A DNA stretch of 64,000 bases, taken from assembly GCF_964188315.1 (NCBI RefSeq), contig NC_135665.1, forward strand, positions 34,596,001 to 34,660,000, given 5' to 3'. A program made the translations under genes and the position numbers. The DNA is from Podarcis muralis (Eukaryota). Of the stretch, positions 1 to 64,000 are shown piece after piece (positions within the stretch are counted from its first letter, which is position 1; each line of letters begins with the position of its first letter). The notes under the pieces were generated by a model. The model made no database searches. It saw only the letters and a program-made list of their open reading frames with translations, and was not told the DNA's origin.

Positions 1-264
1 ACCTTTAAACTAAATTCTGTCTCCACTGTGTCTTATTTCCATGGGGTGGGTTTCAGGGCTCGATGCAGAAGACTCTTGCATCCTGGCTTGAAGTTTTCAA
101 TCACTTGACATCACATAGCATCTGAATTGGGAAATGAACCATTCAAAATGTGATTGGGAAAAGAGAGTAAAATCAGTAGTGATTTAGAGAGGACATGCAG
201 CTAGTAGGTTTATCATGTAAATTAGTTCACAGTTGGAGTTCCAATGAAGTAGTTAGCATTAGAG

Positions 265-400
265 CAGGCTTCCTCAACCTCGGCCCTCCAGATGTTTTGA
301 GACAAAATTCCCATCATCCCTGACCACTGGTCCTGCTAGCTAGGGAATCATGGAAGTTATAGGCCAAAAACATCTGGAGGGCCAAGGTTGAGGAAGCCTG
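265..400. mobile_element. hAT-type MITE (136 bp)
   Basis: TIRs CAGGCTTCCTCAACCT / AGGTTGAGGAAGCCTG; perfect 8-bp TSD cattagag (257-264, 401-408); quasi-palindromic interior. Confidence 0.9.
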
Positions 401-2535
401 CATTAGAGAATCCCTGTGTTGTGTTTCATACTAAAATTCCCTGAGACAGTATTAGGAAATAAGATGGGAACAAGGATGGTGAAAGAGGATTTGTTCAATA
501 TTTGGTGGGGGAAGGTAATTGCATGCCTGAAGGTCACTACTTGCTGTTTGGAAAAAGAAATCGAAAAACTCATAGCACTTCATTTTTACAGTGAAAAAAG
601 AAATGCCAGAGATTCAACAGAAGAGAAGACAAGGATGAATGGGTTGATAAAATAAAATAAATGCATTGACCATAGGAGCTCAAGGCTTTCCCAGCTTCTG
701 GTTGTGTAAGTCAAGAAGCTTCTTTGTGAAGGACCTGTACACAGTCTTGATGAGTCCTCATATGGGATATCTGGAAAGCTCTAGACATCCAGGGACAGAT
801 TTGGGGTGGGTGGGGAAGTCTTCAAATAAATTGTGAGTCATTGATAGGTGTTATCCAGTTGGGCTGGTTTCAAACAGCTATTTTCTTCTGCATATTGGGG
901 GAAGGATCAATTGTTGTTGTTTTAATTCTCTTCTACAAATATCCTTGTAAAAGAATATTTATTAAAGTGGCTTGTAGTTCCAATCCATATTAGATTCTAC
1001 TGCAGGGCCAAATTCTACTTGGGTGCTTGCAAAAATTGACTCATTGTAGGATCTCATACATCTATTATCAATCAACAAAGCTTTTCATGGTTGTTAAGTT
1101 CTCGTCCATGAGATTTGCCAGGATTAGTTAAATTCAGTCATATAAATGCTATGTGAAACTCAATCTGGTACAAACAATTTGTGAGTAGCTCAAGTGCTAG
1201 CAAAATTTCAGGAATAAACTATACTGGAACATTTTGATTCTTATAGACACAAAAATGAAATGTGTCTGGCCTATGCACTTCAGCTGAAAATTTAGTGGAA
1301 ATGAGACAAAAATTGGATAAAGAAAATACTGACTATGCTTGTTTCCTCTATCCAAATTATAGAGAAAGTACACCTATTTAGCTCCAGAAGTCACTATGGA
1401 AACACTGCAGAGGGTTAAAAGTGAACAGCACAAAGTGGGTGTTAATGGCATCTTGAAATAGCAATGAGTGGCTAAAACTTGATTATTTGGGGGAGAATCA
1501 GCAGGACATTTGAAAGCAGAGGGAAGAAAGAAAAAGAGTGATGTAAGAAACATAAGATCTATTGTTGCAAGTCTTCTTGGACGCTAATGAAGACAACACC
1601 TTCTGGAGCATGTTGAAACTGAATTGTACAGAATATCAGTTACAAAATGTCCCAAAGAAGGTCAGGTTTAACTGTGAATTTAATCTGCCATTTTCAGTAA
1701 AGCGGGTGGGAGGGGGTAGGGACTAACAAGAAAGTCTTTATCAAGCTCAACTTTTTAAATTACAGAGTGACAGTACATGACCACAAGCTTTAAACAGCTT
1801 GTCATCAGTAATTACTCCCCCAGTTATTTGGCTGAGAAGCTGAACTCTTCATTGCTGCTTTCAGTTTCCCTGTATTCACAGCTCACTCACATAGAAAAAG
1901 CAAGCTAGAGTTAGAAGGGAAAGATGACCCATAGTGTTTTAGAAAGGTGATGCCTTTTGCTTTCGGCATCAGCAGGCGCAAACATGTCAGTCATGTTAAT
2001 CAGCTTGCTTCACTGGATGCAGGAAACATCACAGTACAACCATATATGGAATGGTGTTAAGTTGACATTAATGATACGAATATTCAATCAATCTTTATTT
2101 AAACGTATGCATTAATATAGGCAGTTCCAAATGTCCAAATAGGTATCTAAACAAAATTGACTATGATAAGCTACATGTTCAGATATAGAAAGAGCAATAA
2201 GATCTTCAAAACCACTGGGTCAAATACAGTGTAGCAAAAGGGACCATAGTCATTATGTAGCTTTGGCATGAATAGGTGTATGCATGCGCGTGTGTGATGA
2301 GATATGTGTCCTGAGTGGGAGAGTAGCAGGGCTACAGAAGAGACATGAGTTTATCAAGGCTCAGTGAGAAAGGACTTGCAAGACTGGACAGGGGAAAGTG
2401 TGACAGTGCAATATGATGCTTTATAGGGGCCCAGATCTGCCTAGGGGTGTTTTACTGCAGCAGCGGGCACCAAGCCAAGGGGATGCAAAACAACAACAAC
2501 ATCTATATTTATACAGGTACCTACTTGGAAGATAA

Positions 2536-2890
2536 GGGACACGGGTGGCACTGTGGTTTAAGTCACTGAACCTCATGGGCTTGCCGTTCGGAAGGTTGGC
2601 AGTTTGAATCTGCGCGACAGGGTGAGCTCTCATTGCTCTGTCCCAGCTTCTGCCAACCTAGCAGTTTGAAAGCATACCAGTGCAAGCAGATAAATAAGTA
2701 CTGCTGCAGCAGGAAGGTAAACAGTGTTTCCATGCACTCTGGCACTTGTCACGGTCCTCCGGGCACCAGAAGCGTGCACCAGAAAGCTATGTGGATAAAC
2801 GCCGACTCCCTTGGCCTGAAAAGTGAGATCAGCACTGCACCCCATAGTCGCCTTTGACTGGACTTAACAGTCCAAGGGTCCTTTACCTTA
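2536..2890 (+). mobile_element. Sauria SINE (older subfamily), full length
   Basis: tRNA-like head gggacacgggtggcactgtggttta..., core ctgccaacctagcagtttgaaagca...agataaataagta, ACCTTT-type tail. No clear TSD. Confidence 0.85.
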
Positions 2891-3354
2891 CATTAAAAGA
2901 TCCATAGAAAAACAACAATACCAAAAGGAGTTATTCTGAAATTAGGAAATATTTGTGGGAGGGGGACCAATATTTTTTTTTTTAAAAAAAAGACCTAAAA
3001 TAAATGGAAGAAAGACTACAGATTTATTACCCATTACTGAAAACAGCATCAATTTGCAGCACTACATAGACAAGATCATTAAGGAAAATTAATTATGCCA
3101 TAGTACTGTAATTCAGTCTCATTATTGTGTCACTGAACAGATAACCTGGATAACCAGGATTAATTGAGAGCTGATAGCAGAGGGTGGGCAGCCACAACAG
3201 CTATTAGGCATGAGATCATGTGTTGAATGAAAGTGGGGAGACCTTTGGATATCAGCGTACCAGGGGAATTTAAACTGAAGTCATATTTTCTGCTAATATT
3301 TCTTTAATTTGTATACCGCCCTTCATCTGATGATCACAGGGCGGTTCACAATAA

Positions 3355-3515
3355 CCTCAATGCACTCTATGTGGGGTCTTCCCCTGGACCTGGTCTGAAG
3401 GCTCCAGCTTGTAAGGAACAGTGCAGGCACTGTTGATGTGGACAGTGTATCTCCAGCACATAAACTCTGGTGCTGAAAAGCTTATACTGGCTGCCCATAT
3501 GCTACTGGGCCTGCT
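3355..3515 (+). mobile_element. Decayed L2-type LINE ORF2 fragment
   Basis: Degenerate reading resembling NALYVGLPL..LQLV and LxWLP motifs of the L2 ORF2 C-terminus; frameshifted; boundaries approximate. Confidence 0.55.
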
Positions 3516-5169
3516 TCAGGGTTCTTGTATTTATTTATTTTATTTGTGTCTTGAAATTTATACACCCCTTGATTGTGTGTGTGGGGGGGGGACTCAAATC
3601 GGTTTGCACCCCCTAATGATTCCTATATTCAGATGTTCATCACTGTAGCACAAAATCTGGGTATGAGGAAGCGTGACTCTGGTTTGTGAAATTCAGCCTG
3701 CAACCCTATACCTATTTACATTTGAACTAAATGTGGTTTGCTTCTTGGTAAACGAGACAGGGTTGCATTGTTAGGGAGTGATGAAGTTTGATTAAATGAG
3801 GCACAACTTTTCTTTTCAATCTAGTTTTTGAAAATCATTTCAGTTCAACATTTCCCCTGTGCTGCCAGTGTACCATTGTGAACATTCAGAGCTTTCGTAC
3901 CCTTTGCACGTGCTCTGTTCCTGTCTGGAAAAGCCTGGATGATCATATTAAATTAATAAGCCGAGTGGGAAATACAAGCAAATGCAGAAGTCCCTGGCTG
4001 CTTTCACTATGCCTCTGTTCCTTCACACAAAAGCTAGCTACCTATCACACCGTCTGAGGACACAGAGAGAAACCTTTCTGCTGGTTGCGAATGCTTTCAA
4101 CTGTGTGCCTTTTCAAGTAATGTGGTGTGCTGATGGGAAGTCATTTATGTATTGTGAATGCATACCTGACTTTGGAAAGTGACATTACCTTTTGAAGAAG
4201 AAAATGGGGAAACATAAACTGTGTGATCTTTTAAATGCCTTAGGGATGAATACAACTTGGAGCTTGTCTGACATGAGTTTCAGACATCAATTTCAGAGAA
4301 CTTGCACTTCATGAACATCTACCAAATTTTGGTGCCATTGGCTAACAAGGACAATATGCAAAGTTCACAAAACTATCTTCTGCTAGGAGTGTGTGTATGT
4401 ACATGCTAACATGCATTTTATTCTGCCAATGGTTTCTTCTTCATTCCCTGATCCTCATTTTCTAAGCTGATGTACAAAGCCTTGCCAGCGGACAGCTGAA
4501 GTGGACAGGCAAACAGTCCTTACCCTTTTCCTGCCCACTGACTTCTATTTTCGATCCCTCTCTGCCGTTCTTTCTCTCAGTCAGGGTTCTGAATTATGTT
4601 TGCTGGACAAGGAGGAGCAGAAGTGGTTGTAAAGAAAATGTTGCAGCAATGAGTGGAATTATAAATAACCCAAAACAAATACGCACACTACTTCTCCCCT
4701 GCAAATTGCCTCTCTCTGCCGCTTTGCACATCAGCAGTAAAAGGAGGATTTGGGGAGGGAAGTGGGCTATGTTTGCTGCCATGATGTATAGCTCTGGTCT
4801 CAAGACTGGCTTATTTTTAATAACCTTGGTCAAGCCAACAGCAAACATTCCAAGGAACTTAGAGATCTCTTAATGTTGCGACTGTTGCCATTGGATTGTT
4901 TCCAGGTCCTTCCTGTGTGACCAGAGATAAGAAGGGGAAATTACTGTTTGGTTTGTCTCCAGAGAGTAATTACCTCTCAATTCTGTGCTTAGCTCCTGGC
5001 ATTTAGGGGCTGAGTTGCTTTTTCATTTGCTGGAAAGCCTCCACACACACCCAGCTACAAGTGGTGCTGATTAGATTGTTACTGGAGCAACACCTTTGTC
5101 TTTTCCCAAGCCTTCAAAAGCTTGTGAACTATGCTGGGGGCTGCACCCATGCACCTGAGAGATGTCCCC

Positions 5170-5450
5170 ACTCCCAAGTTGTTTCCAGGCCCAATTCAAG
5201 GTGCTAACACGGATGTTTTAAACCCTAAATGGCTAAGTACCAAATATTCAAAATACCATCTCCATCCCTACAGACTCTTCTGGGTGTTAAGTTCAGCAAG
5301 GGGGCACTCTTTGTTGTTCCACAGCCCTTGAAAATGTAGGGGATAATGGTCTGGAAGAGAGATTTCTCTGTTACCACCCCCTAAATTGTGGAACTTTCTC
5401 CCCATAGAGGTGCATCCAGCATCTTTGTTGTGAAGCTTTCACATGCCTCT
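5170..5450 (+). mobile_element. Decayed L2-type LINE 3' fragment
   Basis: ttccaggcccaattcaaggtgcta...ccctaaatggct (AQFKVL..LNG-like) followed by L2-like 3' sequence; boundaries approximate. Confidence 0.5.
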
Positions 5451-8400
5451 TTACCCTGCCCCTTAACAGTTAAGGTATTTTGTTTTGTAAGACCCATCTG
5501 TTTTGTTTCATCTATATGATTCTGCTTTTGCTTGGAATTGAGTTCTATATGGAGTTCAGGATAGAGTGTTAAGATTTGTGCTGGGCTTTGTATTCATCCA
5601 TGAAGCTCACCCAGTGACTCTCGGATGCCCTTACCCATTCTCACCTATCTTACAGGTTCCTTTTATAGCATTCTAAGTTCCTTGAATCGAGGCTAGGATA
5701 TAGATGTTATTGGGGGGGGGGGGAGAGTGAAGATTATGCAACCACAGTGTGTGATTTATTCACCCCAAAGTAGCAACCATGAAGCTAGGATAAGTTGTTA
5801 AAACAATATTCATACCTCATCTGTAAGCATCACACTTCAGTTAAATTCACATTCATTACATTTCATCCATAAGCATGCTTACTAGTAGAAAACACCCACT
5901 ACCCTTATTTTAAAAGTGACGAAGGTAGTGCATATGGTGATTTGGTTCATGGAGTTGTTTTTAGTATGCCATGCAGGAGCAGGTATGTGGAGAAAGCAGG
6001 TTGCCAATAGATGACCCGACTCGGAAGCATGAAGATATGTGCAGACACATTTGTTTTTGAGTTAGTGCAAATTCAGTTTCTCAAACCCCAAGCTACACCA
6101 CGCATCCTTCTCGACACTGTTTCTGATTTATTCCTATTATTTATTTCCTTTGTCAGCATTTACATTTTACCTGGGGGGGGGGGGGATGGCTTTCTGCACT
6201 ATATCTGACAGCCTCTGTATTTTAAATCCAAACTACCTGTCACATTTGGAAATATTTAATCTCCAGTTCAGAGTTGGGTCCTCCCTGGTGTGCACATATT
6301 ATGGAACTGAATTGACTGTATTTGTCACCAAGGCCAAGAAGTAACATGGTTCCTGCCTTAAAGACTTTTTTGCTAACCTGTAGAGAAAACAGGTTCATTC
6401 CTTTGTGTAAAAACCTCAGATGTTTCAGCATCTGAAAAATCCAGAAACTGCCATCCTTCCCCACCCCCTTTTTTATTGATGATTACCTTATTAGTATCTT
6501 TCCAATGCAGAATGGGATTCTAACTGAATACTAACATCACACACATCTGAGAGCTCCTAGCACATACTAGTCCTAGCTATGGGGTCTTACTGAGAGTTGC
6601 AAACTGTAGAGATCTATTGCTTTTAGTGTGCAATTAATCTTGTTGACATTACTTATATGAATGTGGATTAAAATGCCTGGAATGCATAGTGTTGAATCCT
6701 GTTGCTCATTAATATTGATCAAAGGCCATTGTTCTCTTTGTGTTAGAAGCTACTTAAAGATTACTTACAAACATATTACTACACTATTGATTTATTTTTA
6801 TTTTTTAAAAAGATCCCCGAAGCCCATTATGCTTTCAAGCAAGACTACAGGAATTTGCTGTATAGATGGATGCTTTTGAAACTTCATCTGCATCTAATGT
6901 ATAATATCAATCACATACAAAACTTGGTGGCATGTTCCCTATAGTATGCCAAAGATTTGCTATCTTTATTTCTGTGCATCATGTAAGCTGCCTATTTGTG
7001 TGTTGCCAAAACAGAGGACGAAAGGGAGGTTGAGGTCTACCATATCCTGTAAAGTCAATGATAAGATTAGCAGCACTATACTGCATACTGAAAATGACTT
7101 TTGCTGGAAACAGAACTTCAGGGACATCATAGAAGAACTTGCTATAAAAGAGCAGTTGGCCATTAGCACTATACAGGAGAAATTTCACACAGGGCTTCCT
7201 TCTTGTCAGGGTGGGTGGTTGGCTCCAAATGTCTTGGTCTCCTTCAGAGCTTCTGCCCAGAAAAGAATGGTAATCCTAATTTGGGAACCAGTAAAAAGAT
7301 GAGGGAAAGGCCTCATTAATGTGAATGGAAGCTCTTTGATTCTATAAAGAGAAGTCTGTAGAGCCTTAAAGCTATGGGTGGGACTTACTCTGCCCTCTTG
7401 ACTGCCACATAGATTCTGCTGCTGCTGCTGCTTGCCTAGTAAAGTGGCTCATGGGCTGCTACTCTCCTTACCTATCAGTTCATACCCATTTCTACTCATG
7501 GTGTGCCTCCTAAAAGGAGGATTACAAGCAGGGACCATTCTCTTGCATTGAGCTGAATGGGAGAGCAGTTGCTAGTGTGGAACTCTGAATCCACTGGAGC
7601 CACTGGACTTCAAGGGGGAAAGGGCTTTTCAGCCACACAATCTGATGCCAGTTACAAAAGATACATCTAATTATAAACTGATATGGGTTTGGCTAAGCAC
7701 ACCAAAAGTGGTTGAAAGAGCACAGCCTTAAAGGTTGTTGTGCTAGCTCTAAGAAACCATAAGCCAGTATTTTGTAAATTGGTATGTAGGACTGTGTGTT
7801 TTGAGGACAGATTTTAAGGATTATTTCAGTTGATATAATTGTATGGATGCCAAGAAGAATTTCCAATTGAATACATATTTTCATATTAAATTATGTTTGA
7901 GAGCAACACCGATGCCTCCAAGACCCTGATCCAGTTTTTGTGACATATGTAAAGCCAACTGAAAGGACTGAAACTTAAATTACTTGCAGTCAATGAAACG
8001 TAAACATTACTAATTTCATCTGGATTGAGCCCTTTGTTTTGAAATCAATATGTTATGTTACTTACAAGAACAACTATGATATTATTCAGATGTGTATAAC
8101 TACACCCCTACCTACGAAATTATTGATGTGAAACATTTAACAAAGATTTTTCTAAAATAATAATTTGCTTCAAGCACACAAACTGAATAATTATTGCTAT
8201 AATAATGCAAAACACAAATTACCTTTAAGATAAGCAGTATGCTGCTGCAAATGCAAATAGAACAGCCATAACTATGCATTATGCAAATCATAGATTACAA
8301 GAGATACTGAGGACTCGGCTACATTCATCACAATAATATGTTTTGAATGCATTATAAACATCCAACACCAGATAGCGTCAGAGAGCAAAAGGGAGTTTAT

Positions 8401-9514
8401 ATGGATTTTTACATAGGGTCCCCCCCCCCTTTGTTGTGATGATTTAATTCCTGACTTATTTATAGCATTTTAACCTGTGTCTATATCCACCCTGAGTTTT
8501 ATGCAGTGCTATTTTTCTCAGGGGGGAGGTGCCGGAACTCACCGTGAATGCTTTTATACAGAATAAAGTGAAAAATCAAGAAAGCTAGCTGTGTGTGCAT
8601 GCATATGCATGCGTGTGTGTAAGATATTTCTCATAGAATGATTTTGGAAGATGTTTAATATGTGGCAAAACAGCTCTTTCTTAGTATTTTGGCATGTGCT
8701 TTTTAAACAAATGGAAGGCAGCTAGATCAGTGTTTTTTTATGAAGAAAGTTTCAGGTTCAGCCCTTGGCATCCCCTACTGAAACAGAATGGATAACAGGA
8801 GATGTTAAAGTCATCTAATGCAATCCCTGGAAACCCATTGCCAGTCAGAGTGGAAAATACTGGGCAGAATGGATCAATAAGGTAGCATCCTATATTTATT
8901 TCAGCCTGTTGGAGGTGAAACTATGTATTGACTATGTCCAGGATCCAAAGAACAATGCAACTAGTTCACTGAACCTAAGGAACTTTTGTGTTTCTCTTAA
9001 ACTAAACCCTCAGGCTTTGTGACAAATAACTTTGAAACTGCTTGGAGTCTGCTGTTAAGAACAGCAAAAGTCTTCAGTTTGTTTGTTGTTTTGAAGCACC
9101 TAAGCCATAACAGACTGGGGCTGGCTCAAGGTTTGAGGGGGCCCTGTGTGAAATGACTTGTAATGAACTCCCTTCCCTATTGGTGGATCCCTCAAGCTGA
9201 TCTGAGGCAGTAGTAATACTCTTAGCAGCAATGCAGGGTGGCCAAGGCCAGCAATCATATTTATTTCCCACAATGCCCTAGACTGATGCTAGGTGAGGGA
9301 CATTCTGGCAAACGAAAATGGCACCTAGAGCCAGCCACCAATCACTGATCAATACAGATACTAATGTTGATTCAGCTATATACCGTAGTTTTCAGATCCC
9401 AGCTGCTGGAAAGAATTCAACACAGCACACTGACAATTGTTCCATCATTGCAAGCTTATCAGCTTGCCAGACAGTATGATCCGTCTTCTCCTCCCCCTGC
9501 ATGCTGTGCTTGAG

Positions 9515-9775
9515 GCTCTCCCAGCTTTTCCTTAGGATGTCCCTATTTTCATTGGATAAATGTTGGTGGGTATGGAGCTATCCGACCCCTGAGCCATCTG
9601 AAGGCAGGCCTGTATAGGGAAGTTTTTTAGTGTTTAATGTTTTATTATGTTTTTTATATCTGTTGGAAGCAACCCAGAGTGGCTTGGGCAACCCTTTCAG
9701 ATGGGTGGGGTATAAATAGTTAAATAGTTAAAGAAATGAACAGGACATCCCTATTTTCATCAGATAAATGCTTTA
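9515..9775. mobile_element. Interspersed repeat (MITE-like) with gatgtccctattttcattgga direct repeats around an L2-like tail
   Basis: Same modules recur at 31498-31825 (opposite orientation) and 31835-32005. Confidence 0.55.
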
Positions 9776-10982
9776 GCTGAGCTTCCTCAAATGTCTGGGG
9801 TTTTTTGTGGTCTGCCCTAATGTGAAGAGTCAAATGAAGCCTTCATCCATTTCAGTTTTTATTTCTCAGTTAAATATTCAGAGCAATTTAAAACAAACAA
9901 AACAAACAATCAAGCCTCGCAGTGCTATGGGCATTACAGATAGAAAGCAAGCCATATATGTCTTCTTCTTTCTGAAATAAACATTTTATTATTAAACACT
10001 ATTAGCATTTCTATAATAAACTCTATTAACATTTGTTATGTGACAAATTCCTTATTAGGGGGTTGACAAATGTTCACAGAGAACTAGATTTACAGTGGCT
10101 TCTGGTTCACACTATTGCCTGTGCTCTATTGTTCTTGCTTTTCGTTGTTCCTCTGAAAATGCATTCTGAACCAAGCTGAATTTTAAATAAGCGCCACTTT
10201 GTGTAAAGAGTCAACAATCCTTTTATAAGGAAGAGAAAACTGGAAATTGTTATATAGAGTGTGACACATATGGAAATGTACAATTTTGTAAATGTTAATT
10301 AATTCCACCTCTAGTCTTTATTTATATGTAAATTAAATGGCAGGAAATAAAATACGATTTTAAGTAGGCAAACATATATTTATTTTCATATTTTTTAAGC
10401 ACACAATTGTAGTTAAAGGAATGAAGATTAGTTCTTTATTGTGGTGGAGAATTTAGAAGCGGTTGTGAAGAGCTCACTTCAGATGTTTCCAACCATGTAA
10501 TCATTTTTTAAAATACTACCAGAATTGACTGCCAGTTCTTTGTAGGAGGAACATTTGAGGTAAAGAGTCTTCATCATTTGCCAGGTTTTTATGCAAACCA
10601 ATGGCTATGATCCAATGCTGGATAGGCAAAGCAAGGATTCATAAACATGTTGATGGAAAGTTGGTTTCCATCATAGCTTATTGGCACTGGAATAATGCAG
10701 AATACAGGAACATATACTGTCAATGCTGTAATATAATGAAGATTATGGATTGGATCCATGGTGCTCCCTCTTTCACAGAAGGATGCCATAAATGGATGGG
10801 TCTTGGAGGTGACCCCTGAGGAATGGAGGCAACTTTTCTCGATTCTTGAACCACACTACATCCCCCTGTGCCAAGCCCCATGCTATTCTGGATAGCCCCC
10901 CAGCCCTCTAGAGCAGGTGGGAGAGTGCAAGTAGAAGACAGTGTAGTGGGGCAGTGGCACTCACCAGACCTCCTGACAGCTG

Positions 10983-11400
10983 TGTCAGGGAACTGACATC
11001 TGAGACCAGCGGAGAGAGAAGTCGCGCCGATGATGCAGGGGAGGGAACTAGCAAGGAGAGAGAGAGAGCTTCCGCGGGGGAAGGGAATCAAGGTGACACC
11101 AAGAAGAAAGGGGAGGCTGAGAGCACTTTGGAGGGAAGGCTCAGGGACTCTTCCAGTGAGATCAGCGGGGAGAGTGCAGGACCTCCGCTTGGCACGCCTA
11201 CTCTGCGCAGAAGGCTTCCGCGCAGAGAAGCTAGGAGGAAACTTGCGGTCAAGGAATTTTTATGTTGGAAGAAGTTTAGGAAACGCCCACTAACGGATTC
11301 TGCCAGCGACTGAAGCAGCCGCGCATGAGGGCTGTCCAGCCAGGGAAAGGTTTAACCACCCAAGCAGCTTGGAGCAGTTGGTGGCTTACACACAAGCAAC
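10983..11400 (+). mobile_element. Probable Gypsy-type LTR (5' part, purine- and GC-rich)
   Basis: Starts TGTCAGGG; abrupt shift to GC/purine-rich, CpG-containing sequence. 3' end and TSD not resolved. Confidence 0.4.
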
Positions 11401-12049
11401 TACAATTCCCATTACAAGCTGAGTTGTTGCTGCTGCTTTCCGGGAAGGAATAGGGGATGGCCAAGATGGTGGGGGCCTCACTGTGGTGCAAATACATTGG
11501 CAAGAGCACCAAATTGGTTCTGCTGTTGCATTTGCACCATGATAGCCTCCCTGCTGCCTTGCCCCCCCCTCCCAGGACACTCCAGAGGGCAATCCCCATC
11601 CTATCCTCCCTAGGAGTGGGAAGAGACCAGCAGTGCCTCCTATTTGCCCACTGGCTGCTGTAGAGGCAACACAGGGGAGGACTGCTGAGGAGGCAGCAGA
11701 TCTGGCATCCAAGGAGCACACTGCAGTCATTGCTGTCACTGTCAGCAGCAGCAGTGAGCAGTACATTCCTTGGAGGTTGGATCTGCTGCCCCTGTGGATC
11801 CTGCCACCTGAGGCTGTTGCCTCACCTTGCCTCATAGGTGGGCCGACCCTGGAGTTTGCTGTTCTCCTCTTGTTTATCCAATTCTGGGGAGATTTTTTCC
11901 CTTTATGGTTGGGCCCTCTGTATTTCATAGCATGCGGTCTACATTCCAATGGCAAGTAACATTCAAAAGTGTGATGTTCTTGCATTCAACAGTGAAGACA
12001 GGTGCTAGTATCTTTGCCAGAAAAAAAGTTTATTAGTAATGTATGTGAA

Positions 12050-12158
12050 TCCTTGGCTCAGTTGGTTAAAGCAAAGTGCTGATAACACCAAAGTTGCAGG
12101 TTCGGGTTGGACTAGATGAGCCTAAGGGTCCCTTCCAACTCTACAGTTCTATGATTCT
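12050..12158 (+). mobile_element. Short SINE: tRNA-Ile-like head joined to a CR1 3' tail
   Basis: tggctcagttggttaaagc...gtgctgataacaccaa...ggttcg (A box, anticodon loop, B-box start) directly followed by ggttggactagatg...cccttccaactct...ttctatgattct (CR1 terminal motif). Confidence 0.7.
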
Positions 12159-13401
12159 TAACAGAGCCTGTCTTTGCCCCTGCCCCCACCCCCAGCCGTA
12201 TCCTTACACGCACTACTTCCTTCTATGGGTGAGTTTGCCTTTCTAGCAGTACACCTTAAAAGATAGCCTTAGGAGGGATTTGATGGTAACAAAACTAACA
12301 ATTAGTCGCCTGAGAAACAGTTTCTATCCAAATGCGATTCTGGTTTTAAATGCAGTATAAGGAATCTCAATGGGAGTATATTGTATTTAAAAATGGGGTA
12401 TCAGAGTTTTTAGGTGGCTAACCAGGTTGGGATAGCTGGGATAGCAGGCTTGTTGGTTTTTGAATGTCTTATGTAGATTTCTTTTCAATTTCATTGTTCT
12501 ATATGGGACAATGGCAATAAAGATTATCGTATCGTAATTAAAGAGGCACTCGGAATTCAGTGGTCTCTGTGGTATCAATGCCCATTTGTCTGATGATGAA
12601 ATTTGTATGGTGGTGGTGATTAAATCCATTCTTTTCAACCTTTTCATGTGTTATTCAGAAAGGGTGTCAAGGAAAACTACACTATTTGGCTCTCTTGGAA
12701 ACAACAATGATTACTGGAGCTGGATCCCAAGCCAAACTGAGTCAATCTGGGATTTAGCAAAAGTCAAGCCTTTCCTGTATCTGTCTCTAGGGTCACAGCC
12801 AGCACTGTGACTCTCCAATGGTTTGACTTTACCCCTGAAAGTACATATTCTTCCATTGTCTCCCCAGACAGATGGTTGCCAACAAAACATGTTGAGGCAG
12901 CCATGGGTACAGGGGGAAGAATGAGACACAGGCAGGCTTCATGCATTGTGCCCCCCTCCCCCGCATTCAGTCTGCATCATCCTGTGTTGAATTGGGGCCA
13001 CTCCAAAGCACCAGATCAAGCTCTGAATCAGATTGGGAGAGCCATGCAAAGCCCTAATGATTACTAATATATTATATATTTTGGAAAGTTGTTTATTTGC
13101 TATGCAATTGGATACCTCTGAAGATATGGTAATCAAATTTTGCAGGATGGTACTTGAGATCAACAAACAGGTTTTCATATATATTTGGATACAATTGTTC
13201 AGTATTTTGAATCAGTATGGACTGAACCTTTCAAAACTGCACTGATTTCCCTAGCCTGCTAGTGGGTTAATACTTCCTGAGCAGATGTATCTTCGCATAA
13301 CCTTTATCACTTGATGACTGAGTGAAATAAGGGTAGCAAAGTGTCTTTCCTGCATTCATATTTGATGTGCCATTTTCTTTTCATTCTTTTTTATCTTTCA
13401 G

Positions 13402-13530
13402 GGCCATGCATTCCTAATCCCTGCCATAATGGTGGAATATGTGAAATTAGTGAAGCCTATAGAGGAGACACATTCATAGGCTATATCTGCAAATGCCCAG
13501 AGGGGTTTAATGGGATCCACTGCCAGCACA
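13402..13530 (+). CDS. EDIL3: EDIL3/Del-1 internal coding exon (EGF-like domain 2 with RGD; equivalent to human exon 4 by recall)
   Basis: Acceptor tctttcAG (13400-13401), donor GTaagt (13531); 129 bp, phase 1-1. Translates (G)[42 protein letters not shown](N). RGD at 13461-13469 in the characteristic EAYRGDTF loop. Confidence 0.97.
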
Positions 13531-14856
13531 GTAAGTTTCAATATAATACTTTCTTCTTCTGCCCCTTTAGAACTACAATGCAATTCAGAGGTCACCGAGT
13601 TTTGGGGGCCTGTGGGCACCTTTGCAAACCAGAGAAAATGCTGTGGGCACCACACACACACTCTAAACAAGGACACACTGCAACCTAATGCTTCTTTCAA
13701 GCCTAATTTCAGTGGGAAAGGGGCAGTGGAGAGAATCCTGTGCACCAAGTAATGACACATTGGTGATACAACTCCTATCCTACAAAGAGGTATGCTGGTA
13801 CAATTTTATGGACTTCAGCCAACAGCTTTGGAAAACTATTACAGTTTTGATTAATCTTCTTCATATATTGTGGTAAGGTTGGCTATCAGTCTGAGGAGCT
13901 TTAAGAAAAGTGACTGGTAGGATTCCTCTATCCATGGACCTCGTGGACTTACAGGGTGGTGGCAAGCTAAACAGCACTATGTGGCTCAGTGCAGCCACTA
14001 CTTTAATGCCTCACAATGCCCCAGATTGATGCTTAGTCAGGGGTAGTTAGGGAATTAGCATAGCTCCCAGTGCTGCTCAGACAGCCAGGCTATAACCATT
14101 TTTAAATGGGTGCCACAGAACATACATCAGCAGTGCTCTGGTAGGACTCACTGGAACCTTGGTAGCTGTCCAAAGGTGCCAAGTGCTGATTCTGGTCATC
14201 ACCTTGTGGCCGTTCAGACTTGTATCCTAGTTGTTCAGAAGGGCTCAATTTTGAATTCAGGATGGTGGAGGAGGGGAGAGACCTAATGATTTCTTCTTCT
14301 TCCTTAGTATGTGTTTTTTAAGCACACACACAGAGAAGAACTTGATTCCTTGTCATAAAATAAAGATGAGCTGAATTGGGTGTCAGAAAAGTGGAATGTG
14401 GCCGGATTTGCCGTAGGGCTCGTGGTTTCGTCTTGATGTTGTCAGCAGTTCATTTGGTTAATGATAGCTGGAGATGAAAAGGGTTGTAAAAAGCAGATAT
14501 TTATGCTAATAGGTTTTCCCCTATATTCGCTCTTTCAACCCATTTTAATACCAGCCTGAGACAGGTGCTCTTAGTCATGTTATTTAATTCAATAGGAAGA
14601 CTTTCCTGAGGGCTTTATTAATGAACACACTGGATTTAAAAGCAATGGGCTTCTAACATTTAGGCTGAAGGCACAGCATTCATTTTACCTACAATTTGTT
14701 ATAACTGCTTGGGAAAATATCTATTAAATTATGAATTAGACTCCTACCACCACCACATTTTCTCATGATTTTGGGATTAAAAAAATGAAGGACTTTTAAT
14801 GCTTGTTTTCTCCATGTGAGCAATGCTAGGTCTTCCCCATCATGGAAGGCTTAGAG

Positions 14857-14990
14857 CAGGGATGGAGGACATGTGGCCCATCAAATATTATACTACAGCT
14901 CCTACCAACCTCAGACAGCATGGCCAATGGTCAGGGACGATGGGGGTTGTAGTCTAACAACGTTTGGGGACTACAGATTTCTCATTCCAG
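14857..14990. mobile_element. Older hAT-type MITE related to the 265-400 family
   Basis: cagggatgg... start; degenerate TSD gcttagag/acttagac (6 of 8); about 134 bp with a similar interior. Confidence 0.6.
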
Positions 14991-15389
14991 ACTTAGACAA
15001 CACAGAAGCAAGAAGCAAGACATGAACCCAGTTTTGTCTCTCAGCAAGAATGGCATAGACATGTGGAAACCACTGACTCCACCAGGATAAAACAAGTCCA
15101 GTGACACCTGGTGACTAAAGCATATATTGAGATGATCAACGCACATTTTTAAAATGTGAAAAGTTTTATACCTGTCTATCCCCTATACAAATGAGTCTTT
15201 CAAAGAAGCTTGTAATTAAAAACTAAATATAAAAGCAATAGTAACCCAATCATGAAAATCCAAGTTAATAAAGCCAAAAGCAGCCAAAAACAAAAAAACA
15301 CACTGGACAGTACTAACAATCAATGCATTAAGCAACAAGATTCAAAAATACAAAAGGGGAAATTGTCAGTTGCTAGAAGTGGAAAAGAA

Positions 15390-15640
15390 AAAGAGAACCT
15401 AACCTCCTGAGGTGGGCAGGTCTACATATGAGGTGCCACCACAGAAAAAGTCTTCTTGTATGTTGCCACCAACCTGTCTCTTCTAAGACATGCAAGAGAG
15501 GCAAAACAGCTGACAAACATGTAACCGTAAAAGGTGTTGGGGCTTCAAGTAGTCTGGTCACAAGCTGTTTAGGGCTCTATATGTGATAGCCCTTGGATTG
15601 GTAGCCAGTGCTGCTGATACGTTTATGGGGTCACATGATC
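15390..15640 (-). mobile_element. Decayed L2-type LINE fragment
   Basis: Antisense L2-like ORF2/3' sequence (gaggtgccaccacagaaaaag..., ctgtttagggctctatatg); boundaries approximate. Confidence 0.45.
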
Positions 15641-18018
15641 CCAGATTCTTGCCCTTGTTAAGATTTTAGCAGCAACACTACACCTCAGTTGTTTCAAAAC
15701 CAGACCTGAATCCAGGTTGAAATCTGTCTAGTTAATCAGTTTCATTTGGGATTCTTTGAATTGGGTCACCAATAAATGCTTAAGCATCGTATTAAAAAAT
15801 GGAGTATTGGGCACTGACTTATGATTCTTCAATACAGCAGAATCCAAAGATTGCTGCTTTAAAAGACAAACTATTGCCATTTGTAGACAGGACAGAATAG
15901 AACCCTTAAGGAGAATTCAAGATTTTCACCACACAATCAGCTAGTCCTTCTCTGGATGGGCAAAGGTCAAGTACATATTTGAACAAGCTTCCTGGTACAA
16001 GGATCCTGTCCAAGTTGCTCCCCAACTACTGTGGACCTTGATGTAAAGGACCAGTAACTACCCAAAAAGCTCCACTTGCTGATTATGTGCAGATAAATTA
16101 GATAAATTAGCCTTTTATCACTACCATCTTTGGAATAGATGTGAAAGTAGACTCTAGCTGTGTTCAGTCAGATTCATAACGGGTCTGCTTCTCTTGCAAC
16201 TAGTTATCTCTTACCCATTTCATTGCCAACAAATTATCAGAAAACTGGAAAACCGCAATGTGTTCAAATGGACAAATATAATGTGTTGGTCAATTATGGG
16301 AATTGCTGATGTAGCTTGCTTCACACAACCATAGTTTCTCACAACTATCAGGATTGTATTTAAAACAAAAACGGCCCACTTTATATTCTTAATTTTAAAA
16401 GAATATTATAGAAATAGAGTTGTCAGAGCAAAGGGAAGCTAGGCAATCCTGTAGTAACTTCAAAGTGAACATGTACAGTACCATTTTTATTACCAATGAT
16501 TCTTTATTTTTGCCTCCCCCACCCCCAATTTCTTAAGAATATGCGTACCTTTTTCAGAAGCAAATATCACACAACACCATTTTTTTTTCAACTAGGAGAA
16601 TATCTGCACTATCTCTTACAGTAGACTGGTATTTAGAAAATCAATACTGTACTTAAAGAGGAACTATGATAACACATTGACACTGTAGGTGCAAAATTTA
16701 AGCTATAATCAATATTGTGAAGTACTGCACCCCAGTCATTCTTGGGTTCCTTTGTTTTTTCAGTTGAAACATTCCAGCATACATTACCTTGACTAACGGA
16801 GTGATTATGCTTTGATTGGATACCACAACTCTCTGTCAGCTACTAACAAGAAATTTCATTTATCTAATATAAATGTATCCAAAATGTAAATAAATGAACT
16901 TCAGGCTATATTTGTAGCATTTTAGAAAGCTGAACTCCTTTCCTAAATGCATCAACAGAGAGTAATCTAGTTGATTAAACACATTCTCCAGAGTGGTGCA
17001 TGTTTTTGTCCAATTCGTTGCTAACAAATTTATATAGGCTTATAAAATATCTCCTCCTTGCTTCCTTGTCTGTGAACTCATTGGAATTCAGGTATGTGCT
17101 CTGCTGAAACTTATGCTGTGTGCAGAAGCTGAGTGACCTCATTCCAAAGCAAGTGGCTTCTTCTGGAATTCAGATTGCTGAGTGTCGACCTGTAATTTAG
17201 TTTATCTCAAATTGTAATATCTAATATTATCCAACCAAATCAATTAAACTAGATAATTAGAAAACCTATCACACAACACTGACAAAATCATGCCAACGAA
17301 TCTCAAAATGAATATTTCTGTGATTCCCTGACATTTGGTTCATGTACTGGATCATGTACACAATTAATATGTAAATTGCAGAGCATATCACTATTAATTT
17401 TTACTGAATTCATATGCTAAGCTTGACAGCTGTGGCTTATTATTAATGTTTCAATATCCCTCAAAAGCGCCTGATGCTTCATTGGTGATACCAATAGGCA
17501 CATATTCTCTATGCCACTGTGAGGGGTCATAAATTGAACTGCAATTAGTATGGGTGGGAAAGAAATCCCAGATGCCTCAAATGCAGTTGCTAATAATGTG
17601 ATATAATTTAGCACTGAGCTGTGAAACAGTGTGCAGATGAGAACCCATGCTGATTTCTACCATTATCAGACCTTGTGTAACAGATGCATTGTTCTAGACA
17701 CACCCTGAGGTATTAAAGGATTCCTAGGTTTTCAAAACAAGACTGCTTAACCACCTCATTAAAGGCTATCTTGCAACTGTACAATTCTCTGCTTCCCAGA
17801 ATTTTATTCCTCACATTTTGTACCCCATGATTCCTCCAAGGAGCTCAGGAAGAGATATGTGGGTACACCCCATTGTTTGGTTCACAATAAAACCCTGTAA
17901 GGCCTAGGATCACCCTGTGAGAGGGAATGTCAAATGCAGGTCTTCCCCAGTACAAGTCCATCACTCTAGCCACATAACCAATTTCCCTCAACTTTTTAAG
18001 TGGAATTGGCATACGGTA

Positions 18019-18279
18019 NNNNNNNNNNNNNNNNNNNNNNNNNNNNNNNNNNNNNNNNNNNNNNNNNNNNNNNNNNNNNNNNNNNNNNNNNNNNNNNNNN
18101 NNNNNNNNNNNNNNNNNNNNNNNNNNNNNNNNNNNNNNNNNNNNNNNNNNNNNNNNNNNNNNNNNNNNNNNNNNNNNNNNNNNNNNNNNNNNNNNNNNNN
18201 NNNNNNNNNNNNNNNNNNNNNNNNNNNNNNNNNNNNNNNNNNNNNNNNNNNNNNNNNNNNNNNNNNNNNNNNNNNNNNN
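18019..18279. other. Assembly gap (261 N)
   Basis: Run of n characters. Confidence 1.
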
Positions 18280-18299
18280 CCCATGCAGAACAATGAAAT

Positions 18300-18370
18300 T
18301 GAAAAACTACATAAAACTACATGAAAACTACATGAAAACTACATAAAACCACTACAAAACTACATAAAAC
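18300..18370. repeat. 11-bp minisatellite (AAAACTACATR) next to the gap
   Basis: aaaactacat(a/g) repeated about 6 times with decay. Confidence 0.75.
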
Positions 18371-18859
18371 ATTCAAAAACCCCTAAAAACTCTAAAACCC
18401 CATTTTAAAATACACTATACTATAGAGACCCCGTATGCTGAGTTTAGAACCAGAATTGCATTTATTTATTTTATAAAAGTTATATAGTGCTTGATTGGAG
18501 AAAAAACCTCCAAGTGGTTCATGAATGATCAGTGAGCTATACCCCATCTAGGACAATGATACAATTCTCACATAGGCAGTCCAAGATGGTAGGCCTGCTC
18601 TTGCTTATCTACAGTTCCTAACCTAAAGCAACTACTCACCAGCAATAACATGCCATATAACAGAACTCCAAATACAGGGGCCAGACCTGCAACAAGTCCA
18701 AATGCCAACTCTGTACCTAAATCCACACTGGCAACGCTGTCACAGGTCCTGTTAACAGCAGCCACAACCATTCACCTGCCCATCTTCCAAGTTTGTAAGT
18801 GGTTTCCTATATGGTAGTGCCCCTCTGCTTCCTACATCAGTTTCAGCAGAACAGCAGCC

Positions 18860-19150
18860 TCTCTACTGATGCTGAGCTGGACAAGCTTATTGGCAAGGCA
18901 GCTACAGCAATGTAGGTATGGGAGAATGTGATGCTAACATCCAATACCAAGGCAAAGGTCTACCAGGCATGTGTTTAGCACACTGCTTTATGAAAGTGAG
19001 TTGTGGGCAACTCACAACCATCTGGAGCAACCTCTCAGCACCTTCCACATGCATTGTGTCACGAAGATTCGGTGTATCACATGGCGGGACAGATTTATTT
19101 TTTTTAAAAAAAGATGTGCTCTCCCAAGCCCACATTCCCAAGATATACAC
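18860..19150 (+). mobile_element. Decayed RTE-clade LINE fragment (post-RT region)
   Basis: Reads DAELDK.IGKAATA...KVYQAC..STLLYESE.W...FH..C..KI..ITWRD across frameshifts. Confidence 0.7.
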
Positions 19151-19586
19151 AGTTTTCCTATAAATATTCATTGACATTTTTCAGTCACTAGATCAATTAC
19201 AGTTTATTATACATCATATTGATTCAAGCAAATGACAAGTAATATAATGGATAATCTCAATGTTCTATTTTTTTTAAAAGATGTAGTTAACTTGTAGACT
19301 GTTGCCTCACCATTCCAAAAGAACAAAGTCTTTGAAAATATTATCTGGCCCCAAAATAACAACTAAGCAAGACATGGCATGCATTTAGAGATAGACAAAC
19401 AGATCTCTTTCCATTGTCTCTTTCTGCATTAGTCTATAAATATGTAAAAATCAGCTTGAAAATCTAAATATGCATTTGATATGCACATTTTAATGCAGTT
19501 TTATATGCTTAAAAAAAAACCCAAACTGTGTTGCAATGAAAACTTAGAATTAGTTCAGTTTCTTAAAAAAAAAAAGTTTCTCATTG

Positions 19587-19800
19587 ATCATAGAAGTTTA
19601 GCGTTAGAATCGACTCCAAGGGTTGTCTAGTCTAACCTCCTGCAATGCCGGAATCACAGCTAAATAATGCCTAACAGATGGCATCCAACCTCTGTTGAAA
19701 AACCTTCATTGAAGAAGAGTTCACCACCTTCCAAGGTAGTCCATTCCTCTGGCAAACAGCTCCTATTGCCAGAAAGTTGTAATGTTTAGGCTGCATCTAT
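19587..19800 (-). mobile_element. CR1 LINE 3' end
   Basis: Minus strand ends ...ttctatgat (CR1 tail); upstream encodes degenerate R(A)V.QW..LP..VV.S.S..VF..RLD.HL motif. Confidence 0.75.
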
Positions 19801-19867
19801 TTTCTTATAATTCATTGGGCTAGTGTGTTGTGCTTTGTATGGGGCTAACATTGAAGTTGGTCTAAAG

Positions 19868-20183
19868 CAGGGGTCAGCAACCTAAGGCCCATGGGCCACA
19901 AGCAGCCCATAGTGGTTGTTTAACCAGCTCATGGATCCCCGCCGCCTGCTAGGTCGGCTCCCGTGCACCGCACTAAACCCCCTTCCACGATGTAGGCGGC
20001 TTCCCAGTGACTGCAGGAAGCTCCTGCAGCCAATGGGAAGCCAATGGGAAGCTGTGCACGCCTCCTCCACACCAGAAGGAGTGCTGTAAATAGTGTTTGT
20101 GTGTGTACACACGTGCTCCAGCCCACCGCAGTGTCTGTGGGACCGTGAACCATCCCAAGCCACAAAAACTTTGTCAACCCCTG
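19868..20183. mobile_element. hAT (Charlie-like) MITE, 316 bp
   Basis: TIRs caggggtcagcaa / ttgtcaacccctg; perfect 8-bp TSD gtctaaag (19860-19867, 20184-20191), matching the NTCTARAN preference of Charlie elements. Confidence 0.88.
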
Positions 20184-20264
20184 GTCTAAAGGCTACACCT
20201 AAAGCAGAATGTGACTACTAGGTTGCTGAGTGGGGCAGCCTGATAGGACCATGTGTCACTGAAA

Positions 20265-20375
20265 GTTCTGCACTGGCTGCCAGTGAGCTGTCAAACCCAG
20301 TTCAAGGTGTTAATACCAGCATACAAAGCTCTAAATGGCTAGGAATCCAAATACCTAAAGGAATAACTCTCCCAG
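20265..20375 (+). mobile_element. L2-type LINE ORF2 fragment
   Basis: ctgcactggctgccagtg...cagttcaaggtgtta...tacaaagctctaaatggc = LHWLPV..QFKVL..YKALNG. Confidence 0.7.
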
Positions 20376-23300
20376 TATCAACCAGTATCTGAACAAAGCC
20401 AATAAATATGGACTAAAATTAGGATGTTTTCATGAAATCAAACATAACAGCATCAACAAATCTTTTTAGATAATGAATATCAGCCGTACAATTTTGACAA
20501 GAATTGTATATTTATTTTTTGTTTGCATCATCCATATATCTGCTGAGGTAATTCACTGTTGCATTTATATCCCAATCATCTTCCAAGGCGCTCAGGGAAA
20601 TGTGCATAAAGTTAATTTATTTCCCTCCTCACTCATCATGATACCATTGTAAAAAGGAAAGCAAATCTGAGAAATAGTAATTTACTTGCCCAGGGCCACC
20701 CAGAGTGGCTGTGCAGAAATTAGAATCCAGCTGTATGAGGTCCAGTTCCAATTCTAACAATGTAGCACTACATGAATTCAGGAACTTCTGGGTTTTGTAT
20801 ACTTCACATTCTGAAGGTAGCGGCTTTAAACGCTTCAAACTTAAGTAAATAATTCTCCAAAATCAGCATTATATAGCAATCCTCCGTTAAAGGAAGAAAT
20901 TGTTATTTCCACCAATAGGGGTTTGCTTGGAGAAAGGCTCACACAATAGACCAAATGCTGGTTTATATGCTAATTCTCATTTTTATCACTCAGTACAGCA
21001 CACTTATCATAAAGTGTGTAACTTATGTAAATATTTTCAGTTTTTCTCCAGATTATTTATTCAAACAAGCAAAAGCTATTATCTGAGCCCTGAGCGTATT
21101 TTATTTTTCTCTGTTATCCGTTTCCTTCAATTTCTTAGAAAGTATAAGTTTTTCTCCAGTTCTCTTTCAAAAAGTGGCTTGTTTTCTTCCTTTGAAATAA
21201 AGAGTGAAAAAGCCATTTTATATTGAATCAGCACAATCTCTCCCTTTCCTCCCCAGAACTTCAGAGAGAAGGAAATGTTTATTGCTCTTTTTTGTCTCTC
21301 CAGGAGACCCTTCAGGTTCAGACAGCTTTTTGAAAATGACCTATTGGCCATTTGATTCTCATGAAACGCCTTGACTTCTAAATTTGGAGGTTGCTGGTAA
21401 CCTTAATGTCTGTGTCATGACACAGTGCGCAACACTGTATCAGTAGAGGAAAACAGAGACTAATTTAAGACAAAATAAAAGAGAGACTGAGCCTAGTTTA
21501 TCTGAAGAAAAAAGAAATCTGATTCAGCTGCACATAATTTGGCAAAGCTATTATATTTAAATATGGGGAAAGTATTTCAACTTTCTGCAATTTCTGTTAT
21601 TGAAATTCAAGTGATAGTTGAAAAGCTGCTCCATCTTGCATTTCAGCTGGACTCTTGCATGTGAGCCACCCAGTTATTGTTGAAAGGGAAGTGCAAGCTT
21701 GGCGCCAGTGTACATATCACATGAGTCCTGTTGGGATTGATCATAGCTAAGTGGTAGAACATAGGCTTTGCATGAAAGGGGTCACATTCTCAATATCTGG
21801 TACCTTCACCAGGGTGAAAGCACTTTGCTTGAGCTGAGATCCTGGAAAGCTGTTGCCAGTTAGAGCAGACAAAACTGGACTAAATGGGCAAATTGACCTG
21901 GTGGAAGACAGCTTCTTGTGTTCCTGTGGAGGCCAGTTGAAACTAATGCATGGTATGTTCAACCACATCATGACATAAAACTGCCCATGTGATGCAAACA
22001 ATCCTGGTTACAATCCAGGCTACACCTACCATGTGCAGAAGTTGCCATGTGGAATTCATTTTAACCATTATCCATGTTGCTATTATAAAGAATTGTTGCT
22101 CTGAGTTCTTGGCTTAATCATCAAGCAATTAAAAAGATACTGAAACTTCTAACCAGAAACAGCGTGATAGAAGAAATGCATGTCCATCAGATTATGCCAA
22201 TCAGTCATGCTCGTCATTGGTGCTAAATAAAAATATGCAAATTACCCCATGATGTATTTTTAATGCAGCCCTTTGGACTGAGCAGATGGCTTAGATTGTA
22301 TGGTTTGGCTGTTTCCACCCCACTATCCCCAACCTTTCTTTCTCAGTGTTGAGCTTGTCTCACTTTCCTTTTGATTACCTTATGATGATAAATTGCCATT
22401 TTCAGAAGTAATCAGAATAAAAGGTCCACTTCGTCCAACATTCCATTTTTAACAGAAGGTAGTGAGATGCTCCTGGAAAGCTTACAAGCAGAACATGAAA
22501 ACAACTGAACACCCCTGCTGTTTATCTCTGCACTTCTGTGGGAATGGGTCAGTTGGATGAATCTGGTGTTCATAAGTACATTGCTTCTGAAGGTAGCTTA
22601 ACTGCTGTTGTGATCTCATCTCCCACAAGACTTTAGCATTTAGGAAACAGGCTTATTGAATCTATTCACATTATCATCTGAGGGCAGTCCTATAAACATG
22701 AGGGCTTTCACAACGAGACATTCTTATGTCTGTCCTTGTGCAGAATGAAGGCTTTATTGGAATTAAAAGGTTTGGGGGGGAGACAAATTTAAGCTTTTTC
22801 CTTTCTTTTAATAAAAGGTTTGTCAGAGAATTTTGCTGGTTTGAAATGTAGCTAAGCATCTATTATACACAAGGGGATTTAAAATGATATTTGCTAAAGG
22901 ATGATGGCTTTATAATCTTGCCGGAATTGAGTTTACCTTCGGCATTAAGGCATCTCCAAATGTATTCTGTGTGAACCTTTCTTGTACTGACAGGCCAGTT
23001 TGTGCACAAGAAATATAACCAACAAGTTTCATGAAGTTTTCAGAGTTTAATTTTGTTTGTTTTTTTAACCCAATATATGCTCCTGCAGAACAACTAGTAT
23101 ATGCTATTAGAGAAAACTGCAGCACATTCCTAGGCATGTATACTGGGAAGCAAGTCCCACCATGTGCAATGGGACTCTCTCAGGTAAGGGCTTAGCCACA
23201 CTTTTGCCCTGCTCTTTCCAGGTACAGGTTTTCTTAGGGAAAATGGAGCTTTAACTTATAGATCTTGCCTGGAAAGAGCAGGTGAAAGGTAAGTGTGCAG

Positions 23301-24663
23301 AAACCCTTAGGGTACAGCTTAAGGCTGAAATCCTATAACCACTTTTGCACAGAGATCGTTTGGATCGTACTGTACAACTTTGACAGGTAGTATTTGCCTG
23401 CATTGTGTTCCTTCCTGTTACCTGTAACATAGAATACTTTTTAAATAATGTGACCTGCACCTGGTTGAAAATTTTACTTGCACAAGAAAACTATGTTCTC
23501 TTGGAAAAGTGCTTATTCTGCCTGTAGACTGAAATGTTCTTGTAATTTTGAACGATTCCTCTAATGACTTTTAACTTTCTTTCATATGACCTTTTAAATT
23601 GTTTTTTCAACAACACTAGTAGTAGTAGTAATAATAATACAATCTGTTAAAGTACTGGTTATATATATACAGTCACTTTTGGTAATCAGGTTCAATAAAA
23701 ATGATGGGAATTCTTTCCCTGGAAGCATACTTTTAAAGTGTGAAATTACATGGGAAATAAGTTAATTGCATTACTAAGAAGCCTATCCCAGTATATATTA
23801 AAGGTAATTAAAATGGGGGGGCCAATTATCAACTCTCTCCATATCAATGAGAAAGTTTTAATTTTCAGCCAAGATTCACTCTCTTCAGGCAAGATCCAAT
23901 TCTAGTAGATGGGGGTGGGGGGGGGCGGTTTGCTTCAGACAATGTTTCATTCATAGGAATGGGTCCTCATGTTATTCCATGTTGAAAGCTGTCACCTTTG
24001 AAGGACTTCATACTATGTGACCTTTATAGGGAGGAAGAGCTACGTTGACCTCTTTTAGGATTTTCCATATAGCTGGCAAATTCTGCCCTGAAGTAGATAT
24101 CATTTCCCACAGAGTAAGGGCCTACTGTGAAGGTGATATTGACTGAACTGCAACTCTTCTAGACTAGACACTGAAGAAATAGCTTTACAGTACTTTTCAG
24201 AGCTGTGTGCAATCCCATGGATCAATTTCTATCAATTTTAAGTGAAGGACAGGAGATAGTAAAGGACTGGCTCCCTTAGTGGAAGTGAGTGAATATTTCT
24301 TATTTAAAACATTATTGTCTTCGTTTTGGAAATACAATAAAAATGCAGCCAATGGATCAAAACACTCAACAGGGTTGAAACAGCTACATCTATTGCCATA
24401 TCTTGATACTGTGGGACAAAGTATAGTGTCTAAGTTTCTGCAGCCATCAATTATGCATTCTCCTGTTCCAGTTATGGCTTATGTCAAAATCTCATAATGC
24501 TCTTTTATGTCACATCAGTTTCAATGAAAGTGGGTTGATCATATAGCTGTCTTCCACTGAAACTAACTGAGGTGTTAAAGTGTCTTAATTTGAATACATT
24601 GCATCCTTAATTGTGTATTTGAAAGGGAGGGAAAGGTATAAGAGTTTCAACAGTGTTAAAATA

Positions 24664-25016
24664 AGGTAAAGGTAAAGGTACCCCTGCCCATACGGGCCAG
24701 TCTTGACAGACTCTAGGGTTGTGCGCCCATCTCACTCAAGAGGCTGGGGGCCAGCGCTGTCTGGAGACACTTCCGGGTCACGTGGCCAGTGTGACATCGC
24801 TGCTCTGGCGAGCACACGGAAACGCCGTTTACCTTCCCACTAGTAAGCGGTCCCTATTTATCTACTTGCACCTGGGAGTGCTTTCGAACTGCTAGGTTGG
24901 CAGGCGCTGGGACCAAGCAACGGGAGCGCACCCCGCCACGGGGATTCGAACCGCCGACCTTTCAATCAGCAAGCACTAGGCGCTGAGGCTTTTACCCACA
25001 GCGCCACCCGCGTCCC
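24664..25016 (-). mobile_element. Sauria SINE, full length, young; 164 bp upstream of the EGF3 exon
   Basis: Tail (aaaggt)n at left, head ...cccacagcgccacccgcgtccc at right; 13-bp TSD cagtgttaaaata (24651-24663, 25017-25029). Confidence 0.95.
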
Positions 25017-25180
25017 CAGTGTTAAAATAGTTTATGCCTTATTGCATTCTTCAGTGAAAAAATGTTTGCTAGCCGTACTTACCATACACAATCTCACAAA
25101 GTGTCTGACTTTCTTATTGTGTAAAATGCAAATGTTATATTGAATATCTGTCTAATATTGTCACTGGGCATTCCCCACAG

Positions 25181-25294
25181 ATGTGAACGAATGTGAAGCT
25201 GAACCCTGCAAGAATGGTGGCATTTGTACAGATCTGGTAGCTAACTATTCATGTGAGTGCCCTGGCGAATTTATGGGAAGGAACTGCCAACACA
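25181..25294 (+). CDS. EDIL3: EDIL3 internal coding exon (calcium-binding EGF-like domain 3)
   Basis: Acceptor ccccacAG, donor GTaagt (25295); 114 bp, phase 1-1. (N)[37 protein letters not shown](K). NYS sequon at 25243-25251; C-x-D-x4-Y-x-C cbEGF motif. Confidence 0.97.
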
Positions 25295-26249
25295 GTAAGT
25301 ACAAATTACTATGTATGAATTTAAACTCCACTCTTTCTGTTGTAAAGTATTTAAATGAAGATGGTTTAAAAATGGCTGTGGCGTGTCTTCCAGTCAGAGC
25401 TTTGCTTGATGCCTATCTTCTGTAATGCTTCGTTCAAAGCTGCTCTCATCCCAAATCTCTTGCCATTATGCAACTAAGCCAGGCTAGCATCAAGGGATTT
25501 TCTCCATGCCATTCTTTATTGCTTCCTGTTTACTCTGTCTTCCATTTCCACTCTTTCTGAATTCCATTTTAAGAAGAGACTTTTTATAATCAATTTCAGA
25601 AACAGAGCTTTCTGTGAGGTTTGCTTTCAGTGTATTTGTGGCTTCGTTGCATTATCCTGTTCTGAGTTCATTCCTGATGAAAAGAAGGCAAAATATTGGT
25701 TTATTAAATGATTCCCAAAATGTCTTTCAGGGCACATAAGTTCTCTCAATGTGGAGTACAATGGAATAATTATGAATAATAATAATAGCACAATAATATA
25801 AGCATGCAATTAAAACTATGTTACACTTCCTTAAAACCAAGCAGTTAATTAAAGTTCTTTAAATTCCTCTTCTGTACTTTTTCCTGGGGGGCAAAACTCC
25901 ATAGGTGTGAAGTGACCAATGAAAAGATAAAAATCACATAATAAATGAGTGCACTGATAGAATGCAAAAAACAAAAACAGAAAAGCCTTGAATAAAATGT
26001 ATACGATTACATCAAGGTGCATGGGTTTGTTTGTGGTTTTAACAGTATTGCGTGGTAGTTTATTTATTTGTTTGCAATGGGTTTGATTCAGAAATATACA
26101 TGTTTAATAGGGCTGATGAAAGGTGTTCCTCTACAGTTCTAGGGACCCTGATGAATGAAGTGGCTATGGCATGTGGGACTGAGGAAGGAGGTCAGGTAGA
26201 GACAAGCTCCACCTGTGGGCATGCCGCTCATGCATGTTGCCTCCACCTA

Positions 26250-26595
26250 CCGTGTTTTTCGCCCCATAGGGCGCACCGGCCCATAGGACGCACCTAGTTT
26301 TTTTGGGGGGGGGGGGAATAAAGAAAAAATAAAGAAAATAAAGGAAAAAAAATTATTTCCCCCTCCAGCCCCCAGAACAGGCTGCTATCCGCAAGCCGTG
26401 GGAAATCTGTGCGACTTCACGCAGCTCTCCCACGGCTAGCGGAGGGCTGCGCGAAGCCTGGAGAGTGAGAGGGGTCGGTGCACACCCTCGCTCTCCAGGC
26501 TTCAACGAAAGCCTGCATTCACCCCATAGGACACACACACATTTCCCCTTCATTTTTGGAGGGGAAAAAGTGCATCCTATAGGGGGAAAATACCG
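26250..26595. mobile_element. Tc1/mariner (Tc2-like) MITE, short copy
   Basis: TA | ccgtgtttttcgcc ... ggaaaataccg | TA; subterminal ccataggacgcac motifs shared with 54355-55663; internal hairpins at about 26395-26437 and 26454-26502. Confidence 0.8.
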
Positions 26596-27225
26596 TAATT
26601 TTCAGGGATTAGCCCTTCCCTTCCCTTTCCACCCAGCTCACTGAGCCTTTGGGGGAAGCTGCAGCGGCTGTCAGGGTGAAGAAGATGAGGAAGGCTGTTC
26701 CTGCATCTGCAGCACAGAAAATTTGGGAATTGAAAATGGAACTGCAGAATTAAATTGCAAGTTTCCCTTGGTTTCACTTCAGAAAGAAGACTGGAACTCC
26801 AAAATACATAGGGGGAGATATAGTATTTGAGAAGCATCTGTAAATGAGACCCATAATGAAGGTGTAAGCATTACAGATGAAAGAAAATGCTTAGGCTTTG
26901 CTCTTCATTCAGTATAATTGGAAAGAGGCGACTCCACAAATGGTTGGCTCAGTTTTGAAGGTCTCAGATTCATGTCTAATTCATGATACCTTCTATCCAC
27001 CACTTATATGGGCAATTGTGAAGCCATAGCTTGCATCACAATGCAGGCTGCATATACGCTGCCATTTAATCTTCATCCAGCAAACTCCAACCACTGGTTG
27101 GGGAAGCACTATATGCAATCAATACCTACTCTAGTTACAGATAGGTAGCCGTGTTGGTCTGCCATAGTCAAAACAAAAAAAATTCCTTCCAGTAGCACCT
27201 TAAAGACCAACTAAGTTAGTTCTTG

Positions 27226-27263
27226 GTATGAGCTTTCGTGTGCATGCACACTTCTTCAGATAC
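27226..27263 (-). ncRNA. Second identical hammerhead motif (antisense arm of the PLE)
   Basis: Exact reverse complement of 27415-27452. Confidence 0.7.
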
Positions 27264-27414
27264 ACTGAAACAAGTTGCCAGATCCTTCTATATAGTGAGA
27301 AGGTGGGGAGGGGTATTACTCAGAAGGGTGGTGGGAATGGGTGATTGGCAGATAGCTGTGTCACATATATAGCTGTGTCACTATATAGAAGGATCTGGCA
27401 ACTTCTGTTTCAGT

Positions 27415-27452
27415 GTATCTGAAGAAGTGTGCATGCACACGAAAGCTCATAC
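27415..27452 (+). ncRNA. Minimal type I hammerhead ribozyme motif within the PLE
   Basis: GUAU-CUGAAGA-A-GUGUG(CAUG)CACAC-GAAA-GC-UC^AUAC: stem I 4 bp, stem II 5 bp, palindromic AGCU in place of stem III. One extra A after the CUGAAGA box. Confidence 0.7.
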
Positions 27453-28907
27453 CAAGAACTAACTTAGTTGGTCTTTAAGGTGCTACTGGAAGGAATTTTT
27501 TTTGTTGTAATACCTACTCTGTCATTTCTTCTGAAATACTGTGTTTTGATGCATTTTCCTTCTATTGAGTTAAAGAACAACCTAGCTATTTTAAACTGGT
27601 AATGGGTACACAGCCTTAGTCATGATCTCAATTCAATGAGATCTCAATTTAATGCCCAAAGGTCATATGGGAAAGTTCCTCCCCATTTCTAAACAGCAGG
27701 GAAGGTGTATGTGCATTGTTACTACTGTATTCTTCTTTACTGCTAATACTTAACTTGATACCCTGTATAGTGAAGATAGATTTTACCTATTTACCCATTT
27801 ACTTTTACAAATGGAAGGGCTTCTTCTATCCATGAAAGACTTTTGAACCAGTTGTGGAAAGGAGGAGATAATTTTAAGCAATTCACCCTTTCCTTTGCAG
27901 TTGCCCCACAGTTCTTGGGGGTCTCTCAACCCTTCCAAAATTCGGAAACTCCTCTGGGGCCCCCTCCGGAGGGGGAGGGGAGTTGGCAAATTTGCCTCCT
28001 TTGTTTCTGTTGGCAGGAGCAAAGTTCTGGATTCAAGCCAAGCTTTATAATGCAGTGCAAAATCTTTCATGGGAATCACTTCCCTTTTCAGGCTACATTT
28101 AACTACCCTTCACTCTTAAGATATGTTATGGTGTGCAAATTCTATGCTGGACAGGTTGTTTAATATCGGTACTAAACAGTACAATACTGAAAGACCCCCG
28201 TTTAGGGAGCCAACCACATATCTCCCAAGCACTTTAGCACCATTTCCCTAATTTTTAACATTCATTTGTGAGCTATAAACATAAATTGGTGTTGCAGGGT
28301 TCCTATTAAAATGTGATGTCCTAATCATAGCACAACATTCTTCCTACAAAATATAGTGAGGTCTCCCACTTTCTTCACAAGGGTTTACCATGTCATAACA
28401 CCTAATTATGTAGTTATGCATTGTAATTACAACTCCTAATTGTATCATTGCATATATTTACAATAATTATATAATTGAAATCTGTCGTGCCAATTATGCA
28501 AATCGATGAGTACTGATTACATCTACCTCAGTTAAACCAAGATTTTCTGACTGTAGTCTAAGAATCCTTAAAATACTGCCACTGAGAATTGTAAAAGATA
28601 TATATAAAAAATACAAACATTCAATTTAGGTTTTGGTCATGATGGATTTTTGTTGAGGATTTTTGTTTGTTTTTCTTTATATTTTGCTTTGAAGTTAACT
28701 TTGAACATCTTCAATCCAGGATATTTTTTAACTTCCCTGGAGAGACTTTTCACAGCTTGATTGTAGCTCACTTCCTACTGTTCATTAATTTCAACTGATA
28801 ACTGTCAGCTATGTTACCTCTCAAGAGTTTGGCCTATTTTTATTGATTTATTTATTTGTTACTTTTTTGTTTTTTATGACTGGCATTCAAATTAAAACTT
28901 CACTGAA

Positions 28908-28909
<2 letters not shown>

Positions 28910-28956
<47 letters not shown>

Positions 28957-28963
28957 TGTGTGT
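28910..28963. repeat. Compound microsatellite (CT)n(GT)n
   Basis: Direct reading. Confidence 0.98.
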
Positions 28964-29019
28964 AAGCAGCTATACCAACAATGTATCTAATGTTGTCCAT
29001 TTGCTGAGAAGGTGCTTGT

Positions 29020-29199
29020 CAACAGAATGGGCCCTAAGTCAGATCACTATTCCTTTTAGCTCAGTATTGTCCACACTAGCCAGCATCAGCTTTCCAGGCT
29101 TTCAGGCATGGTCTTTCTCAGCCCTACCTCGAGAAGCCAGGGATTGAACCTGGGACCTTTGGCATGCAAGGTAGATGATCTACCACTGAGCTATGGCCC
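29020..29199 (-). mobile_element. tRNA-headed squamate SINE (tRNA-Ala/Cys-like head)
   Basis: Minus strand gggccatagctcagtggtagatcat...ggtcccaggttcaatccctgg followed by cagtgtggacaatactgagcta; decayed relatives at about 8720-8900, 21790-21930 and 50670-50830. Confidence 0.75.
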
Positions 29200-29589
29200 T
29201 CTGCAGCTTTGCTCCCTAAATCTTTCCTGGGAGGTTGGGGAGCCTCTGGAGCATGTTTAGGAGGGTGCAAGGCTATAAGGGAATCACTTGAATAGAGTAT
29301 AAGTGCTGCAATGCAGCCATTTAAGTGAGCAAGCTTTATTGTGGCCCCCGGAGCAGGAAACCCGGGGCTGGCAGGGCCTGTACCATGGAAAAATACAATA
29401 AACACACAGGACAAACATCTGGGGTTCAAATAGGCCACAACCTTATGGATTACAGATGTAAGTAGATTTTGGCATTGGCATTGGGTATGTATCCTGAATC
29501 AACCAATCCAATGGCTGCTTAATTATTTTGCAGGGTTGATTCTGTGTTGATTCTGCTGTACTCTATGCCGTACATCAAATAGAGGCGAC

Positions 29590-30410
29590 CCCTTCAGGAA
29601 TGACCGCTCCACACATAAAACGGGGGGTGCCCTTTGCGTGGACGCGCGCAGCCCCTGGATCTGGAGCATCAGCATAGGCTTGGCTTCGCCTTCCCTCAGG
29701 TGGGATACTTGGAGGTCTCCGCCTACCTCAGTCAGCTGTCCAATCCCACCTGGGGAGAGCGTTGCCAAGGAGACCAGGCCAGGTAGGGGAGGGACTACCT
29801 GCCCACACAATAGAGGGAGGATCTTACCTGGGAATCCTCACTTGGCTCCAGAGCTTCTCCCACCCTACCCACCCTCAGTTAATGTCTAGTTTTGCAGGTT
29901 AACCTTTCTTCACAGGTTTGCAGGTTAACTTTTCTTCACAGGTATGCGGGCACTGCTACGTCAAGGTCGCTGTTAAAGGGCCGGAAAGGAATTTCCCTGC
30001 ATTGGCAGGTTTCGCCTTTCCCGTAGCAAAACGTCACAACTTTGGCGGTATCAGGCCTTGGGCGGAATCCTTTAGTCCATCTTCCTCTTTGCAGCGGCAA
30101 TACCAGGGTTCCCCGTTAAAGGGGTTTCTGAAGCGAGGATTTGACTGTACGCCAAAAGGTCGTCATTGCTCTCCAGAGCCGGCCCATCCCCCCCCCACAC
30201 ACTGGATAACCCTGATGCTCCCTAGGTCCCCGGCTGGGGACTGGGGAGGGATAACACCCAATGCCTGAGCCAAGGTCTACCCACATTTGAAATTTAATAA
30301 AGTTGTGGCCAATTTAATCCCCATAGCATGTTGTCTTGAGTCGTTATTCCACATGACGGGGGGGGGGCGCTCAGGATCTGGGGGACTCCGCCTGTCCACG
30401 CAATGCCATT
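29590..30410 (+). mobile_element. GC-rich non-autonomous DIRS-like (tyrosine-recombinase class) or LTR-like retroelement remnant
   Basis: Imperfect inverted termini (29634-29667 vs 30369-30403); AATAAAGTTGTGGCC motif at 30296, also seen antisense near 29430-29450 and 63925-63945; CpG-rich. No TSD found; class inferred. Confidence 0.5.
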
Positions 30411-30777
30411 TTGGGGAGTGCTGTGGCCCATTGGCCCCCAACTGAGCATCTGGACAGAAGCACCTCCCTCTGGAACCTTTTACTGGGGTGCCCCATGATA
30501 CCAAATTGAAAACGCTGTCCCTCCCAAGCCAATAAAGAGACAGTGGGTTGAAAGGTAAAAAATATTTTATTCTGAGCCACAGAACAGAGTCTCAGTTGGA
30601 TACTTCTCAAAAGATTAAGTCTAGAACAAAGAATGCACAAAGCATTTATACAATTGTAGCAATCACAGATGCATGATTTCCTGTTTCACTATTGGCTAGG
30701 AACACATTTGGACAAAGCATTCCTAAGTCAGGTAGTCTTCTAATTGGCTACAGGACAGTTACGGTACTTCCTGAAGA

Positions 30778-31137
30778 GGGATGTGGATGGTGCTGTGGTC
30801 TAAACCACTGAGCCTCTTGGGGTTGCCGATCGGAAGGTCGTGGTTCAAATCCACACGATGGGGTGAGCTTCTGTTACTCTGCCCCAGCTTCTGCCAACCT
30901 AGGTGTTCAAAAGCATACCAGTGCAAGTAGATAAATAAGTACTGCTGTGACAGGAAGGTAAACGGCATTTCCTGTCATGGTGTTCTGTTGCACCAGGAGT
31001 GGTTAAGTCATGCTGGCCACATGACCAGGGAAGCTGTCTGTGGATGAATGCCGGCTCCCTTGGCCTGAAAGTGAGATGAGCACCACACCCCATAGTCGCC
31101 TTTGACTGGACTTAACGTTCCAGGGGTCCTTTACCTT
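30778..31137 (+). mobile_element. Sauria SINE (older subfamily), full length
   Basis: Head gggatgtggatggtgctgtggtctaaacc, tail cctttacctt; 10-bp TSD tacttcctga (30765-30774, 31138-31147). Confidence 0.9.
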
Positions 31138-31497
31138 TACTTCCTGAGGCTCCCTTATCTCAAGCTTAGGCCAGGCCAGGCTAGGCATAACTGGCCTTGC
31201 AGTTGTGGTTGTAACTGTGGGAACGTGTTTATGCAGACTCAGCAGGCTGAGGTTAGCTGTGTACATGATGTGCAAACTTCAGTGTTATGTCATCTCTGAG
31301 TTACAGCTCTGAGGTATGGCTCTGAGTTATGATACCTCTGAGTTATGGCACCCAGGTCTCAGAAATATGACAGAGAATGTGAGCCAAGTTGTGTGCTGTG
31401 CTGTGTTGACACTGAGTCTTGACATCTGGCCCTAGGTCATGACATCCAGCTGGGTGACAAATCATGGCATCCAGCTATCACCCTGAAGCGAAAGTGT

Positions 31498-32005
31498 CAT
31501 TCCCTCCAACATTCCTCTGATGAAAATAGGGACGTCCCATTCCATAATGATAATTTTACTATTTATACCCTCTGAGCAGCTACTCTGGGCAGCTCCAACA
31601 TAATAAAACATTAAACATTTTTTTAAAAAACCTTCCCTATACAGGATTTCCTTCAGACAGCTCAGGAGTCGAATAACTCCAAACCCTCCAACATTTATCC
31701 AATGAAAACAGGGATATCCTAAGGAAAAACGGGATATTCCGGGATCAAATCAGAAACTGGGATGGCTTCTCTAAATCAGGGACATCCCTGGAAAATAATA
31801 ATAATAGGGACACTTGGAGGGTCTGTGGTGTGTGGGTTTCTAATTTGATCCCAGAATGTCCCACTTTTCCTTAGGATGTCCATACTTTCATTGGAGAAAT
31901 TTTGGAGGGTATGGTAGGGCAAGCTAGTAAGGTGTGTGGGGTATAAATAGTAAAATTATCATTATGGGATGTCCCTATTTTCATTGGAGAAATGTTGGAG
32001 TATAT
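31498..32005. mobile_element. Two adjacent, oppositely oriented copies of the 9515-type repeat
   Basis: First copy bounded by cattccctccaa...ttggagggtctg (TIR-like); second, partial copy from about 31835 is inverted relative to the first. Confidence 0.55.
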
Positions 32006-33428
32006 GTAACAGGGTGTTCAGAACTGTGACCACATGCCTGCAAGCTGAAATTGGACAGCCCATTCATTCTACCGCCTTATTCTATTGTACATGTAGATAA
32101 TAGGACCGTAAGATAAAGCCTGCCTAAGTCAGTCTATTGATTTTAATATTTCAATAAGAATAGCAACTTTGGATTAGGAGGCTTTTATATTGTTCTATGA
32201 GTGATAAACTTATTTAGGGATATTTAGCAGATCTTGTTAGGCAGGATTTAAATTAATGATGCAATTCCCAAAGCAGTCTGCCAGCACAAGCCTCACTACA
32301 GTGAAGTTATTCACTGTACCGACACAGATGATGTTACCTTCTGCTGTCTTTAGTCAGACTGAATATTAGAAATATCTCATCAGAAATTCCTGAAGTTGTG
32401 CCAATTTCATTGTGTGCTCCATTCGAAGAGCAAGCCTTTTATTTTTATAAATCATATTTGGACACATTAATTATCAGTCTTCCTTATTATTATTATTTTG
32501 TTTTACTGCCTGCCTGCAGTGTTTTTTCCCTTATTTGGTCCCCAATACAGCCTAAGAATTTCATAAATTTGTGCATCTTTAACAAGAAATTACCTTACCC
32601 ATATAGCCTATAGGCAGAGAATTGGGCATCATCCATTAATGTATGAGAATATCAAAACTGTTTGCTGTTATTATTTAGTTATCAGGTTCCAGGTTAGCAG
32701 AAAGAAAATCTGCAAGCATCTATTTTGTCAACAAAACATAGACACTCTTCAGTTCTGAATAAATGCATTACTTTAGCTTAGTTTACATGTTACGCTAAGC
32801 CAAACCTTGGCTTGGCAAAACATGTATTCATGTGAGTTCCTAGAATGGAGCTGATAGTAGCTTTGCTTCTCCCTGGTCCTTTTTGCTGTTATGTCAAACT
32901 AAACCAAGGTTTGATTTGTGTGTCATCTAAACTCAGGGTTGTGTGCCTTGTTTGGCCTGCTCTGCATCCCCTAAACTAGCATGTGTGGTGGAAGGTGCTG
33001 GCCTAGCACCAGTGTTGAAATGAGATTCAGCTGCTAGTCCAGTCAGATTTGGTACATGGAATGAGGGGTGTCATCTCCACCCCAGGCAGCAAAACGCCTT
33101 TGGCCAGCCTTGCATCGTAATCATTATTGTTTAGAAATGGTTGCCATGGTCTCGCTTCACTTCACTTTTTTTGTTTTACATACTCATTCCTGACCTCTCA
33201 AAAACACTTACATATAAGAGCACTTCTAGAAGAAATAATCAGAATAGGGGTTGAGTTTTGAACCCGATGCCCCCACAAAGCCTACCAGTAGAGCAAGAAC
33301 TATTGAATTCTTAGCAGCAGGTTCCCAGAAGTATCTGTCTAGTGCTATGGGAAACAGCACCCATCCATTCATGAAGAAGTTCCATAGAGCATTTGGAAGG
33401 CATGTGGTGAACTCCCATTCCCTGCAAC

Positions 33429-33431
<3 letters not shown>

Positions 33432-33471
<40 letters not shown>
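33432..33471. repeat. (GT)20 microsatellite
   Basis: Direct reading. Confidence 0.98.
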
Positions 33472-33474
<3 letters not shown>

Positions 33475-36400
33475 AAATAAATAAATCTGTTCACTGTACT
33501 CTTTTTGGCACCTGCCAAAAACATTTTTGCATAGGCAAGCCTACCCAGATTTGGAGAATGTGTAGATGTGTTTTAATCTGTTTTTAGCTTATTGCTGATT
33601 TTAATTATTATTATTTGATTGGCTGTTTTGGTGATGATTTTGCTGTTTTTTTCTTTTTATAAACCACTTTGAGGTGTTTGGGTGTTGTTTGTTTTTTGCA
33701 ATCAAGCAATATATAAATTGTACAAAATACAATAAGATTTGCATCACATTAGTTTAAGATGGGAAAACAGGGCGCAACTGGGCCCAACAGAACTCCTCTT
33801 GACTAGTTTTAGCACATAATGTTTGGCAATTTGCAACTTGGATATTTTCCCTCTATTAGGGAGGGCAATTTAGTTGAGCATCATTTATTGCAAACATTAA
33901 TTCTGGATCTCCTCTCACATACCTGAAACCTCTCTTTGTATCTGTGTCAATCATATTTGCATTTCAATTTAAGATGTGGCTCTGATTCTACAAATAAATT
34001 TATGCAGGCTCCTGTAGCCCACGTTCATGGGGTACATTATGTGACTGACATCTGGCACAATTATTAGAAGTTTCAAAAGCTAATATAGATATTTAAATAA
34101 AATAAAATAACAGGCTTTGTGGCTTTTGAAACGTATTTAAATTAGAGCAATTTGCATGCAGTTGTGCTTTGTATGGTGGCAATAGCTCATTTTTAACATT
34201 TTGCATTAGCATTGCATTCTTGATGGTTTACAAAGGACATGTGATACGTTCTCAGCCTTTACTGAAGAATTAGGCCAGCTGGTATGTTTTAAGCTATCTT
34301 AGTAAATGTGTCTTGTAATGCTGTTGTCATCTTTTAGGAGAAGCCTTTTGTTGCATTTAAATTTTAGAAAAGAAAGAATACAATTTAAAATACATGTGGA
34401 AGGCCAGAATTTCACACTTGAAAGAAAAGGATAATCCCTTTTAGCAGCATAGCTAAAGCAAGCTATTATCTGAAGGGAGTACCTTCCAGCAATGTTAAGT
34501 GCATTATATTTGATGGTGCTTTTGTGTGGGTTGGCCACAGTAAAGCAGATGACCTCTCAGTTGATAATTTAACTGGAAAGATGTGACAAGACAAAGCAAT
34601 CCAACTCAGCATTAATGGACCAAAATGCATTTTATGAAATAGGTGAGGGTTTTATTATCCTTATTGATTGATGTACGCCAATGATACATACAGAAACACT
34701 AGCATAAGAGAAAAAACAGGGAACAATATGTTGTATATCTACTTTGACAGGGAGCAAAATTATATTGACAGGACAAAATTAGAACCATTTTCTGAACAAT
34801 AAATAATATGATAACAAGAACAAGTTTCTCTTTGTCTTGTAACCATTGACATTTGAAACTCTAACTTTTCAGAGGCGTTGGTTATCCAGCCATTCATACA
34901 GTGCCTTGACATCCAGCATAGGAATCTGTGAGTGGAAAGAAGATCTCCTATGTCATTCTCTTCTACCTGCAGCATATGTTCTACTGAGTCAAGGATGAGG
35001 GAGTTAGGCTGGGGCAGCCTGGCTGTCCTGGGAACTTCTTGGTTCAGCCAAAGATCCACTGGATCCTAGCCCCTCATCCTGCTGATTCTTGCTATAGGAT
35101 TGCTCCTTTAGCGTAGTGCTACTGCAACACATAATGCTTGCATTCATGGCCTGCACCACGGCTGTCTCTAACTAAGACTTTGGTGGTTGCATGTGGCTTT
35201 CAAACCTGGAGCTGTCCTTGCCCTTGAAGACTTGTCAGCAGATATCAAATGACCTCCATATTTATTTTGAATGTGCCTCAAAAGCCAGCCCTTAATTGCT
35301 CCTACCTGATCGGGGGGGGGGGGGGGGGGAATTGTGGCAAGGAGTAAATAGGCTGCAAATCTCACCTTCTTCAGCCTCCTACCCTTTCAACAATATTTGT
35401 AGTAAACAAATATCTTCACTGCTATGAAGGCAAAGCCTTAATACCATCCCCACTTTTTCCTTTCTCAAAAGAAAAAGATGAAGGACAATTTTTTCCTTTA
35501 AATATATTGTGGCAAAGTTCAAATGAGGATTCGCATCTTCTAGGGAACACAAGTATGCACTTGCTCTATAGATCAAGGGCTCTCCAAAGATTTAGTAAAT
35601 ACCACCTTGAGAAAGAAACTTGGCTTCTGTTCATAAAGTTGAGCAGGGTAGGAGGGGAGTCATGTTCAATTATCACTGAATATGTGCAGAATTAAAATTG
35701 GACCAGTAATCTGTGGCTGCCAACTGTTTTAAATAGCTGTCAGTAAAATGGATAGCCCCCTAAAATTGTTCCTGTAGTCATAATCATATAATTTTATAGT
35801 ACCACAGTAATGAAGCAGCTTGAAAAGTGTTCTGCGTCTGCTGGAAGGAAAGAAGATTCTGTGTCTTCAAGTGCTTTTGTGCAGTACATTCTGGTCCTTT
35901 GCAGAAAATAGGCTTTGTGCTATGGATGAAAAAGGACCAATAATGGCCCATATAGTTTCTATTGGTTATGGAAATAATACGAAATGAACAAACTACCACA
36001 ATATTCATTCCAACCTATCTATAAAGATCCTCCATAAAGTTTATTTTCCTTTATTTTTCACTCCTCCCAAAGCAAAGTACTCTCACAAAACAGCAGTGAG
36101 AGAACAGGAATAGCTGTGAGCTAAATTGCACATTGAGAAGTTTATGCATGAATCAGTATTAACTACCATAGTATTAGAGGTCATCTATAATCCCACTGTC
36201 AGGGTTTGTGTTCGGTACTATTATCATGCCATACTAAGCACAGCCAGAGTTATCTCATTCCACAAAATTAGGCACTGGAAGGAGAAGCGGACCACAGATG
36301 TCTAAAGCATATTTGCTTTTCACATGTCTCCCATTTGAAATCTGTTTGTGTTGAGCTGCTGATGGCTTCTTGTGGAGCTCTGCTAGCTGGATAAGTTAAA

Positions 36401-38096
36401 AGAATGCATCCAAGACTGCAGCATCACCTTGAATAACAATAAAGCAATGTCTTCCCGCGGCAACCATTATTTTAAAGATACTACATTTTGTTGTGCACCT
36501 ATTAGAGATCCGTTTAAGCCATCAACAGATTGTGATGTAAATTATTCCTGCCCCTACTGCTACTCTAAGCACACCAGTGATGCCTCCCACTTTCTGACAG
36601 TGGAAAACACATTACCAATTGTTGATGGGAACTGTGCTGCCTTTGCACACAAACCTTTGTTGAAGCTGGCAATGGAAGCTCCCTGCATTTGTAGAACTCT
36701 GGTTCAATAGCCACTGGGTAAATTCACACATAACACTCAAACCATGATACTAACAGGACTGCTTCCACGTTAGAGGGGAATTGGGGCAAAGTTTGCTTTT
36801 GTGCTCCCCCTCCATCCATTGCCAGTGGATCTCAGTGAACCTATTTGACTTCAGTGGCAATGCTTTAAATAGTGGTGAAAAGCTCTGTGTAGCTACCTTT
36901 TTAATTTCCCACAGTGCGCCTAGAATGACTGCGTCAGGAGCATTGTGGGAAAATAAGAGGGTGGCTAGATCCACTCACCTGGTGAAGCTCAATGTGTAGA
37001 TTCAAAGACAGGTATCAGTTGTGGGCCTGGCAGTCTTGGCAGCTGCTTAAGGATATCAGGAGTTGACATCAGCCTCTTGTACGTGAATATGGCCTATATT
37101 AGCATCCTCCCTCTTTCCTCCATGTGCTCTGATTCCCTCCCTTGTTTTTAATGGCACACCATAGCACATTGCTATATCTGAACAGGACAAACCATGAATG
37201 TATACAATAGTTTAAACTATATTTGAAATCGCCTAGCTGTGGATTTTCTACACTGAGAAGTGGTTGGTCTCCTGGTTTGCAAACCATAGTTTACTCAGTT
37301 CAGATAATCCAGGAAACAATGTTTTGTTTCTTGGTCAGAAGGAAATCTGAGCACTTCAGGGAAATAGGGTGGCAAAAGCGAATAAATGAATCATGATGTG
37401 GTATGTCTTAACCAACCCATTTAACATCTTGATGTTGTCTTTTTATTAAATAAATAGAATAAAACAAATATATTGTTTAGTACTAATATGGGATTCTACT
37501 TTCTCCTCCTTGCCAAAACATTTTGTTTGTTCAGAATTGTCTGAACTTATACCAATTTTTCTCATCAAGGAAGTATATTGACTAAAACTCTTGTTGTAAC
37601 TGGGCTTCTGTTAGGTTTAGCTGCAGCTAACAAATCTGTTCATAGGTGAAATGTATGATCCTGATTATATATGAAATGCTTTTCCCCCCTCAATGAAATA
37701 AATTTATTTTCCTCCAACACTATTGACAGGCTTTGAAATCACAGGTTTTATTTTCAACTTTAACGATAGCTCAAAATACAGTGAAATAAGCTTACAGAGA
37801 AATATGATTTTTAAAAAATAAAATCAAAAAAATCTTTAAAGCAAAGGATCAAAGATATAGAATATTAATCAAATATATGCTGTATACTCCAAAAAGAACG
37901 TGAAAAAATTGATGTGAAAATGTAGAGAACTAAATTTATGATGGGAGAAATGAGAAATTATGGGGGAACAGAAATTGACAGATTCACCTGTCCCTAGTCA
38001 GGAATCTATTATCCATAGTCAGGAATCTATTATCCATACTCTTGTGTTTCAAATGTTCTGTATCTTTTCTTCTTTTCATCCCTTCTTTTCCTACAG

Positions 38097-38278
38097 AATG
38101 CTCTGGGCCATTGGGAATTGAAGGCGGAATAATTTCAAACCAGCAAATTACTGCATCATCTACCCATCGGGCACTTTTTGGGCTCCAGAAATGGTATCCT
38201 TACTATGCACGACTTAACAAGAAAGGTCTTGTAAATGCTTGGACTGCAGCAGAAAACGACAGATGGCCCTGGATTCAG
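38097..38278 (+). CDS. EDIL3: EDIL3 internal coding exon (start of discoidin/F5-8 type C domain 1)
   Basis: Long polypyrimidine tract then ctacAG; donor GTaaca (38279); 182 bp, phase 1-0. (K)[60 protein letters not shown]. Confidence 0.97.
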
Positions 38279-39377
38279 GTAACAGATGGAGCTGTGAGAG
38301 GGTGGGTGGGTGGCAGGAAGTCTCCTAGCCTCTGTTGCCAACATCACTTAAGTAACTGATGAACACAAATGGCAAACTATTATCAGGATTCTTATTTACA
38401 ACCTTTAATTGAGGCCTAGACTTATGAGGAGGCATTTTTATTGCGATCGCTGTAGACCTTTTAAGTGCTCCAGGCCTTATGAGAAAGCAGGAACCTGGCG
38501 CCACAAAAATCTGTTGAGCATACATTCCAGTTTGCAGAAATGTATTTGTTCATTATTGCTGTAGTGGCACCATCTGCTGAAAGGCATATTGTTACACATT
38601 ACCACCCCCTCCACTTCATAAAACGCAATAGGTCACTACCTAACTCAATGGGAGTTTTAACGGATGGTATTTATAAGAGCTCCAGCCACCACAGAGAGTA
38701 ACATAAGAGAAAGATTGCCTTTAAGGCTTCTCACCTTAATGAACCGTTGCCAGAGGGGTATATATAATCTGGGCATTTGCTTGTTATTTTTGGTTATTTA
38801 ACAATTCATATGCTGCCATTTCATAGTCCTCTAATCATGGCTTACAATTAATATAATGAGAAATGTATTGATCCACTGGCCCAAAGGAGGGCTCGTAGGA
38901 GAGGTTGGGTACAGGGATACCAAAGAAGTATGCCCAAAATGCCAGTGATCAGTTCTAGTCCTTTATTATAGGAAGCTATAGGCTTACAGCAAATCAGCCT
39001 GCCAGGTCTCTCAGCCTTTAGAGACATGGGGTGGACACCGCAGTAAGAAGATAGTTTGTCTGTACCCAAAGCAAGTGTCCATACATTCTTTATACACAAA
39101 GCGGCTTTGGCCAGGTCTTCCCATCACTTCACCTGACCGGATGAGGGCATAGGTGGCAAATACCTAAGTCTTACAGATAGTTTACCTTTCTGGAGTCAGA
39201 GCCCAGCACTTCAAGTGAATGTAAACATATGTGTGAGTTCGTTGTTAGAACTACCAGTTAATTGTGGGGTTATATTGACTACCAAGATGGCGTTTACAGA
39301 GCTTCCTTTGGTTCAACTCAAGAATGTTTGTCACTGTGTGATGAAGGGAGGAAGAGAAATTGAATAAATGGATGATA

Positions 39378-39584
39378 TCCAACTACCGGTAAGTCATACT
39401 CAGAGTAGACTCATTTAAATCAGTGGGTGAGAGCTAGTTGTTGCATCTTGCATATGCAACAACAACAACGAACAGGGTAAGCAGGAAAGAAGAAAAAAGA
39501 CTGCTTATACCGCACTGCATGTCACTTATTGGACTAAAGTCCATTGATTTCAGTGGGTCTACTCTGAGTATGACTAATGTTGGA
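39378..39584. mobile_element. Old MITE-like element with about 45-bp inverted ends
   Basis: agtcatactcagagtagac (39392-39410) pairs with gtctactctgagtatgact (39557-39575); related motifs are scattered through the window. Confidence 0.55.
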
Positions 39585-40441
39585 AACCACTCAATAGCTT
39601 TTAAATATTTAACTTAAAAACAGCAGCATGAGGAAGTGGCCTCATGCTACTAATAGAAGTCTTTGCCTTCCATTAACAATATTGAACTCACCCAGTCTGA
39701 GAAATTCAGGAGTTTTTTCATGTTACATATCATATGAAAGATTTCAATTAAGTGGGACTTACTTCTGAGTAAACATGTACAGGACTGAATTGTCAGGTGT
39801 GTTGTGTACTTTTCTTTTGTTGTAAATGCTCCACCTCCTCCATTTTCCAGGTGCATGACAAACACTAACCAATAAATATGTAATTAATTTTTTCGAGCAT
39901 CATCCTAATGAACTGAATATTAAAATTACCATTCTAAATTTATGCTCCCAGCATGCAACTACTACTAGAACTACAATGTTTATAATTGGCTTGCAATTTA
40001 GAGGGTCAGTGGCTATGGCATTGAAAGCAAATTAAGGGAGACACACTCATATCTAACGTTAAAGCACTCCTTGTAGATTTACAGAATTAATAAAAGAACA
40101 TCCATGTTAAATGCTTACTGCTTCATTAAGACCAAAAATGCTGATTTAACTTTGTTGGAAGATATAGCATCTTATATCTTTGATTTTAATAACCACCACT
40201 TAGATATGATCAAATTCATCTCTTAACCTATTGTAGTAAACTCAGCCTTTTCTTTTAAACTCCAAGCAATGAATAAGTTTGTTGTCTCTGCCTCGGCTAG
40301 TGTAACTTTTAGCTTTTAGAACAAATATGTCCAGAAAGGCAGGAAGGATACAACAAAGGGAGAGTTTGGAAATAATGCCTGGCAAGTCTACCCATTATGC
40401 TAAGCCATGGTTGATCTAAACCACGGTTTATAAACCAGCAA

Positions 40442-40925
40442 GAGACATCACCTTGCCAACAAGGTCCGTATAGTTAAAGCTATGGTTTTCCCAGTAGTGA
40501 TGTATGGAAGTGAGAGCTGGACCATAAAGAAGGCTGATCGCCGAAGAATTGATGCTTTTGAACTATGATGCTGGAGGAGACTCTTGAGAGTCCCATGGAC
40601 TGCAAGAAGATCAAACGTATCCATTCCGAAGGAAATCAGCCCTGAGTGCTCACTGGAAGGACAGATCGTGAAGCTGAGACTCCAATACTTTGGCCACCTC
40701 ATGAGAAGAGAAGACTCCCTGGAAAAGACCCTGATGTTGAGAAAGAGGGAGGGCACAAGGAGAAGGGGACGACAGAGGACGAGATGGTTGGATAGTGTTC
40801 TCGAAGCTACCAGCATGAGTTTGACTAAACTGCGGGAGGCAGTGCAAGACAGAAGTGCCTGGAGTGCTCTGGTCCATGGGGTCACGAAGAGTTGGACACA
40901 ACTAAATGACTAAACAACAACAACA
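40442..40925 (+). mobile_element. BovB (RTE) LINE, 5'-truncated 3' end
   Basis: Encodes ...RVPWTARRSN.SI.KEISPECSLEGQI.KLRLQYFGHLMRREDSLEKTLML...RRRGRQRTRWLD...; (CAA)n tail; 12-bp TSD ataaaccagcaa (40430-40441, 40926-40937). Confidence 0.93.
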
Positions 40926-41099
40926 ATAAACCAGCAATAAACTATTACCTACAACAAACTATGAGCATGTTTTGTTTGTGGTTAATAGACACTGTACCAT
41001 ATAACCATATACTGGTGCACAAAGTCCAGAGAGCATGGGAGATATAGTTCCTGAGTTGCAGCAGACCTACCTTACCAACTGAACGACCTAACTTTCAAG

Positions 41100-41350
41100 T
41101 CGAAACAAAATAAAAAAATTCCTTCCAGTAGCACCTTAGAGACCAACTAAGTTTGTGATTGGTATGAGTCAATCACCCATCTCCTACTACCCTTCTGAGA
41201 AAAAACCCACCCACCCTCCCACTATATATAAGGGTCTGGTGAATTCTGTTTCAGTGTATCTGAAGAAGTGTGCATGCATGAAAGCTCATACCAATCACAA
41301 ACTTAGTTGGTCTCTAAGGTGTCACTGGAAGGATTTTTTTTTATTTTGTT
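41100..41350. mobile_element. Second Penelope-like remnant with a truncated inverted arm
   Basis: Arms 41100-41168 and 41285-41350; 12-bp TSD ctaactttcaag (41088-41099, 41351-41362); sense hammerhead motif at 41256-41291 with a weakened stem II. Confidence 0.85.
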
Positions 41351-42676
41351 CTAACTTTCAAGATTCTTCAGGCTTTGCATTTAGTCAAACACTTGTTCCG
41401 CATATCAGAGTGACAGAAAAGGAATAAGGAAAGGAAAGAGCCTCCGCTGTTATTCTTGCCAGGGACTAGTGGAAATTTGTTTGGGAGGCTGGTGAAAAGG
41501 TTTTCAGAGATGGCAAGAGTTGGGAGATACATGTGGAAAGGGGTTTCTCTGGGTTTTACCTTGATCAGGGACATAGAATAATTTGCAGGCTTTGAAACCA
41601 CTCCTCCCATTTAATATTGGCTTTTAGAAGCACATAAGTTCATCTCCAAGCATCTCTTGGAGTTTGTCCATTTGTACTGTGTGCTGCAGGGATTTTGTCA
41701 CTTACTGAATCCTTTTCACCCTACAGGAGTAGGGAGACCTCCACTGGCTGTTAGAGAAAAACAGAGCTGAACTTCCTCTCAAGTGTCAGAATTCAAAATA
41801 AGCTTCCTTGCTAAACCCACCCACAGACATTGATCTGTAGGCCAGGTGTGGAAATCAATTGATCCTTGATCTTCCCATGTGAGAAAGCACAAATTGATCC
41901 CATAATGTCCTTCCTTTTTCTCCATCTAAGCTATTAATTTATCTATTGCTCGTTGTTGTTTCATGAGTGCAAGCATTTCAATATCCTGGTGGCAGGGAAT
42001 CAAAGCAGAACGGTGGCATATATTATCAGCTCTTTGGGGAGAAGCTATTTCGCATTGGTCTTAGCTAAGGAGAATATCCAACTCTCAACACTTACCCAGT
42101 TCTGATTAAAGCTTGCATCCCTAAGGACATATTATACCAAGTACATTAATTTACTGCTTAGCCCTAATGATCCCATTTAAGTTATCCCTGATGGAAAATT
42201 ACAAATTTCATTTAGAAAGAGATTTTAAAAGTAATCTTACACATTGCTATAAATAAAGGTCTTGGAAAGCCAAAACACTGTTACGGTGCCTCTCTGTTTC
42301 AGTAACATACTGTAGCTTGCTTGATCTATACTTCTTTGGTTGTTCATCCTAATTACAACAAAGCTTGAGTATATTTGCTTCCTTGTTAATTGTAAAAGAT
42401 AGATCCTATGTATTATGCAAGCAGCTGTAAGTAGTTGTGTTAAAGAAAATTAAATACAGTCCCTGGTTCAAGTAAACACACTTCTTCCTATTGCAAATAA
42501 TTGTACGAAGTGGAGTAATATCTGTGTACCATTTCCCCCCTCCCTCTCCAAACACACACACACCATCAACCAGAGTGGAGTTGGGGGTGGTTTACTCTGT
42601 AAGAAGCTCATTTGCCCCAGAAGAAGCGGAAGTAAGTCTATGTGTGACTCCTTAGCTATAGAGAGCCTTAGCTATA

Positions 42677-42914
42677 GAGAGCCAGCATGGTGTAGTGGTT
42701 AAGAGTGGTAGTCTCATAATCTGGGGAACCGGGTTCGCGTCTCCGCTCCTCCACATACAGCTGCTGGGTGACCTTGGGCCAGTCACACTTCTTTGAAGTC
42801 TCTCAGCCCCACTCACCTCACAGAGTGTTTGTTGTGGGGGAGGAAGGGAAAGGAGAATGTTAGCCGCTTTGAGACTCCTTCGGGTAGTGATAAAGCGGGA
42901 TATCAAATCCAACT
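42677..42914 (+). mobile_element. tRNA-derived SINE of the Squam3/CORE-like type
   Basis: A box tggtgtagtggtt, B-box-like gggttcgcgtctcc, CORE-like tgggtgaccttgggccagtcac, L2-like 3' end ...aagcgggatatcaaatcca. Confidence 0.8.
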
Positions 42915-43007
42915 CTATATAGGTGTGAATAAATCACATTTAAAAACGTGTTTACTTGGACATAGTTTGTTTTATGTTGAACTAGAAAAGTTTACTCTGT
43001 GTGTGAT

Positions 43008-43215
43008 CAGGGGCGGAGCTTCATGCTCTGGCTCCGGGGGGGCAGAGAGCAGGCGGGGCAGGGCTGGGGGCGTGGCACGCCGCCCATAGAGCGTGGCACG
43101 CTGCCCATAGAGCGTGGCGCCCAGCACGGGGTGGGGGCAGATGCGATGGCATCCTGCCAGGATCGTGTTGCCGGGGGCGGTGTGCTCCGCCCACACGCCT
43201 CTTCCTCCGCCATTG
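43008..43215. mobile_element. hAT (Tip100-like) MITE with an internal 21-bp tandem repeat
   Basis: caggggcggag...ctccgccattg termini; perfect 8-bp TSD tgtgtgat (43000-43007, 43216-43223); gcgtggcacgc(c/t)gcccataga x2.3 at 43070-43118. Confidence 0.85.
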
Positions 43216-44800
43216 TGTGTGATGAGTTAAACAGTAAGTTGCATCAGACTGATCCGAGGAAAGGTGGGGGGTTTTCACTTTTGATTGGCTTGCTGGATGG
43301 AAATTCTTTGTCACTTATTAGACGAGAAAAATGGTCTGATCAGGGGTAGGGCAGAAACAAATCTGATTGGTTGAAAGGTTGGATGGACCATAAATAAGGT
43401 ACTTTTACAACTGATCAGGCTGAGTGTGTGTCTCTCTCATATATTGAGGGGGATATTGAGGATAGGGAAAGTGTAAAAGTGTAGCCTGCTTCTAAGGAGA
43501 CTTTGGAAGCCAAAAATAAGGTGAATTGAGAAATCAGGAGGTGGGAAAATGATAGAGAAGGAAGGGTAAGAAATCTTCCTCTACTTACTGATTTTTAATT
43601 GGAGATTGAAGCCTGGGCAGTTGCTTTAGATAATTTTTTTTAAAAATACACAGCGAAAAATATCAGGGAGGAAAACTATACATAATTAACTTCATGTGTT
43701 CTTTGAGCCAGAACGTTGAATAATGTTGATCAGGGCATCTGTGCTGTGATATTTTTACTCAGTAGGTGTTGGAAGACAGAAGAAAAGAAAAAAAACCTAA
43801 TTACAATGCCAGACTTCCTCTTGAGACTCATCAAGTTTTCTTTTCCCTCTGCTTTACTCCACATAGCATGTTCCCAAACAAAGTGCTTTCAATTTTTAAT
43901 GAGATGTATTGTCTTACGTTCTTTACTGAGCAAAGGAATAATGCAGACTTTTAAAAATGCCTTTAATTCACTTTGGATAAGTCCCATAAATTGTCAAAAG
44001 TATGACTTATTTTGTTCTTATTCTTATAGGATTCTTGTTGTTTCGCAGCTGAAATCTGAAAATTCTTAACTTTTCCTTTGACCGATTTTTTGTGGTAGCA
44101 TGGGTGAATGGGGAGTGTGCTCTTCAGCTTCCTTAGTGTGCAAGTTTTCTTATTAATCTTGAACCAACATAGAAATAAAACTGAAGGGTTCTTCCTGTCG
44201 CACTTGTCTTGCCAGTGCTGAGTTAAAAGCTACAAGAATACAAAACTAAGAAATGTGATGAAAAATAGAGCCATCTATTTTTGAGGTGGCTGAGATGATA
44301 ACAAATGTACAATCTTAGCTTGAGGGTAGAGAAATAGTTGCAGTCTACCAGTTGCTCCCACAGCTATATTTTGTGTCTTATTATTTGTTAAGGATTGAAA
44401 GCGTGTTTACTATCTTTATAGTTTTGCTGTGAATGCTCCAAGAAGCTCTCAAAGCAACTTGCGAAAAATTATAGCTATAAAATCCCATTAAAAGAATGAA
44501 AATATAATGCTGTTCATATGATGCTAGGATTTTACAGGCAGCAGTTCTTCCCTCATCCTTAGCCTTCCTTGGTGTTGCACTTTGGACCTCACTTACGGTA
44601 CTAGGCAGAAGGGATGACTTCAAAGTTGCTTTCTGGAACCGTGGACCAACAGTGACAGTAAGGCCCTTTGAAGCTGATTGGCCCTGAAAGTATGTCTTCA
44701 GATGAAGTTACTATGGCAGCAACCTCCTTTGAACTTTGATTGGTGGGTGGTCCTGCCCAAGTTGGCCCTTGCGGGTGGAGAAATTAAGCATCTGGTCCAC

Positions 44801-44998
44801 CAGCTGAATGCAGTTCCTCATCCCTGACCTACACTATTAGAAGGTCCTTAAGAGATCCGGAAGTCCCTGATACAGGATCTCTTAAGGACCTTCTAATAGT
44901 GTAGGTCAGGGATGAGGAACTGCAGCTGAATGCAGTTCCTCATCCCTGACCTACACTATTAGAAGGTCCTTAAGAGATCCTGTATCAGGGACTTCCGG
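44801..44998. repeat. Forward-inverted-forward micro-triplication containing a perfect 68-bp palindrome
   Basis: 44801-44858 = 44923-44980 (direct); 44857-44924 is the exact reverse complement of 44931-44998 (6-nt loop gctgaa). Confidence 0.95.
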
Positions 44999-45312
44999 AG
45001 GCGGCGCGAAACCGTGATGGCGGACCTCTTCGAGCTCTGAAGAGGGGCACCGCAGAAAAGGGTTGTTTCGCTACGGCGCAGCGGCAACCCATCAAGATAA
45101 ACCACGGACAGAGTGAGTTCGTGGCCGTGGGACTCGGCGGGCACCTGGAGCGACCCCAAATTCGCAGAAGGGACCCCGTAAGGGGCTCCGGAGTGAAGGA
45201 GGGGGAGCGGTGCTGTGAGTTCATCGCTCTTTCTGCGGAGGCGAAGCCGCGCGGCTGTCACGGATGAGCGCCGACCTTTCTTCCAAAAATACCAGCCTGA
45301 AACAGCAAACCC
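44989..45312 (+). promoter_or_regulatory. Putative L1 internal Pol II promoter (CpG-rich 5'UTR)
   Basis: Dense CpGs; ETS-like ACTTCCGG at 44991-44998; YY1-like gatggcgg at 45016-45023. Function inferred from known L1 5'UTRs. Confidence 0.5.
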
Positions 45313-45755
45313 GTGAGTAAGGATTTAAGATTTGCTAAAATAATTCGAAGAAATTTGGCTGAAACCGGGAGACGAGAAAGAGGAAGTCCGTCTTCCGGCA
45401 CTGCTTTCAACATCAAAGCAGACGGTTCAAAGAGCGGAAAGCGCTGTGAACAGGGAAGCCTTAAGGCTTTAAAGTGGGACTTTCGTGCACATTTGAATTC
45501 TATCTTTAAAGAAAAAATACAGCTAAAAATACAGCTAAAAATGGAACAAAAATTCAAAAATGGAACAAAAGGGACTTTAATGGCGGAAAAGTTACCTTCT
45601 TCTTACTAAATTTTGGTGGCACTCCCCCTAGAGGATATTGGGATAACAAAGGCCTGGGAAAAGTTTTTTCTGTTTACCTTCTCTCTCCAGACTGTTTTTA
45701 AATTTGGGCTTGTCTTTCCCATGGGATTACAACATTTGACCTTGAACATTGACTG

Positions 45756-46724
45756 ATGAGTGGCACAGGAAAGACAAGAGCAGCCAAAGCTAAGGAAGCT
45801 AAGGAAAAAGAAAAAGCGAAAAAGCAGGCACAGCTCTTGCAAACAACTTTAACTCAGGGACGCAGACTATCAGTCCCAGCTGTGCTTGCAACACAAAAAG
45901 TAGAAAGTGAAAAGCCTGAAAAATCTGAGGAGGAAGATATGGCATCAGGAGGATCAGAGGCAGTACTGAAACAAGTCTTGGAACAATTGTCAGCATTAAA
46001 CCAAAAAATTGATAACCAATCAATAAAAATTGACCAAGCTACATCCTCGATCCAAAAACTGACAGATCAGGTTTCCCAACATACCCAAGCAATTGAAAAA
46101 TTGCAAGGAGCAACAGAAGAGAATCGTAAATTGGCAGGGGAAGCCGTTCAAATTGCAACAGCAGCTAAAAAAGAGGTTGAGGAAGTCAAAGCAGAAGTCA
46201 AGCCTCTGCACAAACAGATAGGGGACCAACAAACCTACCTCTCTTTGGTGGAATTGAAAAATCGCCAGACTAACCTTAGGCTGAGGGCGGTGCCAGAAAT
46301 CGAACAAGAAGATTTGATTGGATTTTTGACAACAGAGTTTTCAAAGTTTTGGGGCCTAAAAGAAGATAGTGATTTTAAAATAGTATCGGCTTTTCGATTG
46401 GGAAGATTGGTAAGAAAAGACAGATCAAGAGACTGCTTAATAGCTTTGAGATCAAGAGAAGAGAGAGACAAAATATTAGGCCTACACTTTAATAACTCAA
46501 TTGAGATACAAGAGAAAAGGGTGGAAATTTACCGAGACATCCCTAAACAGCTACTGGATTTGAGAGCCACCTACTCAGAATTGGCCAAGCTGTTGAGACT
46601 CAACACAATTCCTTACAGGTGGGAGTTTCCACAAGGACTATCTTTTACTTACAAACAGAAGAAGGTCCCAGCTCCTGCCCACCTAGCAGTTCGAAAGCAC
46701 GTCAAAGTGCAAGTAGATAAATAG
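45756..46724 (+). CDS. LINE-1 ORF1p-like protein (coiled coil + RRM + CTD), 322 aa, last 19 aa SINE-derived
   Basis: Heptad-rich region, then ELKNRQTNLRLRAVPE (cf. L1 ORF1 ENRSRRNNLRI.G.PE), AFRLG, EIYRDIP, IPYRWEFPQGL; uninterrupted frame; VPAPAHLAVRKHVKVQVDK* is read from SINE sequence. Confidence 0.85.
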   Translation: MSGTGKTRAAKAKEAKEKEKAKKQAQLLQTTLTQGRRLSVPAVLATQKVESEKPEKSEEEDMASGGSEAVLKQVLEQLSALNQKIDNQSIKIDQATSSIQKLTDQVSQHTQAIEKLQGATEENRKLAGEAVQIATAAKKEVEEVKAEVKPLHKQIGDQQTYLSLVELKNRQTNLRLRAVPEIEQEDLIGFLTTEFSKFWGLKEDSDFKIVSAFRLGRLVRKDRSRDCLIALRSREERDKILGLHFNNSIEIQEKRVEIYRDIPKQLLDLRATYSELAKLLRLNTIPYRWEFPQGLSFTYKQKKVPAPAHLAVRKHVKVQVDK

Positions 46725-47074
46725 GTACCGCTTTATAGCGGGAAGGTAAACGGTGTTTCCGTGTGCTGCGCTGGTGCTGGCTTGCCAGAGCAGCTTCGTC
46801 ACGCTGGCCATGTGACCCGGAAGTGTCTCCGGACAGTGCTGGCCCCTGGCCTCTTAAGTGAGATGGGCGCACAACCCTAGAGTCGGACACGACTGGCCCA
46901 TACGGGCAGGGGTACCTTTACCTTTACCTAAGAGATCCTGTATCAGAAACTAATACAGACTGTCCTAGTCTGTCCAGAAATGCTCAAGACAATATATATT
47001 TGGGGGCTTGTATATAAAAAGTTGATGTATAGTTATTCCAGAACCCTGAAATATACCCCCCCCTACCCTGGATA

Positions 47075-47326
47075 AAGGTAAAGGTAAAGGTAAAGGGACC
47101 CCTGACCATTAAGGTCCAGTCACGGACGACTCTGGGGTTGTGGCGCTCATCTCACTTTATTGACCGAGGCAGCCGGCGTACAGCTTCCGGGTCATGTGGC
47201 CAGCATGACTAAGCCACTTCTGGCGAACCAGAGCAGCGCACAGAAATGCTGTTTACCTTCCCACCGGAGCGGTACCTATTTATCTACTTGCACTTTGACG
47301 TGCTTTCGAACTGCTAGGTTGGCAGG
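47075..47326 (-). mobile_element. Sauria SINE (gggacccctgacc subfamily), 5'-truncated
   Basis: (aaaggt)3 tail at left; TSD accctggata (47065-47074, 47345-47354) with 18 extra nt at the 5' junction. Confidence 0.9.
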
Positions 47327-48059
47327 AACTGCTAGGATATATAAACCCTGGATATATAAACACAAAACCAAATAAGATAATTAAAAAAGGTTAAAAACAA
47401 GTAAAAAGCTAAAAGAAATTGGAAAGAACCAAATGTTCCTGTGTATTACTTCTCTGAGCCTGTCTCCTCACTGGAACAAAGCAGCCCTTTTTAATAGCTT
47501 AATCTGAAATATTTGTACTGCTCACATTTTTTTTTTCCTGGTTGTGTATATCTCTCTGCCCTACCCCATGTTTTTAGCCCGCAAATGCTGGGAAATGGCA
47601 TAGAGGAACTTAATCATGTAAAATATATGCCAAGGAATAAAGTAATTAATATTATCCTTTTGCTAAACATAGTTAAGCTTATAATCAATACTTTGTAAAT
47701 TAAATGCAATTTAAGTGACTGCAGAATTCTGTAAAACAGGAGGCTGATTGTGGGCTTTGTATGGAAGCTGATGTTTAAACTTGCCAGTAGCTGAATAATT
47801 CATATCTTTCCATTAATAGCATTCACAGCAACTACCTTTGGGACTAAAATAATAACTTAATAAGAAGAAGAAACAAACCAAGCAAGTTTTCAGTCTGTCT
47901 AATTCTGTAAACTCTCGGAGGCATAAATTGATGTTTCCCAGCGAAAACCAAATGAGTTGAGCCCTTAGGAAAAAGGGAATAAAAAGAAAAATCAGAATTT
48001 TATGATATTTTCATTCTGAAGCAGAATAAAACATATAGGCACTGATCCAGTTCTAGCCA

Positions 48060-48660
48060 CTAGTTTATTATTACTGCTAAACAGGCATCTCAATGTGATG
48101 TACAATAAACATAGCAAAAAAACAGTTAAAAACACACACACAAACACACTGGATGAAGAAAACTAAAGCCATACAAAATAGGCACTCATGACACTGATCA
48201 GTTCATCCAGCTGGGAAAGCCAGACAGAACAAAAATGTCTTCAATTCTTTCTGGAAATTGTAGATAGTAGGCGCCTGTTTTATCTTGAGAGTAGTGCTAT
48301 TCCACAGAATATGGCAGCCCTGCTCCAAGATACTGCAGACTGAGCTTCTGAGATCTTTGGAACTTGCAGGACAAACTCAAACCACAGAGATCTACTGGGT
48401 ATATCAGGGATAATATAGTCAGTCTCTGAAATAACCTGTTCCTGAACTGCAGAGGGCCTTATATGTTGACCTTGAACTTGGCCCAATAGCAGTCTGGCAG
48501 TCAGTGCAAATCCCACGAGCAGGGTGTTTATATGCTGGTGGTCATGTGACCCTACAATCAACCTAGCTTCTGTCTTCTGCACCAGTTGCAGCCTCTGGCC
48601 AACCCCAAGGGTAGGCCTACATAGAGCACATTGCAGTAATCCAATATTGAGGATAGACAA
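48060..48660 (-). mobile_element. L2-type LINE 3' fragment
   Basis: Minus-strand translation includes GQRLQLVQKTEARLIVG...HI..LL (L2 ORF2 C-terminal-like) followed by an L2-like tail. Confidence 0.7.
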
Positions 48661-48853
48661 CTGTGATCAAATTATCCCAATCCACAAATTTCTGTAGCTG
48701 TCTCATCAAAGCTGGCAAACATGCTCACAACAGTACATCTGCATATCTCCACATTTACTGTGTACACAGCAGCCTATGATTGAAAAGAGCAGCATTTTTG
48801 AGATTCAGCAAAGGATAACACTGCTCTGCCTAGTACCAACAGAAGCAGTAGAG

Positions 48854-48989
48854 CAGGCATAGGCAACCTTGGCCCTCCAGATGTTTTGGGACTACAATTC
48901 CCATCATCCCTGACCACTGGTCCTGTTAGCTAGGGATCATGGGAGTTGTAGTCCCAAAACATCTGGAGGGCTGAGGTTGCCTATGCCTG
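48854..48989. mobile_element. hAT-type MITE (136 bp), sister of 265-400
   Basis: TIRs CAGGCATAGGCAACCT / AGGTTGCCTATGCCTG; perfect 8-bp TSD cagtagag (48846-48853, 48990-48997). Confidence 0.92.
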
Positions 48990-51900
48990 CAGTAGAGCAT
49001 CAGCCCTGGCGTCAGAATGTAGCATCCTCAGGCAGCTGCTCAGGGCCCCAACAGGGCTGGGGCCTGACCTGAAGCTTCCATGCCAGGAAGCCTGTATCTC
49101 CATGTTAATTTCTTACAATGCTCCGATGTAGAATCATTTCAGAGCATCATGGGAAATTTAAATGGAGTCTCCAAATTGTTTGGTGCTAATCTATCTGCTG
49201 CTGCGCTTTGGTCCAGTTGGCATGTTTGATGCTTTCGTAACATTGTGGCTTCCTCCCCTTACCTTGCCAACATCAAGTTGGCACAGTAAAATTAGTATAA
49301 TTTAGACAGGAATATAATACCTCTAACCATAGTGGGAAAGACCATATGGACCTGTGTATGTGTGCCTGCTCTGTCTAATGCCATCTTCAAAAGACGCTCA
49401 GCTATTCTTTCTTAAATATTGGTGAAGATTCTTCTCTGACATCTGTATGATGTATTCATTTACTCTGTTGTCTCTTGTCTTCAGCATATCCTCCAACCAA
49501 CTCATGGAGGGTGATGGAGAAGTTAAGCTAGTGCTCTCACCCTCACTCTCCCCACTTGAACACAGAAGACAAATGCCTAAAGTCTGCAGTTCCTGTGTTT
49601 ATACATTTGTGGGGAGCATTAGTAAAAAGAAAATATATATATGACCACTATAAGTGAAACAAATAATGGAGAAAGAGCCACAGCAAAGAGAGAATTTCAT
49701 TCCTAAAATGGAAGAAAAGGTGAAATACACTTTTCTCCATTTGCACTGTCCATAACAGGTAAAAAATCAGACTGTGAATAATACCCGGAGAGAATGGATT
49801 CCATGTTTAGGATTCCATGTGAATGTTTAACTCCTATATTTTACATATTTGCTGGTTGTTGGAATAAATTATTCAGCAAGCTAACAAGTCTCCTGTGATT
49901 CCCAAATCCCAGGGCTAAAATTACAAGTCAGATCTTAATAGTCTGACTGGCAGCCAGCTCTACCTTACATGCTAAACTTGGCATCTGTGTATAAGAAGAT
50001 AACCACTCTTTTTAATTTTTTTGAAAAAAGGTTAAATATTACTGTTACAGTATTGCTGTGCTTGAAATAACCAGGTTAAATTGGAAGATTTACCACATTT
50101 CAAATATTTGTAAATATTTGTTTCAGCCGTAGTATGTTAATCTTTCCATTTGTGAAAGTATATGAGAAAGTAAGGATTTAATTAATCAAATGTTGCTTTT
50201 GCAGAGGTCAGGGACCTTCTACTTAATCCATTTGACTCCTCAGATAGTGCTGTTAAAGCCTTGAAACCAACAGATAAAGGGTGGTAGAACACAGTTTGTT
50301 ACATAATAGCATTGTTTTCACATGTGGCACTAAGTCTCATCCCATAGTGCTGTTGAAGTGGCACGGCTTCTTCGTCCAAATAATGAAGGTTGAAGAATAT
50401 CCACCTTCCTTATAAACACTTTGCCTCTGTGTGCATGTGCCAAAGACCAAAATTTCACCAGCATAATATTCATTCTTGGGGGTTCTTTGTTCAAATCTGT
50501 TGTTCTAATCTTCGGGGGATTATTGTCCTACTACCCTGCCTAATAGATTTTTGCAATAGCAATGTTATACTGTCTCACTGCGAGTCATTCAGATTTCAAC
50601 ATGATTCACAAAAATAACAGCCCCCACCCAAAGCAAATATAAAGGGAAAGACCTGTATCTCTCTGGTGGAGAATCTGCTTTGCTTCTAGAAGGTCCAGAT
50701 TCAATACCTAACATCTCCAGTTAGGACTGGGGAAAGCCCTAGACAAAAACCCTAGAAGCTACTGCCTTTCAGTGTAGATAATGCTGAGCTAGATGGAACA
50801 AAGGTCTGACTCTGTATGTGTTCCTATAAGTACTTCTGTGTGTGTTGTCCAGATTTGTTGTTATTAATACAAGCTTCTTATGCCACACCGATGCTTGCTT
50901 GCTTGCTCCAGAGGTTCATTCACTTTGATGTACAGACTTCTAGTCGGGTTTAGAGCTGTAGCTTGAAGAACGGCCTCAGAAGGCTTGGTGGGTACACAAC
51001 AGTGCTATATGCAGCCACTGGGATTCTCAGTTGTTGGATTGCTATATTCATATTTCATCATCCTATTTCCCCCCTCTTTCAAACTCTATGTGCATGTCCC
51101 GAATACTTTCCCAGGCTCACATTAGTCACAAGAATTTCTTAAATGCACTTCATATACTATCTTACAGTGCAGTCGTCAGAAATAAATCCCACTGATTGCA
51201 TACTCCTAGACAAGTAGATATAGGATGGCAAACTTAATCAAGCTTGTTTCCCCCTCCCCCCCCCCCCCCCGAAGTCACCTATTGAAGTGCTGGATTTTGT
51301 AATCCCTGAAATGCTTAAAATCAAGCTCCGTTACTGCATAAATCCTATACACACTTGCCCAGGGAGAAAGATTCACTGGAATAAGTGGCATTTAACCTCT
51401 GAGCAGATGTGTCTAAAGTTGCATTGTAAGCTTGCTTTCCTTGGGACTTCATGTCTTAAATTGGCTGGGCAGTGGTGGGGAAGGGAGAGAAACAAGTGTA
51501 GCTATAGATAATTGTACAGAAGATTTTACAGAAATAAGTTCAAAGGTAATAGGGAAGTGCAAATTGTTCCGTAGTGTAAGCCATATTCATTTCAACAGGA
51601 TTGGACTGTTCTAGGTGAGTCTGAGGTATCCCCCATCCCATCCCATACACTTACCTGGAAGTAAGTCCATCTGAACTCATCAGATCTTACTTCTGAGTTG
51701 ACATGTATATAATTACACATTTACTTGTTTAAGGGTGGGTGTTTGCTTTGGCTAAAATTGAGAGAAATCAGGAGATGGGATGTGAGGATTAAATTAAATG
51801 CCTCCTCCTAATTTTCCATCCAATTTTGGCAATAAATAAAGAAGAAGAGCTCTAATACAACAGTGCTTTGCTAGGAATGTTGTTCAAAACCCATTGCTAC

Positions 51901-52666
51901 AACAGGGTTTCTGAAACAGTTGCATGGTTCTGTTAACTGTTACCATGCAAATTATATGTGGCAGGGATGTTAAAAACAATTACGCTACAAGGATGAAAAT
52001 AAGCTATATAAACAATAAGCAGCAAACAATAAACACAGTTGAAAATGTATTACTTCTTTAAAAATCAGTATTGAAAAAGGCATGACCAGAATTTTCTCCT
52101 TTCCATTCCTTCATAAAGTTGTAAATTTAGGTTAATTTATTCCCAGAAGTCAAAGGAGCGGGTAGGGAATTTAGGGATAATTATGCTTTGTTTGGATAAC
52201 CAATCATCTAACGTACTATTTCTTATGGGTCATAAATCAAACAACCTTTGTGTATTGGTGAATATGAAACATACACCATTTGCATTCTTTTCACTTGCAG
52301 AGAAAAAGAAGGCATTTCATTGAAATAGCTAAACTTTTAACCGTGTGTTATTTCTTTACCCTGTGAGACTATTTACATTTTTACTTGTTTGGTTGCTCCA
52401 AAAGGTAGAACAGATTTAATCATTGGAGGGAAATAAGAGGGAGTCCTGATTCCTAACCAACTTTGTTTTGCAGAATTATAAAAAAAAAACCTAGACAAAA
52501 TTTCCAATTTTTATTGCATAGAACTTACGAAGAACCATTATTATTTTGGCAGTGAGGCAGTGCGACCCAAGCATGTTTACATAGAGAAAAATGTGTATTT
52601 AAGTAGACAAGTAACCAATTGTGCTCTCCACATAGCTGGAAGACATGGCTTTGTTTCTTTTGTGAC

Positions 52667-52817
52667 CAGTGCTTTTTTTTTCTTTTAAAAAAATGCTTAG
52701 GAGTACTCTCATTTTCCTACTCATATTGAAATACTATCCCCCCAATGAGGCCAAACTTAGATTCACAAAATGTTTAGGGGTATGCGTACCCCTGCATACC
52801 CCCAGGAAAAAGCACTG
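52667..52817. mobile_element. hAT-type MITE (CAGTGCTTTTT TIRs)
   Basis: cagtgctttttt / aaaaagcactg; TSD tttgtgac/tttgtgag (7 of 8); second copy at 62045-62192. Confidence 0.8.
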
Positions 52818-52867
52818 TTTGTGAGTAACATGGAACCTTATACACATCAGAAGCTGGATTACTAATA

Positions 52868-53076
52868 CCATAGATTCCGGCGTATTAGGTGACTGGGCGT
52901 ATTAGACGACCCCCCAAATTGGCAGCTGCAATTTGGGGGTTCGTCTTATAAGCCCAGTCGCCTAAAACGTTGGGCAGCTCTGCGCTGGGAGAAAGCTGCC
53001 CGGCACGGAGCAGAGCCCGCCACCCCTGCTGCTGCTTCCGGGGTTAAAAAGTCGTCTTCTACGCCGGAATCTACAG
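52868..53076. mobile_element. Tc2-like MITE (209 bp)
   Basis: TA | ccatagattccggcgta ... tacgccggaatctacag | TA. Confidence 0.85.
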
Positions 53077-53910
53077 TAAATAGTGTATTTTCCTCAGTGA
53101 ATAACATGAAAATAACTATATTTCCAAAGTTCAGATCTTACTGTTGATCATTTTGCAGTTAAAGTAGCAACATCCACACACAAGAGGGAGATATCAACAG
53201 GGTTGGAGAAACCCAAAGATTTGCAAACATGCATACATTTATTTATTTTTTGGCAGGACGGCCCAATGAGTATTGAGCATGCTCACAGGTCATAGAACGG
53301 AATATTTGTTTTATTTATTAAGTGAGGGATACACCACCTTTGAAGGGCACAGTTGTCCTCCCAATGGAATGTATTCTGATGATGATGATGCATCCAATTT
53401 GGTGCCATTAGGGCTGGGATATAAATTCAGGGCCCCAAACCATGAGGCCCCCAAAATTGCCAGAGACACTGGCAGTAGATGAGGGCTTAGGTGGGCAGCT
53501 CATTGGCACTCTCAGACAAGGAAGATTGTAGGTTTGGTTGGCACTTCTCTGAACAATTCATCAAACTGCCTGACCCAAATTGTAAATAAATGGGGGGGGG
53601 GGGAGAGAAAGGGGCCATTTCTAATGTTTCTTTCCTCTAATGGAGGAAGCAGAGTGTCCAGGGCAACATCAGGGGCGTGGGAAGGGAGAAACTGCCAGCA
53701 GAGAGGGGAGAGCAGTCAGGGTGTCATGATTTAGGAATAATTATGCTTTGCCAGAAGGCATCTTGTTCAGGGCCCCTGAAGCTTAGCAGTGATCAGGGAG
53801 GAAGGCATGGCTGACTAAGAAGAACACTGAATGGGAGAACTCCACAATGCAGCACCAAAGCAGGGTTTCCTAAGCACTTCATTGGCTGCTTGATGAGTTT
53901 ATGAAGTTGT

Positions 53911-54275
53911 TAAAAGGTAAAGGTACCCCTGCCCGTACGGGCCAGTCTTGACAGACTCTAGGGTTGTGCGCCCATCTCACTCAAGAGGCAGGGGGCCAGC
54001 GCTGTCCGGAGATACTTCTGGGTCACGTGGCCAGCATGACAAGCTGCATCTGGCAAGCCAGAGCCGCACACGGAAACGCCGTTTACCTTCCCGCTAGTAA
54101 GCGGCCCCTATTTATCTACTTGCATCCGGGGGTGCTTTCGAACTGCTAGGTTGGCAGGCGCTGGGACCGAACAACGGGAGCGCACCCCGCCGCGGGGATT
54201 CGAACCACCGACCTTTCGATCGGCAAGCCCTTAGGCGCTGAGGCTTTTACCCACAGCGCCACCTGCATCCCACCC
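53911..54275 (-). mobile_element. Sauria SINE, full length, young
   Basis: Same subfamily as 24664-25016; 12-bp TSD ttatgaagttgt (53899-53910, 54276-54287). Confidence 0.95.
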
Positions 54276-54354
54276 TTATGAAGTTGTAATTGACGCCAAT
54301 TCAAATCCTTAGGCTCGTAGTCAAGAAATATCTATCTATAATCTCAATGTATTA

Positions 54355-55663
54355 CCGTATTTTTCGCTCCATTGGACGCACCGGACCATAGGACGCACCA
54401 GACCATAGGAGGGGGAGAACAGGGGAAAAAAAATTTTCTTGTTCTTCCCCTCTAAAACAAGGTGCGTTCAAGGTACATTCACCAGAGCTTGTGGGGCTGG
54501 CAGTGGGGGGAAGCGCTGCTTTCCCCCACCGCCAGCCTCAAAGATCTCTGAAGCCTTTGGAGCGCAGCGCCCCGCTGCCCTGCAGAGGTTTGTGCGCAGC
54601 CGTCTCCAAGCTAGAGCAGCGAGACGGAGCCCTCCGTCTCGCTGTTCTGGCTTGGGAACAGCCTTGCTAGCTTCTGCAGGACAGAGGGGGGAAGGCACCC
54701 CGCTGCCCTGCAGAAGTTTGCGCGCAGCCGTCCCCAAGCTAGAGCAGCGAGACGGAGCCCTCCGTCTCGCTGTTCTGGCTTGGGAACAGCCTTGCTAGCC
54801 TCTGCAGGACAGCGGGGTGCTTTCACCCCGCTGCCCTGCAGAGGTTTGCGCACAGCCGTCCCCAAGCTAGAGCAGCGAGACGGAGCCCTCCGTCTCGCTA
54901 TTCTGGCTTGGGAACAGCCTTGCTAGCCTCTGCAGGACAGCGGGGTGAAGGCACCCCGCTGCCCTGGAGAGGTTTGCGCGCAGCCGTCCCCAAGCTAGAG
55001 CAGCGAGACGGAGCCCTCCGTCTCGCTGTTCTGGCTTGGGAACAGCCTTGCTAGCCTCTGCAGGACAGCGGGGTGCCTTCACCCCGCTGCCCTGCAGAGG
55101 TTTGCGCGCAGCCGTCCCCAAGCTAGAGCAGCGAGACGGAGCCCTCCGTCTCGCTGTTCTGGCTTGGGAACAGCCTTGCTAGCCTCTGCAGGACAGCGGG
55201 GTGAAGGCACCCCGCTGCCCTGGAGAGGTTTGCGCGCAGCCGTCCCCAAGCTAGAGCAGCGAGACGGAGCCCTCCATCTCGCTTTTCTGGCTTGGGAACA
55301 TCGCCTTGCTAGCTTCTGCAGGACAGCGGGGTGAAGGCACCCCGCTGCCCTGGAGAGGTTTGCGCGCAGCCGTCCCCAAGCTAGAGCAGCGAGACGGAGC
55401 CCTCCGTCTCGCTGTTCTGGCTTGGGAACAGCCTTGCTAGCCTCTGCAGGACAGCGGGGTGAAGGCACCCCGCAGCCCTGGAGAGGTTTGCACGTAGCCG
55501 TCCCCAAGCTAGAGCAGCGAGACGGAGCCCTCCGCAGTGCTCCGTCTTCCTGTTCTGCCTTTGGGCTTAGCGGCGCAGCCTGCATTCGCTCTATAGGACG
55601 CACACACATTTCCCCTTAATTTTTGGATGGGAAAATGTGCGTCCTATAGAACGAAAAATACGG
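54355..55663. mobile_element. Tc2-like MITE, long copy carrying an internal tandem array
   Basis: TA | ccgtatttttcg ... cgaaaaatacgg | TA; termini match the 26250-26595 copy. Confidence 0.9.
54570..55534. repeat. About 7.5 x 128-bp GC-rich tandem array, two hairpins per unit
   Basis: Anchor ccaagctagagcagc at 54606, 54734, 54862, 54990, 55118, 55246, 55376, 55504 (spacing 128, once 130). Confidence 0.97.
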
Positions 55664-56309
55664 TAATCATCAATTAATAAATTAGTAAAAAGTTAAATAT
55701 CTTTTAAATACAAAAATTCCTCATTGGAAAGTATTGTGGAAAGTATTGTTTTGCTTCCTATCATGCTGTGTATTTTTGTGTTTTTATATTGTAAACCATC
55801 ATGTGATCCTTGGGTCAAGGGCGGTACAGAAGTTTAATAAATAAGAATAAGAATACACACTGGAGCTACATTTTTGAGGCTCATAGTTCTTGATTATTAT
55901 TTTTTGCACTATACTGTACATCATAAACCTCTTTCCCACCTCAGGCCCTTTTCAACCCGTAGATCTTTATTCCGCCCCCCACCCCCACCCCGCACTGTTT
56001 CATTGAACCCAGGGAGTCAGTATTGACCACTTGGGGGATCCTTGGCGTTGAGAATTTGTACAGAGAGCTGTGTTTCTTTAGCCGTCCTTCATCTCATAGG
56101 GGACATAATGCATTTGTGCATACTATGTTTGTTTGTTTGTTTTGGGATTTTTTCTTTAAATGAGATTAAACAGCAAATTCCAGGAGTAATACCAGTGAAC
56201 ACAACATGAACCTGACTGGAAATCAACTTGTAAAAGAGATTTTATTCTATATTATTTCCTATACCTGCATTTATTTACTTGCAACTGAAAAACATTGTAA
56301 GAAAGATTA

Positions 56310-56445
56310 TTTTTTAGTACAGGTGGCCCCGCAGATGTTGCTGAACTAGTCTTCCCGTCATCTCTGGCCATTGGCCACGCTGGCTAGGGCTGATGGGAGT
56401 TGAATTCCAGCAACATCTGCAGTGCCACAGTTTCCCCATCCCCGC
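56310..56445. mobile_element. Old hAT-type MITE about 200 bp upstream of an EDIL3 exon
   Basis: Interior similar to 14857-14990 (cagatgttg...ttggcca.gctgg...gatgggagttg...caacatctg...ccccatccc). Confidence 0.55.
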
Positions 56446-56652
56446 TTTAGTATCTAATCTCCTCTGAAATGAATACAGTGTTCTCTCTTTTAGGGCTAAT
56501 CTCTAGCCCAAATGAAGCCTCAGACAGATGGAAGTTCAGTATATTAGAGAAATGCAGCCAAAGCAGACATTTTACCAAAATCTAAATGAAGCATCATAAT
56601 ACCAATCATCCCACCATTGGTGGTCACTGATAACACATTATTATAATTTCAG

Positions 56653-56808
56653 ATAAACCTGCAGAGGAAGATGAGAATCACTGGTGTTATAACTCAAGGT
56701 GCCAAGAGAATCGGAAGCCCAGAATATATAAAATCATACAAAATTGCATATAGTAATGATGGGAAATTATGGGCAACATACAAAGTGAAAGGCACAACTG
56801 AAGATATG
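56653..56808 (+). CDS. EDIL3: EDIL3 internal coding exon (discoidin domain 1, middle)
   Basis: Acceptor aatttcAG, donor GTaagt (56809); 156 bp, phase 0-0. [52 protein letters not shown]. Confidence 0.97.
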
Positions 56809-57863
56809 GTAAGTCATTGTCATCAGTATAAAAGCATTTTAAATAGCAATTTAGTGAAGGGATTTTACTGCCTTATAGCAGAAAGTGGGTTTATTGAGAC
56901 TTTTTTTCCTTGATAGATTTTATTCTGGGAAATACTGGAATAAATCAACATTTTGCATTGAGTAAGACTTTCCTCTACTTTGATTGTTTTATAAATATAG
57001 CATTACAAGGCTATAATAATTCTGTTTCTTATATTTAAATGGTTTTCATTTTAATTAGCCAACCAGTAATTACTTGTCTGCTCTCCATTTAGTTTTGTTA
57101 TGTTGGCAATTGGTTAACCCTCGAAAGGACAATATTCTTTCAGCAGCACAGCATACTACAAAATACTACAAAAACTATTGCAGATACAATTTTAAAAAAT
57201 TAAAAACCCTAAATGCAAAGTAGCCCGTTCCACGTAACTCTTAAGATGTATAGAAGGGCAGACACACAAATTATGTCTCAACACAATTTCTCTTCTCGTA
57301 AAAACATTTGGGGGAGTGATTTGGATTGGCGCTATCACAAAGGGGGAGAGGAGAGGGAGCAAGTCCTTCATCTCTGCAGCAAGGATACCTAATCCAGATT
57401 CCACTGCTCCAGTCCCCCAGAGCACTATTAGCGCTCCAAATATTGCCGATATGTTTTCCCCTCTATATTTTAATAGCAGTTGTGGGGGTGGAGGAGCAAT
57501 TTGGATCAGGGCCGTAGTGCAGGAGGAAAGGGTTGTACTCCCCTTGCACCATGGCCCACATCCAAATTTCTCCCTCATGTTTTAAAATTTAAAAAGTTTA
57601 TTGGGATATCCATTCTCAAATGTCTCATGTCATGTGTAGTTTGAACCACAGAGATATGTTTACCTCTGTGCCTGTAAAGGTTTCAGATCCTTAATATACT
57701 AAAATGATTCCCAGCCCTGCTTAAGGACCTTATCCAAACTAAACTACTACTGCTCAAAGAGCTATTATTTCCCTGCCACACATTATCCCTACTCCAGTTC
57801 CACTATTTACCAATGGATGTGTGCACACAACTATTTACTGAGTGGAACTTACCAAGGTGGATA

Positions 57864-58090
57864 CAGTGGTACCTCGGGTTACAGATGCTTCAGGTTACAG
57901 ACTCCGCTAACCCAGAAATAGTACCTCGGGTTAAGAACCTTGCTTCAGGATGAGAACAGAAATTGTGCTCCGGCGGTGCGGCGGCAGCGGGAGGCCCCAT
58001 TAGCTAAAGTGGTACCTCAGGTTTAGAACAGTTTCAGGTTAAGAACGGACCTCTAAAATGAATTTAGTTTTTTAACCTGAGGTACTACTA
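57864..58090. mobile_element. Tigger-like (TcMar) MITE in the short intron
   Basis: TA | cagtggtacctcgg ... ctgaggtactacta | TA. Confidence 0.8.
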
Positions 58091-58381
58091 TATCTAAATA
58101 TGCATGAAACTCCATCCATAATGTCCCACCAATTAGAAATCCAGGGAAACAAAGGAATGGTACAATTCTCACCACTACTTGGCAGGATATTCCCCGCTTC
58201 CTTAATGGTTGGTTGCCTGTATTCACCCATCTTCAGTTGCATTTTGTTTTACTCCTGCCACATCCATCAAATGAGGACAGCAGACCTTCTGCTGACACTA
58301 AATAATTGTATGTAATCATGAACTTTATTGGCCCATATTGCCATTCAAATGCCTTTTACAATCTGTTGTGTTTTGTCATAG

Positions 58382-58526
58382 GTGTTCCGTGGGAACGTGG
58401 ATAATAATACGCCTTACGCAAATTCTTTCACCCCACCAATAAAATCTCAGTACATACGATTATATCCTCAGGTTTGTAGAAGGCATTGCACTTTGCGAAT
58501 GGAACTTCTTGGCTGTGAATTATCAG
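58382..58526 (+). CDS. EDIL3: EDIL3 internal coding exon (end of discoidin domain 1)
   Basis: Acceptor gtcatAG, donor GTatgt (58527); 145 bp, phase 0-1. [48 protein letters not shown](G). The five exons join into one open 726-nt frame. Confidence 0.97.
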
Positions 58527-60939
58527 GTATGTTCCTGCAATACTTACAATAACAACAAAAGTCACTTTTAGCAAAAACATTATGAATTTATCTACAACTA
58601 TGTACATACTTCAAATGCCAAATATGTTTGTTTATTTACTAGAATTAGCTGGTGCTGGAGATGTTTGCGTACACCTGAAATGGTAGCCTCCCCTTATCTA
58701 CATCCCCTCCCCTCTTCTTTCTCTTCCCAAACCCCATAAATTTATATTTGATTACCATTTTGAAAGACACACACGTGGTTTTGAATTGTTTGTGTTTTAC
58801 TGCTTTTAATAACTGGGTAGCATAGAGAGGTTTATCAGGTGCATCTTCTGATACTGCAGCACTTTGAAAACTGCACCTGCCATGTCGGCATTTGCAGTCA
58901 CAGAATTCTCTGTTGGGTCACGAGTCAGTAACTTCTACTTTATGCAGCTTATTGAGACTGTAGGCTATAAGAAACTTGAGGCTTGCAAGAGTTTTCTAAC
59001 TGCATTTCCAAAACTTTCCAGGTGAAATTAGGTCTGCTGCTGAGCCTGGTTGCATTTGATGAGATTTGATTTGATTTTGTTTTGTTGCTTTCGAACAGAA
59101 TCCTTCATTGTGCCTTGTAGCAGAAGTAAATGAACTAGTGGAGCCAATATCAACCCTTTCAAAGTTTTTTGTGTGGAAGGGTCACAGCACAAAAATGTAA
59201 AGCCTGACCCAGCTCCTTTTTGCACAAAAGCTTCATTCCCTTGCAGATTCAATGAAACACATAAAACTCTCGGTTTTTTTGTCGAAGTACAAGCATTATT
59301 TTCATATGGCAACTGCTACAGTAAATTTGTTTGGAGATTATTTTTATATGACTGCCTTCTTACTGTACAAACAGCCAGCCAGGGCACTAGTAATATATCA
59401 AAGCAGCCCGTGTTACATAATTCCTGGTCCTCGAGTGACAACAAAACCAAGTTCCAAAATGAAAAGTTAATGCATTAATCTCACTGTGGCCCTCTTCCAA
59501 TACAGATAGATTCGAAAGTAAATAGAAAATTGTGTCCAGGTGCCTTGGTGTATTAGATTTTCTTCTTGTGGCGTCTCCCATCCATAGGAGCACAATTTAG
59601 AATAAGTCCTTGCCAGAATGACTAGGAATTGCTTTGCTCAAAGAACTGTGAAAGCTTCTAAGTGAATCCATTTCAGGGGCCTCATCTTGTTTCAAGGTCA
59701 TTATACCTCTGAACTGTCATGGTGCTCAGGCTCTCTAGAACAATTGCTGGAACATAAGTACAATTATGCTTAAGGATAAATGAATGTTCTTTAGCTTCTG
59801 GTGATCTAACTTTGTTTGGGATGAAAGGCAATAGAGTGTCTCAGTTCATAATAAGGCCTCTTTATTTACTTACTAAAGTTATTTCCTGTCTAAATTTATA
59901 TCCCTCAAAGGTGTGCAACACAGCTAAGGAAAATAAGATCAATGGGAATTTTAAAAACTTTTACATCCTATTGATTTCCATGGAACAAATTCTACATGGC
60001 AGTTAACTTGTAGTTTCGATTGTAAATATATATAGCAAGGAGCTATGGCCATTTCTGGCTTCCTAGTATATACATTTTCCCTTATCACTATATAACTCTT
60101 TGAAAGCACAATTTAAGACATACTTTTACAGACATGCATGTAAGAGGTTTAAGATGTACACCCACAAGCATAATATATCAAGTATTCCTCAAGAGTTCTT
60201 TACTTTGACAGAAACCTTCTCCATGCAATTAGCTTACATTTAAATTGATTTGGTTAACTATATTCGATTTATTTCTTTAATTATATTTTAAATTCATGGG
60301 CTGTTTTCTGCTACATTGTCTTCAAACAATTTACAGTAAAAAAATAAGTAAAATCATAAATCATGAAACTTCATAAATATTTAAGAAATATTATTCTGAA
60401 AACTATAGCAGTTCAGCACTGACATTTCCAAATCAACTACCAAGATAAGCTACTCAAAGAATTGGTGACGCCTTGCAGAACAAGTATGAACAAGCTGTCT
60501 GATCCATTTCAGGGGATCAGGTCTAGTGGACCCTTCTTGGAAGGAATACCACAGCAGACTTGGTATCATAAAAATGCTGTAAATATTTCTAGTAAAGGAC
60601 TTGCATCAAACCCATCTGAATGTACAGGAAAATTAAAAATCAGTCTGGAAAGCATCTGGAAGCTTATTTAAATAGAAACACAATAAGTTTCCATGCTGAA
60701 GCCGTTTTCAGAAGCACTTCTCTAAAAATTGTAATAATTTGGCAGCTAGAAGTAGGGCCAAGCCCAGTAGTTCTGCCCTTGCCATCACAAAGGCTTCCCA
60801 GTTGCAGGCATTCAAGCTGTATGTGCAGTCACCAAGGGTCAGGGAAGCCAGAGGGATTGTTGTCAGAGGCAAGGTTAGTTGGTGTGGCCCCACGAATCTG
60901 ATAGTATAATCTGTGAGTGGTACATCTGAAGGGTGCTTG

Positions 60940-61277
60940 GTAAAGGTAAAGGGACCCCTAACCATTAGGTCCAGTCGTGACTGACTCTGGGGTTGCGGCA
61001 CTCATCTTGCTTTATTGGCCGAGGGAGCCGGCGTACAGGTTCCGGGTCATGTGGCCAGCATCACTAATCCGCTTCTGGCGAACCAGAGCAGTGCACGGAA
61101 ATGCCGTTTACCTTCCCGCCAGAGCGGTACCTATTTATCTACTTGCACTTTGATGTGCTTTCGAACTGCTAGGTTGGCAGGAGCAGGGACCAAGCAACAG
61201 GAGCTCACCCCGTCGCGGGGATTCAAACCGCTGGCCTTCTGATTGGCAAGTCCTAGGCTCTGTGGTTTAACCCACAA
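60940..61277 (-). mobile_element. Sauria SINE (gggacccct subfamily), near full length
   Basis: gtaaaggtaaagggacccct tail; core gcggtacctatttatctacttgcac; head truncated near cccaca; possible 6-bp TSD tgcttg. Confidence 0.9.
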
Positions 61278-61453
61278 TGCTTGAGTCAGACTAAATAGCT
61301 CAAGCTAAGGTGGGTTATGGGGACAATGACACAATCAACATTCAGTGTGTCATATCTTCCCCTTGGAGCGAACGTCTTGAAATGTGGACTCACCAATGTG
61401 TTGTAGGGGTTAGAGTAATGGACCTGGGAGACCAGGAATCAAATTTCCTCTTG

Positions 61454-61454
<1 letters not shown>

Positions 61455-61509
<55 letters not shown>

Positions 61510-61553
61510 CATCATCATCATCATCATCATTATCATTATCATTTATTATTATT
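61455..61553. repeat. (ATT)n(ATC)n microsatellite
   Basis: Direct reading. Confidence 0.98.
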
Positions 61554-61831
61554 GATTCTATTTCTATGCTGCTTTTTATTCAAATAAATCCCAAAGCTGC
61601 TTACAAACAAAAGAAAATAACAGAATGGAACATCACAAATACAGCATAAATTGTATACAGTACTTAACAAATCATCAGTAAAATAATCCCAAATAAAACA
61701 ATTACCATCTATGTAACACTATTAACAACAATAACAACAAAGCTAAACATCAGTTACACCAAAAACCATATTACAGGATTCACATTGGCCATGCAGATTA
61801 TGAAGCTTCATTAGTGACCTTGGGTCTAAAC

Positions 61832-62017
61832 CAGGGGTAGTCAACTTTTTTATACCTACCACCCACTAGTGCATCTTTCTTAATGGTAAAATTTCCTTAC
61901 CGCCCACCAGTGCTCAATGGAAGGAGGATTCAGCTTGTGCCGTAGAACCCTCTACCCCCCACCTAGAATCCTGAAATGCCCACTAGTGGGCGGTAGGGAC
62001 CAGGTTGACAACCCCTG
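61832..62017. mobile_element. hAT (Charlie-like) MITE, 186 bp
   Basis: TIRs caggggtagtcaac / gttgacaacccctg; perfect TSD gtctaaac (61824-61831, 62018-62025). Confidence 0.9.
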
Positions 62018-62044
62018 GTCTAAACTGTTTCACATGGTTGTTGT

Positions 62045-62192
62045 CAGTGATTTTGTTCTTTTTAAAAAATGTTTAGGGGTACTCTCAATTTCCTACTCGT
62101 ACTGAAATACTGCCCCTCAATGAGGCCAAACTTAGATTCACAAAATGTTCAGGGGTATGCATACCCCTGTGTTCCCCCAGAAAAAAGCACTG
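62045..62192. mobile_element. hAT-type MITE, sister of 52667-52817
   Basis: Near-colinear interior (tgaggccaaacttagattcacaaaatgtt...ggggtatgc.tacccctg); TSD not clean. Confidence 0.75.
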
Positions 62193-62194
62193 GT

Positions 62195-62668
62195 TGTCAG
62201 GTGTGCATGCAGGAGCCAGGCCCTGAGACCAATAGGACTTTGCAGGACTGGGGCCTTCCTAAGTTTGTTCTGAAGAGACAAGGCGCGGCCTCACAGGTAA
62301 GGCCGATTGGTAACTCACAGCACCTGGTGGCAAGAGCTAGGAAGGGATATAAGGTCAGCATTTCCCTTTGGCTCTTTGCCACAGCAACACGCTCCCTGCC
62401 TTGCTGCGTTTGGCTTCTTGGTTCCTGATCCTTGAACTTCGGCTTCTTGACTCCCTGCTTCTTGATCCTCGGACCCCTGACTTCGTGCCTCCTTGCTTCC
62501 TGACCCTGAGACACTTGGCTTCTTGACTCCCAGCTCTCTGACCCTCGGACTCTTGGCTTCCTGACTCCTGGCTTCTGGACTTCCGTTCCTGCTCCCACTC
62601 CGCCATCTTGCCCCTGGTCCTCACGTTCCCTGCCGGGACTTCGATTGCCTGTGAACCGGACCGTTACA
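62195..62668 (+). mobile_element. Probable solo LTR (Gypsy-type)
   Basis: TG...CA termini (tgtcagg ... ccgttaca); TATA-like atataa at 62347-62352; pyrimidine-rich degenerate repeats (ggcttcttgactcc). TSD not found. Confidence 0.6.
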
Positions 62669-64000
62669 ATATAACATTAAAAGAGTTGGGGGGGGGTGTA
62701 TGCCACCTTGAGCTCACTAGAAGGAAGATGGGATATAAATGTAACATTAAATGAAGAGACATACAAAAAACAACCACCAGAGAGCAGAATTACTGAGAAG
62801 AACCAGGCAAGCACTTAAATCAAGGCTTCTGTCAGAGTATTGCAGTCCCCTCATCCCTGTCCGTAGGCCATGCAGTCTGGAGCTCATTGAAGCTGGAGGC
62901 CAGCAACTTCATAGCTGGCATCAGGTTCAGTAAAATGCCATTTGTATGTCAGAATAAGATACCATTTACTGGTGTGGGACAGTTGAAGCAATTAAATGAT
63001 ATTTCCTTATATCCCATGCCATTGCAATATAAACCCCCAAGTATGGAGCTGCAGTCAAAATATAGTCCTAAAAAAAAAGAAAGTTCAATTAAGTTTCCTT
63101 TACCATTTCAGCTTGGCTTCATAGTCACTTAAATTGTAGGTGGTGTAGGAGTTTCAGCATTTTAAATTCACATATTACTGTCTGTGTATATCACTGCTAA
63201 CATTTTAGTCTCAGTCTGTCTCAGAATGCCTCAGCTTTTTTTTTTTAATCTGGAGAAATGCTAAAAATGAAATGCAGTTCCCAAGGAGAAATGCCCTTGA
63301 AAATCAATAGCAGTCCTTAGAAAACCTACAAATAACAGACTTCAGAAATACAAAAAGATGTTGCTTCACCACTCACATCCTGTGGGGAAAGCAAGTATAG
63401 GGTGGGGGAAGAGAGATGCCATAAAACGGGGGCATATTAGGCTATAGACACAATAGTGGCTTAAAACACAGGTAGGCCTTTTCCCCCTGCTGTGTTGCAG
63501 GCTGTGTTTGCATGCTGTTATCCACACCACAGAGGGGGCGGGGGTGTCTTCATCTGATGCACATTACCTGCTTTGTTTCCATGCCCCAGCACCACACATT
63601 CATGAAGCGTCACCAATGGCTGTCTCAAATGTGCACACCTCAGCTCAACTTCAAAGTGAATATGGCTTTGAAGATTGAAGCTAGTTTGAGGGGATACTAA
63701 TCAAACAGCAGTATGTCTCAATAAACTACAAGATAGCTCAGCATTGTGGGTAACATTGTATGCACACAGTTTCAAAAGCCAGAGGTGGGAGGGCACTAGA
63801 GCCCAGAGTAAGTGGTGATGTGTACACAGCCATCCAAGCAGTGACTCATTTGCGTGTTCACACCCAGAAACCTCCCCCCTAAATAAATTCACACTTGACT
63901 CAAATTTTTGGTTTGATTTTTGGCAAAATTTAGGCCACAACTTTAATGATTACAGAAAGTGACTGGTTGCATAGGCTCTGGTTCGACTAGCTCCCTGCCA

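What the first reader, a model, noticed from the sequence alone, without database searches (positions are those of the whole stretch)
44971..46946. L1-promoter/ORF1 + Sauria SINE chimera inserted as one unit: candidate new composite retroelement
One 18-bp TSD encloses an apparently complete L1 5' end (767-bp CpG-rich UTR starting ggacttccgg), an open ORF1 and, from 46664, the 3' 265 bp of a Sauria SINE lacking its tRNA head. There is no ORF2 and no poly(A); the element ends in the SINE ACCTTT tail. Priming is therefore inferred to have used the SINE end, i.e. RTE/BovB rather than L1 machinery, with reverse transcription running about 1.9 kb to the L1 5' end. The fusion is in frame: ORF1 keeps coiled coil, RRM and most of the CTD and gains a 19-aa SINE-encoded tail and stop. 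Either a one-off cross-clade template switch, or a member of an amplifying non-autonomous family with a Pol II promoter, its own RNA chaperone and a borrowed RTE recognition end.
Basis: partly seen in the sequence, partly recalled or inferred. Interest (0 to 1): 0.85.

Follow-up and report, generated by a model that had tools for sequence, protein, structure and literature searches.

The report
One-off L1–SINE chimeric retrocopy in a lizard
A very young insertion, absent from at least one other individual, joins the front third of an active L1 element to the rear of a Sauria SINE, most likely because the SINE's partner reverse transcriptase hopped from one RNA to another; it looks like a single accident, not a new family of jumping genes.

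Summary
A perfect 18-bp target-site duplication (44971-88 and 46929-46) encloses a 1,940-bp unit. The unit is an L1 5'UTR (767 nt, CpG-rich), an open L1-type ORF1 cut at codon 304, and the last 265 nt of a Sauria SINE that lacks its tRNA head and ends in (ACCTTT)n with no poly(A).

A contig from another individual (X2) joins 44848 directly to 46929. So the empty site holds one 18-mer, and the whole unit went in as one event and is polymorphic.

The L1 part matches contigs of a few dozen near-identical L1 copies. The L1/SINE junction shares 3 nt (GGT). No public run was listed as holding junction-spanning words, although 20 runs from 7 studies hold the parts.

The TSD starts with TA, as published for Sauria SINE/Bov-B insertions.

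Best reading: Bov-B-type target-primed reverse transcription began on a SINE 3' end, jumped to an L1 mRNA and ran to its 5' end. It then made a snap-back triplication of the flank (44801-44999).

The "amplifying composite family" reading is not supported. The scan has not noted this junction on other DNA. ORF1p loses the end of its last strand, its last helix and its tail, so a working chaperone is doubtful.

The parts
44801..44858 (+). Copy A of the left flank, running 10 nt into the target 18-mer. The empty allele continues from 44848 straight into the 18-mer.
   Evidence: 58 nt, 100% identical to 44923-44980. X2 contig 9.
44856..44924 (-). Inverted copy B. It is the exact reverse complement of 44931-44999, that is 40 nt of flank, the 18-mer and L1 nt 1-11. 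It overlaps A by TCC and C by CA.
   Evidence: 69-nt arms, 100% complementary, 6-nt spacer; inverted 18-mer at 44867-44884.
44923..44970 (+). Copy C of the left flank, leading into the 5' TSD.
44971..44988 (+). 5' copy of the 18-bp target-site duplication, TAAGAGATCCTGTATCAG.
44989..45755 (+). L1 5'UTR, 767 nt, starting GGACTTCCGG. The first ~500 nt are CpG-island-like. It is the presumed internal Pol II promoter; promoter function was not tested.
   Evidence: CpG o/e 0.8-1.2; contigs with 0 differences at about 50 times single-copy depth.
45756..46724 (+). Chimeric ORF of 322 aa. Residues 1-304 are L1 ORF1p (N-terminal region, coiled coil, RRM and 62% of the CTD). Residues 305-322 and the stop come from the SINE.
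46664..46666 (+). GGT shared by the parental L1 (which continues GGT-TAAAATAAGAAC) and the SINE (GGT-CCCAGC). This is the microhomology at the template switch.
   Evidence: loose ends at 46666 (L1 continuation) and at 46664 (SINE head)..
46664..46928 (+). The 3' 265 nt of a Sauria SINE: the tRNA-unrelated body plus the LINE-derived 3' region. The tRNA-like head with the Pol III A and B boxes is absent.
   Evidence: PMC13295347.
46913..46928 (+). (ACCTTT)n microsatellite tail, abutting the TSD. There is no poly(A).
   Evidence: Sauria SINEs end in (ACCTTT)n.
46929..46946 (+). 3' copy of the 18-bp TSD.

Best explanation
This is a single, very recent and still polymorphic chimeric retrocopy.

1. 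The reverse transcriptase that mobilises Sauria SINEs nicked the target at a T/TA site. By published inference that enzyme is the Bov-B/RTE-clade LINE enzyme.
2. It began target-primed reverse transcription on the (ACCTTT)n end of a SINE-containing RNA and copied 265 nt, up to the edge of the tRNA-like head.
3. It then switched template, using 3 nt of microhomology (GGT), onto an L1 mRNA inside ORF1. It copied 1,675 nt to, or very near, the L1 5' end.
4. The cDNA end then ran on into the upstream target strand, snapped back on itself and rejoined. This left a direct-inverted-direct triplication of the flank.

The product has an L1 CpG-island 5'UTR, a C-terminally damaged ORF1 and a Bov-B-type tail. 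There is no sign that it has been copied again.

Shown: the single event, the empty allele, the identity of the parts, the microhomologies, and the lack of the junction in any listed run.
Inferred: which enzyme did it, and the order of the jumps.
For: One event:
- A perfect 18-bp TSD, with 0.01 matches expected by chance.
- X2 contig 9 (depth 6.45) runs 44400-44848 and then directly 46929-47090. The empty allele therefore has one 18-mer and one copy of the flank.

Young:
- The TSD and the 69-nt inverted arms are 100% identical.
- The ORF is intact and the CpGs are undecayed.
- L1 contigs with 0-1 differences stand at depth 301-402, against 6.45 for single-copy sequence, so the parental L1 has a few dozen near-identical copies.

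Parts:
- The model of the closest full-length relative, P0001 (84% identity), matches the human L1 ORF1p trimer 2ykq with E 4e-10 and TMt 0.70.
- phmmer aligns residues 133-298 to 2ykp.

Junction:
- L1 copies continue TAAAATAAGAAC after 46666, and SINE copies carry the head before 46664, so GGT is shared.

Enzyme:
- The unit ends in (ACCTTT)n with no poly(A).
- Sauria SINEs share their 3' end with Bov-B, end in (ACCTTT)n, and have TSDs that start with the T of TA (PMC13295347).
- This TSD and 3 of the 5 other SINE TSDs in the window start with TA.
- A neighbouring SINE (47082-47331) is truncated 5 nt from the same internal point, so cDNA synthesis can end there.

One-off:
- The junction-only query listed 0 runs, against 20 holders for the parts.

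Precedent:
- 'Extra template' and 'snap-back' 5' junctions are described for R2-protein insertions (PMC11331408).
- L1 and MGL chimeric retrocopies made by template switching are known.
Against: - No read from the assembled individual was available, so the internal junction and the triplication rest on the assembly alone.
- 3 nt of microhomology is weak evidence; I estimate about a 6% chance at a random join.
- The target CCT/TAAG or CCTT/AAG is also not far from an L1 endonuclease site, so the site does not name the enzyme on its own. The upstream T-run of the Tn-TA signature is only partly present (TATT at -14 to -11).
- The SINE part differs from the majority SINE letter at 6 or more CpG sites (table 3). 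Its template therefore came from an aged genomic copy, perhaps embedded in a longer transcript.
- Whether 44989 is the true L1 5' end could not be checked against other full-length copies.
Confidence: 0.7

Rival explanations
1. A pre-formed chimeric transcript. Somewhere in the genome an L1 copy carries a headless SINE nested in ORF1, or an L1-to-SINE deletion. The L1 promoter transcribes through it, and the Bov-B enzyme starts at the SINE tail and copies the RNA without any template switch.
For: - The SINE part looks like an aged genomic copy, with CpG-to-TpG differences, as expected for a SINE embedded in another transcript.
- Bov-B-type enzymes must in any case start at a tail that is internal to read-through RNAs (inference).
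- Headless SINE insertions exist; 47082-47331 is one.
Against: - No listed run holds any junction-spanning word, although the same runs hold the L1 and SINE parts. A fixed source locus should be present in all of them.
- This route needs more steps than a template switch.
Confidence: 0.15
2. A member of an amplifying composite non-autonomous family, analogous to SVA or LAVA. It would combine an L1 Pol II promoter, an ORF1 and a Bov-B recognition end.
For: The anatomy has the parts such an element would need, a promoter end and an RT-recognition end. The insertion is young.
Against: - The junction words are in no listed run.
- There is no second copy in the window.
- The protein collection holds no fusion protein; the best hit is a normal 359-aa ORF1 at 84% identity.
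- No note of the same architecture appears in 732 scanned windows of this genome. This last point is weak.
Confidence: 0.04
3. The L1 machinery, not Bov-B, integrated the chimera.
For: - Read with a 17-bp TSD, the nick site is 5'-TCTT/AAGG on the bottom strand, close to L1 endonuclease sites (established knowledge, inference).
- An 18-bp TSD is longer than the 10-13 bp of the other SINEs in the window.
Against: - There is no poly(A); the unit ends exactly in the SINE (ACCTTT)n tail, like ordinary Sauria SINE copies.
- The TA start matches the SINE signature.
Confidence: 0.05
4. An assembly artefact or a DNA-level rearrangement created the internal junction or the triplication.
For: No independent read support was obtained for 46663/46664 or for 44858/44924. 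The junction was found in no listed run.
Against: - An artefact does not create a perfect 18-bp TSD around a unit whose ends are an L1 5' end and a SINE tail, nor an empty allele with exactly one 18-mer.
- All three breakpoints have 2-3 nt of microhomology.
Confidence: 0.04

Closest known systems
L1 chimeric insertions and chimeric retrogenes: U6/L1 and Alu/L1 (bioRxiv 10.1101/2025.02.02.635956), and MGL LINE tripartite pseudogenes (PMC2104539)
   Same: Two RNAs are copied into one insertion in the same orientation, enclosed by one TSD. The 3' segment belongs to the system whose RT did the work. A template switch is among the mechanisms those papers propose.
   Different: There the L1 is the 3' driver segment and ends in poly(A). 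Here L1 is the captured 5' passenger, and the 3' driver segment is a SINE tail of the RTE/Bov-B system, so the event crosses LINE clades. The switch runs from an internal point of one RNA to an internal point of the other.
'Extra template' and 'snap-back' 5' junctions of R2-protein-mediated insertions (PMC11331408, PMC11371274)
   Same: The cDNA 3' end is extended on a second RNA, or on nearby DNA or itself, leaving reverse-complemented local sequence at the 5' junction.
   Different: Those are engineered R2 insertions in human cells. This is a natural germline, or at least assembled, allele in a lizard. Both features occur in one event, and the presumed enzyme is of the RTE clade.
Chimeric L1-BovB element of cattle (PMC6036668)
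   Same: Parts of L1 and of the Bov-B system lie in one element, in a genome where both are active.
   Different: The authors explain the cattle element as an L1 inserting into a Bov-B, a nested DNA-level event, and it carries two RT domains. Here there is no RT at all, and one TSD shows an RNA-level fusion.
Composite non-autonomous retrotransposons (SVA, LAVA) and the template-switch model of SINE birth
   Same: A borrowed promoter-bearing 5' module is joined to a LINE-recognised 3' module.
   Different: Those are families with many copies. Here only one copy is in evidence.

Membership tests
L1 (ORF1p of the coiled-coil/RRM/CTD type) | ORF1p with a coiled coil, an RRM and a CTD that fold like L1 ORF1p | tested here: met
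   The AF2 model of the closest full-length relative, P0001 (84% identity), matches the human L1 ORF1p trimer 2ykq/2ykp with E 4e-10 and TMt 0.70. phmmer aligns residues 133-298 of the ORF to 2ykp, including NLRLxxVPE. One relative is named 'L1 transposable element RRM domain-co…' (name cut off in the output) by UniRef.
L1 (ORF1p of the coiled-coil/RRM/CTD type) | Pfam Transposase_22 or related profile hit | tested here: not met
   No hit for this ORF or for five lizard relatives, even at E 1-10. I read this as a limit of profile sensitivity, since the fold test is met.
L1 (ORF1p of the coiled-coil/RRM/CTD type) | ORF2 with APE endonuclease and RT, a 3'UTR and an A-rich tail | tested here: not met
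   All are absent from this copy. The sequence passes from ORF1 codon 304 into the SINE. It is therefore an L1-derived fragment, not an L1 element.
Sauria SINE | tRNA-unrelated body plus a LINE-derived 3' region ending in (ACCTTT)n | tested here: met
   The part aligns at 78-87% identity to SINE copies in the window over 265 nt and ends ACCTTTACCTTTACC. The published tail is in PMC13295347.
Sauria SINE | tRNA-related head with Pol III A and B boxes | tested here: not met
   The head is present in the full-length copies of the window and absent here, where the SINE part starts about 95 nt in. This is a 5'-truncated SINE segment.
Bov-B/RTE-mediated insertion | Tn-TA target signature: the TSD of the SINE starts with the T of TA, with a T-run about 10 nt upstream | tested here: inconclusive
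   The TSD starts TA, as do 3 of the 5 other SINE TSDs in the window. Upstream there is only TATT at -14 to -11. One site cannot establish a signature.
Single-event chimeric retrocopy (template switch) | One TSD around both parts, same orientation, no tail or TSD between them, and an empty allele with one target copy | tested here: met
   The junction has 3 nt of microhomology.
Composite retrotransposon family (SVA/LAVA-like) | Several loci with the same internal junction and different TSDs | tested here: not met
   The junction-only query listed no run. There is no second copy in the window and no fusion protein in the collection. The whole assembly could not be searched.

The most novel reading that the evidence does not exclude
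The insertion is the founder copy, or a very rare member, of a new composite non-autonomous element. An L1 CpG-island Pol II promoter would drive an RNA that ends in a Bov-B recognition tail, and the Bov-B enzyme could then copy it again. That would be the birth of an SVA-like family caught at copy number one. The three microhomology jumps would also record how an RTE-clade enzyme finishes the 5' end of an insertion.
Probability: 0.07. Interest if true: 0.8.

Novelty: new variant of a known kind. Interest (0 to 1): 0.4.

Why it matters
- The SINE/Bov-B retrotransposition machinery and a young L1 subfamily appear to be active at the same time in this lacertid genome, because the insertion is still polymorphic.
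- It is a natural example of a reverse transcriptase started on an RTE-type tail capturing an RNA of another LINE clade. That is the kind of event assumed in models for the birth of SINEs and composite elements, and it is mostly documented for L1.
- The same allele also keeps a snap-back triplication, which bears on how 5' junctions are resolved.
- It remains one locus, with no evidence of further spread and a damaged ORF1. Its value is as a mechanistic snapshot, not as a new element class.

Tried and rejected
- **Pfam.** Scans of the ORF, of its C-terminal half and of five relatives gave only coiled-coil noise and no Transposase_22.
- **Scan notes by words.** These gave related but different chimeras and none with this architecture.
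- **Junction-only run search.** No run was listed. This means 'none was listed', not 'none exists'.
- **Splicing as the joiner.** Rejected. Whichever way the shared GGT is assigned, no intron starting with GT and ending with AG can be drawn; the SINE side reads ...GTTGCTC before GGT.
- **Cleavage at the tRNA-like head by tRNA-processing enzymes, then RNA ligation.** Not favoured. The junction lies about 20 nt downstream of where a tRNA-like domain would end (inference).
- **Twin priming.** Rejected, because both parts have the same orientation.
- **L1 3' transduction.** Rejected, because there is no L1 3' end and no poly(A).
- **X7 heterozygosity.** The X7 contig break exactly at 46929 could hint at a second allele. 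X7 has zero depth on 44855-44945 and was not listed for the junction, so I do not read it as a carrier.
- **Mosaic SINE part.** The first 69 nt are closest to one SINE type (96%) and the last 128 nt to another (about 90%). With five comparison copies this is too weak to call a fourth jump.
- **RNA run X23.** It shows sense-strand reads from related L1 copies, but all differ from this copy at several sites. Expression of this locus or of its exact parent is not shown.

Full report
**What is in the sequence**

The 18-mer TAAGAGATCCTGTATCAG stands at 44971-44988 and at 46929-46946. A third, inverted copy lies at 44867-44884. About 0.01 matches are expected by chance in the window.

Between the two direct copies lie 1,940 bp (44989-46928):
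- **5'UTR.** A 767-nt leader starts GGACTTCCGG. Its first ~500 nt have GC 0.41-0.64 and CpG observed/expected of 0.8-1.2, against 0.31 in the flank.
- **ORF.** An ORF of 322 codons runs from 45756 to 46724. It is the longest in the 64-kb window.
- **SINE part.** From 46664 onward the sequence is SINE.

Blast of the unit against the window finds six other SINE copies. All start to match at unit positions 1694-1699. In the alignment, the full-length copies carry a further ~95 nt of tRNA-like head with A and B boxes, which is missing here.

The unit ends ...GGGGTACCTTTACCTTTACC directly at the TSD. There is no ORF2 and no poly(A).

**Identity of the ORF**

Pfam finds nothing but coiled-coil noise for this protein and for its lizard relatives. 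Other evidence identifies it:
- phmmer against the PDB aligns residues 133-298 with human L1 ORF1p (2ykp), weakly at E 0.08, including the NLRLxxVPE start of the RRM.
- The large protein search returns 18 relatives. The best is a 359-aa protein at 84% identity. Others come from Podarcis muralis and P. lilfordi, and UniRef gives one of them a name that begins 'L1 transposable element RRM domain-co' and is cut off in the output.
- An AlphaFold model of the 359-aa relative (pLDDT 73.6) shows a long coiled coil (67-169), an RRM (173-260) and a CTD (264-329).
- Foldseek places the model on the human L1 ORF1p trimer, with E 4e-10 and TMt 0.70.

The ORF is therefore L1-type. The alignment shows where it is cut. 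Relatives continue ...KQKKV-KIRTPEDSQKFL... for 55 more residues. The chimera thus loses two residues of the last strand (302-306), the last helix (309-329) and the disordered tail. It keeps 41 of 66 CTD residues. The SINE supplies 18 residues and the stop, and Val304 is encoded by the shared GGT.

**One event, still polymorphic**

Public-run contigs were laid on 44400-47100.
- In run X2 one contig (record 9, 1,973 nt, depth 6.45) covers 44400-44848 and then, without a break, 46929-47090. This is the empty site. It has one 18-mer, one copy of the flank, no L1 and no SINE.
- Run X7 has the same left-flank contig ending 30 letters past 44848. It has zero depth on 44855-44945.

The L1 part and the SINE part are absent together.

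The parental L1 is young and abundant. Contigs with 0-1 differences from this copy stand at depth 301-402 in X2, against 6.45 for single-copy flank. That suggests roughly a few dozen near-identical copies (the tool warns that depth is not a copy number).

**The junction**

Loose ends show what the two parents do at this point.
- L1 copies continue after 46666 with TAAAATAAGAAC.
- SINE copies carry ...GAGCTCCCGTTGCTC before 46664.

GGT (46664-46666) therefore belongs to both parents, giving 3 nt of microhomology. No arrangement of the junction gives GT...AG intron ends, so splicing is unlikely.

**Family or one-off**

A 60-nt query in which every 31-mer spans the junction had 4 sampled words and listed no run. 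The 2.4-kb query listed 20 holders of the same organism from 7 studies.

Other negative results point the same way. The window has no second copy. The protein collection has no fusion protein. Notes from 732 windows of this genome mention other chimeras, such as an inverted SINE tail on a truncated L1 and an EIF2S3-CR1 fusion, but not this architecture (these notes are unchecked).

I conclude that this is a one-off, or at most extremely rare. The same result argues against a fixed source locus.

**Which enzyme**

Nakatsuka and Ohshima (PMC13295347) report three relevant things:
- Sauria SINEs share their 3' end with Bov-B LINEs.
- They end in (ACCTTT)n.
- Their TSDs begin with the T of a TA, about 10 nt downstream of a T-run.

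Here the tail is (ACCTTT)n and the TSD begins TA. Three of the five other SINE TSDs in the window also begin TA. The upstream T-run is only partial (TATT). The site could also pass for a weak L1 endonuclease site. The stronger argument is therefore the exact SINE tail without poly(A).

A neighbouring SINE (47082-47331, minus strand) is truncated 5 nt from the same internal point. cDNA synthesis can thus end at the border of the structured head, and that is a plausible place for a jump.

**The 5' junction**

The region 44801-44999 reads A (flank plus 10 nt of the 18-mer), then B (the exact reverse complement of 44931-44999, that is flank, 18-mer and L1 nt 1-11), then C (flank, 18-mer, L1). Everything is 100% identical. 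A and B overlap by TCC, and B and C overlap by CA.

B contains L1 nt 1-11, and the empty allele has a single flank. The triplication therefore arose with or after the insertion.

A coherent model, inferred and not shown:
1. The cDNA, on reaching the RNA 5' end, continued on the upstream top strand for 66 nt.
2. It snapped back with a 6-nt loop and copied itself up to L1 nt 11.
3. It returned to the top strand at 18-mer position 10.
4. An 8-nt flap was then removed.

'Snap-back' and 'extra template' 5' junctions are described categories for R2-protein insertions (PMC11331408). Both would be present here in one natural event.

**Comparison and verdict**

Chimeric retrocopies made by template switching are well known for L1 (U6/L1 and Alu/L1) and for a fungal LINE (PMC2104539). 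In those cases the LINE's own 3' end is the driver segment.

Here the driver end is an RTE-type SINE tail, and the captured 5' segment is the promoter-ORF1 part of an L1, so the event crosses LINE clades. The cattle L1-BovB chimera (PMC6036668) is explained by its authors as a nested DNA insertion and is not comparable in mechanism.

I file this as a new variant of a known kind. It is real, clean and mechanistically informative, but it is a single locus.

**Limits**

- No read of the assembled individual was seen.
- The full assembly could not be searched.
- The true 5' end of the L1 subfamily was not verified.
- The enzyme assignment is by inference.

Noticed in passing
window 44801-44999: Direct-inverted-direct triplication of the left flank. 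The 69-nt arms are 100% complementary with a 6-nt spacer, and the inverted copy includes the 18-mer and L1 nt 1-11. The breakpoints share TCC and CA. It is absent from the empty allele in run X2. It was also noted separately by the scan (s1-153131).
   Followed up: partly
window 47082-47331 (minus strand): A second headless Sauria SINE lies 135 bp downstream, in the opposite orientation. It is truncated 5 nt from the same internal position as the chimera's SINE part and has its own 10-bp TSD, TATCCAGGGT. Its first 64 nt are 97% complementary to 46669-46732, so the two form a long-range inverted repeat.
   Followed up: partly
window 46664-46928: The SINE part looks mosaic against the five copies in the window. 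The first 69 nt are closest to the 60939-61191 copy (96%). The last 128 nt are closest to the 24664-24914 and 53913-54168 copies (about 90%, against about 60% for the first type). This could be a real subfamily or a further template switch. The part also differs from the majority SINE letter at 6 or more CpG sites.
   Followed up: partly
window 45313-45691: The L1 5'UTR contains a good splice-donor-like site (CCC|GTGAGTAAGG at about 45313) and a polypyrimidine tract with CAG (TTACCTTCTCTCTCCAG at about 45691). Other notes of this scan propose an intron in L1 5'UTRs of this genome. No RNA joint was listed here.
   Followed up: no
window 45192-45375: DNA contigs of other L1 copies skip 64-90 nt in the 5'UTR (joints 45192>45265, 45284>45349 and 45284>45375). 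This indicates length variants of the leader among copies of the family.
   Followed up: no
window 18019-18279: A run of 261 N, either an assembly gap or masked. Left untouched.
   Followed up: no
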